Shown piece after piece: positions 1-64,000 of a stretch of 64,000 nt of DNA. The translations under genes and the position numbers were made by a program. Location: NCBI GenBank assembly GCA_965656545.1, contig CBFHKZ010000003.1:114580-178579 (forward strand), given 5' to 3'. The notes beneath the pieces are model-generated. The model did no database searches. It saw only the letters and a list, made by a program, of their open reading frames with translations, and was not told the DNA's origin. This DNA comes from Flavobacteriaceae bacterium (GTDB lineage Bacteria; Bacteroidota; Bacteroidia; Flavobacteriales; Flavobacteriaceae). The stretch's first letter is position 1; each line of letters starts with the position of its first letter.

Positions 1-9
1 AATGAAAAG

Positions 10-669
10 CTATTTATTTTTATGATGACAAAAATCAAGAATATGCTTTGGTGTATCCATATTTTTCTTTGTATGTACGTCTGGTTTAGGCTTCCCGTAC
101 GTTATTTTAGTTGGAATAGTCCCTCCCCAAAAATCTAATGTCAAATCGGCTTTATTGTCACTTGGTGGTGCATCCGCAATTTTAGCAGAAGCGGTTTTTA
201 TACTAATTTCCAATACACGTGTTGCTTTAAGTTCGCCTTGGTTTGGTGGCCTACAATGTTCCCATCTGTTAGGTACAAAATGATTGATAATGCATTTTAA
301 TCCGTGCAATTTATCTTCATCTGAAATGAGTTCTTTTACAGTTCCAAATACCATCACAGAACGATAATTTACTGAATGATGAAAAGCAGAACGTGTTAAT
401 TTCATGCCATCAAGTAACGTCACGTTTAAGCAAACCTCTTTTGATTCAATTAATGCATTTGTCATTCGATTGTTGTACGACCCATGCAAATAAATAGCAT
501 CGCCATAGCGCCCAAAATTTATGGGTTGCACAAAAGCTTTATTGTTGGCAACAAATGCAATATGACAAACTTCAGTTGCGTCAAGGATGTTGTACACTTG
601 ATCTTTATCATAAGCAGCTTTTTTTGCTCCTCTGACGATAGTATTTAAAGTGGTTTTTTGGAATTTCAT
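10..669 (-). CDS. pyridoxamine 5'-phosphate oxidase-like FMN-binding (split-barrel) family protein
   Basis: 219-aa ORF from the track. The pattern VCHIAF..QPINFGR..IYLHGS..VMVFG recalls PNPOx-like flavin-binding proteins. Recognition only. Confidence 0.6.
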   Translation of the reverse strand: MKFQKTTLNTIVRGAKKAAYDKDQVYNILDATEVCHIAFVANNKAFVQPINFGRYGDAIYLHGSYNNRMTNALIESKEVCLNVTLLDGMKLTRSAFHHSVNYRSVMVFGTVKELISDEDKLHGLKCIINHFVPNRWEHCRPPNQGELKATRVLEISIKTASAKIADAPPSDNKADLTLDFWGGTIPTKITYGKPKPDVHTKKNMDTPKHILDFCHHKNK

Positions 670-691
670 TTTAGTGATTTGAGGAAGTACT

Positions 692-733
692 AAAATAAAA
701 AAAAATCCCTCAACTTATAAAAGTGAGGGATTT
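692..733 (-). terminator. rho-independent terminator downstream of htpG
   Basis: Hairpin AAATCCCTCAACTT/AAGTGAGGGATTT (703-733, one bulge, 4-nt loop). On the minus strand it is followed by a T-run, seen as the A-run 692-705 on plus. Confidence 0.6.
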
Positions 734-740
734 TAATTCA

Positions 741-846
741 GTGCCCTTCGGCTTTGCTCAGGTCACTGAGTTTATGGAAGTACCCTTCGGCTTTGCTCAG
801 GGTACTGCGTTTATCGAGGTCACTGCGTTTATCGAAGTGCCCGAAG
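741..846. repeat. REP-like tandem palindromic repeats in the htpG 3' region
   Basis: GTGCCCTTCGGCTTTGCTCAGGTCAC (741-766) and GTACCCTTCGGCTTTGCTCAGGGTAC (780-805) are stem-loop units. They are separated by three copies of TG(A/C)GTTTAT(C/G)GA(A/G). Confidence 0.8.
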
Positions 847-849
847 ATG

Positions 850-2730
850 TTACTTTATCATGTCAAAGCTTCGTTGGATAAAGGCAGTAAGCTCTTCTCC
901 TTTAAGCAAGGACTGTGACAAACGTGCCAAATCCAGCGATTGTTTTATCAATCGTTCTTGCTTCTTTTTGGTTTTGGTTTCCAAAATCTGACTTACCAAT
1001 GGGTGGTTTACATTAACCACCAACTGATACATGTCGGGGAATCCGCTGGCAAACATACCGCCACCGCCGCCCGTTTGTTGCATCTCTTTCATACGACGCA
1101 TAAACTCGGGTTGGGTAATCATAAAAGGTGCTGCTTCGCTGTCCATAGCCTCTAATTGAACCGTGTACTGCTCTTTAGGCACCACGTTTTCAATCATGGG
1201 CTTTAGCGCTTCTTTCTGCTCATCAGAAAGCTTTGATAATTGCGGCTCGTCTTTGACAATAAGCTTGTCTATGTGGTCGCTGTCGACACGAACAAATCCG
1301 AGTTTGTTATCTTCTTGCTCTAGTTTTTGCAATAGATGCCCTACGATGGGTGAGTCTAGCAATAGCACCGTATAGCCTTTGGCTTTTGCTGCTTCAATGT
1401 ATGCGTGTTGTTCGTCAGTATTGGCAGCATAGAGTTGAATTAGCTTACCATCCTTGTCAGTCTGTGCATCTTTGGTTTGCTCTTTTAATTCGTCGAGTGT
1501 CAAATAAGTGCCTGTTGTGGTTGGAAAAAGATTGAAGCCTTTTGCCTTATCAAAGAACTTGTCCTCGGAAAGCATCCCGTATTCAATTACAACTTTTATG
1601 TCGTTCCACTTTTTCTCTAGATTTTCTCTGTCATTCTTAAATATGGACTGTAGTTTATCAGCCACTTTTTTAGTGATGTAGTTGCTGATTTTCTTTACAG
1701 CACCATCAGCTTGCAAATAGCTCCTAGAAACGTTGAGCGGAATGTCTGGTGAATCAATCACACCACGTAACATGGTTAAGAACTCGGGCACAATTCCCTC
1801 GACGTTATCCGTAACAAACACCTGGTTTTGATATAGTTGAATACGGTCTTTTTGGACATTGAGATCGTTGTTCAGTTTTGGAAAATAGAGGATGCCCGTC
1901 AGGTTAAATGGGTAGTCCACATTGAGGTGAATGTGAAATAAAGGTTCCTCAAACTGCATGGGATATAATTCCCGATAAAAAGACGTGTAATCTTCGTCTT
2001 TTAAATCGCTTGGTTTTTTGGTCCAAGCAGGATTTGGGTTATTTATAATATTATCAACCGTTTCTTTAATTTCTTTTTTGTCATCGCCTTCCCCTTCCTC
2101 GTGTGTTTCTTCCTTGGTTCCAAACTTGATTGGAATGGGCATAAACTTGTTGTATTTGGTCAAAAGGGCCGTAATACGCGATTCTTCCAAAAATTCGTCA
2201 GAGTCTTTGTCAATATGCAATACGATTTCAGTACCACGCGCTGTTTTGTCATGTTCTACTAAGGTATATTCTGGCGATCCGTCACAACTCCAATGGGCCG
2301 CTGGAGCATCTGTATGTGACTTGGTGATGATTTCAACCTTTTCTGCTACCATAAAGGCAGAATAAAATCCAAGACCAAAGTGTCCTATAATACCACTGTC
2401 TTTTGCGCTGTCTTTATATTGATTGATGAATTCTTCAGCACCTGAAAAAGCGACTTCGTTTATGTACTTATTAACTTCGTCAGCTGTCATGCCTAGTCCT
2501 TGGTCAATAACATGTAGGGTTCTGTTCTCTTTGTCTATTTTAATTTCAATTTGCGGACTTCCATACGCCACTTTGGCTTCGCCTATATTGGTGAGGTGTT
2601 TAAGTTTTAGGGTAGCGTCCGTAGCATTTGATATCAGCTCTCGCAAGAAGATTTCGTGATCGCTGTAAAGGAACTTTTTTATTAGTGGGAAAATGTTTTC
2701 TACTGCAACATTTATTTTACCTGATGACAT
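850..2730 (-). CDS. htpG: molecular chaperone HtpG (Hsp90 family)
   Basis: 626 aa. N-terminal GHKL ATPase motifs (FLRELISNATDA, GQFGLGFYSAFMVA-like HFGLGFYSAFMVA). Full-length Hsp90 architecture. Confidence 0.95.
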   Translation of the reverse strand: MSSGKINVAVENIFPLIKKFLYSDHEIFLRELISNATDATLKLKHLTNIGEAKVAYGSPQIEIKIDKENRTLHVIDQGLGMTADEVNKYINEVAFSGAEEFINQYKDSAKDSGIIGHFGLGFYSAFMVAEKVEIITKSHTDAPAAHWSCDGSPEYTLVEHDKTARGTEIVLHIDKDSDEFLEESRITALLTKYNKFMPIPIKFGTKEETHEEGEGDDKKEIKETVDNIINNPNPAWTKKPSDLKDEDYTSFYRELYPMQFEEPLFHIHLNVDYPFNLTGILYFPKLNNDLNVQKDRIQLYQNQVFVTDNVEGIVPEFLTMLRGVIDSPDIPLNVSRSYLQADGAVKKISNYITKKVADKLQSIFKNDRENLEKKWNDIKVVIEYGMLSEDKFFDKAKGFNLFPTTTGTYLTLDELKEQTKDAQTDKDGKLIQLYAANTDEQHAYIEAAKAKGYTVLLLDSPIVGHLLQKLEQEDNKLGFVRVDSDHIDKLIVKDEPQLSKLSDEQKEALKPMIENVVPKEQYTVQLEAMDSEAAPFMITQPEFMRRMKEMQQTGGGGGMFASGFPDMYQLVVNVNHPLVSQILETKTKKKQERLIKQSLDLARLSQSLLKGEELTAFIQRSFDMIK

Positions 2731-2816
2731 AAGTTATTGTTTTTTAATCTTTAACCAAAAAAAGTACCAAAATGAAAAGAGTGACAGTATGGCATAATAT
2801 TTTTTTGTTTAATTAT

Positions 2817-2847
2817 TTTGCTTTTTTGTTAAACGTTTTTATATTTG
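2817..2847 (+). promoter_or_regulatory. candidate Bacteroidota-type promoter (-33 TTTG, -7 TAtaTTTG) with no annotated gene behind it
   Basis: TTTG at 2817-2820 and TATATTTG at 2840-2847, with a 19-nt spacer. This matches the TTTG/TAnnTTTG consensus. Confidence 0.35.
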
Positions 2848-2955
2848 TAGAGTAATCAATAAACAAAAATATTGTTGCGGAGAATATTGCTATGAAACGC
2901 TTTTGATTACACACATTCCTTATTATTGGTTTGTTTAATTTTGGTTAAGTTGTTC

Positions 2956-2993
2956 GAAGGTGCATCGTGGTTGTTGCACCTTCTTTTTTTTTT
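2956..2993 (+). terminator. orphan rho-independent terminator upstream of fabH
   Basis: Perfect 9-bp stem GAAGGTGCA/TGCACCTTC (2956-2964 and 2975-2983) with a 10-nt loop, followed by T10 (2984-2993). There is no plus-strand gene upstream. Confidence 0.6.
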
Positions 2994-3034
2994 ACCACCA
3001 TTATTTCGTTAATTGCTATTAAATTTCATCAAAA

Positions 3035-4042
3035 ATGTATCAATCACGTATAGTAGGCCTCGGACATTACGTTCCAGAAAACATTGTTACCAATGACGAT
3101 TTGTCCAAACTTATGGACACAGACGACGCTTGGATTACCGAGCGCACAGGAATAAAAGAACGTCGTCTCGTTAAAAAAGATGCTGGAGAAGGTACTGCCT
3201 CTATGGGCGTCAAGGCTGCTGAAATGGCGCTTGAAAGAGCAGGCGTTTCCAAAGATGACATTGATCTTGTGATTTTTGCCACCCTTAGCCCTGATTTATA
3301 TTTTCCAGGTTCTGGCGTGCTATTGCAAGACCTCATGGGTATGGGAACTTGCCCTGCATTAGACATTAGAAACCAATGTTCCGGTTTTATTTATGGACTT
3401 TCTGTTGCCGATCAGTTTATCAAAACAGGTATGTATAAGAATGTATTGCTCGTCGGATCAGAATACCATTCTGGCGGTATGGATTTTACCACACGAGGTC
3501 GTACCGTTTCTGTCATTTTTGGTGATGGTGCTGGAGCTGCCGTACTTACGCGTGAGGAAGACACCACCAAAGGAATTCAATCAACGCATTTGTATTCTGA
3601 GGGAAAGTATGCAGCGGAATTGGCCATTATCGGTCCAAGTACCAAACGGTGGATCCCTGAAATTGTTGCAGATTATGACGAAGATGATATGCGCTATCAT
3701 CCCTATATGAACGGGCAACTGGTATTTAAAAATGCAGTGGTGCGCTTTAGTCAAGTAATTCAAGAGGCATTACAGAAAAACGGAAAAGACACAGCAGACA
3801 TAGATTTGTTTATCCCGCATCAAGCAAATTTGCGCATTGCACAATTTGTACAAAAGAAGTTTGGCTTGCGTGACGATCAAGTCTACAACAACATCATGCG
3901 CTACGGCAATACCACCGCCGCATCTATTCCAATAGCCATGTCAGAAGCATGGGCAGAGGGTAAAATAAAGCAAGATGATACAGTCCTACTTGCCGCTTTT
4001 GGAAGTGGATTCACTTGGGGAAGTGCGTTGATACATTGGTAG
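3035..4042 (+). CDS. fabH: 3-oxoacyl-ACP synthase III (KAS III)
   Basis: 335 aa. Active-site context NQCSGFIYGL, HQANLRI and GNTTAASIP, typical of FabH. Confidence 0.93.
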   Translation: MYQSRIVGLGHYVPENIVTNDDLSKLMDTDDAWITERTGIKERRLVKKDAGEGTASMGVKAAEMALERAGVSKDDIDLVIFATLSPDLYFPGSGVLLQDLMGMGTCPALDIRNQCSGFIYGLSVADQFIKTGMYKNVLLVGSEYHSGGMDFTTRGRTVSVIFGDGAGAAVLTREEDTTKGIQSTHLYSEGKYAAELAIIGPSTKRWIPEIVADYDEDDMRYHPYMNGQLVFKNAVVRFSQVIQEALQKNGKDTADIDLFIPHQANLRIAQFVQKKFGLRDDQVYNNIMRYGNTTAASIPIAMSEAWAEGKIKQDDTVLLAAFGSGFTWGSALIHW

Positions 4043-5470
4043 TCCAATTCCCGAAATCCATAACAATAGCGCTGAAATAGCCCCGTTTAGGGCCAGCACA
4101 AAAAAGCCAAAATCAAAGCCAAATGTAGTTTTGCAAAGTGCGGTAATGCCATAGGACAAAACAGGCGCGACAACACATATATAAGGTACCAGCCCATCCC
4201 TTAGTTGTGTTTTTGAAAAGATGCCCAAAAGGAACAAGCCCAACAGTGGTCCATAGGTGTATCCAGCAAAAAGTAGTAGTTGGGCAATTACACTTTCGTC
4301 TCGAATGATATAATAGAAAAGTACAATACACAGCCATAGGATTACGGCCATTGTAAAGTGGATTTTTTTTCGCTGTTTAATTCCTTTTTCTCCCGATTCA
4401 ATTCCCCATAAATCAATGCTTGCACTTGTCGCAAGCGATGTCATCGAGCTGTCGGCACTGCTAAAAGCCGCGGCAATAAGCCCAAAAACAAATGCATATG
4501 AGACTACTGCTCCAAGACCTGATTGCGTAGCTATCATGGGGAAAAGATTGTCCCCCGCTGCTGCTATTCCTTTAGATTGCGCATAGGCACTTAACAACAC
4601 CCCAAGAACCAAGAACAGTACCGTAACCACAACCAATGCGATGGTAAACCAAAACATATTTTTTTGTGCATCTTTTAAGGAACGACAACTCAAATTTTTT
4701 TGCATCATCTCTTGATCAAGTCCTGTCATGGCAAATGCAATGAGCGCCCCGGCAAAAAACTGCTTCACAAAATGCTGGCCGCTGCTCCAGTCTTCCCAGA
4801 AAAACAATTGTGTATTGGGTTGTGACTGCCACCACACCCATAAAGATTGGCTGTCTAGCTGCAGCTCAAAAAACAACACATAGGCAGTAATTCCCAAGGC
4901 AATTAGCATGCAAAGTGTTTGGGCTGTATCCGTGTAAATGATGGTTTTGATGCCCGATTTTTTGGTGTAGAGCCAAATACCTACTAGGGCTACAGCTGCA
5001 CTTGCCCAGAAGGGAACATTAAGTCCGTCTAAAGCAAGCCAATGCAAAACGTTTAGCAACAAAAAAAGCCGAAAGCTAGTGCCGGTTAATCTAGATAAAA
5101 CAAAAAACGCAGCTCCCGTTTTATAACTTTTTTCACCAAATCGATGTTGTAAATAAGAGTAAATGCTGACCACATTCCATTTGTAATAAAGCGGTAACAA
5201 AACAGTACCAATGCAAAAATAACCCAGCGCATAGCCCAACACCATTTGCACATAGCCCAGTTGGGTGCTGGCCACCCACCCTGGAACCGAAATAAAGGTA
5301 ACGCCCGAAAGCGTTGCACCGATCATTCCAAACGCAACCAGATACCAAGGCGCCTTTTTGTCAGCAGCAAAAAAAGTAGTGTTGTTGTTGCTGTTGCCTG
5401 CCAAATACGAGATGCCGTAGAGGACAGCAAAATATATCAAAAGACAAAATATCAGCACTTGGGCGGTCAT
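3986..5470 (-). CDS. sodium:solute symporter (SSS) family transporter
   Basis: 494-aa polytopic membrane protein with about 13 hydrophobic segments and SSS-like N-terminal organisation. Substrate unknown. Confidence 0.8.
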   Translation of the reverse strand: MTAQVLIFCLLIYFAVLYGISYLAGNSNNNTTFFAADKKAPWYLVAFGMIGATLSGVTFISVPGWVASTQLGYVQMVLGYALGYFCIGTVLLPLYYKWNVVSIYSYLQHRFGEKSYKTGAAFFVLSRLTGTSFRLFLLLNVLHWLALDGLNVPFWASAAVALVGIWLYTKKSGIKTIIYTDTAQTLCMLIALGITAYVLFFELQLDSQSLWVWWQSQPNTQLFFWEDWSSGQHFVKQFFAGALIAFAMTGLDQEMMQKNLSCRSLKDAQKNMFWFTIALVVVTVLFLVLGVLLSAYAQSKGIAAAGDNLFPMIATQSGLGAVVSYAFVFGLIAAAFSSADSSMTSLATSASIDLWGIESGEKGIKQRKKIHFTMAVILWLCIVLFYYIIRDESVIAQLLLFAGYTYGPLLGLFLLGIFSKTQLRDGLVPYICVVAPVLSYGITALCKTTFGFDFGFFVLALNGAISALLLWISGIGLPMYQRTSPSESTSKSGK

Positions 5471-5481
5471 CCTTTTTTTGT

Positions 5482-5489
5482 CAAATATA
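5482..5489 (-). promoter_or_regulatory. -7 box TATATTTG for the symporter gene
   Basis: Reverse complement reads TATATTTG, 11 nt upstream of the ATG at 5470. Confidence 0.35.
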
Positions 5490-5516
5490 ACGTATGTGAC
5501 TATTGTTTAAATAGTG

Positions 5517-5524
5517 TATTTTTG
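5517..5524 (+). promoter_or_regulatory. -7 box TATTTTTG, 4 nt before the recR ATG
   Basis: Exact TAnnTTTG match. The gap to the ATG (5529) is 4 nt, which implies a leaderless or near-leaderless mRNA. Confidence 0.4.
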
Positions 5525-5528
5525 AATC

Positions 5529-6146
5529 ATGGAAATTCCGTCTTCTTTAGTTCAGAAAGCAGTAGATGAAATTGCACAACTTCCAGGGATAGGTAGACGG
5601 TCTGCACTTCGAATTGTGCTTCATTTGTTACGTCAACCCAAGGATTTTAGTGCTCGTCTTTCTGGAGCCATCGCAACATTACGCGAGCAAATACGTTATT
5701 GTAATACGTGCCACAATATTTCGGATGCGGAGCAATGTAATATTTGCGCAAGTCCAATGCGCGAGCGTAATATTATTTGTGTAGTGGAAGATATTCGGGA
5801 TGTTATGGCCATTGAGTCTACTGGTCAATTCAAAGGTTTATACCATGTGTTGGGTGGTAAAATTGCGCCCATGGAAGGCGTAGGCCCACAACAACTTACG
5901 ATAGACGCTTTGATAACCCGAGTGGAACAAGAGAATATTGATGAAATCATATTTGCACTGAGCAGTACTATGGAAGGCGACACGACAAACTATTATATTT
6001 TTAAAAAGCTAAGCGTATTTGAATTGCGCTTCTCTGCTATTTCTCGTGGTATTGGCGTTGGTGACGAACTTGAATATGCCGACGAACTGACACTTGGAAG
6101 AAGTATCAGTCAGCGAATTCCCTTTGAAATCTCCATGAAAAGCTAA
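5529..6146 (+). CDS. recR: recombination mediator RecR
   Basis: 205 aa. HhH motif ([11 protein letters not shown]), C4 zinc finger (CNTCHN..CNIC) and Toprim domain. Confidence 0.95.
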
Positions 6147-6148
6147 GC

Positions 6149-7288
6149 ATGCAGTTATCCGTTGTTATCTTAAATTACAATGTAAAATACTTCATTGACG
6201 TATGTCTACAGAGTGTTTTGGCTGCAACAAAAGATTTGGATGCGGAGGTCATTTTGGTGGACAACGCTTCTGTCGATGGAAGTGTTCAATGGATTTCACA
6301 GCAATTTCCGCAAGTCAAACAAATTAATAACAACGAAAATGTTGGGTTTCCAAAAGGAAACAACATTGGCGTGGCCCAGGCCAAAGGAGAATTTTTATGT
6401 ATTCTTAATCCCGATACCATCGTTGCGGAGGATGCATTTGTTAAGGCGATATCCTTTATGGAAACTAACAAGCAGGTAGCCATCATGGGCCCTAAGCTTA
6501 TTGATGGCTCAGGTACTTTTTTAAAGGAATCAAAACGAGGTGTCCCAACACCAGCGGTGGCTTTTTCTAAAGTTTCTGGACTCTATAAGATAGCCCCCAA
6601 ATTGTTTGGTAAATATTATAACCTACGCCTTTCAAAAGACAAATCAGGCCCTACAGAAATATTGGTCGGCGCTTTTATGTTTATGCGTACCGAGCATTAT
6701 CGTGAGCTCAACGGCTTTGATGAAGCTTGCTTTATGTATTCCGACGATATTGATTTGAGCTACAGGTCATTGCAGTTGGGACAACAAAATTACTACAATG
6801 CCGACATTACGGCCATCCACTTTAAAGGTGAAAGCACACCAAAAGATTTTGCCTACCAGCTTATGTTCCGTGAGGCCATGAATTATTTTTACAACAAACA
6901 TTTTCACGTTTCAAACCTGGTAAAAGTTTGGATTAAGGCAGCCACCAATGTCTTTAGCTTTTTAAAGCGCATGCGCGGGGCCCAGTCAAAAACTAGAAAA
7001 CAACTTCCCTACTGTTACTGGCTGATTTCAGATGAGTTGGATTTAAAAATAGGGGTAAACAAAAACGTTTTGTTTATGCACACATCTGGTATAGATGGCG
7101 TTTTAGAACACAGAAACCGCCACACCGAAATTATTTTCGATCCTGAAACCATTTCATTCAAATCTTGCATTGATTTTATGTCAAAGTATGGCAAAGGATT
7201 TACGTATAAATTCTTGAACTCCGACAAAAGCCACGCCGTGGGAAGCATATCTAGTAATGCCAAGGGTGAGGTGCTTGTTATGTCATAG
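6149..7288 (+). CDS. glycosyltransferase family 2 protein
   Basis: 379 aa. N-terminal LSVVILNYN...VILVDNASVDGS and NPD motifs typical of GT2 (rhamnosyltransferase-like). Confidence 0.85.
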   Translation: MQLSVVILNYNVKYFIDVCLQSVLAATKDLDAEVILVDNASVDGSVQWISQQFPQVKQINNNENVGFPKGNNIGVAQAKGEFLCILNPDTIVAEDAFVKAISFMETNKQVAIMGPKLIDGSGTFLKESKRGVPTPAVAFSKVSGLYKIAPKLFGKYYNLRLSKDKSGPTEILVGAFMFMRTEHYRELNGFDEACFMYSDDIDLSYRSLQLGQQNYYNADITAIHFKGESTPKDFAYQLMFREAMNYFYNKHFHVSNLVKVWIKAATNVFSFLKRMRGAQSKTRKQLPYCYWLISDELDLKIGVNKNVLFMHTSGIDGVLEHRNRHTEIIFDPETISFKSCIDFMSKYGKGFTYKFLNSDKSHAVGSISSNAKGEVLVMS

Positions 7289-7308
7289 CGAAAGCCACGA
7301 TTAATTTG

Positions 7309-7316
7309 TACTTTTG
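7309..7316 (+). promoter_or_regulatory. -7 box TACTTTTG upstream of the E2 gene
   Basis: Exact TAnnTTTG match, 13 nt before the ATG at 7330. Confidence 0.35.
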
Positions 7317-7329
7317 AAAAAAAATTAAA

Positions 7330-8679
7330 ATGCCCATTTATCAGCTTGTTTTACCCGCTATGGGTGAAAGTGTTTCTGAAGCTACCATCACACAATGGTT
7401 AAAGAAAGTAGGCGACACTGTTGCTGCTGATGAAGCTGTAGTAGAGGTGGCAACCGATAAAGTTGATTCAGAAGTTGCTAGTGAGTACGCAGGCACCATA
7501 AAAGAAATTCTGCATCCTGTTAATGCTGTTGTTGGTGTTGATGCACCCTTAGCCGTTATCGAAACAGAGGAAGCGGTTGCACAAGATGTGACGCCAGCAG
7601 TTGTGCCAAAGGCAGCCCCTGCACCAGTAGCTCCAACGCCCAAAGCGCCTGAAAAAGTGGTGGATACCCCACAGCAATACATGGATCAAGCGCAAGACTT
7701 GGTAAAGCCTGTTACTCCCGTTGTTGCAGGAGAAAAGCGATTTTACTCACCACTTGTAAAAAACATTGCCAAAGAAGAAAATATTTCAGCACAAGAACTG
7801 GCCACCGTTCCAGGTAGTGGGAAAGATGGCCGTGTGACCAAAGGCGATATTTTAGCCTTTTTAAAAAATAGAAAAGCCCCTGTTGCAGCAAGTGCTCACA
7901 CCAGGGTTGCTGCTTCACCAAGCGCTACAACTGCAGCTACCACACCTCCTGTGTCTCTCGCAAAAAGCCCTACAGATGAGGTTGTGTCCATGACACGTAT
8001 GGAGCAATTGATTTCTGATCACATGATGCACAGCCTTAAAACCTCGGCTCATGTACAGTCGTTTATTGAAATAGACGTGACCAAGCTCTGGAATTGGCGT
8101 GAAAAAGTAAAAAATCAATTTGTCAAGCAACATGGAGTTAAATTAACCTTTACGCCCATATTCTTGCATTTGGTTGCACAAGTGCTTCCTGAATTCCCAT
8201 TGTTGAATGCTGCCCTAGACGGTACAAGCATCATCAAGAAAAAAGACATAAACCTCGGTATGGCAACAGCTTTGCCTGATGGTAATTTAATTGTTCCTGT
8301 CATCAAACAGGCCGACACACTAAGTCTTATTGGACTGGCCAAGAAAGTGCACGAGCTGGCTTCAAACGCACGTAACAATGCACTAAACCCAGACGATGTG
8401 CAAGGCGGTACTTATACGGTAACCAATGTAGGTATGTTTGGCAGCCTTACCGGAACGCCCATCATCAACCAACCACAACTTGCTATTTTGGCATTGGGTG
8501 CCATTCGCAAGGTTGCCGCTGTATTGGAAACAGAAAATGGCGATGTTATTGCCATACGCCAGCAAATGATGGTGTCGCATAGCTATGACCACCGCATCAT
8601 CAATGGTGCCATGGGAGGCATGTTTCTCTTGCGCCTAAAGCAGCGTATTGAAAACTGGGACGAATCTCAAACAATTTAA
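7330..8679 (+). CDS. 2-oxoacid dehydrogenase E2 component (dihydrolipoamide acyltransferase)
   Basis: 449 aa. Lipoyl domain (VEVATDKVDSEV), Ala/Pro linker, E3-binding domain (SPLVKNIAKE) and catalytic domain with SYDHRIINGA. Confidence 0.9.
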   Translation: MPIYQLVLPAMGESVSEATITQWLKKVGDTVAADEAVVEVATDKVDSEVASEYAGTIKEILHPVNAVVGVDAPLAVIETEEAVAQDVTPAVVPKAAPAPVAPTPKAPEKVVDTPQQYMDQAQDLVKPVTPVVAGEKRFYSPLVKNIAKEENISAQELATVPGSGKDGRVTKGDILAFLKNRKAPVAASAHTRVAASPSATTAATTPPVSLAKSPTDEVVSMTRMEQLISDHMMHSLKTSAHVQSFIEIDVTKLWNWREKVKNQFVKQHGVKLTFTPIFLHLVAQVLPEFPLLNAALDGTSIIKKKDINLGMATALPDGNLIVPVIKQADTLSLIGLAKKVHELASNARNNALNPDDVQGGTYTVTNVGMFGSLTGTPIINQPQLAILALGAIRKVAAVLETENGDVIAIRQQMMVSHSYDHRIINGAMGGMFLLRLKQRIENWDESQTI

Positions 8680-8680
8680 T

Positions 8681-9451
8681 ATGGAACTTTCGCTAACACG
8701 CCCTTTGTGTTTTTTTGATTTAGAAACAACAGGAGTTAATGTCGCCAAAGACAGGGTAGTGGAAATATCTATCTTAAAGGTTTTTCCAAATGGCAATAAA
8801 GAATCCAAGACATGGTTGGTAAATCCAGAAATGCCCATTCCACCACAAACTACAGCTGTTCACGGAATCACGGACGAAAAAGTAGCCAACGAGCCCACAT
8901 TCAAACAGTTGAGTAAAGATATTTACAGCATGATTAAAGGGTCAGATTTGGCAGGATTTAATTCCGACCGCTTTGATATCCCATTGCTAGCGGAAGAGAT
9001 GTTACGTGCTGAAATTGATGTGGATTTTAAAAAGCATTTAACGGTAGATGTGCAAACCATTTTTCATAAAATGGAAAAACGAAACCTGTCGGCTGCTTAT
9101 AAATTCTATTGCGGAAAAGATTTAGACAATGCCCACAGTGCTGAGGCCGATACCAATGCAACCTATGAAGTCTTGAAATCTCAAATTGAAAAATACGACG
9201 AACTCGAAAACGATGTTTCCAAACTAAGTGCGTTCTCTACACGAAGAAAAAGCGTTGATTTTGCAGGCTTTGTTGTCGTAGATGAGGACGGGGAAGCTGC
9301 TTTCAATTTTGGAAAGCACAAAGGGAAAAAAGTGGTTGAGGTATTGGAACGTGAACCCGGCTATTTCAGTTGGTTATTGAATGCAGATTTCCCACGCTAC
9401 ACCAAAAAGGTGCTCACGGCCATTCGTTTAGAAACCATGAACAACGCATGA
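8681..9451 (+). CDS. 3'-5' exonuclease (DnaQ/epsilon-like DEDDh family)
   Basis: Exo I motif FFDLETTG. Exo III-like HSAEADT. Start moved to the ATG at 8681, directly after the E2 stop (8677-8679). The track ORF starts earlier, inside E2. Confidence 0.85.
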   Translation: MELSLTRPLCFFDLETTGVNVAKDRVVEISILKVFPNGNKESKTWLVNPEMPIPPQTTAVHGITDEKVANEPTFKQLSKDIYSMIKGSDLAGFNSDRFDIPLLAEEMLRAEIDVDFKKHLTVDVQTIFHKMEKRNLSAAYKFYCGKDLDNAHSAEADTNATYEVLKSQIEKYDELENDVSKLSAFSTRRKSVDFAGFVVVDEDGEAAFNFGKHKGKKVVEVLEREPGYFSWLLNADFPRYTKKVLTAIRLETMNNA

Positions 9452-10059
9452 AAATTATTTGTATTGGTAGAAATTATGCAGCTCACATTGACGAACTAGA
9501 CAATGTTCGTCCAGATGAACCTGTAATTTTCATCAAGCCCGATACCGCTATAGCGCAATCCAATCTTCCTTTTTTTATACCTGAATTTTCAAATGAAGTA
9601 CACCACGAGGTGGAGGTTTTGGTGCGTATCAACCGTATTGGAAAGCACATTCAGTCCAAGTTTGCACACAAATACTACGACCAAATAGGCTTGGGCATAG
9701 ACTTTACCGCTCGCGATATTCAGCAGCAACTTAAATCAAAAGGGCTGCCTTGGGAAAAAGCAAAAGCTTTTGATGGATCGGCATTTGTTGGCAAATGGTT
9801 TGACAAGTCTACTTTGGGTGATTTGGGTAAACTTCCCTTTTCCCTTCAAAAAAACGGTGAAGTGGTTCAAGCAGCAGACACCAGCCTGATGTTGTGGTCC
9901 ATAGACGAAATTATTGCATATGTTTCTAAGTATTTCACACTGAAAATAGGCGATATGATCTTTACGGGCACACCAGCAGGCGTAAGCCAGGTTGTTAAGA
10001 ATGATCGTCTGGAAGGTTATTTAAACGGTCAAAAAGCCCTATCCTTAATCGTCAAATAG
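9448..10059 (+). CDS. fumarylacetoacetate hydrolase (FAH) family protein
   Basis: MKIICIGRNYAAHIDEL start. GDMIFTGTPAGV motif. ATGA start/stop overlap with the upstream gene. The track ORF has an N-terminal extension that I rejected. Confidence 0.85.
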   Translation: MKIICIGRNYAAHIDELDNVRPDEPVIFIKPDTAIAQSNLPFFIPEFSNEVHHEVEVLVRINRIGKHIQSKFAHKYYDQIGLGIDFTARDIQQQLKSKGLPWEKAKAFDGSAFVGKWFDKSTLGDLGKLPFSLQKNGEVVQAADTSLMLWSIDEIIAYVSKYFTLKIGDMIFTGTPAGVSQVVKNDRLEGYLNGQKALSLIVK

Positions 10060-11310
10060 ATGCGGGCAGATATCATTACCATCGGAGATGAGATTTTAAT
10101 AGGCCAAGTAGTGGATACCAACGCTACTTATCTTGGAAAGACGCTTAACAATATCGGGGTTGAAGTACGCCAAATACATTCCATATCCGACAATAAAGAA
10201 GCCATTTTAGACGCCTTTGCTAGGGCTCAAGATCAGGTTGATTTGGTGGTCATGACAGGCGGACTTGGCCCCACCAAAGACGACATTACCAAACATACGT
10301 TATGCGCGTATTTTGACGACACCTTGACGTTCTACCCAGATGTGATGGCACATATTGATGAGTTGTTCCGAAAATATGTCAAAGCGCCAGTTAATGATTT
10401 AAACAGGGGGCAAGCCATGCTTCCTTCGAGCTGTACGCAACTCTTTAATGCACATGGAACGGCCATGGGCATGTGGATGCAGAAAGAAAAGACCGTATTT
10501 GTATCCCTTCCAGGAGTTCCTTTTGAAATGAAACATTTGGTGCAGGAGAAATTGATTCCATTAATAAAAGCAACCTTTTCCTTGCCTGCCCGTGTGCACA
10601 AGACCATGATGACTTATGGGCTTGGCGAAAGCATCATTGCAGAAAAAATAAGCGATTGGGAAGCTGCATTACCTCAGCACATTAAGTTGGCCTATTTGCC
10701 TAACCTTGGACGGGTGCGTTTGCGTTTGTCTGCACGTGGGACAGAGGAGGCCGTGCTGCACGAAGAAATTGATGCTTTGTTTGCCGATTTATACCCGCTT
10801 ATAGGCGACTATATCAAAGGTTTTGAATCCGAGCAGCCCATTGAAATGCAAATTGGAACAGCCCTGACCCAGAAAGGTTGGACATTGGCTACGGCCGAAA
10901 GCTGTACGGGTGGCGCTTTAGCCGCTTTGTTTACGCAGCATCCTGGCGCATCTAGTTTCTTTAGGGGTTCTGTAGTGAGTTATGCTACGGAAGTAAAACA
11001 GCAGTTGTTGGGTGTACGGCAACAAGACATTGAGCGTCACACTGTGGTCAGTGAACCCGTGGCTTTGAGCATGGCAAAGGGTGTTATTCGCCAAACGGGT
11101 GCACATGTTGCCATTGCCACCACAGGAAATTTTGGCCCCACACAAGGCGAGGCAGATGTGGAAATTGGCACGGTGGTCATTGCCATCATTGCTCCAAACA
11201 TCGAATATGTAGAGACTTTTATCTTTGGAAAACACCGCGAACGCAACTTGCGTAAAACCCTAAATAAAGCACTTGAGTTGTTGCACAACAAATTAGCATC
11301 TGAACTTTAG
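10060..11310 (+). CDS. cinA: CinA family protein (MoCF-binding domain plus nicotinamide-nucleotide amidase PncC domain)
   Basis: 416 aa. The N-terminus IITIGDEILIGQVVDTNA and the C-terminal ATAESCTGG motif are characteristic. Confidence 0.9.
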   Translation: MRADIITIGDEILIGQVVDTNATYLGKTLNNIGVEVRQIHSISDNKEAILDAFARAQDQVDLVVMTGGLGPTKDDITKHTLCAYFDDTLTFYPDVMAHIDELFRKYVKAPVNDLNRGQAMLPSSCTQLFNAHGTAMGMWMQKEKTVFVSLPGVPFEMKHLVQEKLIPLIKATFSLPARVHKTMMTYGLGESIIAEKISDWEAALPQHIKLAYLPNLGRVRLRLSARGTEEAVLHEEIDALFADLYPLIGDYIKGFESEQPIEMQIGTALTQKGWTLATAESCTGGALAALFTQHPGASSFFRGSVVSYATEVKQQLLGVRQQDIERHTVVSEPVALSMAKGVIRQTGAHVAIATTGNFGPTQGEADVEIGTVVIAIIAPNIEYVETFIFGKHRERNLRKTLNKALELLHNKLASEL

Positions 11311-11342
11311 TTAAAAAATTTTTTTAACACACCATATTTTCC

Positions 11343-11350
11343 TAAGTTTG
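11343..11350 (+). promoter_or_regulatory. -7 box TAAGTTTG upstream of rpmB
   Basis: Exact TAnnTTTG match, 21 nt before the ATG at 11372. Confidence 0.4.
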
Positions 11351-11371
11351 CACCCTGTTAAAAAAGATGTC

Positions 11372-11608
11372 ATGTCGAAAGTATGTGAATTAACGGGCAA
11401 AAAGGCGATGGTTGGGAACAACGTATCGCATGCCATGAATAAAACCAAGCGTAAGTTTGGTGCTAACCTTATCAAGAAGCGTTTCTATCTTGTTGAAGAA
11501 GACAAGTGGATAACACTTAAGCTTTCAACATCGGCGCTTAAAACCATTAACAAAAAGGGTCTTACTGCTGTTTTGAAAGAAGCACGCGCACAAGGACTTA
11601 TTAAATAA
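11372..11608 (+). CDS. rpmB: 50S ribosomal protein L28
   Basis: [29 protein letters not shown] is canonical L28. The track ORF begins at an upstream TTG. I chose the ATG at 11372. Confidence 0.93.
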
Positions 11609-11616
11609 GGCACGTC

Positions 11617-11799
11617 ATGGCTAAAAAAGGAAATCGCGTTCAAGTTATTTTGGAATGTACAGAGCACAAAGACTCAGGTCTTTCTGGTACTTCACGTTAC
11701 ATTACCACCAAAAACAAAAAAAACACGCCAGATCGTATTGAAATTAAAAAATTCAACCCGATCCTAAAGCGTATGACGGTTCACAAAGAAATTAAGTAA
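11617..11799 (+). CDS. rpmG: 50S ribosomal protein L33
   Basis: 60 aa, [18 protein letters not shown]...[21 protein letters not shown]. Confidence 0.95.
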
Positions 11800-11801
11800 T
11801 T

Positions 11802-11954
11802 ATGGCTAAGAAAACGGTAGCAACCTTACAAACAAAATCAAAGCGTCTTACGAAAGCCATCAAAATGGTACGTAGCGAAAAATCAGGCGCATATACTTAT
11901 GTAGAAACCATTCTAGCACCTGAATTGGTGAATGACTGGTTGTCTAAAAAGTAA
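11802..11954 (+). CDS. DUF4295 family small protein (Bacteroidota-specific, follows rpmG)
   Basis: 50-codon ORF that I translated myself (MAKKTVATLQTKSKRLTKAIKMVRSEKSGAYTYVETILAPELVNDWLSKK). It is absent from the track because it is shorter than 60 aa. Position and sequence match the conserved mini-gene after L33. Confidence 0.75.
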   Translation: MAKKTVATLQTKSKRLTKAIKMVRSEKSGAYTYVETILAPELVNDWLSKK

Positions 11955-11975
11955 AACCAACCATTTAAACATTTA

Positions 11976-12002
11976 AAAAGCCACATTCTTGTGGCTTTTT
12001 TT
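11976..12002 (+). terminator. rho-independent terminator of the rpmB-rpmG-DUF4295 operon
   Basis: Stem AAAAGCCAC/GTGGCTTTT with a 6-nt loop, followed by a T-run. Confidence 0.7.
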
Positions 12003-12026
12003 ATTCTCAAAACGTACCTTTAACCC

Positions 12027-12956
12027 ATGGGGCTCTTTTCAAAATCATCAAAGAAACTTCAATCTGGACTGTCGGAAACCAAAAAGGCTTGGACAGCACG
12101 GCTTAAAAAAGTGGTGCTTGGAAAAAGCAGGGTAGATGCCGATTTTTTAGAAGAACTCGAAGAAATACTTATTACTTCCGATGTTGGCGTAGCCACCACT
12201 GAAAAAATCATAGATCGCTTGGAGCAACGCGTTGCCAAAGATAAATTCATAAAAGCCGAGGAGTTAGATCAGCTGCTGTATGAAGAAATTTTCACCTTGG
12301 TTACCGACAACAACCCTACCCAAACAACCGCTCAGGACGGCTTGCAGGTCATATTGGTAGTTGGTGTTAACGGAGCGGGCAAGACCACCACTGTTGGTAA
12401 GCTAGCCCATCAATACAGCCAACAAGGCAAAAAAGTCATGCTTGCAGCTGCCGATACTTTTCGTGCTGGCGCCATAGATCAATTGCGCCTTTGGTCCGAA
12501 AGGGCTCAAGTGCCTTTTGTCAGTTTACAAGAGGGTAGCGACCCTGCCTCAGTGGCATTTACTGCCGTTGAACGCGCCAAGAAAGAGCAAGTTGATGTAC
12601 TGTTTATAGACACTGCAGGCCGGCTACATAACAACACCAATCTGATGCAGGAATTGGCTAAAATTGAGCGAGTGGTGAAAAAAATCATTCCAGAAGCACC
12701 TCATGAGACCTTATTGGTATTAGATGGCGGTACGGGTCAAAATGCCTTTATGCAGGCCAAATTATTTGCAGAAGCCACAGCTGTTTCTGGGCTTATATTA
12801 ACCAAGTTAGACGGTACAGCAAAAGGTGGTGTCGTAATTGGCATATCTGATGAACTCGAAGTCCCCATCCGCTACATTGGTGTAGGCGAGGGTATGGATG
12901 ATTTAATTCCATTTGAAACCAAGCCATTTTTAGATTCACTTTTTCAAAAAAACTAG
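12027..12956 (+). CDS. ftsY: signal recognition particle receptor FtsY
   Basis: 309 aa. NG domain with GVNGAGKTTT, DTAGR and TKLDGTAKGG motifs. Confidence 0.93.
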   Translation: MGLFSKSSKKLQSGLSETKKAWTARLKKVVLGKSRVDADFLEELEEILITSDVGVATTEKIIDRLEQRVAKDKFIKAEELDQLLYEEIFTLVTDNNPTQTTAQDGLQVILVVGVNGAGKTTTVGKLAHQYSQQGKKVMLAAADTFRAGAIDQLRLWSERAQVPFVSLQEGSDPASVAFTAVERAKKEQVDVLFIDTAGRLHNNTNLMQELAKIERVVKKIIPEAPHETLLVLDGGTGQNAFMQAKLFAEATAVSGLILTKLDGTAKGGVVIGISDELEVPIRYIGVGEGMDDLIPFETKPFLDSLFQKN

Positions 12957-12959
12957 TCT

Positions 12960-14600
12960 ATGAAAACAATTTTAAGTTTTGGGTTTATACTGTTCATATT
13001 GTCTTGCAACACGCCTTCAAGTCAATATTGGCAACCCTATGACGAATCAGAAGAATTAGCCCAAAATACGGATCACGAAATACCTAGAATGCGTTATAAG
13101 CTTATTCAATCTAAATTTTTGGACAAAGACGCCATGTGGGCACCCTTTGAAAAGGAATTACGTGGTTTTGACATCACTTATGAGGCTTTAAAGCCACTGA
13201 TTATTGAGCAAAACATTCCAACACTTCAGCAGCATATAGCCAGTGGAACGCTTTCCTATGAACGCTTGGTTAAGTTCTATTTATATCGCATTCGTCTTTT
13301 GGAGTCCGATCCTAAAACCACCTTGCACGCTGTCCTAGCACTAAACCCCAACATTATTAACGAGGCTCAGCAAAAGGACAGACAAACTCGTGAAGATATG
13401 CACCCCATTTATGGAATGCCTATTTTATTGAAGGACAATATTAACACCGCAAATATGCCTACCACCGCCGGAGCTGCAATCTTAGAAAATCATGTTCCCG
13501 ATGAAGATGCTTTTGTGGTAAAGCAGCTGAAAGACAAAGGCGCTTTGATTTTGGGCAAAGTAAATTTAAGTGAATGGGCGTATTATTTCTGTGATGGCTG
13601 CCCCGTTGGATACAGTGCTATTGGTGGACAAACCTTAAATCCCTACGGCAGAAGAGTTTTTGAGACAGGTGGTTCAAGTTCAGGTAGTGCCGTGGCCGTG
13701 GCAGCAAACTATGCCGTAGCAGCCTTAGGTTCCGAAACATCGGGTTCCATACTGTCTCCTTCAAGTCAAAATGCCATTGTCGGGCTAAAACCCACTATTG
13801 GACTGGTGAGCAGAACTGGAATAGTGCCCATATCAAGTACCTTGGACACTTCTGGACCCATGACCAAAAGCATAGTCGATAATGCCATTTTGCTAGATGC
13901 CATTGCAGCCCCCGATGCACAAGACGCAATTACCAAACGAGTACCGCGTATCATGTCTTTAACAGACAGTTATGTTGAGCCGTCGCTTTCTGGTGTAAGA
14001 CTTGGTGCCATGACCAATATTTTAGCTGCAGACTCACTTTACCGCAAGGCGGTTGAAGACTTGAGGGCTGCCGGCGCAGAGGTGATCGAATTTACCCCTG
14101 AAAAAACCGCGCTTACTGGATTTTCATCTATCCTTAATGGAGACATGAAGCGCGACATCCCTATGTATTTTAAAAATTCATCAACTGCTGACTTTGCAAC
14201 TATTGATGTGACGACAATTATTGAATACAACAAGCGAGATAGTGTACTGTATATGCCATACTCCCAAGAACGTCTAGATGGCGTTATTAGCGATAGCATT
14301 ACAGAAGCAGGTTTAGAAAAAACCATTTCACAACTTAATGCAGCTGCTTCGGGATTTTTTGAAACACCAATAAATAAATACCAGCTTGACGCCATACTTA
14401 GTAAAAACAATTATTACGCAGGCCACGCTGCTATTGCGTTTTACCCGTGCTTGACCGTTCCTATGGGCTACTCAGCCGAAGGAGAGCCGGCTAACCTTAC
14501 ATTCATGGCGCCATCATTTAGCGAGGAAAAACTATTGATGCTCGGTGCGGCTTATGAAAATATTTCTAATCACAGAAAATCTCCGAAAGGTTACCAATAA
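12960..14600 (+). CDS. amidase-signature family lipoprotein
   Basis: 546 aa. Lipobox FILSC. Amidase signature GGSSSGSAVAVAANYAVAALGSETSGSI. Confidence 0.88.
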   Translation: MKTILSFGFILFILSCNTPSSQYWQPYDESEELAQNTDHEIPRMRYKLIQSKFLDKDAMWAPFEKELRGFDITYEALKPLIIEQNIPTLQQHIASGTLSYERLVKFYLYRIRLLESDPKTTLHAVLALNPNIINEAQQKDRQTREDMHPIYGMPILLKDNINTANMPTTAGAAILENHVPDEDAFVVKQLKDKGALILGKVNLSEWAYYFCDGCPVGYSAIGGQTLNPYGRRVFETGGSSSGSAVAVAANYAVAALGSETSGSILSPSSQNAIVGLKPTIGLVSRTGIVPISSTLDTSGPMTKSIVDNAILLDAIAAPDAQDAITKRVPRIMSLTDSYVEPSLSGVRLGAMTNILAADSLYRKAVEDLRAAGAEVIEFTPEKTALTGFSSILNGDMKRDIPMYFKNSSTADFATIDVTTIIEYNKRDSVLYMPYSQERLDGVISDSITEAGLEKTISQLNAAASGFFETPINKYQLDAILSKNNYYAGHAAIAFYPCLTVPMGYSAEGEPANLTFMAPSFSEEKLLMLGAAYENISNHRKSPKGYQ

Positions 14601-14602
14601 AC

Positions 14603-15907
14603 ATGCGAACAAAATCAGCCAAAAAGAATAAAATTAACGTTGTTACCCTTGGGTGTTCTAAAAACATTTATGACTCCGAGGTGCTTATGGGGCAACTCAA
14701 AGCCAGCGACAAAGATGTCGTACACGAACAACAGGGAAATATTGTTGTGGTCAACACTTGTGGTTTTATTGATAATGCCAAAGAAGAATCGGTGAATACC
14801 ATACTGTCTTTTGCCGAGCAAAAACAAACAGGTCAAATCGATAAATTGTTTGTTACAGGTTGTTTGAGTGAACGCTATAAAGACGATTTAGAAGTTGAAA
14901 TTCCAGATGTTGACGACTATTTTGGTACGACCGATTTACCCTTGTTACTCAAGGCGCTTGGCGCAGATTATCGCCACGAATTATTGGGCGAGCGCCTCAC
15001 CACCACGCCAAAAAATTACGCCTATCTCAAAATATCAGAAGGCTGTGACCGGCCTTGTTCGTTTTGTGCCATTCCACTTATGCGTGGGGCACACCGCTCA
15101 AAACCCATTGAAGATTTGGTTAAAGAAGCACAAGGACTTGCTAAAAACGGTGTGAAGGAACTGATCATTATCGCCCAAGATTCTACCTATTACGGCTTAG
15201 ATTTATACAAAAAGCGTCGTTTGGCCGATTTGCTGCGCGCATTAACAGCAGTAGAAGGCATCGAATGGATTCGCTTACACTACGCCTTTCCATCAGGATT
15301 TCCAGAAGAGGTATTGGACGTAATCGCAACCGAGCCTAAGGTATGTTCATACATTGACATTCCATTACAGCATATTTCAGACCACCTTTTGAAGTCCATG
15401 CGTCGTGGTACTACACAAGAAAAAACAACGGCTTTGCTCCAGCGTTTTAGGGAAGCTGTTCCAGAAATGGCCATTCGGACCTCGCTTATTTTGGGGTATC
15501 CCGGTGAAACAGAAGCAGATTTCGAATTGCTTAAGTCATGGGTGAAAGAAATGCGTTTTGAGCGTTTGGGCTGCTTTCAGTACAGCCATGAGGAAAATAC
15601 CCATGCCCATAGCTTGGTAGACGATGTGCCTGCTGAAGTGAAACAAGCACGTGTTAACGAATTGATGGAAATCCAAGCCCATATCTCTTGGGAAAAAAAT
15701 CAAGCTTTGGTGGGCAAAACCCTGCGTTGTGTTATTGACAGAAAAGAAGGCAACCGCTTTGTGGGTCGTACCGAGTTTGATTCTCCGGATGTGGACAACG
15801 AAGTTTGGGTGGATGCCCGCGAACACTACCTCAAGGTTGGCGATTTTGCCAATCTAACCATAACAGCCGCGCAGGACTTTGACTTAGAGGCCGTTCCTGC
15901 GCAATAG
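14603..15907 (+). CDS. rimO: ribosomal protein S12 methylthiotransferase RimO
   Basis: 434 aa. UPF0004 N-domain (LGCSKN), radical SAM CxxxCxxC (CDRPCSFC) and a TRAM C-terminus. Confidence 0.92.
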   Translation: MRTKSAKKNKINVVTLGCSKNIYDSEVLMGQLKASDKDVVHEQQGNIVVVNTCGFIDNAKEESVNTILSFAEQKQTGQIDKLFVTGCLSERYKDDLEVEIPDVDDYFGTTDLPLLLKALGADYRHELLGERLTTTPKNYAYLKISEGCDRPCSFCAIPLMRGAHRSKPIEDLVKEAQGLAKNGVKELIIIAQDSTYYGLDLYKKRRLADLLRALTAVEGIEWIRLHYAFPSGFPEEVLDVIATEPKVCSYIDIPLQHISDHLLKSMRRGTTQEKTTALLQRFREAVPEMAIRTSLILGYPGETEADFELLKSWVKEMRFERLGCFQYSHEENTHAHSLVDDVPAEVKQARVNELMEIQAHISWEKNQALVGKTLRCVIDRKEGNRFVGRTEFDSPDVDNEVWVDAREHYLKVGDFANLTITAAQDFDLEAVPAQ

Positions 15908-15921
15908 TTTCTTACATTAAC

Positions 15922-15929
15922 TACTTTTG
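15922..15929 (+). promoter_or_regulatory. -7 box TACTTTTG, 4 nt before the bshC ATG
   Basis: Exact TAnnTTTG match. ATG at 15934. Confidence 0.4.
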
Positions 15930-15933
15930 TCTT

Positions 15934-17538
15934 ATGAAGCTAATCGAGTCGTTGGGATATCATACGGGTGTTTACGCACCTTTGATGCAGCAATTGTTGC
16001 ACAACGACCCCGCCTTAAAACCCTTTCATACGGGATTGGTTTCAGCCGAAGCAGCTACTCAAGCCGCATCAAACCGCGCCACTTCTTTTGGTCAATCCAA
16101 GCGAAACACATTGGTTGAGGTGCTGCACAAGCAATACGAGCACCTAGCCCCTGATGGTAAAACGCGTGCACAAATAGATGTCTTGTCAGCTTCCAACACA
16201 GTAACAATAGCCACAGGGCATCAGTTGAATCTCTTTACGGGTCCCTTGTATTTTTGGTATAAGATTTTGGACGTCATTAATGAGGCAGCAGCCCTGCAAC
16301 AAGCAGATGCCAAGCACCAATACGTGCCCGTTTTTTGGATGGCATCTGAAGATCACGATTTTGAAGAAATAAACCACTTCTTTTTGGGCGAACAAAAAGT
16401 AAGATGGGAAGCAGCTGCTTCCGGAGCTGTGGGTCGTATGCCTACCACCGGCCTAGATGCTGTTTTAGACGAGTTAACACCCTATTGGAACAGTACCGAC
16501 CAAGCAAAAGAATTGCTAGCCCTTTTTGCCGAATGTTATTTGCAAGAAGGCACATTGGCAAAAGCAACGCGAAGACTGGTGCATCAGCTTTTTGGTGCAG
16601 ACGGAATAATAGTGGTTGATGGTGACGATGCAGCCTTAAAATCACTGTTTGTGCCTGTGCTTAAAGCTGAGGTAAGTGAACAATGCACCCACAAAGCGGT
16701 AGCGCAAACCAGCACTGCCCTAAAAAAGGTAGTGAAGGACTTTAAGCCTCAGGTAAATCCGAGGGAAATCAATCTATTCTATCTTTTTGACGATAAGCGC
16801 TTGCGTATCACAACAGATGCAAATCGATTTGGAACCACAGAAAACCCATCCAAATGGACGCTGCAAAGCTTGGGCGAAGAAATTGAAAAGCATCCGGAAC
16901 GATTTTCTCCCAATGCACTTATGCGCCCGCTATATCAAGAGTGTGTGCTGCCCAACATTGCCTATATAGGTGGTGGCGGTGAGTTGGCCTATTGGCTTCA
17001 GCTTAAAACTACTTTTGAAGCATTTGACATTCCATATCCACTCTTGCAGCACCGAACTACTGTTTTGTTGATGTCTGAAAAGCAAGTCAAAAAATGCAAT
17101 AGACTAAACCTTCCCATAGCCGACTTGTTCTTGCCAACAGCGGCTTTTATCAACAAACGTGTACGTCAAATAAGTGATATTGATATAGATTTTTCTTCGC
17201 AGCGCGAAGTATTGAAAGATAACTTCAAGGCCTTTCACGATTTGGCTTCACAAACCGACAAATCTTTTTTGGGGGCAGTTCAAGCACAAGAGAAAAAACA
17301 GCTCAAAGGCTTGGACAAACTAGAAAATCGCCTCTTAAAAGCCCAGCGGAAAAAACTGCAAGACGAGGTGGTGCGTGCTACCGACATTCGAAACGATTTG
17401 TTCCCAAACAACAGATTACAGGAGCGCACGGCACATTTTTCTGCCTTTGTTTCAGAAACAGGCTTAACTCATTTCACTCAAGAATTAAAAACCACTCTGT
17501 CTACGGCAGAAAATGGTTTGGCGGTCATTCAAATTTGA
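15934..17538 (+). CDS. bshC: bacillithiol biosynthesis cysteine-adding enzyme BshC
   Basis: 534 aa. TGHQ and YIGGGGELAYWLQLK motifs and a coiled-coil C-terminus, typical of BshC/YllA. Confidence 0.82.
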   Translation: MKLIESLGYHTGVYAPLMQQLLHNDPALKPFHTGLVSAEAATQAASNRATSFGQSKRNTLVEVLHKQYEHLAPDGKTRAQIDVLSASNTVTIATGHQLNLFTGPLYFWYKILDVINEAAALQQADAKHQYVPVFWMASEDHDFEEINHFFLGEQKVRWEAAASGAVGRMPTTGLDAVLDELTPYWNSTDQAKELLALFAECYLQEGTLAKATRRLVHQLFGADGIIVVDGDDAALKSLFVPVLKAEVSEQCTHKAVAQTSTALKKVVKDFKPQVNPREINLFYLFDDKRLRITTDANRFGTTENPSKWTLQSLGEEIEKHPERFSPNALMRPLYQECVLPNIAYIGGGGELAYWLQLKTTFEAFDIPYPLLQHRTTVLLMSEKQVKKCNRLNLPIADLFLPTAAFINKRVRQISDIDIDFSSQREVLKDNFKAFHDLASQTDKSFLGAVQAQEKKQLKGLDKLENRLLKAQRKKLQDEVVRATDIRNDLFPNNRLQERTAHFSAFVSETGLTHFTQELKTTLSTAENGLAVIQI

Positions 17539-17596
17539 TATCCATAACCTGTTAAAAACTATTGATAAGCGATTCTGCTTCATTGAAGTTTAGTTG

Positions 17597-17604
17597 TATT
17601 TTTG
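17597..17604 (+). promoter_or_regulatory. -7 box TATTTTTG, 3 nt before the guaA ATG
   Basis: Exact TAnnTTTG match. ATG at 17608. Confidence 0.4.
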
Positions 17605-17607
17605 CAT

Positions 17608-19134
17608 ATGCAGAACAAAGTTTTAATTCTCGATTTCGGTTCGCAATACACCCAGCTGATTGCCCGACGTGTTCGAGAACTTTCCATCTTTTGTGAAATC
17701 CATCCTTTTCACAACATTCCTGAGAACATCAATACATTTAAAGCAGTTATCCTTTCGGGATCGCCTTATTCGGTTCGTGCTGATGATGCGCCACACCCCG
17801 ATTTGAGTCAAATCAGATCTAAAATACCATTGCTTGGGGTTTGCTATGGCGCACAATATTTGGCACATTTCAATGGCGGAGCGGTAGCCCCTTCGGATAC
17901 TCGTGAATATGGCCGAGCCAGATTGGCACAGGTAGTACCACATGCTTTTACCAAAGACATACCACTCGAATCTCAAGTGTGGATGAGCCATAGCGACACC
18001 ATCAAAAAATTACCTGAGCATGCAACCCAATTGGCATCCACTTCTGACGTTGCCAATGCTGCTTATGTCATGGACAATGACATGACCTATGGGATACAGT
18101 TTCATCCGGAGGTGTATCACTCAACAGATGGCAAGCAGTTGTTGCAAAATTTTTTGGTTGACATTTCGGGTATTAATCCCGACTGGACATCAAGTGCCTT
18201 TGTGGAAACAACAGTGACTGCTCTAAGCGAGGAACTGGGTCAAGACAAGGTGATATTGGGTCTCAGTGGAGGTGTGGATTCTTCTGTGGCAGCTATTTTG
18301 TTGCACAAGGCCATAGGCCCTAACCTCCATTGTATTTTTGTCAACAACGGTTTGTTGCGCAAAAACGAATACGACGAGGTATTGGAGCAATACAAAGGCT
18401 TGGGATTGAACGTCAAGGGCGTGGATGCTTCCAAGCAATTCTTAGATGCCTTGGCAGGGGAGCGCGACCCAGAAACCAAACGAAAGATTATTGGTAAGGT
18501 ATTTATAGATGTCTTTGACGATGAATCGCACAAGGTCGAAGGCGCCAAATGGCTTGCCCAAGGTACCATTTATCCAGATGTTATTGAATCGATATCTGTA
18601 AACGGGCCTTCTGCTACCATCAAATCACACCACAACGTGGGGGGATTGCCGGACTTTATGAAGCTGAAAGTAGTTGAGCCCCTTAAAATGTTATTTAAAG
18701 ATGAGGTACGTCGCGTTGGCGCAACCCTTAAAATGCCCAAAGAAATACTTGGACGCCACCCATTCCCTGGGCCAGGCCTTGGTATTCGTATTTTAGGAGA
18801 CATAACAGCCGAAAACGTACGTATGTTACAAGAAGCAGACGCTTTATTTATTCAAGGGCTTCGTGACCACGGCTTGTACGACGATGTTTGGCAAGCAGGT
18901 GTGATGCTGCTACCTGTGCAGTCTGTGGGTGTTATGGGAGATGAACGCACCTATGAAAAGTGCGTTGCCTTAAGAGCCGTAACTTCAACAGACGGAATGA
19001 CGGCAGATTGGGTACATTTGCCATATGCTTTCTTACAAGAAATTTCTAACCAAATCATCAACCGTGTCCCGGGAATCAATCGTGTCGTTTATGATATCAG
19101 TTCAAAACCCCCTGCAACAATCGAGTGGGAATAG
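17608..19134 (+). CDS. guaA: glutamine-hydrolysing GMP synthase
   Basis: GATase domain (LGVCYGAQ), ATP-PPase SGGVDSSV and C-terminal dimerisation domain ending IEWE. The track start at 17602 is a TTG. I preferred the ATG at 17608 ([14 protein letters not shown]). Confidence 0.95.
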
Positions 19135-20884
19135 ACTTGTTCTAGTACTCGCTTTTCTTTTGTTTGGCTTGCTTGGCAACGCACAAGAGCCAGAAGTATC
19201 TCACTTTATTGTTCATAAAGTAAAGAAGAAAGAATCCCTTGAAGGGATTGCAACACGCTACGACGTCACAGTGGCTCAAATCATTACGCACAACCCCGCT
19301 GCTGCGAAAGGAATACGCAAACGTGACAAGCTCAAAATACCTAGATACAAAACAAAAGTTGTTGTTGCGCCAGCGCAACCCACAACAGCAACGCATAACG
19401 TACAACCAAAGGAAACCCTCTGGCGGATTGCCTATACCTACGGCATTTCAGTAGACGCACTCAAGGCGTTAAATCCCCAATTGGGTGATACCTTGTCGGT
19501 TGGGAGCATACTTAAAGTGCCCTCAAAAACGGCTGAAGAAATTGCCGCACAATTTGATTATTATACCGTTCAACCCCGGGAAGGTTTTTTCCGCCTTGAA
19601 CAAAAATTAGGCCTTAGTAAAGCTGATTTAGAAGCCCTGAACCCAAGCCTTGATTCTACAGGACTTATGGTGGGCATGGTTTTAAAAATTCCAAAAGCAC
19701 AAGCAGCTGATTCACTCATTGTTGATGAATTGAAAAAAACCAAAACCAGTCTATGGGACAGCACCTTTGTTGCTCCAGTAGTGCGCATTGCTTTTTTGGC
19801 ACCCTTTAGGCTTTCTAAAATTGAGCTGGATTCCATAAATCAAACAAATAAAACGCTTTCTGAACGCAACCTAACAACGGTGTCGCTTGACTTTTATTCT
19901 GGCATGTTACATGCTGCTGATAGTCTGAACAAGGCAGGCTTGAGTGTTGAACTCTCTGTTTTTGACTCCGAAGGGCAGCTGCATATTATTGAGCAGTTGC
20001 TCAATCAAGAAGACTTTACCGGCTATGATGCTGTTATTGGGCCCTTCACGCCAGCCAATGTGAGCAGGATGGCACAAGCCATGAGCTTTTTTAATGTGCC
20101 CGTTATCTCCCCCTTGACCACGCGTGAGATTCGCCCGCGTAAAATGCTTATCAACACCATTCCCAGCAAGAAGTCACTCGCCAAACGCATGATGCGCTAT
20201 GTGGATTCGCTGGACGCACAACACGAAAATCCCTGTGTATTGATTATTGCAGACTCCAAAAATCAGCAAACGGCACTGCGCCTAAAAGAACAGTTTCCTT
20301 TGGCAGAAGTATTGCCACCAGACGAAGAATTTGGCTTTATCAAGCCCGATGTGGTGGATTCATTGCTGACACCCACAAGACCAAATTGGGTCTTTTTGGA
20401 AACCGAAAATTTGAATTTGGTAACCAGCATGACTTCCATGTTAAATGCCCAATCCTCGGAGGAGCGTCAGGTGCAATTGCTCACGCATTTCCGATCGCCG
20501 GCCTATGATGATAAAAACATTTCTCAAGCCCATCTGGGCAATATCCACTTTTCATACCCCAATCATTTTTTGGAAAAACGCGATAGCTTACGTCTAAAAT
20601 TCGACGCTTCATTTAAAGAACGCTACGGAAAGGTGCCCAACAGGACTGCCGTTAAGGGTTTTGATGTTATGGTTGATGCCTCCCTTCGAATTGCTACCAA
20701 TAGAAAACTTATAGACGGCTTAAAATTGGGTGCTTTGGAGCAGTTACAATACCGTTTTGATTACCAGCCCAATCCAAAAGGCGGTTACCGAAATACCGCT
20801 ACTTATATGGTTCAACATCAGGGTTTTGAAACCATAGAAATAGTGCCGTTAAAGCCACCAGCAGATTCCTTGCATGTTAGGTAG
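19091..20884 (+). CDS. LysM-repeat protein with a C-terminal periplasmic-binding-protein-like domain
   Basis: Signal peptide [17 protein letters not shown]. Three LysM-like repeats ([13 protein letters not shown].., [13 protein letters not shown].., [13 protein letters not shown]..). The start was chosen as the last ATG before the signal peptide, and it overlaps the guaA 3' end by 44 nt. Confidence 0.75.
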
Positions 20885-20895
20885 TTTATTCTTTG

Positions 20896-20903
20896 TATTT
20901 TTG
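20896..20903 (+). promoter_or_regulatory. -7 box TATTTTTG upstream of pyrG
   Basis: Exact TAnnTTTG match, 22 nt before the ATG at 20926. Confidence 0.35.
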
Positions 20904-20916
20904 CCACTTAAAATGA

Positions 20917-22542
<1,626 letters not shown>

Positions 22543-22548
22543 TATAAC

Positions 22549-24345
22549 ATGGAAAATCGGCGAATAGACCCTTTACAAATCATAGGAATGGTGCTTATTT
22601 TTGGCATATTCACTTGGATGATGTACAATCAGCCTGTTCCAGATTTGGAAACGACAGCTACCGCTACCACCGAAGCAGTCGAACAACAAGATCCAGTACA
22701 GCCCATTGCTACAGACACAGCCGAACAAGCAGCTCCTACAGCAGCAGCGGTCAGCGTTGTTGCCGATACGCTTAACCTGCAAAACGAGGTGCTGTCTATT
22801 GGTATTTCTACCAAAGGAGGCGTGATGACACAGGTTGCTCTAAAAGATTTGGTCAATTACCAAGACGAGCCTTTGCACTTGATCGACAACGATAACAGCT
22901 CCTTTAATATCGCTTTTACAACGGTTTCTGGACAGTTGTTTCAGACAAAATTTATGATGTTTACCCCTTCGGTAAGCAACACAGCAGCCGGACAGGAATT
23001 GCGATTGCGCTCGCCACTTGATGCCGATGGCTATATTGAATTGGTTTACACCTTGCCTAAGGAAGGATACCGCTTTGGTTTTGAAGTGGTTGCCGAAGGC
23101 ATAGAAGGTGCTTTGGACCCTTCCATTCCCGCTGCCTTTTCATGGCGTATGGATGGCTTCCGTCATGCGAAAAGTGCCCAATACGAAAACCGTTATACGC
23201 AGCTTGCCTATAACCACAAATCGGACAAATACAGTACGCTTTCTGCCGCAGGAGACGACGACGAAGACCTAAAAAACGTGGGGTGGGTATCCTACCGCCA
23301 ACATTTTTTTAGCAGTATTCTTATTCCAGAAAATCCATTTGAAGTGGCTGCTGTGACCTCATCAACCATAACAGACGAGGAAGAAGAAGAGGAATCGGAA
23401 TTCCTTAAGGCGTTTACGACCGAAACCACATTGCCTTACAGCCGCAACCGTTTTCAAGCCAATTTTGATTGGTATATGGGCCCAACCGACTACGCGGTAT
23501 TAAAGACCTATGACGAATCTCTCTATGAAAGTATTTCTTTTGGTTGGGGGATTATTGGCTGGATAAACCGTTCGGTATTTTATCCGTTGTTTAGCATGCT
23601 TTCGGGGGTTGTTCCGCAGGGGATTGCCATTATTTTATTGACCATTATCGTGCGTTTGGTGCTTTCGCCAGTGCTCTACAAGTCTTATGTGTCTCAAGCC
23701 AAAATGCGGGTATTGCGACCAGAGATAACGGCCTTAAATGAAAAGTATAAAAACGATGCCACTAAGCGTCAGCAGGAAACCATGAAGCTATACAGCAAAG
23801 CCGGGGCAAGCCCCATGGCAGGTTGTATACCTGCGTTGATTCAAATGCCGGTTTTCTTTGCCTTGTTCTATTTCTTTCCCATCGCATACGAAATGCGTGG
23901 TAAGTCCTTTTTATGGGCAAAAGATTTATCGTCCTACGACATGATTGCCGAGCTTCCGTTTAGCATTCCGTTCTATGGCGATCACGTTAGTTTGTTTCCA
24001 CTCTTGGCGTCTGTTGCGATATTCTTTTATACCCAGATGACGGCAGGGCAGCAAATGCAACCTTCACAGCCGGGCATGCCCAACATGAAGTATATCATGT
24101 ATTTGATGCCTGTGATGATGTTGTTTTTCTTTAACAATTATGCCAGTGGATTTAGTTTGTACTATTTTGTTTCCAACGTCTTGATGATTGGGATCATGTT
24201 GGTGATTAAAAACGTCATCATTGATCAGGACAAAATCCATGCGCAGATTGAGGAAAACAAAAAGAAGCCCAAGAAGCAAAACCGCTTTCAGCGTAAGATG
24301 TCTGAACTGATGGAAGAAGCAGAGCGTCAAAAAAAGCTTAAATAA
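22549..24345 (+). CDS. yidC: membrane protein insertase YidC (long Bacteroidota form)
   Basis: 598 aa. One N-terminal TM segment, a large periplasmic domain, then the 60-kDa IMP core (GWGIIGWINR..., PALIQMPVFFALF). Confidence 0.92.
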   Translation: MENRRIDPLQIIGMVLIFGIFTWMMYNQPVPDLETTATATTEAVEQQDPVQPIATDTAEQAAPTAAAVSVVADTLNLQNEVLSIGISTKGGVMTQVALKDLVNYQDEPLHLIDNDNSSFNIAFTTVSGQLFQTKFMMFTPSVSNTAAGQELRLRSPLDADGYIELVYTLPKEGYRFGFEVVAEGIEGALDPSIPAAFSWRMDGFRHAKSAQYENRYTQLAYNHKSDKYSTLSAAGDDDEDLKNVGWVSYRQHFFSSILIPENPFEVAAVTSSTITDEEEEEESEFLKAFTTETTLPYSRNRFQANFDWYMGPTDYAVLKTYDESLYESISFGWGIIGWINRSVFYPLFSMLSGVVPQGIAIILLTIIVRLVLSPVLYKSYVSQAKMRVLRPEITALNEKYKNDATKRQQETMKLYSKAGASPMAGCIPALIQMPVFFALFYFFPIAYEMRGKSFLWAKDLSSYDMIAELPFSIPFYGDHVSLFPLLASVAIFFYTQMTAGQQMQPSQPGMPNMKYIMYLMPVMMLFFFNNYASGFSLYYFVSNVLMIGIMLVIKNVIIDQDKIHAQIEENKKKPKKQNRFQRKMSELMEEAERQKKLK

Positions 24346-24389
24346 GCCGTTCTAGGGGGCATAGCCACAACTAACTCACATATCCTGCT

Positions 24390-24397
24390 TACCTTTG
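24390..24397 (+). promoter_or_regulatory. -7 box TACCTTTG, 4 nt before the mnmA ATG
   Basis: Exact TAnnTTTG match. The 17-mer CTTACCTTTGTACCATG is identical to the one in front of ruvX (47595-47611). Confidence 0.4.
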
Positions 24398-24401
24398 TAC
24401 C

Positions 24402-25634
24402 ATGCAAAACAAACGTGTCATTGTTGGACTTTCTGGTGGTGTAGACTCCAGTGTTGCTGCTTATTTACTGCAGCAGCAAGGCTATGAGGTCATTGGTTTG
24501 TTTATGAAAAACTGGCACGATGACTCGGTAACCATTTCGGACGATTGCCCTTGGCTGGAAGACAGCAACGATGCCATGTTGGTGGCTGAAAAACTCGGCA
24601 TTCCCTTTCAAACCGTTGATTTAAGCAAGCAGTATAAGGAGCGTATAGTGGACTATATGTTTGCCGAATACCAACGTGGGCGCACGCCAAACCCAGATGT
24701 GCTTTGCAACCGTGAAATCAAATTTGATGTGTTTTTGGATATCGCCCTGTCATTGGGTGCGGACTATGTGGCTACGGGGCACTATTGCCAAAAGGATAGC
24801 CTTGCCGTGGACGCTGCGCCTGCCGTGGACGCTGCGCCTGGCGTGGACGCTGAGCCTGCCGTGGACGCTGAGCCTGTCGAAGCGACCCACCGCCTGCTTG
24901 CAGGCGCAGACCCCAATAAGGATCAGTCGTATTTTTTATGCCAACTCAACCAAGCGCAACTTGCCAAAACGCTATTTCCCATTGGCGGACTGCAAAAAAG
25001 CGAAGTGCGTAGCATTGCTGCCGAACAAGGACTGGTAACGGCTGAAAAGCGCGATTCCCAAGGTTTGTGCTTTGTGGGCAAGGTAAGCCTGCCCGACTTT
25101 TTACAGCAAAAACTAGCCACCAAAAAAGGTGCTATTATGCAAGTTGCAGACACGCACCCCATGTATGCCAAAACCCCAGACAATACGCCACAGGGCTTGG
25201 CGGAAAAGTTTGTGTATGCTCCCGAAGACGGCAAGGTTGTAGGTACGCATAACGGCGCACATTTTTTTACGGTGGGCCAACGCAAGGGCTTGGCGGTTGG
25301 GGGTACCAAAGAACCGCTGTTTGTACTGGCAACGGACGTGCAAAAAAACAGCATTTACGTAGGGGAGGGCAAAGACCACCCGGGCTTATATCGCCGTGCC
25401 TTGTGGATAGACCAAGCAGATGTACACTGGATACGCCCCGACTTAGAAACCGACCAACCCCTAAAGGTACAGGCACGCATACGCTACCGCCAGCCTTTGG
25501 CCACCGCTACACTGCATCCAAAAACAACAGGCATGTACCTCGTTTTTGATGCGCCCCAATCGGCGATTGCCGCCGGGCAGTTTGCCGCTTGGTACCTAGA
25601 CAATGAGCTGATAGGTTCTGGAGTTATTGGGTAA
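24402..25634 (+). CDS. mnmA: tRNA 2-thiouridine(34) synthase MnmA, carrying an in-frame repeat insertion
   Basis: 410 aa. PP-loop [22 protein letters not shown] and DQSYFL motifs. An extra AVDAAP-type repeat block sits between ATGHY and DQSYFL. Confidence 0.93.
24804..24875 (+). repeat. 18-bp x4 in-frame tandem repeat inside mnmA
   Basis: GCCGTGGACGCTGCGCCT x2, then GGCGTGGACGCTGAGCCT, then GCCGTGGACGCTGAGCCT. It encodes [24 protein letters not shown]. Confidence 0.95.
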
Positions 25635-25728
25635 ACATCCTTTCTAGCGAACCCCTTTGGCGTGCCATTTTAAAAGGTAAGTCACGCAGGTGTTAGCGAG
25701 GTTACGGTTTAATCTGCGCTTAGGCATG

Positions 25729-26226
25729 TTACAAGTAGTTTTCTATTAGTTCAGAAATGGTTTGTTCAGTCAGTTCAAATCCTTTTAGTTGTGGCCAACC
25801 TTCCCAAACAACAATTCCTTTTGGATTTATTATCACACAATGCGGGATTCCCTTTACCTCATAAATCTTTTCCAATCTTTCTTTGGTATCAATTGCACTA
25901 TAATATTCAATCTTTGGGTTTGTCATTCTTTTTACTTTCCCCATTTTTTCATCACTGATGCCAATAACAACTAAGTTGTCTTTGAATTTGTGGTGAAATT
26001 CGTTTAGTTCAGGGATCGATTTTTTACAAGTTCCACACCAAGTTGCCCAAAATTCAATTAGAATGAATTTTCCTTTAGTTTCAGGTTTTTCAGTCAGCCA
26101 CTCTTCAACTACAATTTCAGGAGCTTTTTTGTTTATAAATGATTTTGCCCATAACTTTTTTTCTTGAGCAAAAAGGCTAGAAACGGACAGTATAACAGTC
26201 AACGTTAGTAAAAGTATTTTTTTCAT
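25729..26226 (-). CDS. TlpA-like thioredoxin-fold thiol:disulfide oxidoreductase (exported)
   Basis: 165 aa. Signal peptide ending SLFAQ. CxxC motif WATWCGTCKK. GIPHCVIINPKG. The gene is AT-rich. Confidence 0.85.
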   Translation of the reverse strand: MKKILLLTLTVILSVSSLFAQEKKLWAKSFINKKAPEIVVEEWLTEKPETKGKFILIEFWATWCGTCKKSIPELNEFHHKFKDNLVVIGISDEKMGKVKRMTNPKIEYYSAIDTKERLEKIYEVKGIPHCVIINPKGIVVWEGWPQLKGFELTEQTISELIENYL

Positions 26227-26233
26227 ATTCTTC

Positions 26234-26365
26234 GTTTTAAGAACAAATCACAAATACCCAAGGAAATCCTAAAGAAAGGAGTTGTTGCAGGCCTAAAAAG
26301 AAGAACAGACTTGGGAGTCCCGCCGAGGCGAGGCGTATTGTTCACCACTAAAATAGTAAAAAAAT
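26234..26365. repeat. leader repeat copy 1 (directly upstream of the TlpA-like gene)
   Basis: 82-nt block 26234-26315 matches 28713-28794 at 80/82. A second block, TTGTTCACCACTAAA(A)TAGTAAAAAAA, is also shared. Copy 1 carries an extra 22 nt (AGTCCCGCCGAGGCGAGGCGTA). Confidence 0.9.
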
Positions 26366-26793
26366 TACACTGACCTTGATGTTAACATCTTATATGGTGA
26401 TACTACAGGTAATATCATTTCTTTAAAGTTTGTGTTTTGTAGTTGCTGAAAAATTAGACCTCTTGCTGTAGAAAAACTTATACCTAATAAAGTTGCTATA
26501 AATTGGTGTGAAAATACTGGCACATTACTTTCGTTTAGCTTGTACTGCTCGCTTAAATCTTTAATCACAAAATAAAAATCTATGTTAAATTTAACCCCTA
26601 TTTCTTCTTGAGATAAAAGATTAATGAATAATTCTATTTTAATTCTTTCATCTTTTAAATTGTGTTTAGTGTTTTGCGCTACACTAAATTCAAGATTTAA
26701 ATTATCATTTATTATATCATCACATATATAAGTATCAACAACTTCTATATTGAATAATTTAATTTTTTCTGGAATGATAAGATTTTCAGCCAT
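26365..26793 (-). CDS. hypothetical 142-aa protein, candidate SecB-like chaperone of a TAC-type module
   Basis: Its ATG shares one nt with the upstream stop (TAATG). Its size and pattern resemble SecB: IKLFNIEVVDTYI compares with FQIQRIYTKDISF, and the C-terminal FIATLLGISFSTARGLIFQQLQNTNFKEMILPVVSPYKML compares with E. coli SecB [36 protein letters not shown]. Eye alignment only. Confidence 0.35.
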   Translation of the reverse strand: MAENLIIPEKIKLFNIEVVDTYICDDIINDNLNLEFSVAQNTKHNLKDERIKIELFINLLSQEEIGVKFNIDFYFVIKDLSEQYKLNESNVPVFSHQFIATLLGISFSTARGLIFQQLQNTNFKEMILPVVSPYKMLTSRSV

Positions 26794-27164
26794 TATACTG
26801 CTTCTTGTGTATAGTAACTTTGTTCATAATCATCTATAGCAGATACTACGTCTTGTGAACCACCTTCTACGATACCTAAATACACATATTGAGGTTCTGG
26901 ATTCATTAGGTTGACCCCTAATGCATTTTCCATTTTTATAATACTTTTTAATGTTAGATTATGTAAACCTGAAAGCCATTTTGTGACTTCAGAAGGCTTT
27001 TTGCCTAACATTTCAGCAAACTTATTTTTCTTAATACCTCTTTTCTTTAAAATTACGCATACCTTTTGGGTAATCTCTAAATTACGTTCTATAAATTTAT
27101 CGATTTCAGGATTTTGATTTTCTTCTAACCAATTATCAAGTATGTTTTCTTTAGGAAATTCCAT
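26793..27164 (-). CDS. HTH-XRE (HigA-like) antitoxin candidate with a C-terminal extension
   Basis: HTH_3-type motif KFAEMLGKKPSEVTKWLSGLHNLTLKSIIKMENALGV, then a tail of about 35 aa (PEPQYVYLGIVEGG...DDYEQSYYTQEAV). The ATG at 27164 was preferred over the track's GTG at 27197. Confidence 0.65.
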   Translation of the reverse strand: MEFPKENILDNWLEENQNPEIDKFIERNLEITQKVCVILKKRGIKKNKFAEMLGKKPSEVTKWLSGLHNLTLKSIIKMENALGVNLMNPEPQYVYLGIVEGGSQDVVSAIDDYEQSYYTQEAV

Positions 27165-27171
27165 TTTTTTT

Positions 27172-27696
27172 TTAATAATAAAGTATAAAATCTTCACTAC
27201 AACTAATCAAAGTACAATCTTCGTTCCAAATAATATCTTTTTCACGAAAAGCATTATCAATTGCTTTTGTTAGTGTATTTGCTAAATTAAAATGTCTTTG
27301 AACATTTGGACATTCTTGTGCTTTTTGTGTTGTTTTAATATCGCCACTAAAAAGAAAAACAACATTTGGATTTGCTTTCAAACAATATAATCTAAGATTA
27401 TTTACTTTTTTCTTACCATACTCTACATAGTACGGTTTTTTGTCTTTGCCAATTGGTGGTAATGCTGAAGTATCTGCATTTTTTGCTTCATTTCTGAAAA
27501 AACGATTTTGTGCGCCATATTTTTCACCTATTAATTTCAACCATTTTTGAATATGATATAACTTCTTTTTATTCTCAATAGTATGTTTTTCAACAAACTT
27601 TTGATATAATGTTTTTTCACTATCATCCAAACAAACAGAATAATACGCTACTGTTTTATATTTGAATAGTGGTTTTATACGCGCAAAGTTATTCAC
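27172..27696 (-). CDS. Gp49/HigB-like (RelE-fold) toxin candidate
   Basis: 174 aa with a GTG start. The core NLRLYCLKANPNVVFLFSGDIKTTQKAQECPNV resembles the Gp49/HigB motif (..YRIFYF...VLLHGFQKKSQKTPK..). It lies 7 nt upstream of the HTH gene. Recognition only. Confidence 0.45.
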   Translation of the reverse strand: MNNFARIKPLFKYKTVAYYSVCLDDSEKTLYQKFVEKHTIENKKKLYHIQKWLKLIGEKYGAQNRFFRNEAKNADTSALPPIGKDKKPYYVEYGKKKVNNLRLYCLKANPNVVFLFSGDIKTTQKAQECPNVQRHFNLANTLTKAIDNAFREKDIIWNEDCTLISCSEDFILYY

Positions 27697-27711
27697 TTTT
27701 AAGTTAATTTA

Positions 27712-27719
27712 CAAAATTA
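27712..27719 (-). promoter_or_regulatory. -7 box TAATTTTG for the three-gene cassette
   Basis: Reverse complement reads TAATTTTG, 15 nt upstream of the GTG at 27696. Confidence 0.4.
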
Positions 27720-27739
27720 TTTCACTTTTAAGTGAAATA
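27718..27739. promoter_or_regulatory. palindromic operator candidate (TATTTCACTT-tt-AAGTGAAATA)
   Basis: Perfect 10-bp inverted arms with a 2-nt spacer, abutting the -7 box. A half-site copy TTCACTTTTAAGT recurs at 27692-27704, over the start codon. Confidence 0.5.
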
Positions 27740-28042
27740 TAATTATCATTTCTGCTATTTTAGAAAGTCTAAAAAAGTTCATATATTATTATATTTAGAA
27801 AACCATTTCTTATAAGTTGATTTATCTTTAAAATAAAAAGAATACAATTAATTATTCAACTTTAATCGCAAATGAAATTGGCTATATAATAGGCAATTGA
27901 TTTTATTTTCTTTCAAATATCAAATCAGCTCCATCAACATAAGATTGCCCCAACGTCATTTTGCTATTTTGTTCTTTTTATGTGTGCCAACTATTAAATA
28001 TATACATTCCCTTTATTCATATTTTATCTATCATAAGCCTGT

Positions 28043-28705
28043 TTAATAAAACCTCACGGCACTAAATTTAATTTTTAGTGGTACAGCAATGCTATAATCT
28101 GGATTTAAGTAAGAAGAGGTAGATTTTTTTTTAAATAATAGCGTGTCATCGTAAGACCCTTTAATGGTATTGCCAAAACAATAAACTTTATCCGGCCATT
28201 CGCCGCAAGATTCACTTGAGTTAGCTTTTATTTCACTTCCCAGGTCTGTAAGTGTGACCGTGATTTCACCTATTTTACCAGAGCTTTGTTCTTTAAAACT
28301 GCCTACTTCATAATCTATGTCATGTTGCGATCTAATAAAATCAACCATCAAATAATTAAAGGAAATCTGTGAAGTATTTGCTCCTATAGAAGCATTAGAA
28401 ATATATAATTCAGTAAAAATATTATCTCCTGAGACATAGTTTTTAGCGCTCTTGTCAGATATTCCAAGGCTGATGTATCCTGAGGCTAATGAATTGCAAT
28501 CATTTGCCCAGTCTGCACCTCCACCTCCCTCAGTTTCATGTGGCACTACAGTTGATGTGTGTCCTTCAATTTTATGTTTCTTTCCCGCAAATTCTATTTC
28601 AAAAAAATAGGAGACATTTCCATTGACACTTTGAGTGGAATCTCCATCATCTTTATTGCAAGAAACAAGTAATAATAGTGTTAATACAAGTAAGCTTTTT
28701 CTCAT
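28043..28705 (-). CDS. hypothetical lipoprotein, probably surface-exposed
   Basis: 220 aa. Lipobox LLVSC followed by NKDDGD, which matches the Bacteroidota lipoprotein export signal K-(D/E)2. I recognise no family. The gene is AT-rich. Confidence 0.6.
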   Translation of the reverse strand: MRKSLLVLTLLLLVSCNKDDGDSTQSVNGNVSYFFEIEFAGKKHKIEGHTSTVVPHETEGGGGADWANDCNSLASGYISLGISDKSAKNYVSGDNIFTELYISNASIGANTSQISFNYLMVDFIRSQHDIDYEVGSFKEQSSGKIGEITVTLTDLGSEIKANSSESCGEWPDKVYCFGNTIKGSYDDTLLFKKKSTSSYLNPDYSIAVPLKIKFSAVRFY

Positions 28706-28712
28706 GATTTTA

Positions 28713-28824
28713 GTTTTAAGAACAAATCACAAATACCCAAGAAAATCCTAAAGAAAGGTGTTGTTGCAGGCCTAAAAAGAAGAACAGACTTGGGGTTTGT
28801 TCACCACTAAAGTAGTAAAAAAAA
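28713..28824. repeat. leader repeat copy 2 (directly upstream of the lipoprotein gene)
   Basis: See copy 1. It is in the same orientation and starts about 8 nt upstream of the start codon. Confidence 0.9.
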
Positions 28825-28875
28825 GTTTACGCTGAGTTTATCGAAGCGTACTGATCCTGCCTGTCGTCAGGCAGG
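28817..28875 (-). terminator. lysA 3' hairpins (REP-like) with a T-tract
   Basis: The hairpin CCTGCCTG-tcgt-CAGGCAGG lies at 28856-28875. The hairpin TACGCT..AGCGTA lies at 28828-28850 and encloses the CTGAGTTTATCGAAG motif also seen at 767-836. On the minus strand it is followed by T8 (28817-28824). Confidence 0.55.
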
Positions 28876-28918
28876 CTTGTCGAAATCACCTTTAAAAAGT
28901 TCTCGTATTCTATTTCAG

Positions 28919-30139
28919 CTACACCTCCACTGCATCAAAAGCCATCACCACTTGGTTTTTTACCAAATCGTCAAAGCTTTCCGCTTGGCGGATTAGATGT
29001 GCTTCGCCATTGTGCCACAGTACTTCGGCTGGGCGGTAGCGGGAGTTGTAGTTGCTTGCCATGGTAAAGCAATAGGCACCAGCATTATGGAAACACAATA
29101 CGTCCCCATCGCTGATTTCCGCAATCTTGCGGTTGTTGGCAAAGGTGTCCGTCTCGCAGATATAGCCCACAACAGAGTAAAAACGCTCCCTGCCTTCAGG
29201 GTTGGAAATGTTTTCTATGCGGTGCTGCGCACCATAGAGCATGGGGCGTATCAAGTGGTTAAAACCACTGTTTACCTGTGCAAATACCGTCGAGGTGGTT
29301 TGCTTAACCGAATTCACAGACGTGAGGAAATAACCCGCTTGGGACACCAAAAACTTGCCCGGCTCAAAGGCCAATACCAGTTCTTTGCCGTAGTCTGCGC
29401 AAAAGGCATTAAAACGAACGCTTAATTTCTCGCCCAATTCCTCTATGTTGGTTTCGTTATCGCCTGGCTTGTAGGGTACTTTAAACCCACTGCCAAAGTC
29501 CAAAAATTCCAAGTCTTTAAATTGCCGTGCCGTGTCAAAAAGGATTTCGGCAGCATGTAGGAATACTTCAATATCCAAAATATCACTTCCGGTATGCATA
29601 TGTACCCCGTTGATATTCATGCCTGTGTTTTCAACAATACGCAATACGTGCGGCATCTGGTGAATACTGATGCCAAACTTGGAGTCGATATGCCCCACAG
29701 AAATATTGGCATTACCGCCCGCCATGATGTGCGGGTTGATGCGGATGCAAACCGGCACCGTTGGATGAGCAGTACCAAACTGTTCCAATACAGAGAGGTT
29801 GTCTATGTTAATTTGTACGCCAAGGGTCGCTACCTCTTCTATTTCAGATAGGGAAACACCATTGGGGGTAAAGATGATTTCTTTGGGTGGTACACCGGCT
29901 TCCAAACCCAGTTGTACTTCCTGTATGGATACGGTATCCAGTCCTGCGCCCAAGTGATGCATCCATTTGAGTACGCTGAGGTTTGAAAGCGCTTTCACGG
30001 CATAGTTGATACGCAGTTGAGGTACTGCGCTAAAAGCGTTGGTCAGTCTGTTGTATTGCGCTTCCATGATATGGGCGTCATATACGTATATGGGACTGCC
30101 ATGTGTTTCGCTTATCTGTACTAAATCTTGGTGCTGCAT
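28919..30139 (-). CDS. lysA: diaminopimelate decarboxylase
   Basis: MQHQDLVQISETHGSPIYVYD start. PLP-site YAVKALSN. HMHTGS, EPGK and GAYCF motifs. The 41-codon N-terminal extension in the track is hydrophobic junk and I rejected it. Confidence 0.92.
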   Translation of the reverse strand: MQHQDLVQISETHGSPIYVYDAHIMEAQYNRLTNAFSAVPQLRINYAVKALSNLSVLKWMHHLGAGLDTVSIQEVQLGLEAGVPPKEIIFTPNGVSLSEIEEVATLGVQINIDNLSVLEQFGTAHPTVPVCIRINPHIMAGGNANISVGHIDSKFGISIHQMPHVLRIVENTGMNINGVHMHTGSDILDIEVFLHAAEILFDTARQFKDLEFLDFGSGFKVPYKPGDNETNIEELGEKLSVRFNAFCADYGKELVLAFEPGKFLVSQAGYFLTSVNSVKQTTSTVFAQVNSGFNHLIRPMLYGAQHRIENISNPEGRERFYSVVGYICETDTFANNRKIAEISDGDVLCFHNAGAYCFTMASNYNSRYRPAEVLWHNGEAHLIRQAESFDDLVKNQVVMAFDAVEV

Positions 30140-30154
30140 CGCATAAGTTTTGCG

Positions 30155-30162
30155 CAAATGTA
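30155..30162 (-). promoter_or_regulatory. -7 box TACATTTG upstream of lysA
   Basis: Reverse complement reads TACATTTG, 15 nt upstream of the ATG at 30139. Confidence 0.35.
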
Positions 30163-30278
30163 AGTTTTTAGGAAATGCTGTAAGAGGTAAAAAGCGAAAT
30201 ATATTAAAAATCAAACAAGATGTTGTAAATATAACAAACAAGTTTTGTGTTAGGGGAGTCATAAGCTCGTTTGATTGC

Positions 30279-30286
30279 CTATTTTT
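30279..30286 (+). promoter_or_regulatory. -7 box TATTTTTG upstream of sucC
   Basis: Exact TAnnTTTG match, 20 nt before the ATG at 30307. Confidence 0.35.
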
Positions 30287-30306
30287 GCAACGAATAATTT
30301 ACACCC

Positions 30307-31497
30307 ATGAACGTACACGAATACCAAGGAAAAGAGATTTTAGCCAAGTTTGGCGTAGGCGTACAGCGCGGAATAGTTGCCACAACCCCAGAAGAGGCAA
30401 CGGCCGCAGCAAAGCAATTAACCGAAGAAACGGGAACCGGCTGGCATGTGATTAAAGCACAGGTACACGCTGGGGGTCGCGGAAAAGGAGGGGGTGTTAA
30501 GCTCGCCAAGTCTTTGGAAGAAGTCGCGCGTCTCTCGGAAGAAATTATCGGTATGCAGTTGGTTACCCCACAAACCACAGCCGAAGGAAAGAAAGTACAT
30601 CAAGTGCTGGTTGCTGAAGACGTTTATTATCCTGGCGATTCGGAGCCCGAAGAAATTTATATCTCGGTATTGCTGAACCGCACCACAGGTCGTAACATGA
30701 TTATGTATTCTACGGAAGGTGGAATGGATATTGAAAAAGTAGCCGAAGAAACACCAGAACTTATTTTCACAGAAGAAATTAATCCAACCGTAGGCTTGTT
30801 GCCTTTTCAGGCACGTAAGATTGCCTTTAACCTTGGGCTTTCGGGTCTTGCGTTCAAAGGCATGGTGAAGTTTGTATCGGCTTTATACAAGGCTTATGTG
30901 GGTGCAGATGCTGCCTTATTTGAAATCAATCCGGTATTAAAAACATCAGACGATAAGATTATCGCTGTTGATGCCAAGGTAACCCTAGACGACAATGCCT
31001 TGTTCCGTCATCCTGATTTTGCCGCCATGCGCGATATTCGTGAAGAAAACCCAACCGATGTGGCAGCACGTGAAGTGGGGCTTAACTACGTTCAGTTGGA
31101 CGGCAATGTAGGTTGTATGGTAAACGGCGCTGGATTGGCCATGGCGACCATGGATTTAATCAAGCAAGCAGGTGGTGATCCTGCCAACTTCCTAGATGTT
31201 GGCGGTACTGCCGATGCTGCTCGTGTAGAAGCTGCTTTCCGCATCATACTTCAAGACCCCAAGGTAAAGGCTATTTTGGTCAATATTTTTGGCGGTATTG
31301 TGCGTTGTGACCGTGTGGCGCAAGGCATTGTGGATGCTTATAAAAACATGGGTGATGCGATTCAAGTACCGATCATTGTGCGTTTGCAAGGCACCAATGC
31401 CGACATCGCAAAACAGCTGATAGATGATTCTGGGTTAGAAGTACAGAGTGCCATTTTATTCCAAGAAGCTGCCGATAAGGTACAGGAAGTACTCTGA
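30307..31497 (+). CDS. sucC: succinate-CoA ligase (ADP-forming) beta subunit
   Basis: 396 aa. MNVHEYQGKEILAKFGV start. ATP-grasp fold. GCMVNGAGLAMATMD and NIFGGIVRCD motifs. Confidence 0.95.
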   Translation: MNVHEYQGKEILAKFGVGVQRGIVATTPEEATAAAKQLTEETGTGWHVIKAQVHAGGRGKGGGVKLAKSLEEVARLSEEIIGMQLVTPQTTAEGKKVHQVLVAEDVYYPGDSEPEEIYISVLLNRTTGRNMIMYSTEGGMDIEKVAEETPELIFTEEINPTVGLLPFQARKIAFNLGLSGLAFKGMVKFVSALYKAYVGADAALFEINPVLKTSDDKIIAVDAKVTLDDNALFRHPDFAAMRDIREENPTDVAAREVGLNYVQLDGNVGCMVNGAGLAMATMDLIKQAGGDPANFLDVGGTADAARVEAAFRIILQDPKVKAILVNIFGGIVRCDRVAQGIVDAYKNMGDAIQVPIIVRLQGTNADIAKQLIDDSGLEVQSAILFQEAADKVQEVL

Positions 31498-31611
31498 TAG
31501 TTGACAAACTGTCAGTATTTATACATTAATTAACGACATAATGTCAGTATAGTTTGGTTGGTATATAAATTGCCATGAGGTAGGTGTATAACATTTAAAA
31601 CACTTAACATC

Positions 31612-32040
31612 ATGAATTTAATACGAAGAACATCAAACCCTTTATTCCCATCTTTATTAGATGAATTTTTTGGAAGCGACACGCCCTTTTCAGGTTTGTC
31701 AAACCGTTCCCATGTTCCGTCAGTGAACATTTCAGAAACGGACACAAATTTTGAATTGGCATTGGCTGCTCCTGGCAAAACCCGCAAGGACTTTAATGTG
31801 GAGTTAGACGACCATGTGTTGACAATTTCAAGTGAGTCTAAACACGAGGATGAATCCAAAACGGATCAATACACAAGACGTGAGTTTCGCTACGACAATT
31901 TCCAACGCAGTTTTAGATTGCCAGAAACCGTAGACACCGCAGGGATCAAGGCGAAGTACGAAAATGGTATTTTGACCATTAACCTGCCCAAACACGAGGA
32001 GGCCATCCCAGAACCCAAAAAGCAAATTGAAATAAAGTAA
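31612..32040 (+). CDS. Hsp20/alpha-crystallin family small heat-shock protein
   Basis: 142 aa. PSVNISETDTNFELALAAPG and ENGILTINLPK are typical ACD motifs. Confidence 0.9.
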   Translation: MNLIRRTSNPLFPSLLDEFFGSDTPFSGLSNRSHVPSVNISETDTNFELALAAPGKTRKDFNVELDDHVLTISSESKHEDESKTDQYTRREFRYDNFQRSFRLPETVDTAGIKAKYENGILTINLPKHEEAIPEPKKQIEIK

Positions 32041-32052
32041 GCTGTCTGACAG

Positions 32053-34041
32053 CTATGCCAATGTTTTAAGTTGGTTTTGGATGCGTTCAATCTCATCCCT
32101 AAAATGAGCCGCCTGGATAAAATCCATATCCATGGCGGCTTTTTCCATGTTTTTGCGGTTCTGACGCACCCGAGCTTGCAGCTGCTCTTTGGTTAGATAT
32201 GCAATGGGTTCAGCCGCTTCTCTTTTGATATAATCATCTGCAACCGTACTGCGATCAAAGGTTTCTTCCAATGCCTTATTTAGCGCTTGCGGGGTGATGT
32301 TGTGACGATCGTTGTACGCCATTTGCTTTTCGCGGCGATACTGCGTTTCGTCAATGGTCTTTTTCATGCTCTTGGTAACGTTATCGGCATACATGATGGC
32401 CTTGCCATTTAGGTTTCTAGCAGCACGACCAACCGTTTGGGTAAGCGAACGCGCCGAGCGCAGAAAGCCCTCTTTGTCAGCATCTAAAATAGCGACCAAC
32501 GATACTTCGGGCAGGTCTAATCCCTCTCGTAACAGGTTAACACCAATCAGTACATCAAAAAGTCCTTTGCGCAAATCGTGCATGATTTCTACCCGTTCTA
32601 GGGTATCAATGTCACTGTGGATATAGCGACAACGAATGGATATACGCGACAAATACTTGGTCAGTTCTTCGGCCATGCGCTTGGTTAGTGTGGTAACCAA
32701 TACCCGTTCGTCTTTTTCTGCCCGTTGTTGAATCTCTTCGACCAAATCATCTATTTGATTCAAGCTTGGACGCACTTCAATGATGGGATCAAGAAGTCCC
32801 GTTGGACGAATCAATTGTTCTACATAAACCCCTTCCGTTTTTTCAAGCTCATAATCTGAGGGCGTGGCACTCACATAAATCACCTGTTGCTGTAGTTGCT
32901 CAAACTCTTCGTATTTCAGTGGTCTGTTGTCCATGGCTGCTGGCAGCCTAAAGCCAAATTCAACCAAGTTCTCTTTTCTGCTTCTATCCCCACCGTACAT
33001 GGCATGTACTTGGGATAGCGTCACGTGGCTTTCATCTACGACCATCAAAAAATCATCTGGGAAGTAGTCCAACAAACAGAAGGGTCTGGTGCCGGGTGCA
33101 CGACCGTCTATATAGCGCGAATAGTTTTCAATTCCCGAGCAGTAGCCCAGTTCACGTATCATTTCCAAATCAAAATTGGTGCGCTCTTCCAGTCGTTTGG
33201 CTTCAAGGTGTTTGCCGATGTCTTTAAAGTAGTCCACTTGCGCCGTCAAATCATCTTGAATTTGATGAATGGCGTTTTGTAGCACCTCGGGTGAGGTGGC
33301 AAACATATTGGCCGGGTAAATGGTCAGTTTGTCAAAATTCTCTTTTATGTTCCCCGTCAGTGGGTCAAATACTTCAATAGCTTCAATTTCATCTCCAAAA
33401 AAATGAATCTTAAAGGCATGGTCGGCATAGCTTGGAAAAACGTCGACAATGTCTCCGTTTACGCGAAAGTTACCGTGCAAAAAGTCGGCAGTGGTGCGTG
33501 CATAGAGGCTTTGCACCAACTGGTGTAAAAATTTGGTTCTGGGAATGACTTGGTCCACTTCAATGTGAATCACATTCTTTTTGAATTCCACGGGATTTCC
33601 GATGCCGTATAAACAAGAAACAGAAGCAATTACGATTACATCCCTACGTCCAGACAGCAGGGCAGAGGTGGTGCTTAAACGCAGCTTTTCAATCTCATCG
33701 TTAACAGACAAGTCTTTTTCGATATAGGTGCCTGTGGTGGGGATATATGCCTCCGGCTGGTAGTAGTCGTAATAGGACACAAAATATTCAACCGCATTGT
33801 TGGGAAAGAATTGCTTGAATTCAGAATAGAGTTGTGCTGCTAGGGTTTTGTTGTGTGCCAGTACGAGCGTAGGACGACGGGTTTCTGCAATCACATTGGC
33901 AACCGTAAAGGTCTTTCCCGATCCCGTAACGCCCAACAGGGTTTGGAATTTGTCTTGTGAGGCAAGGCCTTGCGCCAATTGACGGATGGCAGCAGGTTGA
34001 TCCCCAGTGGGTTTAAAGTCAGAAACAAGTTGAAACTCCAT
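32053..34041 (-). CDS. uvrB: excinuclease ABC subunit B
   Basis: 662 aa. Walker A GVTGSGKT, DESH box, beta-hairpin region and C-terminal UVR domain. Confidence 0.96.
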   Translation of the reverse strand: MEFQLVSDFKPTGDQPAAIRQLAQGLASQDKFQTLLGVTGSGKTFTVANVIAETRRPTLVLAHNKTLAAQLYSEFKQFFPNNAVEYFVSYYDYYQPEAYIPTTGTYIEKDLSVNDEIEKLRLSTTSALLSGRRDVIVIASVSCLYGIGNPVEFKKNVIHIEVDQVIPRTKFLHQLVQSLYARTTADFLHGNFRVNGDIVDVFPSYADHAFKIHFFGDEIEAIEVFDPLTGNIKENFDKLTIYPANMFATSPEVLQNAIHQIQDDLTAQVDYFKDIGKHLEAKRLEERTNFDLEMIRELGYCSGIENYSRYIDGRAPGTRPFCLLDYFPDDFLMVVDESHVTLSQVHAMYGGDRSRKENLVEFGFRLPAAMDNRPLKYEEFEQLQQQVIYVSATPSDYELEKTEGVYVEQLIRPTGLLDPIIEVRPSLNQIDDLVEEIQQRAEKDERVLVTTLTKRMAEELTKYLSRISIRCRYIHSDIDTLERVEIMHDLRKGLFDVLIGVNLLREGLDLPEVSLVAILDADKEGFLRSARSLTQTVGRAARNLNGKAIMYADNVTKSMKKTIDETQYRREKQMAYNDRHNITPQALNKALEETFDRSTVADDYIKREAAEPIAYLTKEQLQARVRQNRKNMEKAAMDMDFIQAAHFRDEIERIQNQLKTLA

Positions 34042-34048
34042 AGCTTGC

Positions 34049-34056
34049 CAAAAATA
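34049..34056 (-). promoter_or_regulatory. -7 box TATTTTTG, 7 nt upstream of the uvrB ATG
   Basis: Reverse complement reads TATTTTTG, inside the 23-nt gap after the ABC permease gene. Confidence 0.35.
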
Positions 34057-34064
34057 GCAAAAAC

Positions 34065-34898
34065 TTAGAGGTCACGGCGTTTTAATAAGCGATATGTCAA
34101 TGCGTAAAAAATAAAGCACCAAGCCGACACAATAAGCATGTCCAAAAGTTGTACGTCTGTGTTCTTGGTCATTTGTTCGCCCACTTGATCTGCTAGGTTA
34201 CGCACCGCAGAGAGGCGTGAAAAAGGTTCGCGCACCAGATTGCTCATGGCGTTAAGCGGAAAAAAGCGGTATACATCTTCTGCATTTAACCATTCTGGCG
34301 ACTTCCATTTGAGCATGCCATAGCAAAAGCCCTCAAACATCTGCCATATCCCCAAGAAACCAAGGGCAAATGCTGACCGCTTGATGGCCGTGCCCAAAAA
34401 CAAACAAAAAGCAAAAAAGGTCATCAGTTTGAGAAAGTATGCCGCCAAGTATTCCAGGTCTTGCACGATGATGGAGAACTCGTTGTAATTCGAATAAACC
34501 AACCCAAGAATCAGAGAGACTACAAAAATAAATAACGTAGATATGGCGGCAAGGGAAAAAATCATCGCCCATTTGGAATGGAGAAACTCTCGTTTGCTGA
34601 GTCCGTCTATCAGGTTTTGCTTGATGGTTTTGTTGCTGTATTCGTTTGCCGTCATGGAAACGATAACCACGGCTAGAAATATCTTAAACCACGCGCCGAT
34701 ATAGGCGTTAAAATGCCATATATATGGGAAGTTAAAGATGCCTTGCTCTGCAAGATGAAACTTAATGGGGCCAACGTCAAATTTGATGGCGGCAATAAGT
34801 GCAATTGAGGTAAGCAATATAAAATAAGCACCAATCAGGATGCGGCTTGAGCGATTGGCACGTAGCTTTTCAAATTCAATTAAAAACAATCGTTTCAT
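34065..34898 (-). CDS. ABC-2 type transporter permease
   Basis: 277 aa with about 6 TM segments. It overlaps the upstream ATPase gene by 4 nt. Confidence 0.75.
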   Translation of the reverse strand: MKRLFLIEFEKLRANRSSRILIGAYFILLTSIALIAAIKFDVGPIKFHLAEQGIFNFPYIWHFNAYIGAWFKIFLAVVIVSMTANEYSNKTIKQNLIDGLSKREFLHSKWAMIFSLAAISTLFIFVVSLILGLVYSNYNEFSIIVQDLEYLAAYFLKLMTFFAFCLFLGTAIKRSAFALGFLGIWQMFEGFCYGMLKWKSPEWLNAEDVYRFFPLNAMSNLVREPFSRLSAVRNLADQVGEQMTKNTDVQLLDMLIVSAWCFIFYALTYRLLKRRDL

Positions 34899-35797
34899 GC
34901 CTTATTTTTTTTGGTTAGGGTTAAGAACTGTTCTTCGAGGCTTTTGTGTTTTTTTGCCAAATGTGTCAGTACAATTCCTTTGCTAGTCAGTGCCTTGCTG
35001 AGCACTTCTACGCTCAAGACTTCATTCGGATAGGCAAGAATCAAGGCCCCTTGTTGCTCCACTTCTTTGATATCTTTGTTGCTCTTTAGCTCATTTATTA
35101 AAGCAGAAACATCAGTTGCATTAAGCTCAAAATAGCCATGGTCTGTGGTCAATGCGGTTACAGGTCCAAAATAGATTTGTTTGCCTTTTTGCAAGACCAG
35201 CACATGCGAACATACTTTTTCTACCTCGTCCAAAAGATGGGAGGCTAGCAGAATGGTGGTGCCTTGGGCAGCAATTTTAAAAATGATATCCCTAACCTGT
35301 GCAATTCCTTGTGGGTCTAGCCCGTTGGTAGGTTCGTCAAGAATGAGAATTTCGGGATCGTTGAGCAGGGCGGAGGCAATAGCTAGTCGCTGCTTCATCC
35401 CGAGGGAATAGGTTTTAAATTTATCGTGTTTTCGATCCAGCAAATCCACCAATTCGAGTTTTTCTTCAATTTTGGATTGGGGTACTTCCTTTATCCTACA
35501 AACCAGGCGCAAGTTTTGCGCTGCCGTCATAAAAGGATAGAAATTAGGTCGTTCGATGATGGCACCTACACGCTTTAGTGCTTGATGCGTGCTTTGGCTT
35601 CCGCCAAACCAAGAAAAATTTCCTCCGGTCGGATTGACTACATTGAGGATCATGCCTAGTGTGGTTGATTTGCCACTGCCGTTTGGGCCCAGCATACCAT
35701 ATACATTCCCTTTTTCTATGGAAAAGCTAAGTCGATTTACAGCCGTTAGGTGACCAAATTTTTTGGTCAGTTCATTTACGTTTAGAATGGGTTCCAT
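34895..35797 (-). CDS. ABC transporter ATP-binding protein
   Basis: 300 aa. Walker A GPNGSGKST, signature YSLGMKQR and Walker B ILILDEP. Confidence 0.92.
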   Translation of the reverse strand: MEPILNVNELTKKFGHLTAVNRLSFSIEKGNVYGMLGPNGSGKSTTLGMILNVVNPTGGNFSWFGGSQSTHQALKRVGAIIERPNFYPFMTAAQNLRLVCRIKEVPQSKIEEKLELVDLLDRKHDKFKTYSLGMKQRLAIASALLNDPEILILDEPTNGLDPQGIAQVRDIIFKIAAQGTTILLASHLLDEVEKVCSHVLVLQKGKQIYFGPVTALTTDHGYFELNATDVSALINELKSNKDIKEVEQQGALILAYPNEVLSVEVLSKALTSKGIVLTHLAKKHKSLEEQFLTLTKKNKA

Positions 35798-35840
35798 AGT
35801 TGTATTAACGCATCAAGGCTGATTTTGTTACGCAAAGTTT

Positions 35841-35848
35841 TAACTTTG
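35841..35848 (+). promoter_or_regulatory. -7 box TAACTTTG, 5 nt before the ATG at 35854
   Basis: Exact TAnnTTTG match. Confidence 0.4.
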
Positions 35849-35853
35849 TTCCT

Positions 35854-36918
35854 ATGAGCGATATGCTAATTACGAAAAAAAAGCCAACATACCCCATCAA
35901 TCCATTCCTTGGGGATTATTTGGAATTGTACTCACGGGCGTATCAAATCCCGGTTTTTTACGATGATTTGCTTCGCTTTTCGGGTTCAGTGGCGGTGATG
36001 AATAAGCACGACCAAGACAGCTTGTGGGTGCGTGTGTTTTATTCAGATAGCGACCGTAAGGAAATAGACGAGCAGCTAAAGCGCGTATATGCCTTGCTGC
36101 ATTCAGACGGAAGCGCCATGACCATTCCCTACTTAAATGTAGATGCCATTGACTATTGCACCTTTGGTAACTCCAAGCCCTTTCGTGTTAAAGTGCGGAA
36201 CACACTCAACGATAACTTTATTTATTTCTACGTAAAAAAGGCGGATGCCTCTCGTGTTTACGGCTTAGAGCTTGAACACATGCTTTCCCCAAACAACCTC
36301 AACTTTTTGGTGAATAAAAACACGCTCATTGAAGAGCATATTGCAGGCATACCGGGAGATGAGTTTATCAAAGATTTTTTACCTAAATGCAGCAAATCCG
36401 AACGCAATCAAATTGCCAAATCCTTTGTCAAATTCAACGAGCGCTGCATGATACGTTTGCTGGGTGATATGCGATCTTACAATTATGTGATTATCCCTAT
36501 TCACGATTTTGATAAGGTGATTTATAAAATCCGTGCCATCGATTTTGATCAGCAGTGCTATGAGGGTAATTTAAAGATTTACCGCCCCCAGTTTTTTAAG
36601 GAAAATTTCGACATGGTCATGCTTGTTAAAGATCATTTGACCAAAACATCTGTCGATCAATATAAAATTGAGGAACGGGCCACTGTTGCACGTCGTATTT
36701 TAGGCAACGAAACAAGGTTAACACATTTGCTTAAATGTATGTTGAACGACCATATTTCGACCCCTGAGAAAATTGAACAATTGCGTGAAGAGGTTTACGA
36801 ACTCACAAAACAGCTATCGTTTAAAAAGAGTAAGTCTATGGGTGATATTATGCGCGCCTCATTTCATTTTGTAAAGCGCAACTACGAAAACCACGAAATG
36901 CTTCGTGTGGACAATTAA
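35854..36918 (+). CDS. conserved hypothetical protein (weak protein-kinase-like motifs)
   Basis: 354-aa ORF. LIEEHIAGIPGDEF, LLGDMRSYNYVII and IRAIDFDQ loosely recall the hinge, catalytic loop and DFG-like elements of atypical kinases. No confident family. Confidence 0.5.
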   Translation: MSDMLITKKKPTYPINPFLGDYLELYSRAYQIPVFYDDLLRFSGSVAVMNKHDQDSLWVRVFYSDSDRKEIDEQLKRVYALLHSDGSAMTIPYLNVDAIDYCTFGNSKPFRVKVRNTLNDNFIYFYVKKADASRVYGLELEHMLSPNNLNFLVNKNTLIEEHIAGIPGDEFIKDFLPKCSKSERNQIAKSFVKFNERCMIRLLGDMRSYNYVIIPIHDFDKVIYKIRAIDFDQQCYEGNLKIYRPQFFKENFDMVMLVKDHLTKTSVDQYKIEERATVARRILGNETRLTHLLKCMLNDHISTPEKIEQLREEVYELTKQLSFKKSKSMGDIMRASFHFVKRNYENHEMLRVDN

Positions 36919-37412
36919 TACCAGTCTTGTGAGCTGTCTTCTATGTCTTCGTCAAGGCCATTCTCTTCAAAAGAATCATCATTCCACGCATCTTTATCAG
37001 CACTAAATGTTTTTTCTGGTGCTTCTTCCGGAACATCTCCGTGGGTATAAATAAGCATGGGATAGGTGTTTCCGGGTTTTGGCTCATCGGTTTCGATTAG
37101 CTCAACAAAAAAGGTCCATAAGTTTAAGAAATCATAGACGTAAAGCATTTTGGACACATCGGGAAACACGGAGTTTAGCGGGGTGTCACTCATACGACGA
37201 ACACTTTCGTCCCCAACATCAAACAATGAAATGGAATCTCCTTGTTTCCATTCGTCGTCACTTTCGTAAAAGATGGCCATTTCTGAACCTCCAAAGCCAA
37301 AGGCCTGCGTGATGGCGTTGTGGAAATCTTCAAAGTTGTCCGTTTCTTCGAGTGCAATGTCTCTAAAAACGTCTTCTTTGGTGTCTAAAATAAGTCTAAA
37401 ATGATAAATCAT
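36915..37412 (-). CDS. pRiA4b ORF-3-like family protein (also annotated as IS1096 passenger TnpR family)
   Basis: MIYHFRLILDTKEDVFRDIALEETDNFEDFHNAITQAFGF matches the characteristic N-terminus. The ATG at 37412 was chosen. The track extension overlaps the upstream gene. Confidence 0.7.
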   Translation of the reverse strand: MIYHFRLILDTKEDVFRDIALEETDNFEDFHNAITQAFGFGGSEMAIFYESDDEWKQGDSISLFDVGDESVRRMSDTPLNSVFPDVSKMLYVYDFLNLWTFFVELIETDEPKPGNTYPMLIYTHGDVPEEAPEKTFSADKDAWNDDSFEENGLDEDIEDSSQDWY

Positions 37413-38430
37413 AGCGGTGTAAATTAATGCGTAAAATCCAGTAGAGTTGCACGCCAAACAGCAGCGTGGCCAATGCCAGGTGTAATGGTTGGGTTGCGAA
37501 CGGGAAGTCGAAATAGAACATGGCAATACCAAGCGCTACTTCTCCCCCGATTAGCCAAAGTATACGTCTGATAAAAACCTTTTCTAGTTGTTCTTTGACC
37601 ACACTTACAAACAACCAAGCATTTGCAAGTACTACGAGTATGGACAGGCTTCTGTGGATGTAAAAGTTGAGTTCTGGAGCAGCAAGCCAGTACTGCGGAG
37701 AGTCATATCCCCAACGCACTACTTGTGTGTCTATATATTGTCTTACTTGTATTCCCAAAGCGATTTGGACAAGCGTTAGTGCAAAAGTGCTGTAAAGCAA
37801 CAAACTAATTTTCCGCGAGGGTTTTTTGCTCAACCCAAATGACTTTGATGCCACCCTGACCACGAGTAAGAAGCCTACCAATAGCAGTGCCATCACCATA
37901 TGAAGGGATATTTTCATAGGCATTAAGTTGGAGTCAACAACTGTTTTTCCCAGCCAAGCTTGAAACAGAATCCCCAGCAGCGAAAGCAAGGAAAAAATAA
38001 AGATAATGGGCTTTTTGCGAATCCATTTGATGCTAAATCCAAATAGGATGAGGATAGCCAAGCCCGATAAAGCACCTAGCAATCTATTGATAAATTCAAT
38101 CCACGTGTGTTTGGCATCAAATACAGCGTAATCGTGTTTGGTATACGGCTCCCACTTATCGCTATTAAACTGATCGGTGGTTGTAAAGGAGGCGGAAGCT
38201 ACGAGTAGTCTTTCGTTATTGATGATCACATTCCCTTCATTGTACTTGGTGTTTGGTTTCCACTCCAGTTGTGCTGCATCTGTGGGGGGGATGAGATAAC
38301 CAAAGCACTTGGGCCAGTCTGGGCATCCCATGCCGCTACCGGTCATGCGAACCGTTGCCCCTGCAGCAATAACAAGGTAAACGGCAATAAGCGATATCCG
38401 CGTCCAGCGCTGTAGTTGTTTATACATCAT
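37396..38430 (-). CDS. ctaA: heme A synthase (COX15/CtaA family)
   Basis: 344 aa with about 8 TM segments. GSGMGCPDWPKC motif and conserved His residues in the TM helices. Confidence 0.85.
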   Translation of the reverse strand: MMYKQLQRWTRISLIAVYLVIAAGATVRMTGSGMGCPDWPKCFGYLIPPTDAAQLEWKPNTKYNEGNVIINNERLLVASASFTTTDQFNSDKWEPYTKHDYAVFDAKHTWIEFINRLLGALSGLAILILFGFSIKWIRKKPIIFIFSLLSLLGILFQAWLGKTVVDSNLMPMKISLHMVMALLLVGFLLVVRVASKSFGLSKKPSRKISLLLYSTFALTLVQIALGIQVRQYIDTQVVRWGYDSPQYWLAAPELNFYIHRSLSILVVLANAWLFVSVVKEQLEKVFIRRILWLIGGEVALGIAMFYFDFPFATQPLHLALATLLFGVQLYWILRINLHRYDLSF

Positions 38431-39860
38431 GAAGTAGGGGATAATCCCATGGTTTTGGCTTTTGTTAGCATAAAGTCATGTGCAGCATTGTATTCGTTTG
38501 GAATAACGCCCTCTAAAATGGCTTCTTTGATTGCCTCTTTGAGTTCGCCCACCTGTCTGCAAGGCTTCAGTGCAAAAATACGCATGATTTCTTCACCTGT
38601 AACGGGAGGTTGAAAGTTTCGTACATGATCACGTGCTTCCACTTCTTCAATCTTAGCTTTGACGATGTCGAAATTGTTGTGATACTTGGCAAATCGTTTT
38701 GGGTTTTTTGTGGTGATGTCTGCCTTACAGAGCAAAAGTAAATCCTCCAAGAGGTCACCAGCATCAAAAATGAGCCTACGCACCGCCGAATCGGTTACAT
38801 GATCTTCTGAAATGACAATAGGCCTTGAACTCATATAAACCAGCTTTTGAACGTATTTCATCTTGTCGTTCAAGGGCATGCGCATGCGTTTGAAAAGCTT
38901 GTATACCATTTTGGCACCTACAAACTCGTGTGCGTGAAAGGTCCAGCCAACTTTCTTGTCGAATTTTTTGGTGGGTGCTTTGCCAATATCGTGTAGCAAT
39001 GCCGCCCAGCGCAACCATAGGTTATCTGTATACGCACAGATGTTGTCCACTACTTCAAAAGTGTGGTAGAAGTTGTCCTTGTGGCTTTGCCCCTCAACCT
39101 CTTCAATTCCTTTAAGCGCTGTAATTTCAGGGAGTACGCGTTCTAGTAATCCCAATTGGTCCAATAACAAAAGACCGTTAGAAGGCACAGTACAGGCTAA
39201 TATTTTATGCACTTCCTCAATGATGCGTTCTTTGGACAATATATCGATGCGTGCTTTGTTTTTTTCGATGGATAAAAGCGAAGTTTTATCAATTTCAAAG
39301 TTCAGTTGTGTAGCAAAGCGCACCGCACGCAGCATCCGCAAGGGATCATCGCTATAAGTAATATCTGGATCGAGAGGCGTTCGCAAGACCTTTGTGGTCA
39401 AATCTTCCATACCATTAAAAGGGTCCAGCAGCTTGCCAAAACCGTCTTTGTTGAGTCTAAGGGCAAGTGCATTGACGGTAAAATCACGTCTGTTTTGGTC
39501 GTCTTCTAGGGTTCCATTCTCCACCACAGGATTGCGGCTCTCGTGGTCATAACTTTCTTTTCTAGCCCCGACAAATTCCAATTGTATGTTTTGCCACTTG
39601 ATCATGGCTGTGCCGTAGTTCTTAAAAACTTGGATGTTGTTTTTTCCAGGCAATATCTCAGCTACTTTTTTGGCTAGGCTAATGCCGCTGCCAACAGCTA
39701 CGATGTCTATGTCATGCCCTCTTTGACGGCCGAGGAAGGTGTCCCTAACATACCCGCCTATGACATAGGTCTCAAGACCTAATGCATCTGCAGCTTTTTG
39801 GACGTGCGCAAATACGGCTGGCGCTAGTGCTTCTTCGATACGTAATTCTTGGGTTTTCAT
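38427..39860 (-). CDS. cca: CCA-adding tRNA nucleotidyltransferase with an HD domain
   Basis: 477 aa. PolyA_pol head (GGYVRD...DIDI), RDFTVNA, and HD motif LLHDIGK. Confidence 0.88.
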   Translation of the reverse strand: MKTQELRIEEALAPAVFAHVQKAADALGLETYVIGGYVRDTFLGRQRGHDIDIVAVGSGISLAKKVAEILPGKNNIQVFKNYGTAMIKWQNIQLEFVGARKESYDHESRNPVVENGTLEDDQNRRDFTVNALALRLNKDGFGKLLDPFNGMEDLTTKVLRTPLDPDITYSDDPLRMLRAVRFATQLNFEIDKTSLLSIEKNKARIDILSKERIIEEVHKILACTVPSNGLLLLDQLGLLERVLPEITALKGIEEVEGQSHKDNFYHTFEVVDNICAYTDNLWLRWAALLHDIGKAPTKKFDKKVGWTFHAHEFVGAKMVYKLFKRMRMPLNDKMKYVQKLVYMSSRPIVISEDHVTDSAVRRLIFDAGDLLEDLLLLCKADITTKNPKRFAKYHNNFDIVKAKIEEVEARDHVRNFQPPVTGEEIMRIFALKPCRQVGELKEAIKEAILEGVIPNEYNAAHDFMLTKAKTMGLSPTS

Positions 39861-40411
39861 CGCAGTTGCTTCACGCTGCCGTCGGGCATAATTTGCAATA
39901 CCTGTGACGGAATACGTGCTACTTTTTCTTTGTTCAAAGGTACTACTTCGTCTACTTGTGCCAAAATATGCGGGTCTATTTCGTCAAAGCTTTCTGGGAC
40001 GGGTGCAGCACTGATATTTGCGGAGGTACTGACGATGGGTTTTCCAAAAGATTTGACCAAATCCAAAGCAAAACCAGCTGTTGGAATACGAATGCCAACA
40101 CTGCCATTAGGCGCCATTACGCCTTTTGCCAGTCCTTTTCCTTTGGGGTAAACTAGGGTTGTTGGAACGTCACTTTTTAATAATGTATGGATGTTTTCAG
40201 GTAACTCGGTAACATAGTCCGACAACATCTTTGTATCAGCCACCAAGGCGATAAGCGGTTTTGATAAATCCCTTTTTTTCAGTGCATATATTTTTTCTAC
40301 AGCCGCTTGATTGGTCGCATCACAACCCAAGCCCCAGATGGTGTCTGTGGGGTAGAGGAGGTTTTTTCCCGTTTTTAAAATGGAAACGAAATGCTTAATG
40401 TCTATTTTCAT
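39857..40411 (-). CDS. tsaC: L-threonylcarbamoyladenylate synthase (TsaC/YrdC/Sua5 family)
   Basis: 184 aa. YPTDTIWGLGCDA, VGIRIP and STSANISA motifs. ATGA overlap with cca. Confidence 0.88.
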   Translation of the reverse strand: MKIDIKHFVSILKTGKNLLYPTDTIWGLGCDATNQAAVEKIYALKKRDLSKPLIALVADTKMLSDYVTELPENIHTLLKSDVPTTLVYPKGKGLAKGVMAPNGSVGIRIPTAGFALDLVKSFGKPIVSTSANISAAPVPESFDEIDPHILAQVDEVVPLNKEKVARIPSQVLQIMPDGSVKQLR

Positions 40412-42242
40412 TATTGTAGTCTAATGCAATTTTTGCCTTAAGCCAAGTTTCTCGGGTACGCAACTTACAAATGATCCACCCTGTTTTTCCATCTAAAATA
40501 CCGCCTCTTAAAAAGTAACTATTCAAAAACTTAAAAGCTGGTTTTAAGTAGAGATTAAAAAGGCCAATTTTCTTATTTTCCTTTATGTATGTGTGCGCTG
40601 CATTGTGTGCATAACGCTCAATTTTTTTGGTGTAGTGGTCTATATTGTTTGTGGTGTAATGAATGATGTTACTATTCAAACTTCCAAAAGGTTTGGTACA
40701 CTCAAGTTCCTCGTGCACCATTTTGTTTTCATACCTATGGAAATCTCGATGAAAAAAACGCGCTACGCGATCGTTTTGCCAACCACAGAAACGCACTTTT
40801 TTACCTAAAAAATAATTTATTCTTCGTACCCAAAAAGCTGTGTGTTTTGGTCTTGTGTGTAAGATGTTTTTTAGCTCATCGGCCATATTTGGCGATGCCA
40901 TTTCATCTGCGTCAAGTAAGATAATCCAGGGATGTTTTGCTTGCGGTATGGCCCAATTTTTTTGATCTGCGGCAAAGTTGTATTTGCGTTGTAAAACTCG
41001 TGCACCAAACTTTTCACAAAGCGCAACAGTATTATCTGTGCTAAACGAGTCGATCACTAAAATTTCATCTGCCCACTTAATTGAATTTAAACAGTTTTCG
41101 ATATTCTTTTCCTCGTTATAGGTTGTTACAATTGCGGATATTTTTAAAGTCTCTTTTTTAGTAATATAGTCGGCTAATTTTTTATGAATTTTAATTTTAT
41201 CAAAAGAATCCAAAATGTGTTTTTGCGCAGAAGTCCCCATTTCGACGATACGCTCTCGATTTTTATCAAAAGTCATAATAGCATCACAGAACGCGACTAC
41301 ATCATTTTCGGGCACTAAAACCCCAGATTTATTATCGGCAATTACTTCTGGATTTGAACTAATGTCAAATGCAATTGTGGGCTTTTCGCTTAACCCTGCT
41401 TCTGCAATTACATATCCAAAGCCTTCCCATAGCGATGGCAATAAAAAGAGATCACCGCTCATATATAAATTCTTTGGATTTTCCACAAAACCGACAAGGT
41501 CAACATAAGGTTCAAGGTTGTACTTGTTAATTTTCGTTTCTATTGCTGTTTTAAGTCTGCCACTTCCACCAATTAGCATATGAAAAGCTAACCCTCGGTC
41601 ACGAAGCTCATTTGCTACATCAATTAAGAAAAGCTGATTTTTCTGCTCTTCTAGTCGCCCTAAGTTTGTTAGAATCAGTTCAGATGACTTTCGTTTGTAG
41701 TATGGTTTAAAAGTCTTTTTCACAAAGGTTTGTCCGTCAATCCCGTTTGGAATAACTGTGATATAGTCTTTTGGGAATAGTGCTGTGTTGTTTTGTAAGA
41801 TGCATTCTTGGGTAGCTTTTGAGTTGACAAGAATTTCATCAATGACATTTTTGTACAAAAACCGATTTAACCTTGAGTTTCGCACCGGAATGGCGCTTCC
41901 TCTTCGATAAATAGTGCGTTTAACACCCGCTAGCTTTCCTGCTATTCCGCCAGATTTTACATCCTGGGACAAATTCAGCACCAATGTAGCGACCTTATGT
42001 TTTCTGAGCATTTTTGAAAAACGTAAAAGTTTCAATGGGTTTAAAAAACTAGTATTGCTGTTACGTATTGTTATGTACGGGATATTATGCGCTTTTACCT
42101 TTTTAAAAAGAAAACTATCCTTATGGCAGAAAATCACAACGGGTTGCCCTGACTCGTGGAGGTGTTTTGCCATTTCAAAATGCCATTTTTCTCCGCCGCC
42201 CCATGGAATTGCTGTATTAAAAAAACAGATGGTTTTGTTCAT
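40395..42242 (-). CDS. bifunctional glycosyltransferase (N-terminal GT4, C-terminal GT2 of LPS-core KdtX/WaaE type)
   Basis: The GT4 part has LLPSLWEGFGYVIAEAG...PEVI. The GT2 part has ISAIVTTYNEEKNIENCL...ILVIDSFSTDNT...ILLDADE. Start set at the ATG at 42242, which makes an ATGA overlap with the upstream gene. Confidence 0.8.
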   Translation of the reverse strand: MNKTICFFNTAIPWGGGEKWHFEMAKHLHESGQPVVIFCHKDSFLFKKVKAHNIPYITIRNSNTSFLNPLKLLRFSKMLRKHKVATLVLNLSQDVKSGGIAGKLAGVKRTIYRRGSAIPVRNSRLNRFLYKNVIDEILVNSKATQECILQNNTALFPKDYITVIPNGIDGQTFVKKTFKPYYKRKSSELILTNLGRLEEQKNQLFLIDVANELRDRGLAFHMLIGGSGRLKTAIETKINKYNLEPYVDLVGFVENPKNLYMSGDLFLLPSLWEGFGYVIAEAGLSEKPTIAFDISSNPEVIADNKSGVLVPENDVVAFCDAIMTFDKNRERIVEMGTSAQKHILDSFDKIKIHKKLADYITKKETLKISAIVTTYNEEKNIENCLNSIKWADEILVIDSFSTDNTVALCEKFGARVLQRKYNFAADQKNWAIPQAKHPWIILLDADEMASPNMADELKNILHTRPKHTAFWVRRINYFLGKKVRFCGWQNDRVARFFHRDFHRYENKMVHEELECTKPFGSLNSNIIHYTTNNIDHYTKKIERYAHNAAHTYIKENKKIGLFNLYLKPAFKFLNSYFLRGGILDGKTGWIICKLRTRETWLKAKIALDYNNENRH

Positions 42243-43345
42243 GTCAATAGCGATTTGTAGAGTGCGTTCCATTGCTTAGCTAAAACGTCGTCATTAAATT
42301 TTTGCACATAATTAAGTCCCTCTTCTACCCGTTTTTTTCGAGATTTATGAGACTCGGCATATAGGCTTTTAACGGCTGTTTGAAGCTCGGTTTCACTGTG
42401 TGGGTCTATGTAAATACTAGATGATCCGCCTGCTTCTGAAAAGCACCCTCCCTTTGTAGTAATTACGGGGACGCCACTGTACAGCGCTTCTATGATGGGA
42501 ATTCCAAAGCCCTCAAAAAAGGAAGGATAACAAAAAACAGTAGCATTTTGATAAATCCCTGCCAAGTCTTCAATAGCGACATGATGGATAAACAACACGC
42601 GGTCTTGCATGTTGTTTTCTTTGACATACGTTTTTAACTTCTCCCCGTGTGCTTTTACCTTTCCTACAAACACCATATGGTGATTTGTGTCTTTTAATGC
42701 CTTTGCAATAGACAGCGCATTTTTTCTCGCTTCAAGTGTGCCCACACACAACACAAACTTTTTTGGTAGTTGATATTTTTTTGCAACAGCGTTTAGCGCT
42801 TTTTCCGTAAAGGTGGTTTTAAAAATAGGATGACACCCTTGATAAATCACATCAATATTTTCTGCAGGTATTGCAGTAAATTCAACCAAATCTGCTTTTG
42901 TTTGCTCACTAATGGCCACTATTTTGGAAGCCGTTTTTACGGCGTGATTTACTTTTCTTTTGTGGATTTCTACATCAATAGATTTATATAGTTCAGGGTA
43001 ACGATAAAAAATAAGATCATGGACCGTTACCACTGAAGGTATGTCAAGTCCTTTAGGTAATTCTCCACTTAATCCGTGGAAAACATCAATGCTGTCTTTT
43101 TTTAATTGACGCACAATAGGCCCTTGCCTCCAAAGGGAATGCAGGCAACGCCAAATGCCTTTAGGTTGGTGTTCTATGGTGTTGGGCTGTGCTTTCCAAC
43201 GATTCAGTTTTTGCTTCTTTGGGTTGTAGAGGTGGTAGTTGTTTTTTGGGTAGTAGGTTGCTAAAATACGCACCAAATCACGGCTGTAGTTTCCCAAACC
43301 ACTAGCGTTGTGAAAAATTCGCTTTGCATCGTATCCAATTCGCAT
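42239..43345 (-). CDS. glycosyltransferase family 4 protein
   Basis: 368 aa. The EX7E region is FCYPSFFEGFGIPIIEALYSGVPVITT. Confidence 0.88.
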   Translation of the reverse strand: MRIGYDAKRIFHNASGLGNYSRDLVRILATYYPKNNYHLYNPKKQKLNRWKAQPNTIEHQPKGIWRCLHSLWRQGPIVRQLKKDSIDVFHGLSGELPKGLDIPSVVTVHDLIFYRYPELYKSIDVEIHKRKVNHAVKTASKIVAISEQTKADLVEFTAIPAENIDVIYQGCHPIFKTTFTEKALNAVAKKYQLPKKFVLCVGTLEARKNALSIAKALKDTNHHMVFVGKVKAHGEKLKTYVKENNMQDRVLFIHHVAIEDLAGIYQNATVFCYPSFFEGFGIPIIEALYSGVPVITTKGGCFSEAGGSSSIYIDPHSETELQTAVKSLYAESHKSRKKRVEEGLNYVQKFNDDVLAKQWNALYKSLLT

Positions 43346-43388
43346 ATGGCAAAACTACTCTATTTTAGAGTAATGGGCTTAAAAATAC

Positions 43389-43396
43389 TACCTTTG
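43389..43396 (+). promoter_or_regulatory. -7 box TACCTTTG, 5 nt before the ATG at 43402
   Basis: Exact TAnnTTTG match. Confidence 0.4.
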
Positions 43397-43401
43397 GATC
43401 A

Positions 43402-44349
43402 ATGAAAATAAGTGGCTTTACTTTTTTGCGAAATACGTCTAAATTGTATTACCCTATTCTTGAATCAATACAATCTGCACTGCCTGTTGTAGATGAATTT
43501 GTTATTGCTCTTGGTAAAGGCGATGCCGATGACGACTCAGAAGCGAAAATTCGCAGTTTGCAATCAGATAAAATTAAGATTATCCACACCGAGTGGGATT
43601 TGGAAACCTTTACTGGTGGAACAGAATACGCACATCAAACCGATATAGCTAAGACGCATTGCACAGGCGATTGGCTGCTGTACGTTCAAGGTGATGAGTT
43701 GATTCACGAAGAAGATTACGGTGAAATCACCACGAAGTGCACGCAATATTTGAACAACACAGAAGTTGATGGTTTTTTGTTTAAGTACTATCATTTTTAT
43801 GGCGATTACGATCACTATTTCCGAGATCATTGTTGGTATCCACACGAGATAAGAATAGTGCGTAACGATCCAGAAATTCATTCTTTTGCAGACGCACAAT
43901 CGTTTAGACGCATTCCCAATTTTGATGGCAAAAGCTATCGCCAAAAAGAAGGAACTTCTAAACTTAATGTGGCATGTCTAAATGCCAATATGTATCACTA
44001 CGGATGGGTGCGTCCGCCAAAGTTGATGCGAAAAAAGCGTATGTATTTTGCGAAAGCTTACAGGGGTGTTGCAGCAACCAATGTCGAGTATGAAAAATAT
44101 GACGAAGGCTACGACTATGGGCGTATGGATTATTGTTTAAAATTTAAGGGAACCCATCCAAAAGTCATGCATGATAAAATTAAAACCCTTGACTGGAAAG
44201 ATATGCTGCGTTTTTCAGGACCAAATGTTATCGGTAGGCCAGAAGCAAAACACGAAAAACGTAAATATCGAATGATTATATGGATAGAGCGTATGTTTTT
44301 TGGGGGTAAGGTACTAGGAGGGCATAAAAACTACATTGTCGTTAAGTAG
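43402..44349 (+). CDS. glycosyltransferase (GT2-like) protein
   Basis: 315 aa. The N-terminus ISGFTFLRN...VDEFVIALGKGDADD and the DWLLYVQGDE (DxD-like) motif resemble GT2-type enzymes. It sits inside the GT cluster. Confidence 0.6.
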   Translation: MKISGFTFLRNTSKLYYPILESIQSALPVVDEFVIALGKGDADDDSEAKIRSLQSDKIKIIHTEWDLETFTGGTEYAHQTDIAKTHCTGDWLLYVQGDELIHEEDYGEITTKCTQYLNNTEVDGFLFKYYHFYGDYDHYFRDHCWYPHEIRIVRNDPEIHSFADAQSFRRIPNFDGKSYRQKEGTSKLNVACLNANMYHYGWVRPPKLMRKKRMYFAKAYRGVAATNVEYEKYDEGYDYGRMDYCLKFKGTHPKVMHDKIKTLDWKDMLRFSGPNVIGRPEAKHEKRKYRMIIWIERMFFGGKVLGGHKNYIVVK

Positions 44350-44441
44350 TGCTTTTCACCTAAAGCAAAACAGCCCGCCAAAATATAAAACTCAAAAAGT
44401 GCCTGAGGTATAATTGTTTAAATTCACTAAGGTTTCCCTTT

Positions 44442-45551
44442 TCAATTAGGTTGGATTAAATCAGCATATACTTTGCCAGTTTGATTGATTGTTTTTTCCC
44501 AACTGAACATTTGGGCATAAGCAAAAGCGGCATCTAATTTTTGTGTGTCATAATCCAGAAGTGCATCAATACCAGTTGCGATAGCATTAATGTCAAAGGG
44601 GTGCGCAATGTGCGCATGGCCACCTGCAACTTCTGTAGATGCTCCCAGACTTCCAATTAAAACGGGTAGCTTGTGATTCATGGCTTCGAGAATGGGTATT
44701 CCAAACCCTTCGTATAGCGTAGGAAAAACAAACCCACTGGCATTAAAATATAATGATTGAAGTTCTTCATCTGATACATATCCCATGATTTTAACTTTAT
44801 TCCCAAGCCCATTTTTATTAAAAAAAGCATGAAACTGATCTGATCCCAAACCGTTTTTGCCTGCGAATACCAGCGTATGTGTTTTTGATGCTTTGGAAGC
44901 TAAAAAGCCCTTTAAAATATTTAGTGAATTTTTCCTTGTACTAATGCCGCCAACGCTTAGCAAATACGGTTTTCCACTATTTTTTTTTGTTTGCGTAATG
45001 GACTTTGGATTAAAGACCGGAGCCAAATGCACAACATGTATCTTTTCTTGCGGATAGTCGAAGTGTTTTAAAAAATCTTCTTTTGTTTTTTGGCTGACTG
45101 AAATAATGGCATCTGCATATTGTGAAATTTGCGATAACAAATGAATTCGTTTATTTACAAAATATGGTGTTGCTATATCAATACCTTTCAATTCATCCGC
45201 CATAAAGGCGAGATCATGTATAGTCGCCACTTTTTTTACACCTTTTGCGTTTATAAATGGCGCATGTGTAAAGTGCATTATTTTTACGTTAGTAAAATTC
45301 CAAAAAGGAGTGCCGTTCAAATACCAGCTTTTTGATATATTTTGGGTAAAAGGAGCTAGATATCGTTGCTTAAAGCGTCGTTTAAGTGGAAGAAAAAGAT
45401 TTGGATCGTAAGAATCACTAGCATCAAAACCTTCAACCAATTTTTTGATGTAAAAGGGGATTCCAGTATATCCTTTTGAAAATAATGTCGATCCTTCAAA
45501 ACCAATTCTGATGACGTGGTTAGGTTTTAAGTCGGAGTTATCTGAGTGCAT
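44442..45551 (-). CDS. glycosyltransferase family 4 protein
   Basis: 369 aa. FVFPTLYEGFGIPILEAMNHKLPVL. Confidence 0.88.
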   Translation of the reverse strand: MHSDNSDLKPNHVIRIGFEGSTLFSKGYTGIPFYIKKLVEGFDASDSYDPNLFLPLKRRFKQRYLAPFTQNISKSWYLNGTPFWNFTNVKIMHFTHAPFINAKGVKKVATIHDLAFMADELKGIDIATPYFVNKRIHLLSQISQYADAIISVSQKTKEDFLKHFDYPQEKIHVVHLAPVFNPKSITQTKKNSGKPYLLSVGGISTRKNSLNILKGFLASKASKTHTLVFAGKNGLGSDQFHAFFNKNGLGNKVKIMGYVSDEELQSLYFNASGFVFPTLYEGFGIPILEAMNHKLPVLIGSLGASTEVAGGHAHIAHPFDINAIATGIDALLDYDTQKLDAAFAYAQMFSWEKTINQTGKVYADLIQPN

Positions 45552-45722
45552 TATCTGAAGTTGCTTATTAAAAACATTAGTTATTCAAACGGATAGCCAC
45601 TTTATACAGTTTTATTTGCTCAAATATAGGATAAACGTTAGATATGAAAGCGCTCCTCGTAGTTAATGAAATATGGATAGCATCGTAACTACAATTATAA
45701 ATAATGATTTGTTCGTTTGCTG

Positions 45723-46715
45723 TTACTTTACCCAATCCAAAAATTTAGGCGTATCCAACGCTAATGTTTGGGGTATATTTTTATTGATTTCTTTTCCTTG
45801 AATTACGTTCTCATAAAGATTTAGATAAGCTTTGCTCATCACCTCTGCATTAAAATGGGTTGCGGCATAATCGTGACAGGTTTTTGGATTATAGTCTTGA
45901 CAATGCTCCATAGCTTCACTGAGTTTTGTGCTCGAATTACTAAGAAATCCAATGTCTTGATTCACAAGCTCAGGCAAAGATCCATAAGGCGTGCCAAAAA
46001 CGGGTGCCCCAAAATACAGGCTTTCAACGATGGCCAAACCGAAGGGCTCATGCCAGCGCACAGGAAAAACCAAACCTCTAGAGTGTTTTAGTTGATTCAT
46101 TTTTTCTTCGCCACCAACCATGCCATAAAATCGGGCTCTAGGTTGCCAAGTAAAGCGAAACCCCATTTTTATGTTTAAGCGGCTACCTCCGAGTACATGA
46201 AGTCTTTCCCCTTTAAGCTTGAGCGTGCTATTAATTGCTCCTTTTACATTTTTTACGCGCCATGCAGCTTTTCCTAAAAAATGAAAATACGAGCGTTTAT
46301 TATCCAATTGCGGATTTCCATAGTCATCCCAGTCCAGGCCATTGTGAACAAAAGCCTCTGCGTTATGTCTCTTGGCATGATTTTTAGAAACAAACACGGC
46401 ATTTTTGTCGAGTGATTCAGCTGGATTTGGATTTCCGTGAATGGTTATTAAGTAAGGAACCTGAAGCTTTTCTACCCCTTTTGGTGTAAAATGAAAATGA
46501 ACCAAATCAATATCTGCGGGGATTTGATCAATCACATCAACCTCGGGATTTCGCTCAATGATTTTGGCAAAGTCACACGTTGACCCTTGCGCTACTAAAA
46601 AACTAACCTTATGTCCTAAGCGTGTTAATGTTTTTCCTAAATACCAAATAACGCGCTCAGTTCCCCCGTAATAGATAACGGGCAACTTGCTGTTATTGAC
46701 AATTAGAATGTTCAT
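45723..46715 (-). CDS. glycosyltransferase family 4 protein
   Basis: 330 aa. The N-terminus MNILIVNN..YYGGTERV and the HEPFGLAIVESLYFGAPV motif. Confidence 0.85.
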   Translation of the reverse strand: MNILIVNNSKLPVIYYGGTERVIWYLGKTLTRLGHKVSFLVAQGSTCDFAKIIERNPEVDVIDQIPADIDLVHFHFTPKGVEKLQVPYLITIHGNPNPAESLDKNAVFVSKNHAKRHNAEAFVHNGLDWDDYGNPQLDNKRSYFHFLGKAAWRVKNVKGAINSTLKLKGERLHVLGGSRLNIKMGFRFTWQPRARFYGMVGGEEKMNQLKHSRGLVFPVRWHEPFGLAIVESLYFGAPVFGTPYGSLPELVNQDIGFLSNSSTKLSEAMEHCQDYNPKTCHDYAATHFNAEVMSKAYLNLYENVIQGKEINKNIPQTLALDTPKFLDWVK

Positions 46716-46720
46716 TTTAG

Positions 46721-47530
46721 TTACACCGCTACGTTATGTTCTCTTAACGCATCGTTTAGTGAGGTTTTCTTGTTGGTACTTTCTTTGCGTTTACCAATAA
46801 TCAGGGCGCAAGGCACTTGATAATCACCAGCAGCAAATGTTTTGGTGTAACTGCCTGGAATAACCACAGACCTTGCAGGAACACGACCTTTTCGTTCAAT
46901 AGGCTCATCACCCGTGACGTCAATAATTTTAGTAGAACCCGTTAGTACTACATTGGCCCCTAATACGGCTTCTGTTTCTACGTGAACGCCCTCTACTACA
47001 ATACAGCGTGAGCCAATAAACGCATTGTCTTCAATAATCACGGGAGCAGCTTGAAGGGGCTCTAGAACACCGCCAATGCCAACACCACCACTGAGGTGAA
47101 CGTTTTTGCCAATTTGCGCACAGCTTCCAACAGTGGCCCAAGTATCGACCATGGTACCTTCGTCTACGTAGGCGCCTATGTTGACATAAGAAGGCATCAA
47201 TATGGTGCCAGAAGAAATATAGGCTCCTTTACGTGCCACCGCATGAGGTACAACACGAATGCCTTTTTCTTTATAACCTGTTTTTAGCGGAATTTTATCA
47301 TGAAACTCAAGAGGTCCAGCTTCAATGGTTTCCATTTTTTGAATGGGGAAGTAGAGCACCACGGCTTTTTTCACCCATTCGTTGACTTGCCACCCATTGT
47401 CGGTTGGTTCTGCCACACGGAGTATTCCTTGATCCAGTTGGTCAATGACCGAACGAATGGCTTGTTGTGTTTCTTCCTGTTGTAAAAGTGCTCGGTCGTC
47501 CCAAGCGGCTTCGATTATAGCTCTGCTCAT
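46721..47530 (-). CDS. dapD: 2,3,4,5-tetrahydropyridine-2,6-dicarboxylate N-succinyltransferase
   Basis: MSRAIIEAAWDDRALL start. Left-handed beta-helix hexapeptide repeats. The 18-codon extension in the track was rejected. Confidence 0.9.
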   Translation of the reverse strand: MSRAIIEAAWDDRALLQQEETQQAIRSVIDQLDQGILRVAEPTDNGWQVNEWVKKAVVLYFPIQKMETIEAGPLEFHDKIPLKTGYKEKGIRVVPHAVARKGAYISSGTILMPSYVNIGAYVDEGTMVDTWATVGSCAQIGKNVHLSGGVGIGGVLEPLQAAPVIIEDNAFIGSRCIVVEGVHVETEAVLGANVVLTGSTKIIDVTGDEPIERKGRVPARSVVIPGSYTKTFAAGDYQVPCALIIGKRKESTNKKTSLNDALREHNVAV

Positions 47531-47542
47531 TTGAATTTTTTT

Positions 47543-47550
47543 CAAAGATA
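47543..47550 (-). promoter_or_regulatory. -7 box TATCTTTG upstream of dapD
   Basis: Reverse complement reads TATCTTTG, 12 nt upstream of the ATG at 47530. Confidence 0.35.
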
Positions 47551-47596
47551 AGTTTTGAGATGAAACCAAATCCATGTTTTCCAAAAATTCATTACT

Positions 47597-47604
47597 TACC
47601 TTTG
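47597..47604 (+). promoter_or_regulatory. -7 box TACCTTTG, 4 nt before the ruvX ATG
   Basis: Exact TAnnTTTG match. It carries the same 17-mer as the mnmA upstream region. Confidence 0.4.
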
Positions 47605-47608
47605 TACC

Positions 47609-48028
47609 ATGGCTAGAATAATGGCAATAGATTATGGAACAAAACGCTGCGGCATCGCTGTTACAGATCCGTTACAGACCTGTGCTTTTGGCTTAGATAC
47701 TGTTTCGCCAAATGACTTGTTACCATTTCTGAAAAATTACACCAGCCAAGAGGAGGTGACACACATTGTTGTCGGCGCACCCAAACAGCGGGATAACACC
47801 CCTTCAGCAGTAGAAATTAAAATAACACCCTTCGTTGCCCAATTAAAAACGCAGCTTCCTGAAATAGATGTTGTGCGTTATGACGAAAGATTTACTTCCA
47901 AAATGGCAAAACAGTCGCTTTTGATGAGTGGTGCTCCAAAAAAAGTGCGTCAAAAAAAAGAAGTTATTGATAAATTGAGCGCAACACTTATCTTGCAGGG
48001 GTATTTAGATCAACAGCAAAACGTATGA
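47609..48028 (+). CDS. ruvX: Holliday junction resolvase-like nuclease RuvX (YqgF)
   Basis: 139 aa. IMAIDYGTKRCGIAV and YDERFTS motifs. Confidence 0.9.
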   Translation: MARIMAIDYGTKRCGIAVTDPLQTCAFGLDTVSPNDLLPFLKNYTSQEEVTHIVVGAPKQRDNTPSAVEIKITPFVAQLKTQLPEIDVVRYDERFTSKMAKQSLLMSGAPKKVRQKKEVIDKLSATLILQGYLDQQQNV

Positions 48029-48615
48029 TACTTCCCATTGTAGCCTATGGCGATCCTGTATTAAAGAAGAAAGCCGTTAACGTAGAAAAACACCATCTAA
48101 AACTTAAAGAACTCATCAGCGATATGTGGGAAACCATGTATGCCGCTTATGGCGTGGGTCTTGCAGCTCCTCAAATAGGGGAGTCGCTTCGTTTGTTTAT
48201 CGTTGATGGCAGTCCGTTTGCACAAGACAAAACTCTTGATCACGTCGAGCAACAAGAGCTAAAGGCATTTAAAAAAGTATTTATCAATCCCGAGATCATT
48301 TCATACAGCGGACTAAAAGAATCGTTTAACGAGGGATGTCTTAGCATTCCCGATGTCAGAGAAGATGTCACCCGACTCTCTACAATTGAAATTGTGTATT
48401 ACAACGAGCAATTTGAGAAAGTAGAAGAAGAAATAAGTGGCTTGGCAGCTCGCATCGTACAGCACGAATTTGATCACATAGAAGGTATTTTGTTTACAGA
48501 TAAATTGGGGCCACTTAAAAAGAAATTGCTCAAACCCAAACTCGCACAAATATCACGCGGCAATATAAATCCAGACTACCTTATGCGATTTCCTGGCAAA
48601 ACCAGCATTCGATAA
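48025..48615 (+). CDS. def: peptide deformylase
   Basis: 196 aa. GVGLAAPQIG, EGCLSIP and QHEFDH motifs. Confidence 0.95.
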   Translation: MILPIVAYGDPVLKKKAVNVEKHHLKLKELISDMWETMYAAYGVGLAAPQIGESLRLFIVDGSPFAQDKTLDHVEQQELKAFKKVFINPEIISYSGLKESFNEGCLSIPDVREDVTRLSTIEIVYYNEQFEKVEEEISGLAARIVQHEFDHIEGILFTDKLGPLKKKLLKPKLAQISRGNINPDYLMRFPGKTSIR

Positions 48616-49397
48616 TGGACAGCAAACGCACCAAACAGCTTAAGGCATTTGATCGTTTGTTGACCATTATGGACGAGTTGCGCACCAATTGTCCTTGGGA
48701 CAAAAAGCAAACTTTTGCTTCGTTACGTCACCTAACCATTGAAGAAACCTATGAGCTTAGTGAGGCGTTATTGTCGGGCGACTTGGATGAGGTCAAACAT
48801 GAGTTAGGAGACCTGTTGTTGCATATTGTTTTTTACGCTAAAATTGGAAGTGAACAAAAGGCTTTTGATATTGCTGATGTGGCAAATGCCATCTCTGAAA
48901 AACTTATCGATAGGCATCCACACATCTACGGAGACGTAGAAGTCAAAGACGAGGCAGATGTGAAAAAGAATTGGGAAAAACTCAAGCTCAAGGAAGGAAA
49001 CAAAGGCGTTTTGTCGGGGGTTCCTAAAAGCCTACCCAGCATGGTTATGGCCAGTCGTATGCAAGACAAAGCTGCAGGCATTGGTTTTGATTGGAAAACT
49101 ATTGATGGGGTAAAAGATAAAATCCAAGAGGAATTGAGTGAATTGGACCATGAAATTAATCATGGCACAAAAGAAAAAATCACAGACGAACTGGGGGATG
49201 TGTTTTTTTCGCTCGTTAATTATGCGCGTTTTTTGAAGATCAATCCCGACGATGCACTCTCATCAACAAATAGACGTTTTCGCAGCCGCTTTGAAGCCAT
49301 GGAAAAAATGGCTAAACAGCAGGGGAAGGCGCTTGACAGCCTAACAACAGATCAATGGGAACAGCTTTGGCAAGCAGCCAAAAAGGAGCAGAGCTAG
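48615..49397 (+). CDS. mazG: nucleoside triphosphate pyrophosphohydrolase MazG
   Basis: 260 aa. Tandem MazG domains (EETYEL..ELGDLLL and ELGDVFF). Confidence 0.92.
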   Translation: MDSKRTKQLKAFDRLLTIMDELRTNCPWDKKQTFASLRHLTIEETYELSEALLSGDLDEVKHELGDLLLHIVFYAKIGSEQKAFDIADVANAISEKLIDRHPHIYGDVEVKDEADVKKNWEKLKLKEGNKGVLSGVPKSLPSMVMASRMQDKAAGIGFDWKTIDGVKDKIQEELSELDHEINHGTKEKITDELGDVFFSLVNYARFLKINPDDALSSTNRRFRSRFEAMEKMAKQQGKALDSLTTDQWEQLWQAAKKEQS

Positions 49398-51463
49398 CCT
49401 TTGTTTAACGATTTCACCAAGCGTTTCTTTTCTTCCAACCCGTCTAAGCGTTTTTGATGCTGGGCGATGTCTTCGTGAACCTTTATGACAATAGGATTCT
49501 TGTCTTGGTTTTTTCCAAAAAACTGTAAGTTGGTTTCCAGTTGGATGATTTCCTGTTTTATTTCACCAATGCGGCGGTTTAGGGATTGCACTTCCTTGCG
49601 TATGCTGTCATCATCTTCTTTGATGTTATCCAGTTTGTTCTGGTAACTTTTCTGTGTGATATCCGAAGATGAAAGACCAATGGTTTTATACGCTTTGTCA
49701 ACCAAGGTTAAAAAGTCTTGATTTATACCCATTTTATTTCTTGGGATATAGCCAATAGCATTCCATTGTGAAACCATGCTGTCAATGTCTTTTTCATTGG
49801 GCTTGTCATCCGATGCAATCATTTCTTTCAGCGATGTTAGCAGTGTCATTTTCTCTTGGAGGTTTTCTTTCTGCTTTTCGTTTTGCTGATTGCGATTGGC
49901 GTCTTTGTTTTCAAAATACGCATTACACAAGGCTCTAAACTGCTCATTAAGCTTAATGAAGTCTTCTTTTCTCACGGGACCAGCCACTTTCCATTCCTTT
50001 TGTAGAGCGATGATTTTTGGCGTTGTTTCTTTGTGATTGGTTTGATCTTTCAAGATTTCGGCTTGTTCAATAAGTGCTTTGCGCTTGGTTACATTAACCT
50101 CATACGCTTTCTTTAGCGACTTATAGAAGCGGTTTCTTTTTTTGCTAAACTGGTTTGATGTTCTTTTAAAAGCTGACCAAAGATCATTGCGTTGTTTCTC
50201 GGGCACCTTGCCAATGGCAAAGAAGGCTTCTCGAAGTCCGTCATAGGTTTTTGAGAAATTATTGATATTGGTTTTGGCATCAAATTCTTTGGCTAATAAT
50301 TCTTCCATTTGAGAAAGGATAGCTCTTTTCTTGACAAGATTTTCCTCAAAAATATCTTCCTGATTCTTGATAAAATACCTTCGCTTGTCATGAACAATTT
50401 TCGTGGCCTCACTGAATCTTTGCCAAACCTCTTCGCTGTGTTCTTTGTCCACAGGTCCAAGTTCATCTTTCCATTTTTTGTGTAGTGTTTGCAGGTGACG
50501 AAAAGCCTTTGGAATATCTTCCATACTTGCCAATGCCTCTGCTTGTTCACAAATTTTTAGTTTTTGTTCTAAGTTAAACTTGAAGTCCAACTCACGTAGT
50601 TCTCTGTTTAGATGTAAGAAATCATAAAAATGCCCCACGTGGTGATGGTATGTTTTCCAAACATTGTTGGCTTCCATTCTTGGCACTTGCCCTGTTTCTT
50701 TCCAGCGCCTTTGTAAATCTTTGAATTGCTTGTAGGTGGCGTTTATGTCTTGATTAACATTTATAAGCCCTTTTAATTCTTCTATAAGGGCCAGTCTCTG
50801 CTCAAGGCTTTTGTGCTGTTTTTCTTCAACGCTTCTGTAGTATGTACCTCTGTCGGATTTGTACCTACGAACAAGACTGTTGAAATCTTTTAGTACAGGT
50901 GGATTGAAATAAAACGCATCTGGATTGCCTCCTTCGTCTATAAAAGTTTGTCTTTGGGAAGCCTTGAGGGTGGCCATTTCTTTTTCAAAGGCCTTGGTCA
51001 AAGCGTCTACTGTTCCTTTTAGACTTTGTATGGGTTTATTGCTCAAAGCTTCGGAGAAGTACGCCAGCATTTCCTTTGGATCCATGCCGTCGAACTTCTG
51101 CACCTTGCTTTCCGCCTCAGCTGTATCATCAACATCCGATGCTTCTGCTGCTCCTTCAGTTGCAACATCTTCATCCGTTGCTTCTGCTGCTTTTTCCGTT
51201 TCGTCAGCATCATCCACTGCTTCGGCTGACGCTTCAGTAGTCTCAACTGCCTCCTTAGTAGCTTCAACTGTTTCTTCTTGCTGCTTTTCGGGCGTAGGTC
51301 CGTCCTTTTCGGCTTGTTTCCCTGTTACCGCTTCAACACTTGGTTCACTTGGTGTTTCAGCGGTTTCCTCTTCTTTTTTGATATTGGGGATAGAAGCTTC
51401 TTCACTTACGTTTTCGTCGTTTGCCTTTGGCAAATCGTTGTCGGTTTTGTCCAACATAGTCAT
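49394..51463 (-). CDS. DUF349 domain-containing protein
   Basis: 689 aa. An acidic low-complexity N-terminus is followed by repeated ..W..F..W..(G)PV helical DUF349 units. Confidence 0.8.
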   Translation of the reverse strand: MTMLDKTDNDLPKANDENVSEEASIPNIKKEEETAETPSEPSVEAVTGKQAEKDGPTPEKQQEETVEATKEAVETTEASAEAVDDADETEKAAEATDEDVATEGAAEASDVDDTAEAESKVQKFDGMDPKEMLAYFSEALSNKPIQSLKGTVDALTKAFEKEMATLKASQRQTFIDEGGNPDAFYFNPPVLKDFNSLVRRYKSDRGTYYRSVEEKQHKSLEQRLALIEELKGLINVNQDINATYKQFKDLQRRWKETGQVPRMEANNVWKTYHHHVGHFYDFLHLNRELRELDFKFNLEQKLKICEQAEALASMEDIPKAFRHLQTLHKKWKDELGPVDKEHSEEVWQRFSEATKIVHDKRRYFIKNQEDIFEENLVKKRAILSQMEELLAKEFDAKTNINNFSKTYDGLREAFFAIGKVPEKQRNDLWSAFKRTSNQFSKKRNRFYKSLKKAYEVNVTKRKALIEQAEILKDQTNHKETTPKIIALQKEWKVAGPVRKEDFIKLNEQFRALCNAYFENKDANRNQQNEKQKENLQEKMTLLTSLKEMIASDDKPNEKDIDSMVSQWNAIGYIPRNKMGINQDFLTLVDKAYKTIGLSSSDITQKSYQNKLDNIKEDDDSIRKEVQSLNRRIGEIKQEIIQLETNLQFFGKNQDKNPIVIKVHEDIAQHQKRLDGLEEKKRLVKSLNKG

Positions 51464-51513
51464 GATTTAAATCAATTCGAATATACAATTTATAGTATAC
51501 CACTCAAAAAAAA

Positions 51514-52260
51514 TCACATATTCCACAAGCGCCATGAGGCTTCTGCTTGTCCAACGAGCATATTTTCGCCATTTCCAACCCTAGTGCCAGCTTTTTTACC
51601 CGCTTTCATAAAGGCTGTTTCTGAAGGATTGTAAATTAAATCAAACAGTACATGTGCACTTGTTAGTTGATCGTAATTGAGATTTGGTTTTTGAAGTATG
51701 TTTGGATGGGTTCCCAATGGCGTGCAGTTCACAATTAACTTGTGCTTTTCCATGACCTTTGCTGTTAATTCTTCATAGGTCAGGTTATTGGCCCCTTTTT
51801 TTCTTGAAACATATTGGGTCTCAATTCCCATTTTGTGCAAAGCATAAACCACTGCCTTAGATGCACCACCAGTACCTAGCACCAATGCTGCTTTAATTTC
51901 AGCCGTAATCATGGGCGCAATGCTCTTTTGAAAACCGATATAATCCGTGTTATACCCCGTTGTGGTTCCGTCTTTGTTGAACACAATGGTGTTCACCGCA
52001 CCAATGGCTTTTGAAACTTCATCTAGATTGTCAAGAAAGGGCATCACTTCTTGTTTGTATGGAATGGTAACGTTCATCCCTTTGAGGTGGGGTGTTTGTA
52101 GAACCCTTTTAAAATCGGATAAATCGGCCAGATCAAAATTTTCATAGGAACAATGATGAAGCTTCTCTTTTTGAAATTTTTCAGCAAAATATGCCCTCGA
52201 AAAGGAATAGTCTATATCCTTGCCTAAAAGCCCAAAACGCAACTTATTTTTTTCGCTCAT
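51514..52260 (-). CDS. aroE: shikimate dehydrogenase
   Basis: MSEKNKLRFGLLGKDIDYSFS start. NVTIPYK, NTDYIGF and LGTGGASKAV motifs. It overlaps the upstream gene's 3' end by 17 nt. Confidence 0.9.
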   Translation of the reverse strand: MSEKNKLRFGLLGKDIDYSFSRAYFAEKFQKEKLHHCSYENFDLADLSDFKRVLQTPHLKGMNVTIPYKQEVMPFLDNLDEVSKAIGAVNTIVFNKDGTTTGYNTDYIGFQKSIAPMITAEIKAALVLGTGGASKAVVYALHKMGIETQYVSRKKGANNLTYEELTAKVMEKHKLIVNCTPLGTHPNILQKPNLNYDQLTSAHVLFDLIYNPSETAFMKAGKKAGTRVGNGENMLVGQAEASWRLWNM

Positions 52261-53170
52261 AATAATCAAGTGCAAACACAATAATTAATCCCACGGCACC
52301 CCAAATAACAGCCCATGTAGTGTCTGTTATGCTGTTTGTTTGTGCAAAATTAGCAATTCTATTTGGAGGCCAAAGAATAAATAGCGACCCAAAAACAAAT
52401 CCAATCAATACGGCTTGTAATTCATCCTTAGCACGCTGCTGTATTTTGTGAATCAATGCTGAAAGGCTGCTGATACCTATTAAAGATCCGGTGAGAAATA
52501 CAGCAAACATAAGGGCGTAAGTCTCGTCTTGTGGGAGTAGCTCAATAGTGCTAAAAGGGCTTATGATGTATCTGCCCAAGGCATTTACACTGTCCACCAA
52601 CAACAGCGAATAATTGCCCATTAGGATAAGTAAAAACGACCCTGACAAGCCCGGTAAGGTCATGCCTATGATGCTCAGATATCCACACAAGAAAATATAG
52701 AGCAGGTTGGTGTTTTCATCAGATGGAGATAAGACGCTTAGACCTACACCAACGGCAAGTCCGATAATGCCAAGCAGCATATTTTTTTTATTCCAATTGT
52801 TAAAGTCTCGATATAAGATTAGCGCAGATGCCAAAACCAAACCAAAGAACAGTGCCCACACATTTAACGGATAGGCTGTCAGCGCTGCGTCTAACAAGAG
52901 GGATAAGGTGAAATAACTCAATATAACCCCAACGAATAAGGCTATTAAAAAAGCGCCATTAACATACTGCCAAAAAGCGCTAAAACGCCCTCTAAACAAG
53001 AGCGAAACTGCCTTAAAGTTTAGGCGTTGAAAGGAAAAAATAAGCTCTTCATAAAATCCTGTTACTACGGCAACGATACCGCCAGAAACGCCTGGTATTT
53101 TATTGGCAATACCCATAGCAATCCCTTTGAGGATTAATAAGCTGTAATCTGATAATGATCGGTTAGCCAT
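52244..53170 (-). CDS. DUF368 family membrane protein (paralog 1)
   Basis: 308 aa. KGIAMGIANKIPGVSGGIVA and a second PGLSGSFLLILMG repeat. Confidence 0.8.
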   Translation of the reverse strand: MANRSLSDYSLLILKGIAMGIANKIPGVSGGIVAVVTGFYEELIFSFQRLNFKAVSLLFRGRFSAFWQYVNGAFLIALFVGVILSYFTLSLLLDAALTAYPLNVWALFFGLVLASALILYRDFNNWNKKNMLLGIIGLAVGVGLSVLSPSDENTNLLYIFLCGYLSIIGMTLPGLSGSFLLILMGNYSLLLVDSVNALGRYIISPFSTIELLPQDETYALMFAVFLTGSLIGISSLSALIHKIQQRAKDELQAVLIGFVFGSLFILWPPNRIANFAQTNSITDTTWAVIWGAVGLIIVFALDYYERKK

Positions 53171-54104
53171 GGCTTTTAGTGCTAAATTTTTCTAAAAAGT
53201 ACAACAAACATAATGCCGCTATAAAGGCGACAAAGGCCAACAATGCTTGTGCATCGGGATTAGACAATTCAGGCAAAACAACTGCTGTTGTAAGCGGTTC
53301 TGCCAAGCCATCGCTGTTGGTGTAGTAAGAAGTGACTTTTTTCCAAGGCCACACCTTGTATAATGAGCCCAGTAAAAAGCCAGTCATTGCAGCCAAAACA
53401 ATGTTTTTGTGTTGGGTAAAAAGCCAACGCAGTATTTTTGCAAAGGCTTTTAGGCCCACCAAGCCACCTGCAGCCATTACTAAAAAAACCACCAAACCTT
53501 CCAGCTCAAAATTCTTTAGTTTATCCAGTGCGTTAAGAGCTGTTTCATAGGCCCCTAGTAGTATTAGAATAAAAGCGCCTGAAATACCGGGAAGTATCAT
53601 GGCTATAACCACAAGCACACCACATAAAAAAAGGTATAGCAGACTCTCTGAGCCTGTATTGGGTGTAATTAGACCTATTCCGAAAGCAACAAAAAAGCCT
53701 ATTACCATCGAAACTAAAGCAGTAATATTCCATTTGGTTACGCTGTTTTTTAAGACAAAAGCACTTGCTAAGATCAGTCCAAAGAAAAAGGCCCATAGTG
53801 GTATGGGATAGGTTGCGAGCAACCATGAGACCCCACTGCTTACAAGCAATATACTTGTGCCAATACCGAGAACAAGTGTTAATAAAAACGAACCATCAAG
53901 AGATTGCCAAGCCGCTTTTCTGTTGCGCCCAAAGAGTTGAAGGACAAGGGTTAGTGAAACATTGTCAATGGCTTTTATAAGTCTTTCATAGATATGGGTG
54001 ATTAAGGCAATGGTACCACCCGAAACTCCAGGAACCACATCGGCGGCGCCCATGGCCAAACCTTTAAGATAGACTACAATATGTTCTTGCACGGATTGCT
54101 TCAT
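53163..54104 (-). CDS. DUF368 family membrane protein (paralog 2)
   Basis: KGLAMGAADVVPGVSGGTIA and PGISGAFILILLG. Start set at the ATG at 54104. Confidence 0.8.
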   Translation of the reverse strand: MKQSVQEHIVVYLKGLAMGAADVVPGVSGGTIALITHIYERLIKAIDNVSLTLVLQLFGRNRKAAWQSLDGSFLLTLVLGIGTSILLVSSGVSWLLATYPIPLWAFFFGLILASAFVLKNSVTKWNITALVSMVIGFFVAFGIGLITPNTGSESLLYLFLCGVLVVIAMILPGISGAFILILLGAYETALNALDKLKNFELEGLVVFLVMAAGGLVGLKAFAKILRWLFTQHKNIVLAAMTGFLLGSLYKVWPWKKVTSYYTNSDGLAEPLTTAVVLPELSNPDAQALLAFVAFIAALCLLYFLEKFSTKSHG

Positions 54105-54153
54105 TAGGCTAGTGTGTTGGAATGTAAAATTACGCAATCAAGCGTAAAGCGTA

Positions 54154-55539
54154 CTATGAAATTGATAAGGTGTCTTTCACCAAGACGGAAGCCCTTGAAG
54201 CTGGGAAGGTTTCATATAAAACATCCAGCTCATTTGGATTGATGGCATAGGCGTTTTTAAGAAAGAATGACGCTTCATTTGCCTTTGCTTCCATCATATA
54301 AAAACCAGCCAGCATGTAGTTTAGGGAACTGTTTTCGGGATGGAACTCCAAGCCTTGCCGCAAGGCCTCAATGCCTTTGGTATAGTCTTGCAGTTGTAAT
54401 AAGACACCAGCCCAGTCTAACCAAGTTTGCAGTTCGTAGTTTCCAAGATTCACCAAGCGCTCGTATGCGAGATTTGCTTCCTCAAAGAAGCCCAATGCTT
54501 TATTTGCTTGAGCATACAAACGCCAATATTTCGCATGACCGCTATCAATCTTCACTGCTTTTTTGATGTAGTGCAATACTTTTGCGTAGGATTTTTTACG
54601 CATATAGTGCCCGCATAACGCCAACCAACTTTTGTCTAGAAGTGGGTCTTCGTGAATGGCTTTTTTTAGGAACTTAACGCCTAGCTCGTCGTTTTTTAAC
54701 TTTAAGTGACATGCTCCAATACGCAGCAGTGCAAAAGCTGTTGGGTCATCAATGCTGAGCGTGATCTCGTAGTGATTAATCGCTTCGTTATAACGTCCAA
54801 GTTGTTCCAATGCTTTGCCCAGCTCTAGGTATGCGCCAATAAAGGTGTCGTCGCAAATAACCGCAAAGTCAAAAGCCGTGATGGCCTGCTCATACATTTG
54901 CTTGGCCAAATACTGTCTTCCCAGTTGATGCCATGCTACCTCGTTATATGGGTCTTTGTTTAGAAACGAATTCATATAGGCAATGGCACCATCAGCATCT
55001 TTTAAAGACTCAAAGCAATAAATGATGTTATACAGCGCATGATTATCTGTTACTTCTTCCTCCAGGCATCTAATGAAATACTCTTTTGCCATAAAAAAGG
55101 CGTCTAGATAGAGGTATTCCATGGCTAGCAGCGCATGAAACTCATATTTGGTATCTGTATACATCAGGCCTTTTTTGAGCGATTCGATGGCTTCTTGATG
55201 TTCATTACACTTGGACTGTATTACAGCCAAATGTTGAAAAGCATAAGGGTTAAAAGGCTCAATGGCAATCAGATTGTCCACCAAAATGCGCGCTTCTTCG
55301 TATGAGTTTGTTAGGGTATGGTATTCAATAAGAAGTAAGGTGAGTTCTGTTGCGTCAGGGTGTTGGTTGAGTCCAACCTCGATGGCTTTTTTTGCCATAC
55401 TCAGGTTGGCAGCATCAATATAATACTGCCCAATTTCCTCAAATTCCGACGCATCGAAGAATTGTATTTCGTTTGTTTTGAGCATTGACTCAAATCGCGA
55501 AACGGGAAATTCTGAAAAATCGCCAAATGGGAATTCCAT
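54154..55539 (-). CDS. tetratricopeptide repeat protein
   Basis: 461 aa, with many 34-aa TPR-like units (A..Y..AI......A....LG). Confidence 0.85.
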   Translation of the reverse strand: MEFPFGDFSEFPVSRFESMLKTNEIQFFDASEFEEIGQYYIDAANLSMAKKAIEVGLNQHPDATELTLLLIEYHTLTNSYEEARILVDNLIAIEPFNPYAFQHLAVIQSKCNEHQEAIESLKKGLMYTDTKYEFHALLAMEYLYLDAFFMAKEYFIRCLEEEVTDNHALYNIIYCFESLKDADGAIAYMNSFLNKDPYNEVAWHQLGRQYLAKQMYEQAITAFDFAVICDDTFIGAYLELGKALEQLGRYNEAINHYEITLSIDDPTAFALLRIGACHLKLKNDELGVKFLKKAIHEDPLLDKSWLALCGHYMRKKSYAKVLHYIKKAVKIDSGHAKYWRLYAQANKALGFFEEANLAYERLVNLGNYELQTWLDWAGVLLQLQDYTKGIEALRQGLEFHPENSSLNYMLAGFYMMEAKANEASFFLKNAYAINPNELDVLYETFPASRASVLVKDTLSIS

Positions 55540-55617
55540 AGTTTGTTTATTGATATAAATCTAGAAATTGAAGTTCAGGTTACTGAAGGGTTGTTAACTC
55601 AATTTTCAACAAAGTAA

Positions 55618-56808
55618 TCAACACTCCATTTGATTGAGCACTTTGATGATGGTGCTACACGCTTTTTTAATCTGCTTTTCAGATATGGTCAGGGGTGGAG
55701 AGATACGTACGGCGGTGGGTTCAAATAGAAGAAAAAAGAGCAAAACCCCCTCATTTATACAGCTTTTCACCAATGTTTGTGCAGTTTTTGCGTCGTTCAT
55801 GATGAGCGCAAGCATAAGCCCCTTACCTCTAACCGCTTTGATTTTGGGGTGAACAAGTAAGTCTCTAAATAGCTTTTCTTTCTTACGTGTGTCTTCCATC
55901 AAACTACTCTTAAGAATGGTTTGTAGTGTAGCTCTACAGGCTGCGGCAATAACTGGATTTCCACCAAAAGTAGTAATGTGACCAAGCGAAGGCGCTTCTT
56001 TAAGCTGCGCCATGTGTTTTTGATCTGCGATAAAAGCGCCAACAGGAAGTCCACCCCCAAGCCCTTTTCCGATGACCAAAATATCTGGTGCTGCATCGTG
56101 GTCCATAAAGGCAAATAACTTTCCGGTGCGACCAATTCCCGGTTGGATTTCATCAAGAATAAGCATGGCGCCAACTGCTTCACAGCGTTTTTTGACTTTT
56201 TTCAGATAGCCTTTTTCAGGTAGAATAAAACCAGCACCCCCTTGAATGGTTTCCAGAATAACAGCAGCTGTTTGGTTGGTGATCTTTTCAAGATCATCGT
56301 GATTGTTAAATTCGATAAAACGCGTGCCTGGAATAAGAGGTCTATAGGCGCGCTTACGCAATTCATAGCCCATAACGCTCATCGCCCCCATGGTATTTCC
56401 ATGATAGGCTTTGTTTGCGGCAATTATTTCAGCGCGTCCGGTTACGCGCTTGGCTAATTTTAATGCACCTTCAATAGCCTCAGTTCCTGAATTGGTTAAA
56501 TAGGTAGTGTTTAGGTGTTGTGGTAAATGATCGGCCAGCAACTTAGCAAGTAAGACGGGTTCTTTTTGAACAAACTCCCCGTAGACCATCACGTGAAGGT
56601 ATTTGCCTAATTGTCTTTTGATGGCACGTACAACAGCGGGGTGTCGATGCCCTAAGCTACAAGCAGATACGCCAGCTACCAAATCCAAGTACTTCTTTTT
56701 ATTGTTATCGTATAAATAGCAACCCTTTGCACGAACAATTTCAAGTCCCATTGGGTATGGTGTCGTTTGCGCTTGGAAATCTTTAAATAAGGATGCAAGT
56801 GAAGCCAT
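55618..56808 (-). CDS. class-III PLP-dependent aminotransferase (acetylornithine/ornithine aminotransferase-like)
   Basis: 396 aa. LTNSGTEAIE, LILDEIQPGIGRTGK and the VIGKGLGGG Lys site. Confidence 0.88.
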   Translation of the reverse strand: MASLASLFKDFQAQTTPYPMGLEIVRAKGCYLYDNNKKKYLDLVAGVSACSLGHRHPAVVRAIKRQLGKYLHVMVYGEFVQKEPVLLAKLLADHLPQHLNTTYLTNSGTEAIEGALKLAKRVTGRAEIIAANKAYHGNTMGAMSVMGYELRKRAYRPLIPGTRFIEFNNHDDLEKITNQTAAVILETIQGGAGFILPEKGYLKKVKKRCEAVGAMLILDEIQPGIGRTGKLFAFMDHDAAPDILVIGKGLGGGLPVGAFIADQKHMAQLKEAPSLGHITTFGGNPVIAAACRATLQTILKSSLMEDTRKKEKLFRDLLVHPKIKAVRGKGLMLALIMNDAKTAQTLVKSCINEGVLLFFLLFEPTAVRISPPLTISEKQIKKACSTIIKVLNQMEC

Positions 56809-56813
56809 TGCAA

Positions 56814-58460
56814 CTATCTTTTTAGTTCTATTGGAATTCCTTTTATTTCTCCAGGCTTAACCTTGATGCTGTAGTTTTCGAGGTCTATGCCGTGAAATAA
56901 GTCTTCTTTGCTGTATATCCTTTCGTCTTCTCGCCATGTGAAACCAAGCAATTGTCTGGTGTTTTCAGGCAACTCTTTTGGTGGATAAACTACGCCGTCA
57001 GGATTTGTGAAAAAAGTAATTTTTTCAATGCCACTATCTACAAAGTCTAAGCGCAAGGCACTACAAATGGCTTTGTCGATTCCTGTGAGTTCTTGGGTCT
57101 CGTCATCATATAAATAATACACCATTTCGGTGTTTTGAATCACATCAACCGTTTCGAGACTTTTCCCTTTGAATTTTCCCTTGAGCTGAAGTCCTTTGAT
57201 TTGATTAAAATTAGCCGCGTCTAAACTGTCTTGCTCAATGACAAAGGCATTGTTGTAAATAAGCAAGGAGTCCAATACCTCTTTTTCATTGTCAATGGTG
57301 AGGTGGATTTCGTCTCCTGTCATTTGACTTTCATCTGACCATAATATCGGATTGCGATCTGCAATTTCTTGTGGCGTCAAGTATTGCAAGTCACGGTCGC
57401 TGATTGGGCGTCTAATGAGTTTTGCACGCCCAGAAGTTTGATTAAAGTGTATGGAATCTGTTTTCCCGCTCAAATCTTCTTTGAATATGCGCACATCGTG
57501 AAACCCGCGTATGATGCGTTTTTCAGGAGGCCCCGTTGCAATAAGGGTGTCTGCGTGAATAAAAAGTGAGTCTAGTTCAACAAGATTAATGGCAAGCGCG
57601 CGATGTGTTACCATAGCCGAGTCTTTTTCCTTGAACACTTGCCCGTAATTTCCAGTGATAAAGGAATTGTTTATGGTATCGGTTATGCGAATGTTTTGAG
57701 TGGCTGACGCATATTTTTTGGTGTCGTTAAAATAGATGCTATCCCCAATGATATTGCGGTTGTTATAATCAATAGATGCATTTTTCTTGAAGTAGCCTTC
57801 TTTTTTATCCGTGTTGTAAAAGCCTTCACGGCAACGCACCACATAATCTTCTCCTGTGATGGTGGTAGCGCCATAAAAAAAAGCGTGTTTTGTTTCGGTA
57901 TAAAAATCCATACGCGCAGAGGTCAATGTAAAATCCGGATTGGTGACCACTACTTTATTTTCAAACTTGTATTTTTTAGTATCAGAAATATAAGTGCCTC
58001 TTTTGCTGTTTATCGTTGTCAGGCTGTCATAGACCGTACCATTAGCGGGGTAGTAGGCTATGCTTTTAATCCTGTCAAAATAAAGCGTGTCGGTTTTAAG
58101 CAGCATTTCCTTGTTGTCAAGCACAACCTGTTCTTTTGCAACTGCTAATTTTATTTTGCCATCGTAATTCACGGTCTTGCTCGTAAGTACCAAGCTATCT
58201 CCTTGAATGATACGCACGTTACCAAATGCGTCAAACCTGTTTTCTTTTTTATAAAAAAACGCCTTGTCAGACCAAACGTCCATGCCTTGATGCACCAGAT
58301 GTACCTGCTTGGTAGCACTGCGCTCTAAGATATTTGCTCCTGGGAAGTTTTCTTCATCTAGCTGAAAAGAGCCCGCTTGACGGATTTCTATTTCTTTTTC
58401 CTGTGCCCATAGTCCAGTGGTGGATAACAGCAATAAACAAGAAAAGAGAACAGCTCTCAT
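56814..58460 (-). CDS. OstA-like (LptA/LptD N-terminal-like) exported protein
   Basis: 548 aa. Signal peptide ending GLWAQ, then repeated beta-jellyroll-like OstA segments. Confidence 0.65.
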   Translation of the reverse strand: MRAVLFSCLLLLSTTGLWAQEKEIEIRQAGSFQLDEENFPGANILERSATKQVHLVHQGMDVWSDKAFFYKKENRFDAFGNVRIIQGDSLVLTSKTVNYDGKIKLAVAKEQVVLDNKEMLLKTDTLYFDRIKSIAYYPANGTVYDSLTTINSKRGTYISDTKKYKFENKVVVTNPDFTLTSARMDFYTETKHAFFYGATTITGEDYVVRCREGFYNTDKKEGYFKKNASIDYNNRNIIGDSIYFNDTKKYASATQNIRITDTINNSFITGNYGQVFKEKDSAMVTHRALAINLVELDSLFIHADTLIATGPPEKRIIRGFHDVRIFKEDLSGKTDSIHFNQTSGRAKLIRRPISDRDLQYLTPQEIADRNPILWSDESQMTGDEIHLTIDNEKEVLDSLLIYNNAFVIEQDSLDAANFNQIKGLQLKGKFKGKSLETVDVIQNTEMVYYLYDDETQELTGIDKAICSALRLDFVDSGIEKITFFTNPDGVVYPPKELPENTRQLLGFTWREDERIYSKEDLFHGIDLENYSIKVKPGEIKGIPIELKR

Positions 58461-58469
58461 GTGTTTATA

Positions 58470-59750
58470 TTAAGACGAGCGGAAGATGGTTTGATTTCTA
58501 TCTGGACCTACAGAAACAATCTTTATGGGTGTTTCTACATAAGCTTCAATAAACGCTACATAGTCCATAAAAGTTTTTGGAAGTTCGTCTTCACTGCGCA
58601 TTTTGGTCAAGTCTTCTTCCCAACCCGGCAATGAGGTGTATTGCGGTTTTAATTCTTCTGCATTTAAGGAGTAGGGTAGGTGCTGAATGTTTTCGCCTCT
58701 GTAGTCATAGGACACACATACCTTAAGCTCATCAAAACCAGAAAGCACATCGCCCTTCATCATCATCAGTTGGGTAACGCCATTGACTTCAACTGCGTAT
58801 TTGAGTGCAACCAAATCCAGCCAGCCACAACGTCGCGAACGACCTGTAGTAGCGCCAAACTCATGACCTACGCGCCCCATTGTTTCGCCAGTTTCGTCAA
58901 AAAGTTCCGTTGGGAAAGGTCCGCTTCCCACTCTAGTGGTATACGCTTTAAAAATGCCGTAAACCTCTCCGATTTTATTTGGTGCAACGCCCAGCCCAGT
59001 ACATGCGCCTGCGGCAGTCGTGTTGGATGAGGTAACAAACGGATAGGTACCAAAATCAATGTCTAAAAGCGAACCTTGTGCGCCTTCAGCTAAAATGCGC
59101 TTCCCTTCTTTTTGTGCTACGCTTAAGTACTGCTCGCTGTCGACAAAAGAAATACTCGATTTTAGAAAGTCTATCGCTTCAAAAAATGCCTTGTCAAGCG
59201 CTTCCATGTCAAATTCGAGTTCGACTTTCATGTTGGCAACCATGGCCAAATGCTTGTCGCGAAGTGCTTGATAGCTTGTTTTCCAGCTTGCTAATTCAAT
59301 ATCGCCAACCCGTATGCCATTACGACCTGTTTTGTCCATATAGGTTGGGCCTATACCTTTGAGCGTAGATCCAATTTTTGCTTTTCCTTTTGCCAGCTCT
59401 GAAGCAGCATCAAGCAAGCGGTGTGTTGGAAGAATAAGGTGTGCTTTTCTAGAAACCAACAGCGACTTATTGATATTTATGTCAAAAGGAGCCAAGTTGT
59501 CTAATTCTTGCTTGAAGATAACAGGATCGATCACCACGCCGTTTCCAACCAAGTTGGTGGCAGTAGGATGAAAGATACCCGATGGTATGGTGTGTAATAC
59601 GTGTTTAATTCCGTCAAATTCTAGGGTGTGGCCTGCATTGGGTCCGCCTTGGAATCGGGCAATGATGTCGTACTTTTTTGTAAGTACATCAACAATTTTA
59701 CCTTTTCCTTCGTCGCCCCACTGTAAGCCTAGGAGTAAATCAATGGCCAT
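58470..59750 (-). CDS. purA: adenylosuccinate synthase
   Basis: 426 aa. GLQWGDEGKGKIVD, GPNAGHT and GATTGR motifs. Confidence 0.96.
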   Translation of the reverse strand: MAIDLLLGLQWGDEGKGKIVDVLTKKYDIIARFQGGPNAGHTLEFDGIKHVLHTIPSGIFHPTATNLVGNGVVIDPVIFKQELDNLAPFDININKSLLVSRKAHLILPTHRLLDAASELAKGKAKIGSTLKGIGPTYMDKTGRNGIRVGDIELASWKTSYQALRDKHLAMVANMKVELEFDMEALDKAFFEAIDFLKSSISFVDSEQYLSVAQKEGKRILAEGAQGSLLDIDFGTYPFVTSSNTTAAGACTGLGVAPNKIGEVYGIFKAYTTRVGSGPFPTELFDETGETMGRVGHEFGATTGRSRRCGWLDLVALKYAVEVNGVTQLMMMKGDVLSGFDELKVCVSYDYRGENIQHLPYSLNAEELKPQYTSLPGWEEDLTKMRSEDELPKTFMDYVAFIEAYVETPIKIVSVGPDRNQTIFRSS

Positions 59751-59756
59751 GAATGA

Positions 59757-60194
59757 TTAGTTAGCGTTTTTTTTGGTTCCGTAAAAGTATAATGAATGTG
59801 CGTGTATGTCAATGTCAAAAACTTCCTCAATGGTTTGTTTTATGGCTTGAATACGGGGGTCGCAAAACTCTTTTACATCTCCAGTGTCTGTTAAAATTAC
59901 GTGATCGTGTTGTTTGTCAAAATATGACTTTTCGTACTGAGCGTGTTGTAGGCCAAATTGGTGCTTTCGAACCAAGCCACATGCCAGCAACAATTCAATT
60001 GTATTGTAGAGCGTTGCGCGACTTACCCTGTAGTTTTTGTTTTTCATCATGATATATAACGACTCGATATCGAAATGCTCATCGCTTAAGTAAATTTCCT
60101 CAAGTATGGCAAAGCGTTCAGGCGTTTTTCTATGCCCGTTGCTATCCAAAAACTGGATAAAAACACTTTTTACAATTCCGAATTCGTTTTTCAT
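59757..60194 (-). CDS. fur: Fur family transcriptional regulator
   Basis: Winged-helix region ([14 protein letters not shown]...[13 protein letters not shown]) and a C-terminal metal-site HDH. The ATG at 60194 was chosen. Confidence 0.8.
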
Positions 60195-60212
60195 ATGGTA
60201 AAACCCAAAAAA

Positions 60213-60220
60213 CAAAGATA
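60213..60220 (-). promoter_or_regulatory. -7 box TATCTTTG upstream of fur
   Basis: Reverse complement reads TATCTTTG, 18 nt upstream of the ATG at 60194. Confidence 0.35.
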
Positions 60221-60231
60221 AGCAACCGAAA

Positions 60232-62433
60232 TCAATCTCGAACTACTTTCTCAATCCCAGTAACTTTTTCAAGCTTATTAATTAACATGTATAGGGTAGA
60301 GGCATGTCTCACGTGTAGTCTTATTTCCCCAGAAAACGTGCCTTTTTCTGTGTCAAATTTTATTTGTGTAATATCCACGTTGTGGGCATTTGAAATGAGG
60401 TTGGTAACCTCGCTAACAAGCCCCATTCGATCAATTCCAGATAGGCGGATGTTACCAGTAAAGAACCCTTTTGAGGAATCTATCCACTTTGCACTTAAAA
60501 TACGGTAGCCATAATTTGATCGTAAGCTGATGGCGTTTGGACATTCGTTTTTATGCACCTTAATGCCTTCGTTAATGGAGACAAATCCAAATACGTCATC
60601 ACCTGCAATAGGGTTGCAACATGAGCTTAACGTATAATTGAGGGTTTCTTGGTCTTTACCAAAAACCAACATATCATAGAAACTTGAGATTTCACTACTG
60701 TCGAGGTTTTCTTTTTTAGGTCGGTCAGAAGGACGTCTTCTAAAGAGCTGGTAAAACCGATTGTTTTCCTCAGCGGCAAACTTCTTTAACATCTTATTGT
60801 CAATGGTGCCAATACCTATTCGGTAATATAAATCCAGACTGGTTTTGAGTTTAAAGTATGACACCATCGCATTGATGATGCGATCACTAAACTTAAATTT
60901 CATCTGACGCAGTTTCCGTCTTAAAAGTTCCTTGCCTTCCGTGGAAATGGCTTTTTCTTCCACTCGCAACGAGGTGCGTATACTTGAACGTGCTTTTGAG
61001 GTAATCACAAAATCAAGCCAGTTGGCATTGGGCGATGAAGATTCAGAAGTTATAATATCAACTTGGTCGCCGCTGTTTAATGCATAATTAAGCGGTACAA
61101 TCTTGCCATTCACTTTTGCGCCACGTGTTTTGTCACCCACTTCACTGTGAATGGAATAGGCAAAATCTACAGGTGTAGCTCCTTTAGGCAAGGATCTTAA
61201 GTCTCCTTTAGGCGTAAACACGAATATTTCACTCGCATACAAATTGAGTTTAAAGTCTTTGACAAAGTCCACAGCATCGGTTTCGTCTGATTTTAAAACG
61301 TCACGCAATCGGTTTAGCCAGCTTTCCATGCCGCCTTCGTCTTTGTTTCCGTGCTTGTATTTAAAATGAGCCGCATAGCCTTTTTCGGCAATTTCGTGCA
61401 TGCGCTCCGATCTGATTTGTACTTCGACCCATTTGCCGCCTGGCCCAACAACCGTGATGTGCAAGGCTTCATAGCCCGTTGACTTGGGTGAAGAAATCCA
61501 ATCGCGTAATCGCATGGGATTAGGTTGGAAATGGTCGGTAACAATGGAATAAATTTTCCAAGCCAAAAACTTTTCTTGTTTTGGCGTTGATTTATAAATA
61601 ATACGCACAGCAAAACGATCAAAAACTTCGTCAAACTTTCTGTTTTTGATTTGCATTTTTCTGCGGATGGAAAACATGCTTTTAAAGCGACCTTCTGTTT
61701 TAAAATTAATACGCTCTTTGCCTAAATGCTTTTGGAGTTGTTTTGTAAAATTCTTTATATAGCTCAAGCGTTCCTCTTCGCTCTCCTTTATTTTTAGCTC
61801 TATGTCGTTGTACACTTCAGGCTCTGTGTACTTAAGGGCCAAGTCTTCTAGCTGTGTTTTTATGTTAAACATGCCAATACGATGTGCCAAAGGCGCATAG
61901 ATATAAAGCGTTTCAGAAGCAATGCGCACTTGCTTTTCTTCTGGCATTGCGGTTAAGGTCATCATGTTGTGAAGCCTGTCTGCAATTTTTATCAAAATAA
62001 CCCTGACGTCATCATTCATGGTTAGCAACATTTTCTTAAAATTTTCTGCTTGAATGGAAACGCGCTTGTCTTTTGAGAGTTTTGATATTTTGGTAAGCCC
62101 ATCAACAATCTTTGCGACGGTGTCGCCAAACATAAGTGCTATGTCATCAAGAGTCAGGGAAGTGTCTTCTACCACATCGTGGAGTAGGGCTGCGGCTATG
62201 GATGTAGCACCCAATCCAATTTGATCTGCAACTATCTGCGCCACAGCGATGGGATGCATGATATAGGGTTCGCCGCTTCTACGTCTTTGATCTTTGTGGG
62301 CGTCTACTGCTGTGTCAAAAGCCAGCCGTATGAGTTTCTTGTCTTCTGCGGTCAACGATTGATAGCTGTTGCGGAGTAAGTTTTTATACTCCTGCGCAAT
62401 AATGGCGTTCTCGTTAACTTCTGAAATTTGCAT
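60232..62433 (-). CDS. bifunctional (p)ppGpp synthetase/hydrolase (RelA/SpoT homolog)
   Basis: 733 aa. HD hydrolase domain ([15 protein letters not shown]), RelA_SpoT synthetase domain, TGS domain and a C-terminal ACT domain. Confidence 0.94.
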
Positions 62434-62450
62434 AGTTAAATATACAAAAT

Positions 62451-63248
62451 TTAGGATTTGCGTTGACGTACAACTTCATAAGCCAATACGGCTGTAGCTA
62501 CTGAGACATTTAAGGAGTCAACATGACCTAGCATGGGTATTTTAACGGCCGTAGTTTCTTTTAGCCAAAATGGACTTAAGCCTTTTGCTTCGCTTCCCAT
62601 TACCAATGCTGTTGCTTTGGTAAAGTCTGCCTCCGAGTAGTTTATGCTTTTTTGGAGTGAAGCCGCATAGGTATTGATATTAAAGTTTTTTAGAAAATCT
62701 TTGGTTTGATTGTTTCCACAAACAAATGTTAGCACAGAGAAAAACCCACCAACGCTTGACCTAATCACATTTGGATTGTAAATATCGGTATGAGGGTCAC
62801 TTATAATCACCGCATCTACGCCCGCGGCATCAGCAGTGCGCAGTATGGCACCTAAATTCCCAGGCTTTTCAATGGACTCCAGAACCAATATAAAAGGACT
62901 GTTGCTTTTTGGTTGCCAATCCTCTAGTTTGGCGTCTTTTTGCTTGAGAACGCCTACGACTCCTTCAGTGGTATCACGCATTACCATTTTGCGATATACA
63001 TCTGTCGAAACTGCTGTAACTTCTGATTCGAGATTAAATTTCCCTATCCAATTTTTAAATGCTATTTCTTCTAAAATTTCTGGACACCAATAAATATGCA
63101 TTGCGTCATAACCAGCTGTAAACGCCAATTGGAGTTCCCTTAAGCCTTCTACTATAAAGCTTTTGGTTTCTTTTCTGGCTTTAGCTTTTGACTGTAAAGC
63201 AACAATATTTTTGACGGCTTTATTTTGTGTGCTTGCTATATGTTTCAT
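62451..63248 (-). CDS. TrmH/SpoU family RNA 2'-O-methyltransferase
   Basis: 265 aa. EKPGNLGAILRTADAAG, VMGSEAKGL and SLNVSVATAV motifs. Confidence 0.88.
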   Translation of the reverse strand: MKHIASTQNKAVKNIVALQSKAKARKETKSFIVEGLRELQLAFTAGYDAMHIYWCPEILEEIAFKNWIGKFNLESEVTAVSTDVYRKMVMRDTTEGVVGVLKQKDAKLEDWQPKSNSPFILVLESIEKPGNLGAILRTADAAGVDAVIISDPHTDIYNPNVIRSSVGGFFSVLTFVCGNNQTKDFLKNFNINTYAASLQKSINYSEADFTKATALVMGSEAKGLSPFWLKETTAVKIPMLGHVDSLNVSVATAVLAYEVVRQRKS

Positions 63249-63303
63249 TGATTATTCAAATATTAACACGTAAACAATTGTTAAAATTATTTAAAAAAAA
63301 CAG

Positions 63304-63311
63304 TATATTTG
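63304..63311 (+). promoter_or_regulatory. -7 box TATATTTG upstream of the response-regulator gene
   Basis: Exact TAnnTTTG match, 26 nt before the TTG start at 63338. Confidence 0.3.
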
Positions 63312-63337
63312 TTACACCAAATTTAAAACTTAACTAA

Positions 63338-64000
63338 TTGCTTACCGCTGTAATCGTTGACGATGAAGCCCGCAATATCGCACTTTTATCCTATTGCCTC
63401 GAAAAGTATTGCCCCGAAATTTCATTAGTCGCATCCTTCACGAAAAAAACAAAAGCCATTTCTCATTTGAGAAATAACAAACCCAATATTCTTTTTCTGG
63501 ATATTGTCCTTGATGTTGGAAGTGGTTTTGATATTCTTGAAGCCATTGATTATGAAGACATCCATGTTGTCATGTGTTCTGCTCATGACGAATTTGCCCT
63601 CAAAGCCATCCGATATCAGGTGACAGACTATTTGCTTAAACCTCTTGAAATTCAAGACCTGATTTCAACAGTCGAGAAAATCCAAAAGCGAATAAAGAAG
63701 CACAACGAAAGACAGGTGTATGATTCTTCTCATTTCAGTTCTCTTAATGGCTCCTTAGCGGCGATTAATCAACGCATTGCCATCTCTGAAAAATCTAGTG
63801 TCGATTTTGTTTCTATTGATGAAATATTGTGTGTAGAAACCCACAAAGGCACCCACAAATCAGAGATTGTACTCAAGCACCACGCAAAACGCGAGCATAT
63901 TGTTGTGAGTAAACCTTTGCTTGAAATGGAGAAAAAATTACCTGAAAATATTTTTTTTAGGGTAAGTCGCACTTCTATTGTTAATGTAGCGGCCATACGA
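63338..64000 (+). CDS. LytR/AlgR-family response regulator (REC plus LytTR), 3'-truncated by the window end
   Basis: I translated this myself, because it is not in the track (no stop in the window, and a TTG start right after an in-frame TAA). The sequence is (M)LTAVIVDDEARNIALL...NILFLDIVLDVGSGFDIL...DYLLKP, then LytTR IAISEKSSVDFVSIDEILCVE...FFRVSRTSIVN. The frame stays open to 64000. Confidence 0.8.
   Translation, partial: MLTAVIVDDEARNIALLSYCLEKYCPEISLVASFTKKTKAISHLRNNKPNILFLDIVLDVGSGFDILEAIDYEDIHVVMCSAHDEFALKAIRYQVTDYLLKPLEIQDLISTVEKIQKRIKKHNERQVYDSSHFSSLNGSLAAINQRIAISEKSSVDFVSIDEILCVETHKGTHKSEIVLKHHAKREHIVVSKPLLEMEKKLPENIFFRVSRTSIVNVAAIR

What the first reader, a model, noticed from the sequence alone, without database searches (positions are those of the whole stretch)
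25729..28824. AT-rich accessory islet between mnmA and lysA, bounded by long direct repeats and lacking any recombinase
Spot counts of single 60-nt lines give about 20-30% G+C inside (for example 26581-26640 and 27301-27360). The flanking lines give about 43-55% (25441-25500 in mnmA and 29041-29100 in lysA). The islet holds only non-core genes: a TlpA-like thioredoxin, the three-gene TAC-like cassette, a 346-bp non-coding AT-rich spacer (27697-28042) and an orphan lipoprotein. Two same-orientation copies of a 110-130 bp sequence lie 2479 bp apart (26234 versus 28713). This fits horizontal acquisition or cassette duplication. However, I see no integrase, transposase, tRNA or inverted terminal repeats, so the mechanism is unclear.
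Basis: seen in the sequence. Interest (0 to 1): 0.6.

Follow-up and report, generated by a model that had tools for sequence, protein, structure and literature searches.

The report
Accessory islet marked by cassette-head repeats
A real 3.3-kb low-GC insertion between two housekeeping genes carries a borrowed candidate anti-phage module, and its "direct repeats" are two copies of an undescribed ~100-nt structured element that, across this marine flavobacterial genus, sits in front of accessory genes at sites where gene content varies.

Summary
Window 25729-28824 has 29.9% G+C against 41.1% for the genome. It holds two same-strand repeat copies 2479 bp apart and no recombinase or tRNA.

Eight congeners have mnmA and lysA only 2-20 bp apart, with no repeat copy, so the islet is an insertion at a variable site.

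The islet is a mosaic:
- Element B plus an orphan lipoprotein.
- A 1.66-kb block (26239-27900) that is absent from population variants. It holds a three-gene toxin/HTH/SecB-like module (PADLOC candidate PDC-M64) that is 90-92% nucleotide-identical to Tenacibaculum, Polaribacter and Aquimarina contigs, plus element A.
- A TlpA-like gene.

The repeats are not islet-specific. They belong to a family of about 95-115 nt:
- 15 copies in this genome.
- Present in 22 of 24 congeners, in one of 80 other genera of the family, and in no other family sampled.
- Not in Rfam.
- All 15 copies are co-oriented with the next gene, which is typically low-GC.
- Copies recur after the same anchor genes with different cargo, sometimes in arrays.
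- The fold is conserved and strand-specific.
- One congener carries a hybrid copy exactly where a two-gene cassette is missing.

My best reading is a cassette-head RNA or expression element whose copies also serve as recombination substrates. The function is inferred, not shown.

The parts
25635..25728 (.). mnmA-side junction of the islet (94 nt, higher G+C). Not repeated elsewhere in the genome. About 52 nt of it are shared (88%) with the differently loaded islet of congener G024.
25729..26226 (-). TlpA/ResA-like exported thiol-disulfide oxidoreductase, 165 aa, G+C 0.33. The best named relatives are TlpA-family proteins of other Flavobacteriaceae genera, at up to 84% aa identity to Tamlana.
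26227..26373 (-). Repeat copy A. The element core is 26254-26367 by covariance model. It also includes a 38-nt tail (TATTTGTGATTTGTTCTTAAAAC...) reaching to just before the trx ATG, and a 5' flank TCAGTGTAA that supplies the last codons and the stop of the SecB-like gene. It contains the optional GC-rich hairpin.
26239..27900 (-). 1662-nt block absent from population variants L167, L168 and L169. It comprises the imported PDC-M64/TAC-like module plus element copy A, with TAAAA microhomology at both junctions.
26365..26793 (-). PDC-M64C, 142 aa, predicted SecB-like chaperone fold.
26793..27197 (-). PDC-M64B, an HTH_3 (XRE-type) DNA-binding protein and the presumed antitoxin. Homologues start at MEFPKEN, so the real start is probably 27164 (123 aa).
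27172..27696 (-). PDC-M64A, 174 aa, the presumed toxin or effector. No Pfam or PDB sequence match. 87-94% aa identical to proteins of Tenacibaculum, Polaribacter, Aquimarina and Salegentibacter.
27697..27900 (-). Upstream region of the imported module. It includes the palindrome TTCACTTAAAAGTGAA and a TAATTTTG -7 box, both conserved in the other genera. Homology to an Aquimarina contig runs to 27878.
27901..28042 (-). Ancestral 142-nt intergenic region between the lipoprotein gene and trx. In variants L168 and L169 it joins directly to the trx leader.
28043..28705 (-). Orphan lipoprotein, 220 aa, G+C 0.34. Only one homologue (73% identity) was found among 5.8 billion protein clusters.
28706..28838 (-). 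Repeat copy B. The element core is 28733-28826 by covariance model. It has the same tail as copy A, fused to the lipoprotein ATG, and a 5' flank TCAGCGTAAAC. It lacks the optional hairpin.
28839..28918 (-). lysA-side junction, with a REP-like hairpin GCCTGCCTG-ACGA-CAGGCAGG. It is partly shared with G024.

Best explanation
SHOWN
- The mnmA/lysA 3'-3' junction is a genus-wide variable site. It is empty (2-20 bp) in many congeners and carries different cargo in others.
- The window's islet is a mosaic of three units, read along the minus strand from lysA:
  (i) element copy B fused at the ATG to an orphan lipoprotein gene;
  (ii) a 1.66-kb block holding a toxin/HTH-antitoxin/SecB-like-chaperone module (PADLOC candidate PDC-M64), imported from another roughly 30% G+C flavobacterial genus, followed by element copy A;
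  (iii) a TlpA-like gene.
- The low G+C therefore reflects foreign or flexible-pool origin.
- The two 'long direct repeats' are members of a dispersed, clade-restricted family of structured elements of about 95-115 nt. The layout is a T-run, a box TTAG-N3-TGAACAA, an optional hairpin, a core CCCAARTCTGTTCT, a variable hairpin, and then TTTAGGATTTTTTTGGG.
- Copies always point the same way as the next gene. They sit in front of low-GC accessory genes, and recur after the same anchor genes in different species with different cargo.

INFERRED
- The element is transcribed with the downstream cassette and acts as a cassette-head RNA or expression module. It could be a non-canonical promoter plus structured 5' leader, or an insulator or anti-termination signal for read-through from the upstream gene. 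This would let AT-rich foreign genes that lack a canonical TAnnTTTG promoter be expressed.
- Because the same sequence heads many cassettes, copies also serve as substrates for recombination. Host RecA or a host site-specific enzyme would add, delete or swap cassettes.
- Other joins, such as the 1.66-kb block, are illegitimate microhomology joins.
- No recombinase inside the islet is needed.
For: Islet and empty site
- G+C statistics.
- Empty sites of 2-20 bp in G002, G007, G020, G014, G022, G016, G012 and G041.
- G024 shares both junction sequences but carries a different cargo, one element plus a 244-aa lipoprotein.
- Population variants L167, L168 and L169 lack 26239-27900 and differ in other cargo.

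Imported module
- PADLOC PDC-M64 A, B and C at E = 3e-89, 2e-54 and 7e-55.
- 90-92% nucleotide identity over 26375-27878 to Tenacibaculum, Polaribacter and Aquimarina contigs of 29-30% G+C, with unrelated flanks.
- SecB-like fold for gene C, TM 0.62-0.68 to 1fx3 and 1qyn, also matching the M. tuberculosis TAC chaperone 5mtw.

Element family
- 15 covariance-model hits in this genome.
- Present in 22 of 24 congeners and 0 of 16 other families.
- Present in 1 of 80 other genera of the family.
- No Rfam match.
- None on viral contigs after covariance-model filtering; about 24 marine metagenome contigs pass.
- 15 of 15 copies are co-oriented with the downstream gene (p = 6e-5). Downstream genes average 35.5% G+C against 41.5% genome-wide (p = 8e-6). 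Upstream genes are ordinary.

Structure
- 92% of cells are paired, 6 of 11 pairs show compensatory change, 0 of 500 shuffles reach the observed values, and slid controls give 43-70%.
- Variable-length hairpins are inserted at two fixed positions.
- 84 G.U cells against 9 A.C cells, so the fold is strand-specific.

Hot spots
- The same anchor genes carry the element with different cargo in many genomes.
- Between lpdA and argH, G007 has the element alone, while this genome has a 12-kb array with 4 copies.

Recombination
- G002 has one X/Y hybrid copy exactly where the VIT1 + 165-aa cassette, bracketed by two copies in G018, G019 and G021, is missing.

Expression
- The element plus tail is fused at the ATG to three unrelated genes.
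- There is no canonical TAnnTTTG box between elements A or B and their genes.
- At one hot spot the element is 91-93% conserved against 75-80% for the flanking coding DNA.
Against: - There is no transcript evidence.
- No canonical Bacteroidota promoter lies in the element. Its conserved TAnnTTAG deviates from TAnnTTTG.
- In 3-4 of about 45 examined copies the element is followed by a convergent gene and has nothing to drive (G007, G017, G023). A pure leader would not be kept there.
- Downstream genes share no function, so a classical riboswitch is unlikely.
- Part of the covariation may be subfamily signal from related copies.
- Identity between non-sister copies is patchy, with identical runs of only about 10-20 nt. 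That is poor for RecA-dependent exchange.
- At this locus the 1.66-kb block did not enter at a pre-existing element, and the empty site has no copy. Element-to-element recombination therefore cannot be the only route.
- At two hot spots the element is no better conserved than its flanks.
Confidence: 0.55

Rival explanations
1. The element is a dedicated site-specific recombination site, a functional analogue of integron attC or VCR repeats. Cassettes of one element plus genes would be excised as circles and inserted at other copies or at secondary sites. The enzyme would be encoded elsewhere, for example the host XerC/XerD pair or an unrecognised recombinase. Any effect on expression would be secondary.
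For: - Copies form same-strand arrays 0.9-2.9 kb apart that bracket cassettes.
- The same hot spots hold different cargo, element-only sites and fully empty sites.
- G002 has a hybrid copy whose crossover maps to the conserved core GAACAA..CCCAARTCTGTTCT.
- The element has imperfect dyad symmetry with a variable centre and genus-homogeneous sequence, as in chromosomal integron attC sites.
- Cargo is typical of integron cassettes: TA or defence modules, RM genes and small exported proteins.
- In the 1.66-kb block the element lies 3' of the imported genes.
Against: - There is no integron integrase. The only small tyrosine recombinases are XerC/XerD-like, and TIGR02249 scores 105-132 bits against a cut-off of 265. 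None of the five recombinases lies next to an element.
- The element has no RYYYAAC/GTTRRRY ends.
- Single-cassette sites carry one copy, 5' of the gene, and the empty sites have no target copy.
- The block with copy A was joined at TAAAA microhomology, not at an element.
- The abundant G.U pairing fits RNA better than DNA.
Confidence: 0.2
2. The element is a selfish non-autonomous mobile repeat, like a MITE or Correia element. It inserts into intergenic DNA on its own and survives only where it is harmless or useful. Its link with accessory genes would simply reflect relaxed selection in flexible regions.
For: - The copies are dispersed, multi-copy and clade-restricted.
- Some copies stand alone between two conserved genes: G007, G017, G023, and the copy in front of VIT1.
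- Copy A appears at a place where three population variants have none.
Against: - There are no terminal inverted repeats, and no target-site duplication flanks the element itself.
- No transposase family could be linked to it.
- 15 of 15 copies are co-oriented with the downstream gene, which is unexpected for random insertion without strong selection.
- Copy A arrived as part of a larger 1.66-kb block and carries 9 nt of the flank of the lysA-proximal copy. That points to copying by recombination, not transposition.
Confidence: 0.1
3. The element is a family of stand-alone small RNA genes (sibling sRNAs), or terminator/insulator modules of the upstream genes. Flexible DNA would accumulate next to them, as it does next to tRNA genes.
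For: - The fold is conserved and strand-specific, with a U-rich 3' part.
- Some copies have no downstream gene to regulate.
- Many copies start 0-3 nt after the stop codon of a co-oriented upstream gene.
Against: - The U-run lies inside the stem, before the 3' strand of P1, not after it, and no intrinsic-terminator pattern was called.
- Two to three of the 15 copies in this genome, plus five more in congeners, lie in divergent intergenic regions with no upstream gene to terminate.
- Full-length copies, not partial 3' ends, flank the cassettes, unlike islands that target tRNA or sRNA genes.
- No integrase accompanies the cargo.
Confidence: 0.15

Closest known systems
Integron attC sites / Vibrio cholerae repeats (VCR) and CALIN cassette arrays
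   Same: - Repeats of about 100 nt with imperfect dyad symmetry, conserved boxes and a variable centre.
- Sequence is homogeneous within a clade.
- Copies share one orientation and separate small, mostly low-GC accessory ORFs, including toxin-antitoxin and defence modules.
- Cassette content differs between close relatives.
   Different: - There is no IntI integrase in the genome and no attI.
- The RYYYAAC/GTTRRRY ends are absent.
- Copies are spread over at least 10 chromosomal sites instead of one array.
- In single-cassette sites the copy lies 5' of the gene.
- Integrons are very rare in Bacteroidetes (PMC9024848).
Correia/NEMIS, ERIC, BOX and RUP-type intergenic repeats
   Same: - Clade-specific, multi-copy intergenic elements of about 100-150 nt that fold as RNA and are co-transcribed with neighbouring genes.
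- They can carry promoters or processing sites (from my own knowledge of these families).
   Different: - No terminal inverted repeats, and no TA or other target duplication around the element.
- Orientation is strictly tied to the downstream gene.
- The link with variable cargo at fixed hot spots is tight.
ops/JUMPStart elements recognised by RfaH-type NusG paralogues
   Same: A short conserved, strand-specific element placed in front of horizontally acquired AT-rich operons. It allows their expression by read-through or anti-termination (from my own knowledge). The genome does encode a second NusG-family protein.
   Different: - There is no sequence similarity, and this element is far longer and more structured.
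- The NusG paralogue sits in a different low-GC island and is not linked to any copy.
- This comparison is analogy only.
Toxin-antitoxin-chaperone (TAC) systems: M. tuberculosis HigB1-HigA1-Rv1957, CmdTAC
   Same: - The three-gene order is small effector, HTH antitoxin, SecB-like chaperone.
- The predicted SecB fold of the third protein matches SecB and Rv1957.
- TAC systems are known anti-phage modules (PMC9519451, PMC11618068).
   Different: - The first protein has no detectable similarity to HigB, RelE, CmdT or any PDB chain, and its model is of low confidence.
- A chaperone-addiction segment in the antitoxin was not tested.
- Defence activity of PDC-M64 is only a computational candidate.
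Flexible genomic islands / defence hot spots between conserved core genes
   Same: Fixed chromosomal positions between core genes where close relatives carry different accessory, defence and surface-protein genes, often without mobility genes.
   Different: Here the hot spots are marked by a specific repeated structured element. Islets are very small, one to a few genes.

Membership tests
Integron cassette array (attC / CALIN) | Integron integrase (IntI) in or near the array or in the genome | tested here: not met
   There are five PF00589 hits in the genome and none is next to an element. The two ~296-298-aa proteins are XerD/XerC-like. TIGR02249 scores 131.6 and 104.5 bits against a cut-off of 265. 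The genome is 93% complete.
Integron cassette array (attC / CALIN) | attC ends R'' RYYYAAC and R' GTTRRRY enclosing the site | tested here: not met
   Judged by inspection of the 39-sequence alignment. The element starts with a T-run and ends with TTTGGG. The internal GAACA/TGTTC pair does not fit the consensus and does not enclose the element. IntegronFinder's own attC model was not available.
Integron cassette array (attC / CALIN) | Imperfect palindrome with a variable central part; same-orientation repeats separating cassettes | tested here: met
   Helices P1 and P2 with a variable apical hairpin. Same-strand arrays at C2:122.6-128.7k, C1:228-230k and C3:37-39k, and in the window.
MITE / Correia-like element | Terminal inverted repeats and target-site duplication | tested here: not met
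   No terminal inverted repeats in the family alignment. The only duplicated junction motif, TAAAA, flanks the 1.66-kb block, not the element.
Integrase- or tRNA-associated genomic island | Integrase gene, tRNA or other RNA gene as target, partial target repeat at the far end | tested here: not met
   No tRNA or tmRNA in the window. No recombinase domain in the islet proteins. The empty site carries no repeat copy.
Any Rfam RNA family | Covariance-model match | tested here: not met
   cmscan of 24000-31000 on both strands at E <= 1 gave 0 matches.
Cis-regulatory structured RNA (5' leader) | Conserved secondary structure with compensatory changes on the sense strand | tested here: met
   92% of cells are paired; 6 of 11 pairs show changes on both sides; 0 of 500 shuffles reach the observed value; slid controls give 43-70%. 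G.U 84 against A.C 9. Caveat: the copies are related and the alignment was fitted to the model.
Cis-regulatory structured RNA (5' leader) | Consistent position upstream of, and co-oriented with, a gene | tested here: met
   15 of 15 copies in this genome and 22 of 26 scorable copies in congeners. Four copies face a convergent gene.
Cis-regulatory structured RNA (5' leader) | Transcription of the element with the downstream gene | not testable with these tools
PADLOC candidate defence system PDC-M64 | All three component HMMs matched, in adjacent co-oriented genes | tested here: met
   A: E = 3.4e-89 over 174 of 174 positions. B: 1.8e-54. C: 6.7e-55. Whether it defends against phage has not been tested by anyone, as far as I could find (0 papers).
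Toxin-antitoxin-chaperone (TAC) system | SecB-like chaperone encoded third, after a toxin and an HTH antitoxin | tested here: met
   The model has pLDDT 75.7 and pTM 0.73. Foldseek top hits are SecB 1fx3 and 1qyn (TM 0.62-0.68) and the Rv1957 TAC chaperone 5mtw. HTH_3 is found in gene 2.
Toxin-antitoxin-chaperone (TAC) system | Recognisable toxin fold and a chaperone-addiction segment in the antitoxin | tested here: inconclusive
   The model of the 174-aa protein has pLDDT 53.7, too low for a fold search. It has no Pfam, NCBIfam or PDB sequence match. The ChAD segment was not examined.

The most novel reading that the evidence does not exclude
The element is the recombination site of an integron-like but integrase-less cassette system in a clade of streamlined marine Flavobacteriaceae. 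Cassettes of one element plus one to a few genes would be excised and inserted at a dozen dispersed chromosomal hot spots by a host-encoded enzyme such as XerC/XerD, or by an unrecognised one. The same element would supply expression signals for each newly arrived AT-rich cassette.
Probability: 0.2. Interest if true: 0.85.

Novelty: new variant of a known kind. Interest (0 to 1): 0.66.

Why it matters
Streamlined marine Flavobacteriaceae carry few classical mobile elements, yet their gene content varies between close relatives. How small accessory and defence modules enter, move and get expressed in such genomes is poorly understood.

This finding gives a concrete, testable handle. It is a specific structured element of about 100 nt that marks the heads of accessory cassettes at recurrent hot spots. 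At least one case carries the footprint of cassette loss or gain by recombination between two copies.

If the element proves to be an expression or anti-silencing signal, it would explain how foreign AT-rich genes are switched on without canonical promoters. If it proves to be a recombination site, it would be a cassette system without an integron integrase, in a phylum where integrons are almost absent.

The islet also documents recent inter-genus transfer (90-92% nucleotide identity) of a compact TAC-like candidate anti-phage module with no mobility gene attached.

Tried and rejected
- Rfam scan of the region at E <= 1: nothing.
- tRNA/tmRNA scan of the whole window: nothing.
- Sigma-70 promoter and intrinsic-terminator scan: counts were at the level of shuffled sequence, and no terminator was called at the elements. 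This scan does not model Bacteroidota promoters.
- Canonical TAnnTTTG boxes: none between elements A or B and their genes.
- Junction sequences of the islet and the AT-rich spacer as repeats: they are unique in the genome.
- Viral contigs: 8 exact pattern matches, none confirmed by the covariance model, so there is no sign of a phage origin.
- Integron hypothesis: no IntI was found.
- ECF-sigma or sigma-54 promoter readings of the box GAACA...GTCTG: rejected, because the spacing varies from about 10 to over 30 nt between copies.
- Invertible promoter flanked by inverted repeats: rejected, because apart from the 6-bp CCCAAG/CTTGGG the helix relies on G.U pairs and is not a DNA-level inverted repeat.
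- DGR template/variable repeat: rejected. There is no reverse transcriptase and the repeats are intergenic.
- ops-like anti-termination: a second NusG-family gene exists but is unlinked to any copy. Kept only as an analogy.
- Sequence search of PDB for the 174-aa and 142-aa proteins: nothing.
- The model of the 174-aa protein was too poor (pLDDT 53.7) to search by fold.
- Literature: no paper mentions PDC-M64. No description of this element was found.
- The direction of the 1.66-kb event (insertion, or deletion between TAAAA repeats) could not be settled. Insertion is favoured only by parsimony over three variants.

Full report
1. THE OBSERVATION

The window is C3:114580-178579 of a 1.80-Mb, 11-contig genome that is 93% complete.

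Composition. The genome has 41.1% G+C and the stretch 25729-28824 has 29.9%. That is z = -3.0 against all 3.1-kb windows, in the lowest 1.5%. In 300-nt windows G+C drops from 0.45-0.58 in mnmA and lysA to 0.22-0.35 inside. The islet is not unique: about 70 other low-GC patches exist in this genome.

Repeats. The direct repeat is real. Blocks of 99 nt (93% identical) and 27 nt (96% identical) lie on the same strand, 2479 and 2459 bp apart, because copy A has an extra hairpin of about 20 nt. Read on the minus strand, each copy runs into the start codon of the next gene: trx at 26226 and the lipoprotein at 28705.

Genes. No tRNA lies in the window. No islet protein has a recombinase or transposase domain.

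2. THE ISLET IS AN INSERTION AT A VARIABLE SITE

I located lysA in 27 of 29 genomes of the genus and fetched the DNA downstream of it in 20 of them.

- In eight (G002, G007, G020, G014, G022, G016, G012, G041), mnmA and lysA are convergent with only 2-20 bp between the stop codons. The closest relatives read ...TAA-TC-CTA....
- These empty sites contain no copy of the repeat.
- Two genomes have 152 or 212 bp there. G017 has a 173-aa exported ORF.
- G024, whose LysA is 99% identical, has one element copy plus a 244-aa lipoprotein.
- In eight genomes lysA has a different neighbour altogether. One of them, G018, has an element copy and a 28% G+C ORF right after lysA.
- None of the 20 regions has any of the five islet proteins.
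- The window and G024 share short sequences at both edges of the insertion but differ in cargo.

Exact-protein look-ups found three more population variants in public assemblies.

- L168: element, lipoprotein (73% identical), a 142-nt spacer, trx, mnmA.
- L169: the same, plus a 161-aa gene.
- L167: element with the same tail as copy B, a 256-aa AhpC/TSA protein, a 128-aa protein, spacer, trx, the 161-aa gene, mnmA.

In all three, the sequence ...GAAAGAAAATAAAA joins directly to AC(G/C)AAGAATATG of trx. The window therefore differs by a 1662-nt block, 26239-27900, with TAAAA at both joins.

3. WHAT THE BLOCK IS

The three small genes match all three components of the PADLOC candidate system PDC-M64 (E = 3e-89, 2e-54 and 7e-55).

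- Proteins 87-94% identical to the 174-aa protein occur in Tenacibaculum, Polaribacter, Aquimarina and Salegentibacter.
- At DNA level, 26375-27878 is 90-92% identical to three of these contigs, which have 29-30% G+C.
- Homology begins at or shortly upstream of a conserved palindromic operator and ends three codons before the stop of the third gene. The flanks are unrelated in every genome.
- The third protein is predicted (pLDDT 75.7) to have the SecB fold. Its best PDB matches are SecB and the M. tuberculosis TAC chaperone Rv1957. This supports the toxin-antitoxin-chaperone reading. TAC systems are known phage-defence modules (PMC9519451, PMC11618068).
- The first protein remains unassigned.

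The other two genes were also checked.

- The TlpA-like protein has its best named relatives in other Flavobacteriaceae genera, at up to 84% identity.
- The lipoprotein is nearly an orphan.

The rest of the block is element copy A. Its 5' flank, TCAGTGTAA, supplies the last codons and the stop of the SecB-like gene. That flank is the same one found next to the lysA-proximal copies: TCAGCGTAAAC at copy B and TCAGTGTAACC in G024. Copy A is therefore a copy of a lysA-proximal element, flank included.

4. THE REPEATS BELONG TO A FAMILY

Copy number and spread.
- BLAST, nhmmer and a covariance model (R1) find 15 copies in this genome.
- The model finds 1-11 copies in 22 of 24 congeners and none in 16 genomes of other families of the order.
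- Among 80 other genera of the same large family, only one has it, with 4 hits.
- About 24 marine metagenome contigs carry it. Eight pattern matches on viral contigs all fail the model.
- Rfam has nothing like it.

Layout. The element consists of a T-run, a box (A/G)YTA-N-TTAG-N3-TGAACAA, an optional GC-rich hairpin whose sequence differs between copies, the core CCCAARTCTGTTCT, a variable region that often forms its own hairpin, and then TTTAGGATTTTTTTGGG.

Fold.
- RNAalifold and single-sequence folds give P1 (CCCAAG/CTTGGG) and P2 (GTTCT/AGGAT).
- On 38 distinct sequences, 92% of cells are paired and 6 of 11 pairs have compensatory changes. No shuffle of 500 reaches these values, and slid controls give 43-70%.
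- A small hairpin in the box, and an alternative GAACA/TGTTC helix that would form a pseudoknot with P1, are also compatible.
- G.U cells outnumber A.C cells 84 to 9. The fold therefore exists on the sense strand only, as expected for RNA or for one DNA strand.
- Caveat: the copies are related and the alignment was fitted to the model.

5. CONTEXT OF THE COPIES

- All 15 copies in this genome point the same way as the next gene (p = 6e-5).
- Those downstream genes average 35.5% G+C, against 41.5% for all genes (p = 8e-6). The upstream genes are ordinary.
- Cargo includes HsdM, a type IIG restriction enzyme, KilA-N-like and Rha-like proteins, T9SS-type secreted proteins, lipoproteins, a rhodanese and a VIT1 transporter.
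- The same anchor genes carry the element in many species with different cargo: after a 409-aa gene (six genomes), a 442-aa gene, lpdA and a 403-aa gene.
- Between lpdA and argH, G007 has only the element, while this genome has a 12-kb array with four copies.
- After the 403-aa gene, G017 and G023 have the element alone, G022 has the element plus a gene, and this genome has nothing.
- At one hot spot the orthologous element is 91-93% identical while the flanking coding DNA is 75-80% identical. At two others the copies have evidently been replaced.

6. A RECOMBINATION FOOTPRINT

G018, G019 and G021 have this order: 442-aa gene, element X, VIT1, a 165-aa gene, element Y, a 150-aa gene.

G002 has only the 442-aa gene, one element and the 150-aa gene.
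- Its 5' flank and 5' part are X-like (89-93% identical).
- Its 3' part and 3' flank are Y-like (59-78%, against 28-46% to X).
- The switch falls in the conserved core.

This is what recombination between two direct copies leaves behind. Equally, it is what insertion of a one-element circle would produce.

7. HOW IT MOST LIKELY WORKS

Shown: the hot spot, the mosaic, the imported module, the family, its orientation rule and its fold.

Inferred: the element is transcribed with its cassette and provides expression signals. Four observations support this.
- The element plus tail is fused at the ATG to three unrelated genes.
- No canonical TAnnTTTG box lies between elements A or B and their genes.
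- Some copies lie in divergent intergenic regions where a promoter is needed.
- Others start 0-3 nt after the upstream stop codon, which suits read-through.

As a repeated sequence, the element also mediates cassette gain and loss. Other joins are by microhomology.

Arguments against:
- The box is non-canonical.
- A few copies have no gene to drive.
- The homology is too patchy for efficient RecA exchange.
- At this very locus, the empty site has no copy.

The main rival is a dedicated recombination site. It is favoured by the arrays, the hot spots and the hybrid copy. It is weakened by four observations: there is no integron integrase, the element lacks attC-type ends, the block with copy A was joined at microhomology, and the fold is rich in G.U pairs.

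8. COMPARISON AND NOVELTY

The closest known things are integron attC/VCR repeats, Correia/ERIC-type intergenic repeats and ops/JUMPStart signals. The element fails the defining tests of the first two and has only an analogy with the third.

Integrons are nearly absent from Bacteroidetes (PMC9024848). I found no description of this element and no paper on PDC-M64.

I rate it a new variant of a known kind: a clade-specific structured intergenic repeat, here tied unusually tightly to accessory cassettes.

9. VERDICT

The islet itself is an ordinary kind of thing, a small flexible islet carrying a defence candidate. The element family behind its 'direct repeats' is the interesting part and deserves experimental follow-up.

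Noticed in passing
window 24785-24892: An 18-bp in-frame tandem repeat inside mnmA (five copies by the repeat finder, the outer two degenerate), encoding AVDAAP-like units. MnmA is only 79-92% identical to congeners while LysA next door is 88-99% identical, and MnmA lengths differ (387-410 aa). The repeat tract is probably a variable region.
   Followed up: partly
window 28855-28885; also G000:C3:39317-39430: A GC-rich hairpin, GCCTGCCTG-ACGA-CAGGCAGG, lies just downstream of lysA. A near-identical hairpin (CCTGTCTGCCGACAGGCAGG) is inserted in the variable region of another element copy. This suggests a second, smaller REP-like palindrome family in this genome.
   Followed up: no
G000:C2:122522-134445 (outside the window): A 12-kb array of small, mostly exported low-GC genes with four element copies lies between lpdA and convergent argH. 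In congener G007 the same two genes are separated by a single element copy only.
   Followed up: partly
loci L036-L055 (lysA neighbourhoods in congeners): lysA has three different downstream neighbours within one genus: mnmA, carB with a 369-401-aa membrane-anchored ORF, or a 726-aa secreted protein. The 3' end of lysA is therefore a rearrangement breakpoint as well as an insertion site.
   Followed up: no
G000:C1:471594-471866 (outside the window): A second NusG-family gene (160-aa ORF) lies inside a low-GC island at C1:468.4-472.9k. It may be a specialised anti-termination factor.
   Followed up: no
window 27692-27743 and loci L056-L063: The palindrome TTCACTTAAAAGTGAA and the following TAATTTTG box upstream of the three-gene module are conserved almost base for base in six other genomes of several genera. 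The DNA upstream of it is unrelated in all but one. The module's mobile unit begins at or near its own operator.
   Followed up: partly
loci L064, L065 (Logan assembly of run ERR15116654): A public short-read assembly of what seems to be the same population breaks its contigs exactly inside element copies A and B. Many covariance-model hits in congener MAGs also lie at contig ends. The element therefore fragments metagenome assemblies at these hot spots.
   Followed up: no
element copies in window 26315-26337, G000:C2:125781-125894, C2:128627-128734, C1:521040-521151; L010, L011, L019, L027: An optional hairpin of 20-30 nt sits at one fixed position of the element in a subset of copies. Its sequences differ but remain self-complementary (GCCTCGCC..GGCGGG, GTCTCGCC..GGCAGAC, CATCTCG..CGAGAC). 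It looks like an expansion stem of a structured RNA.
   Followed up: partly
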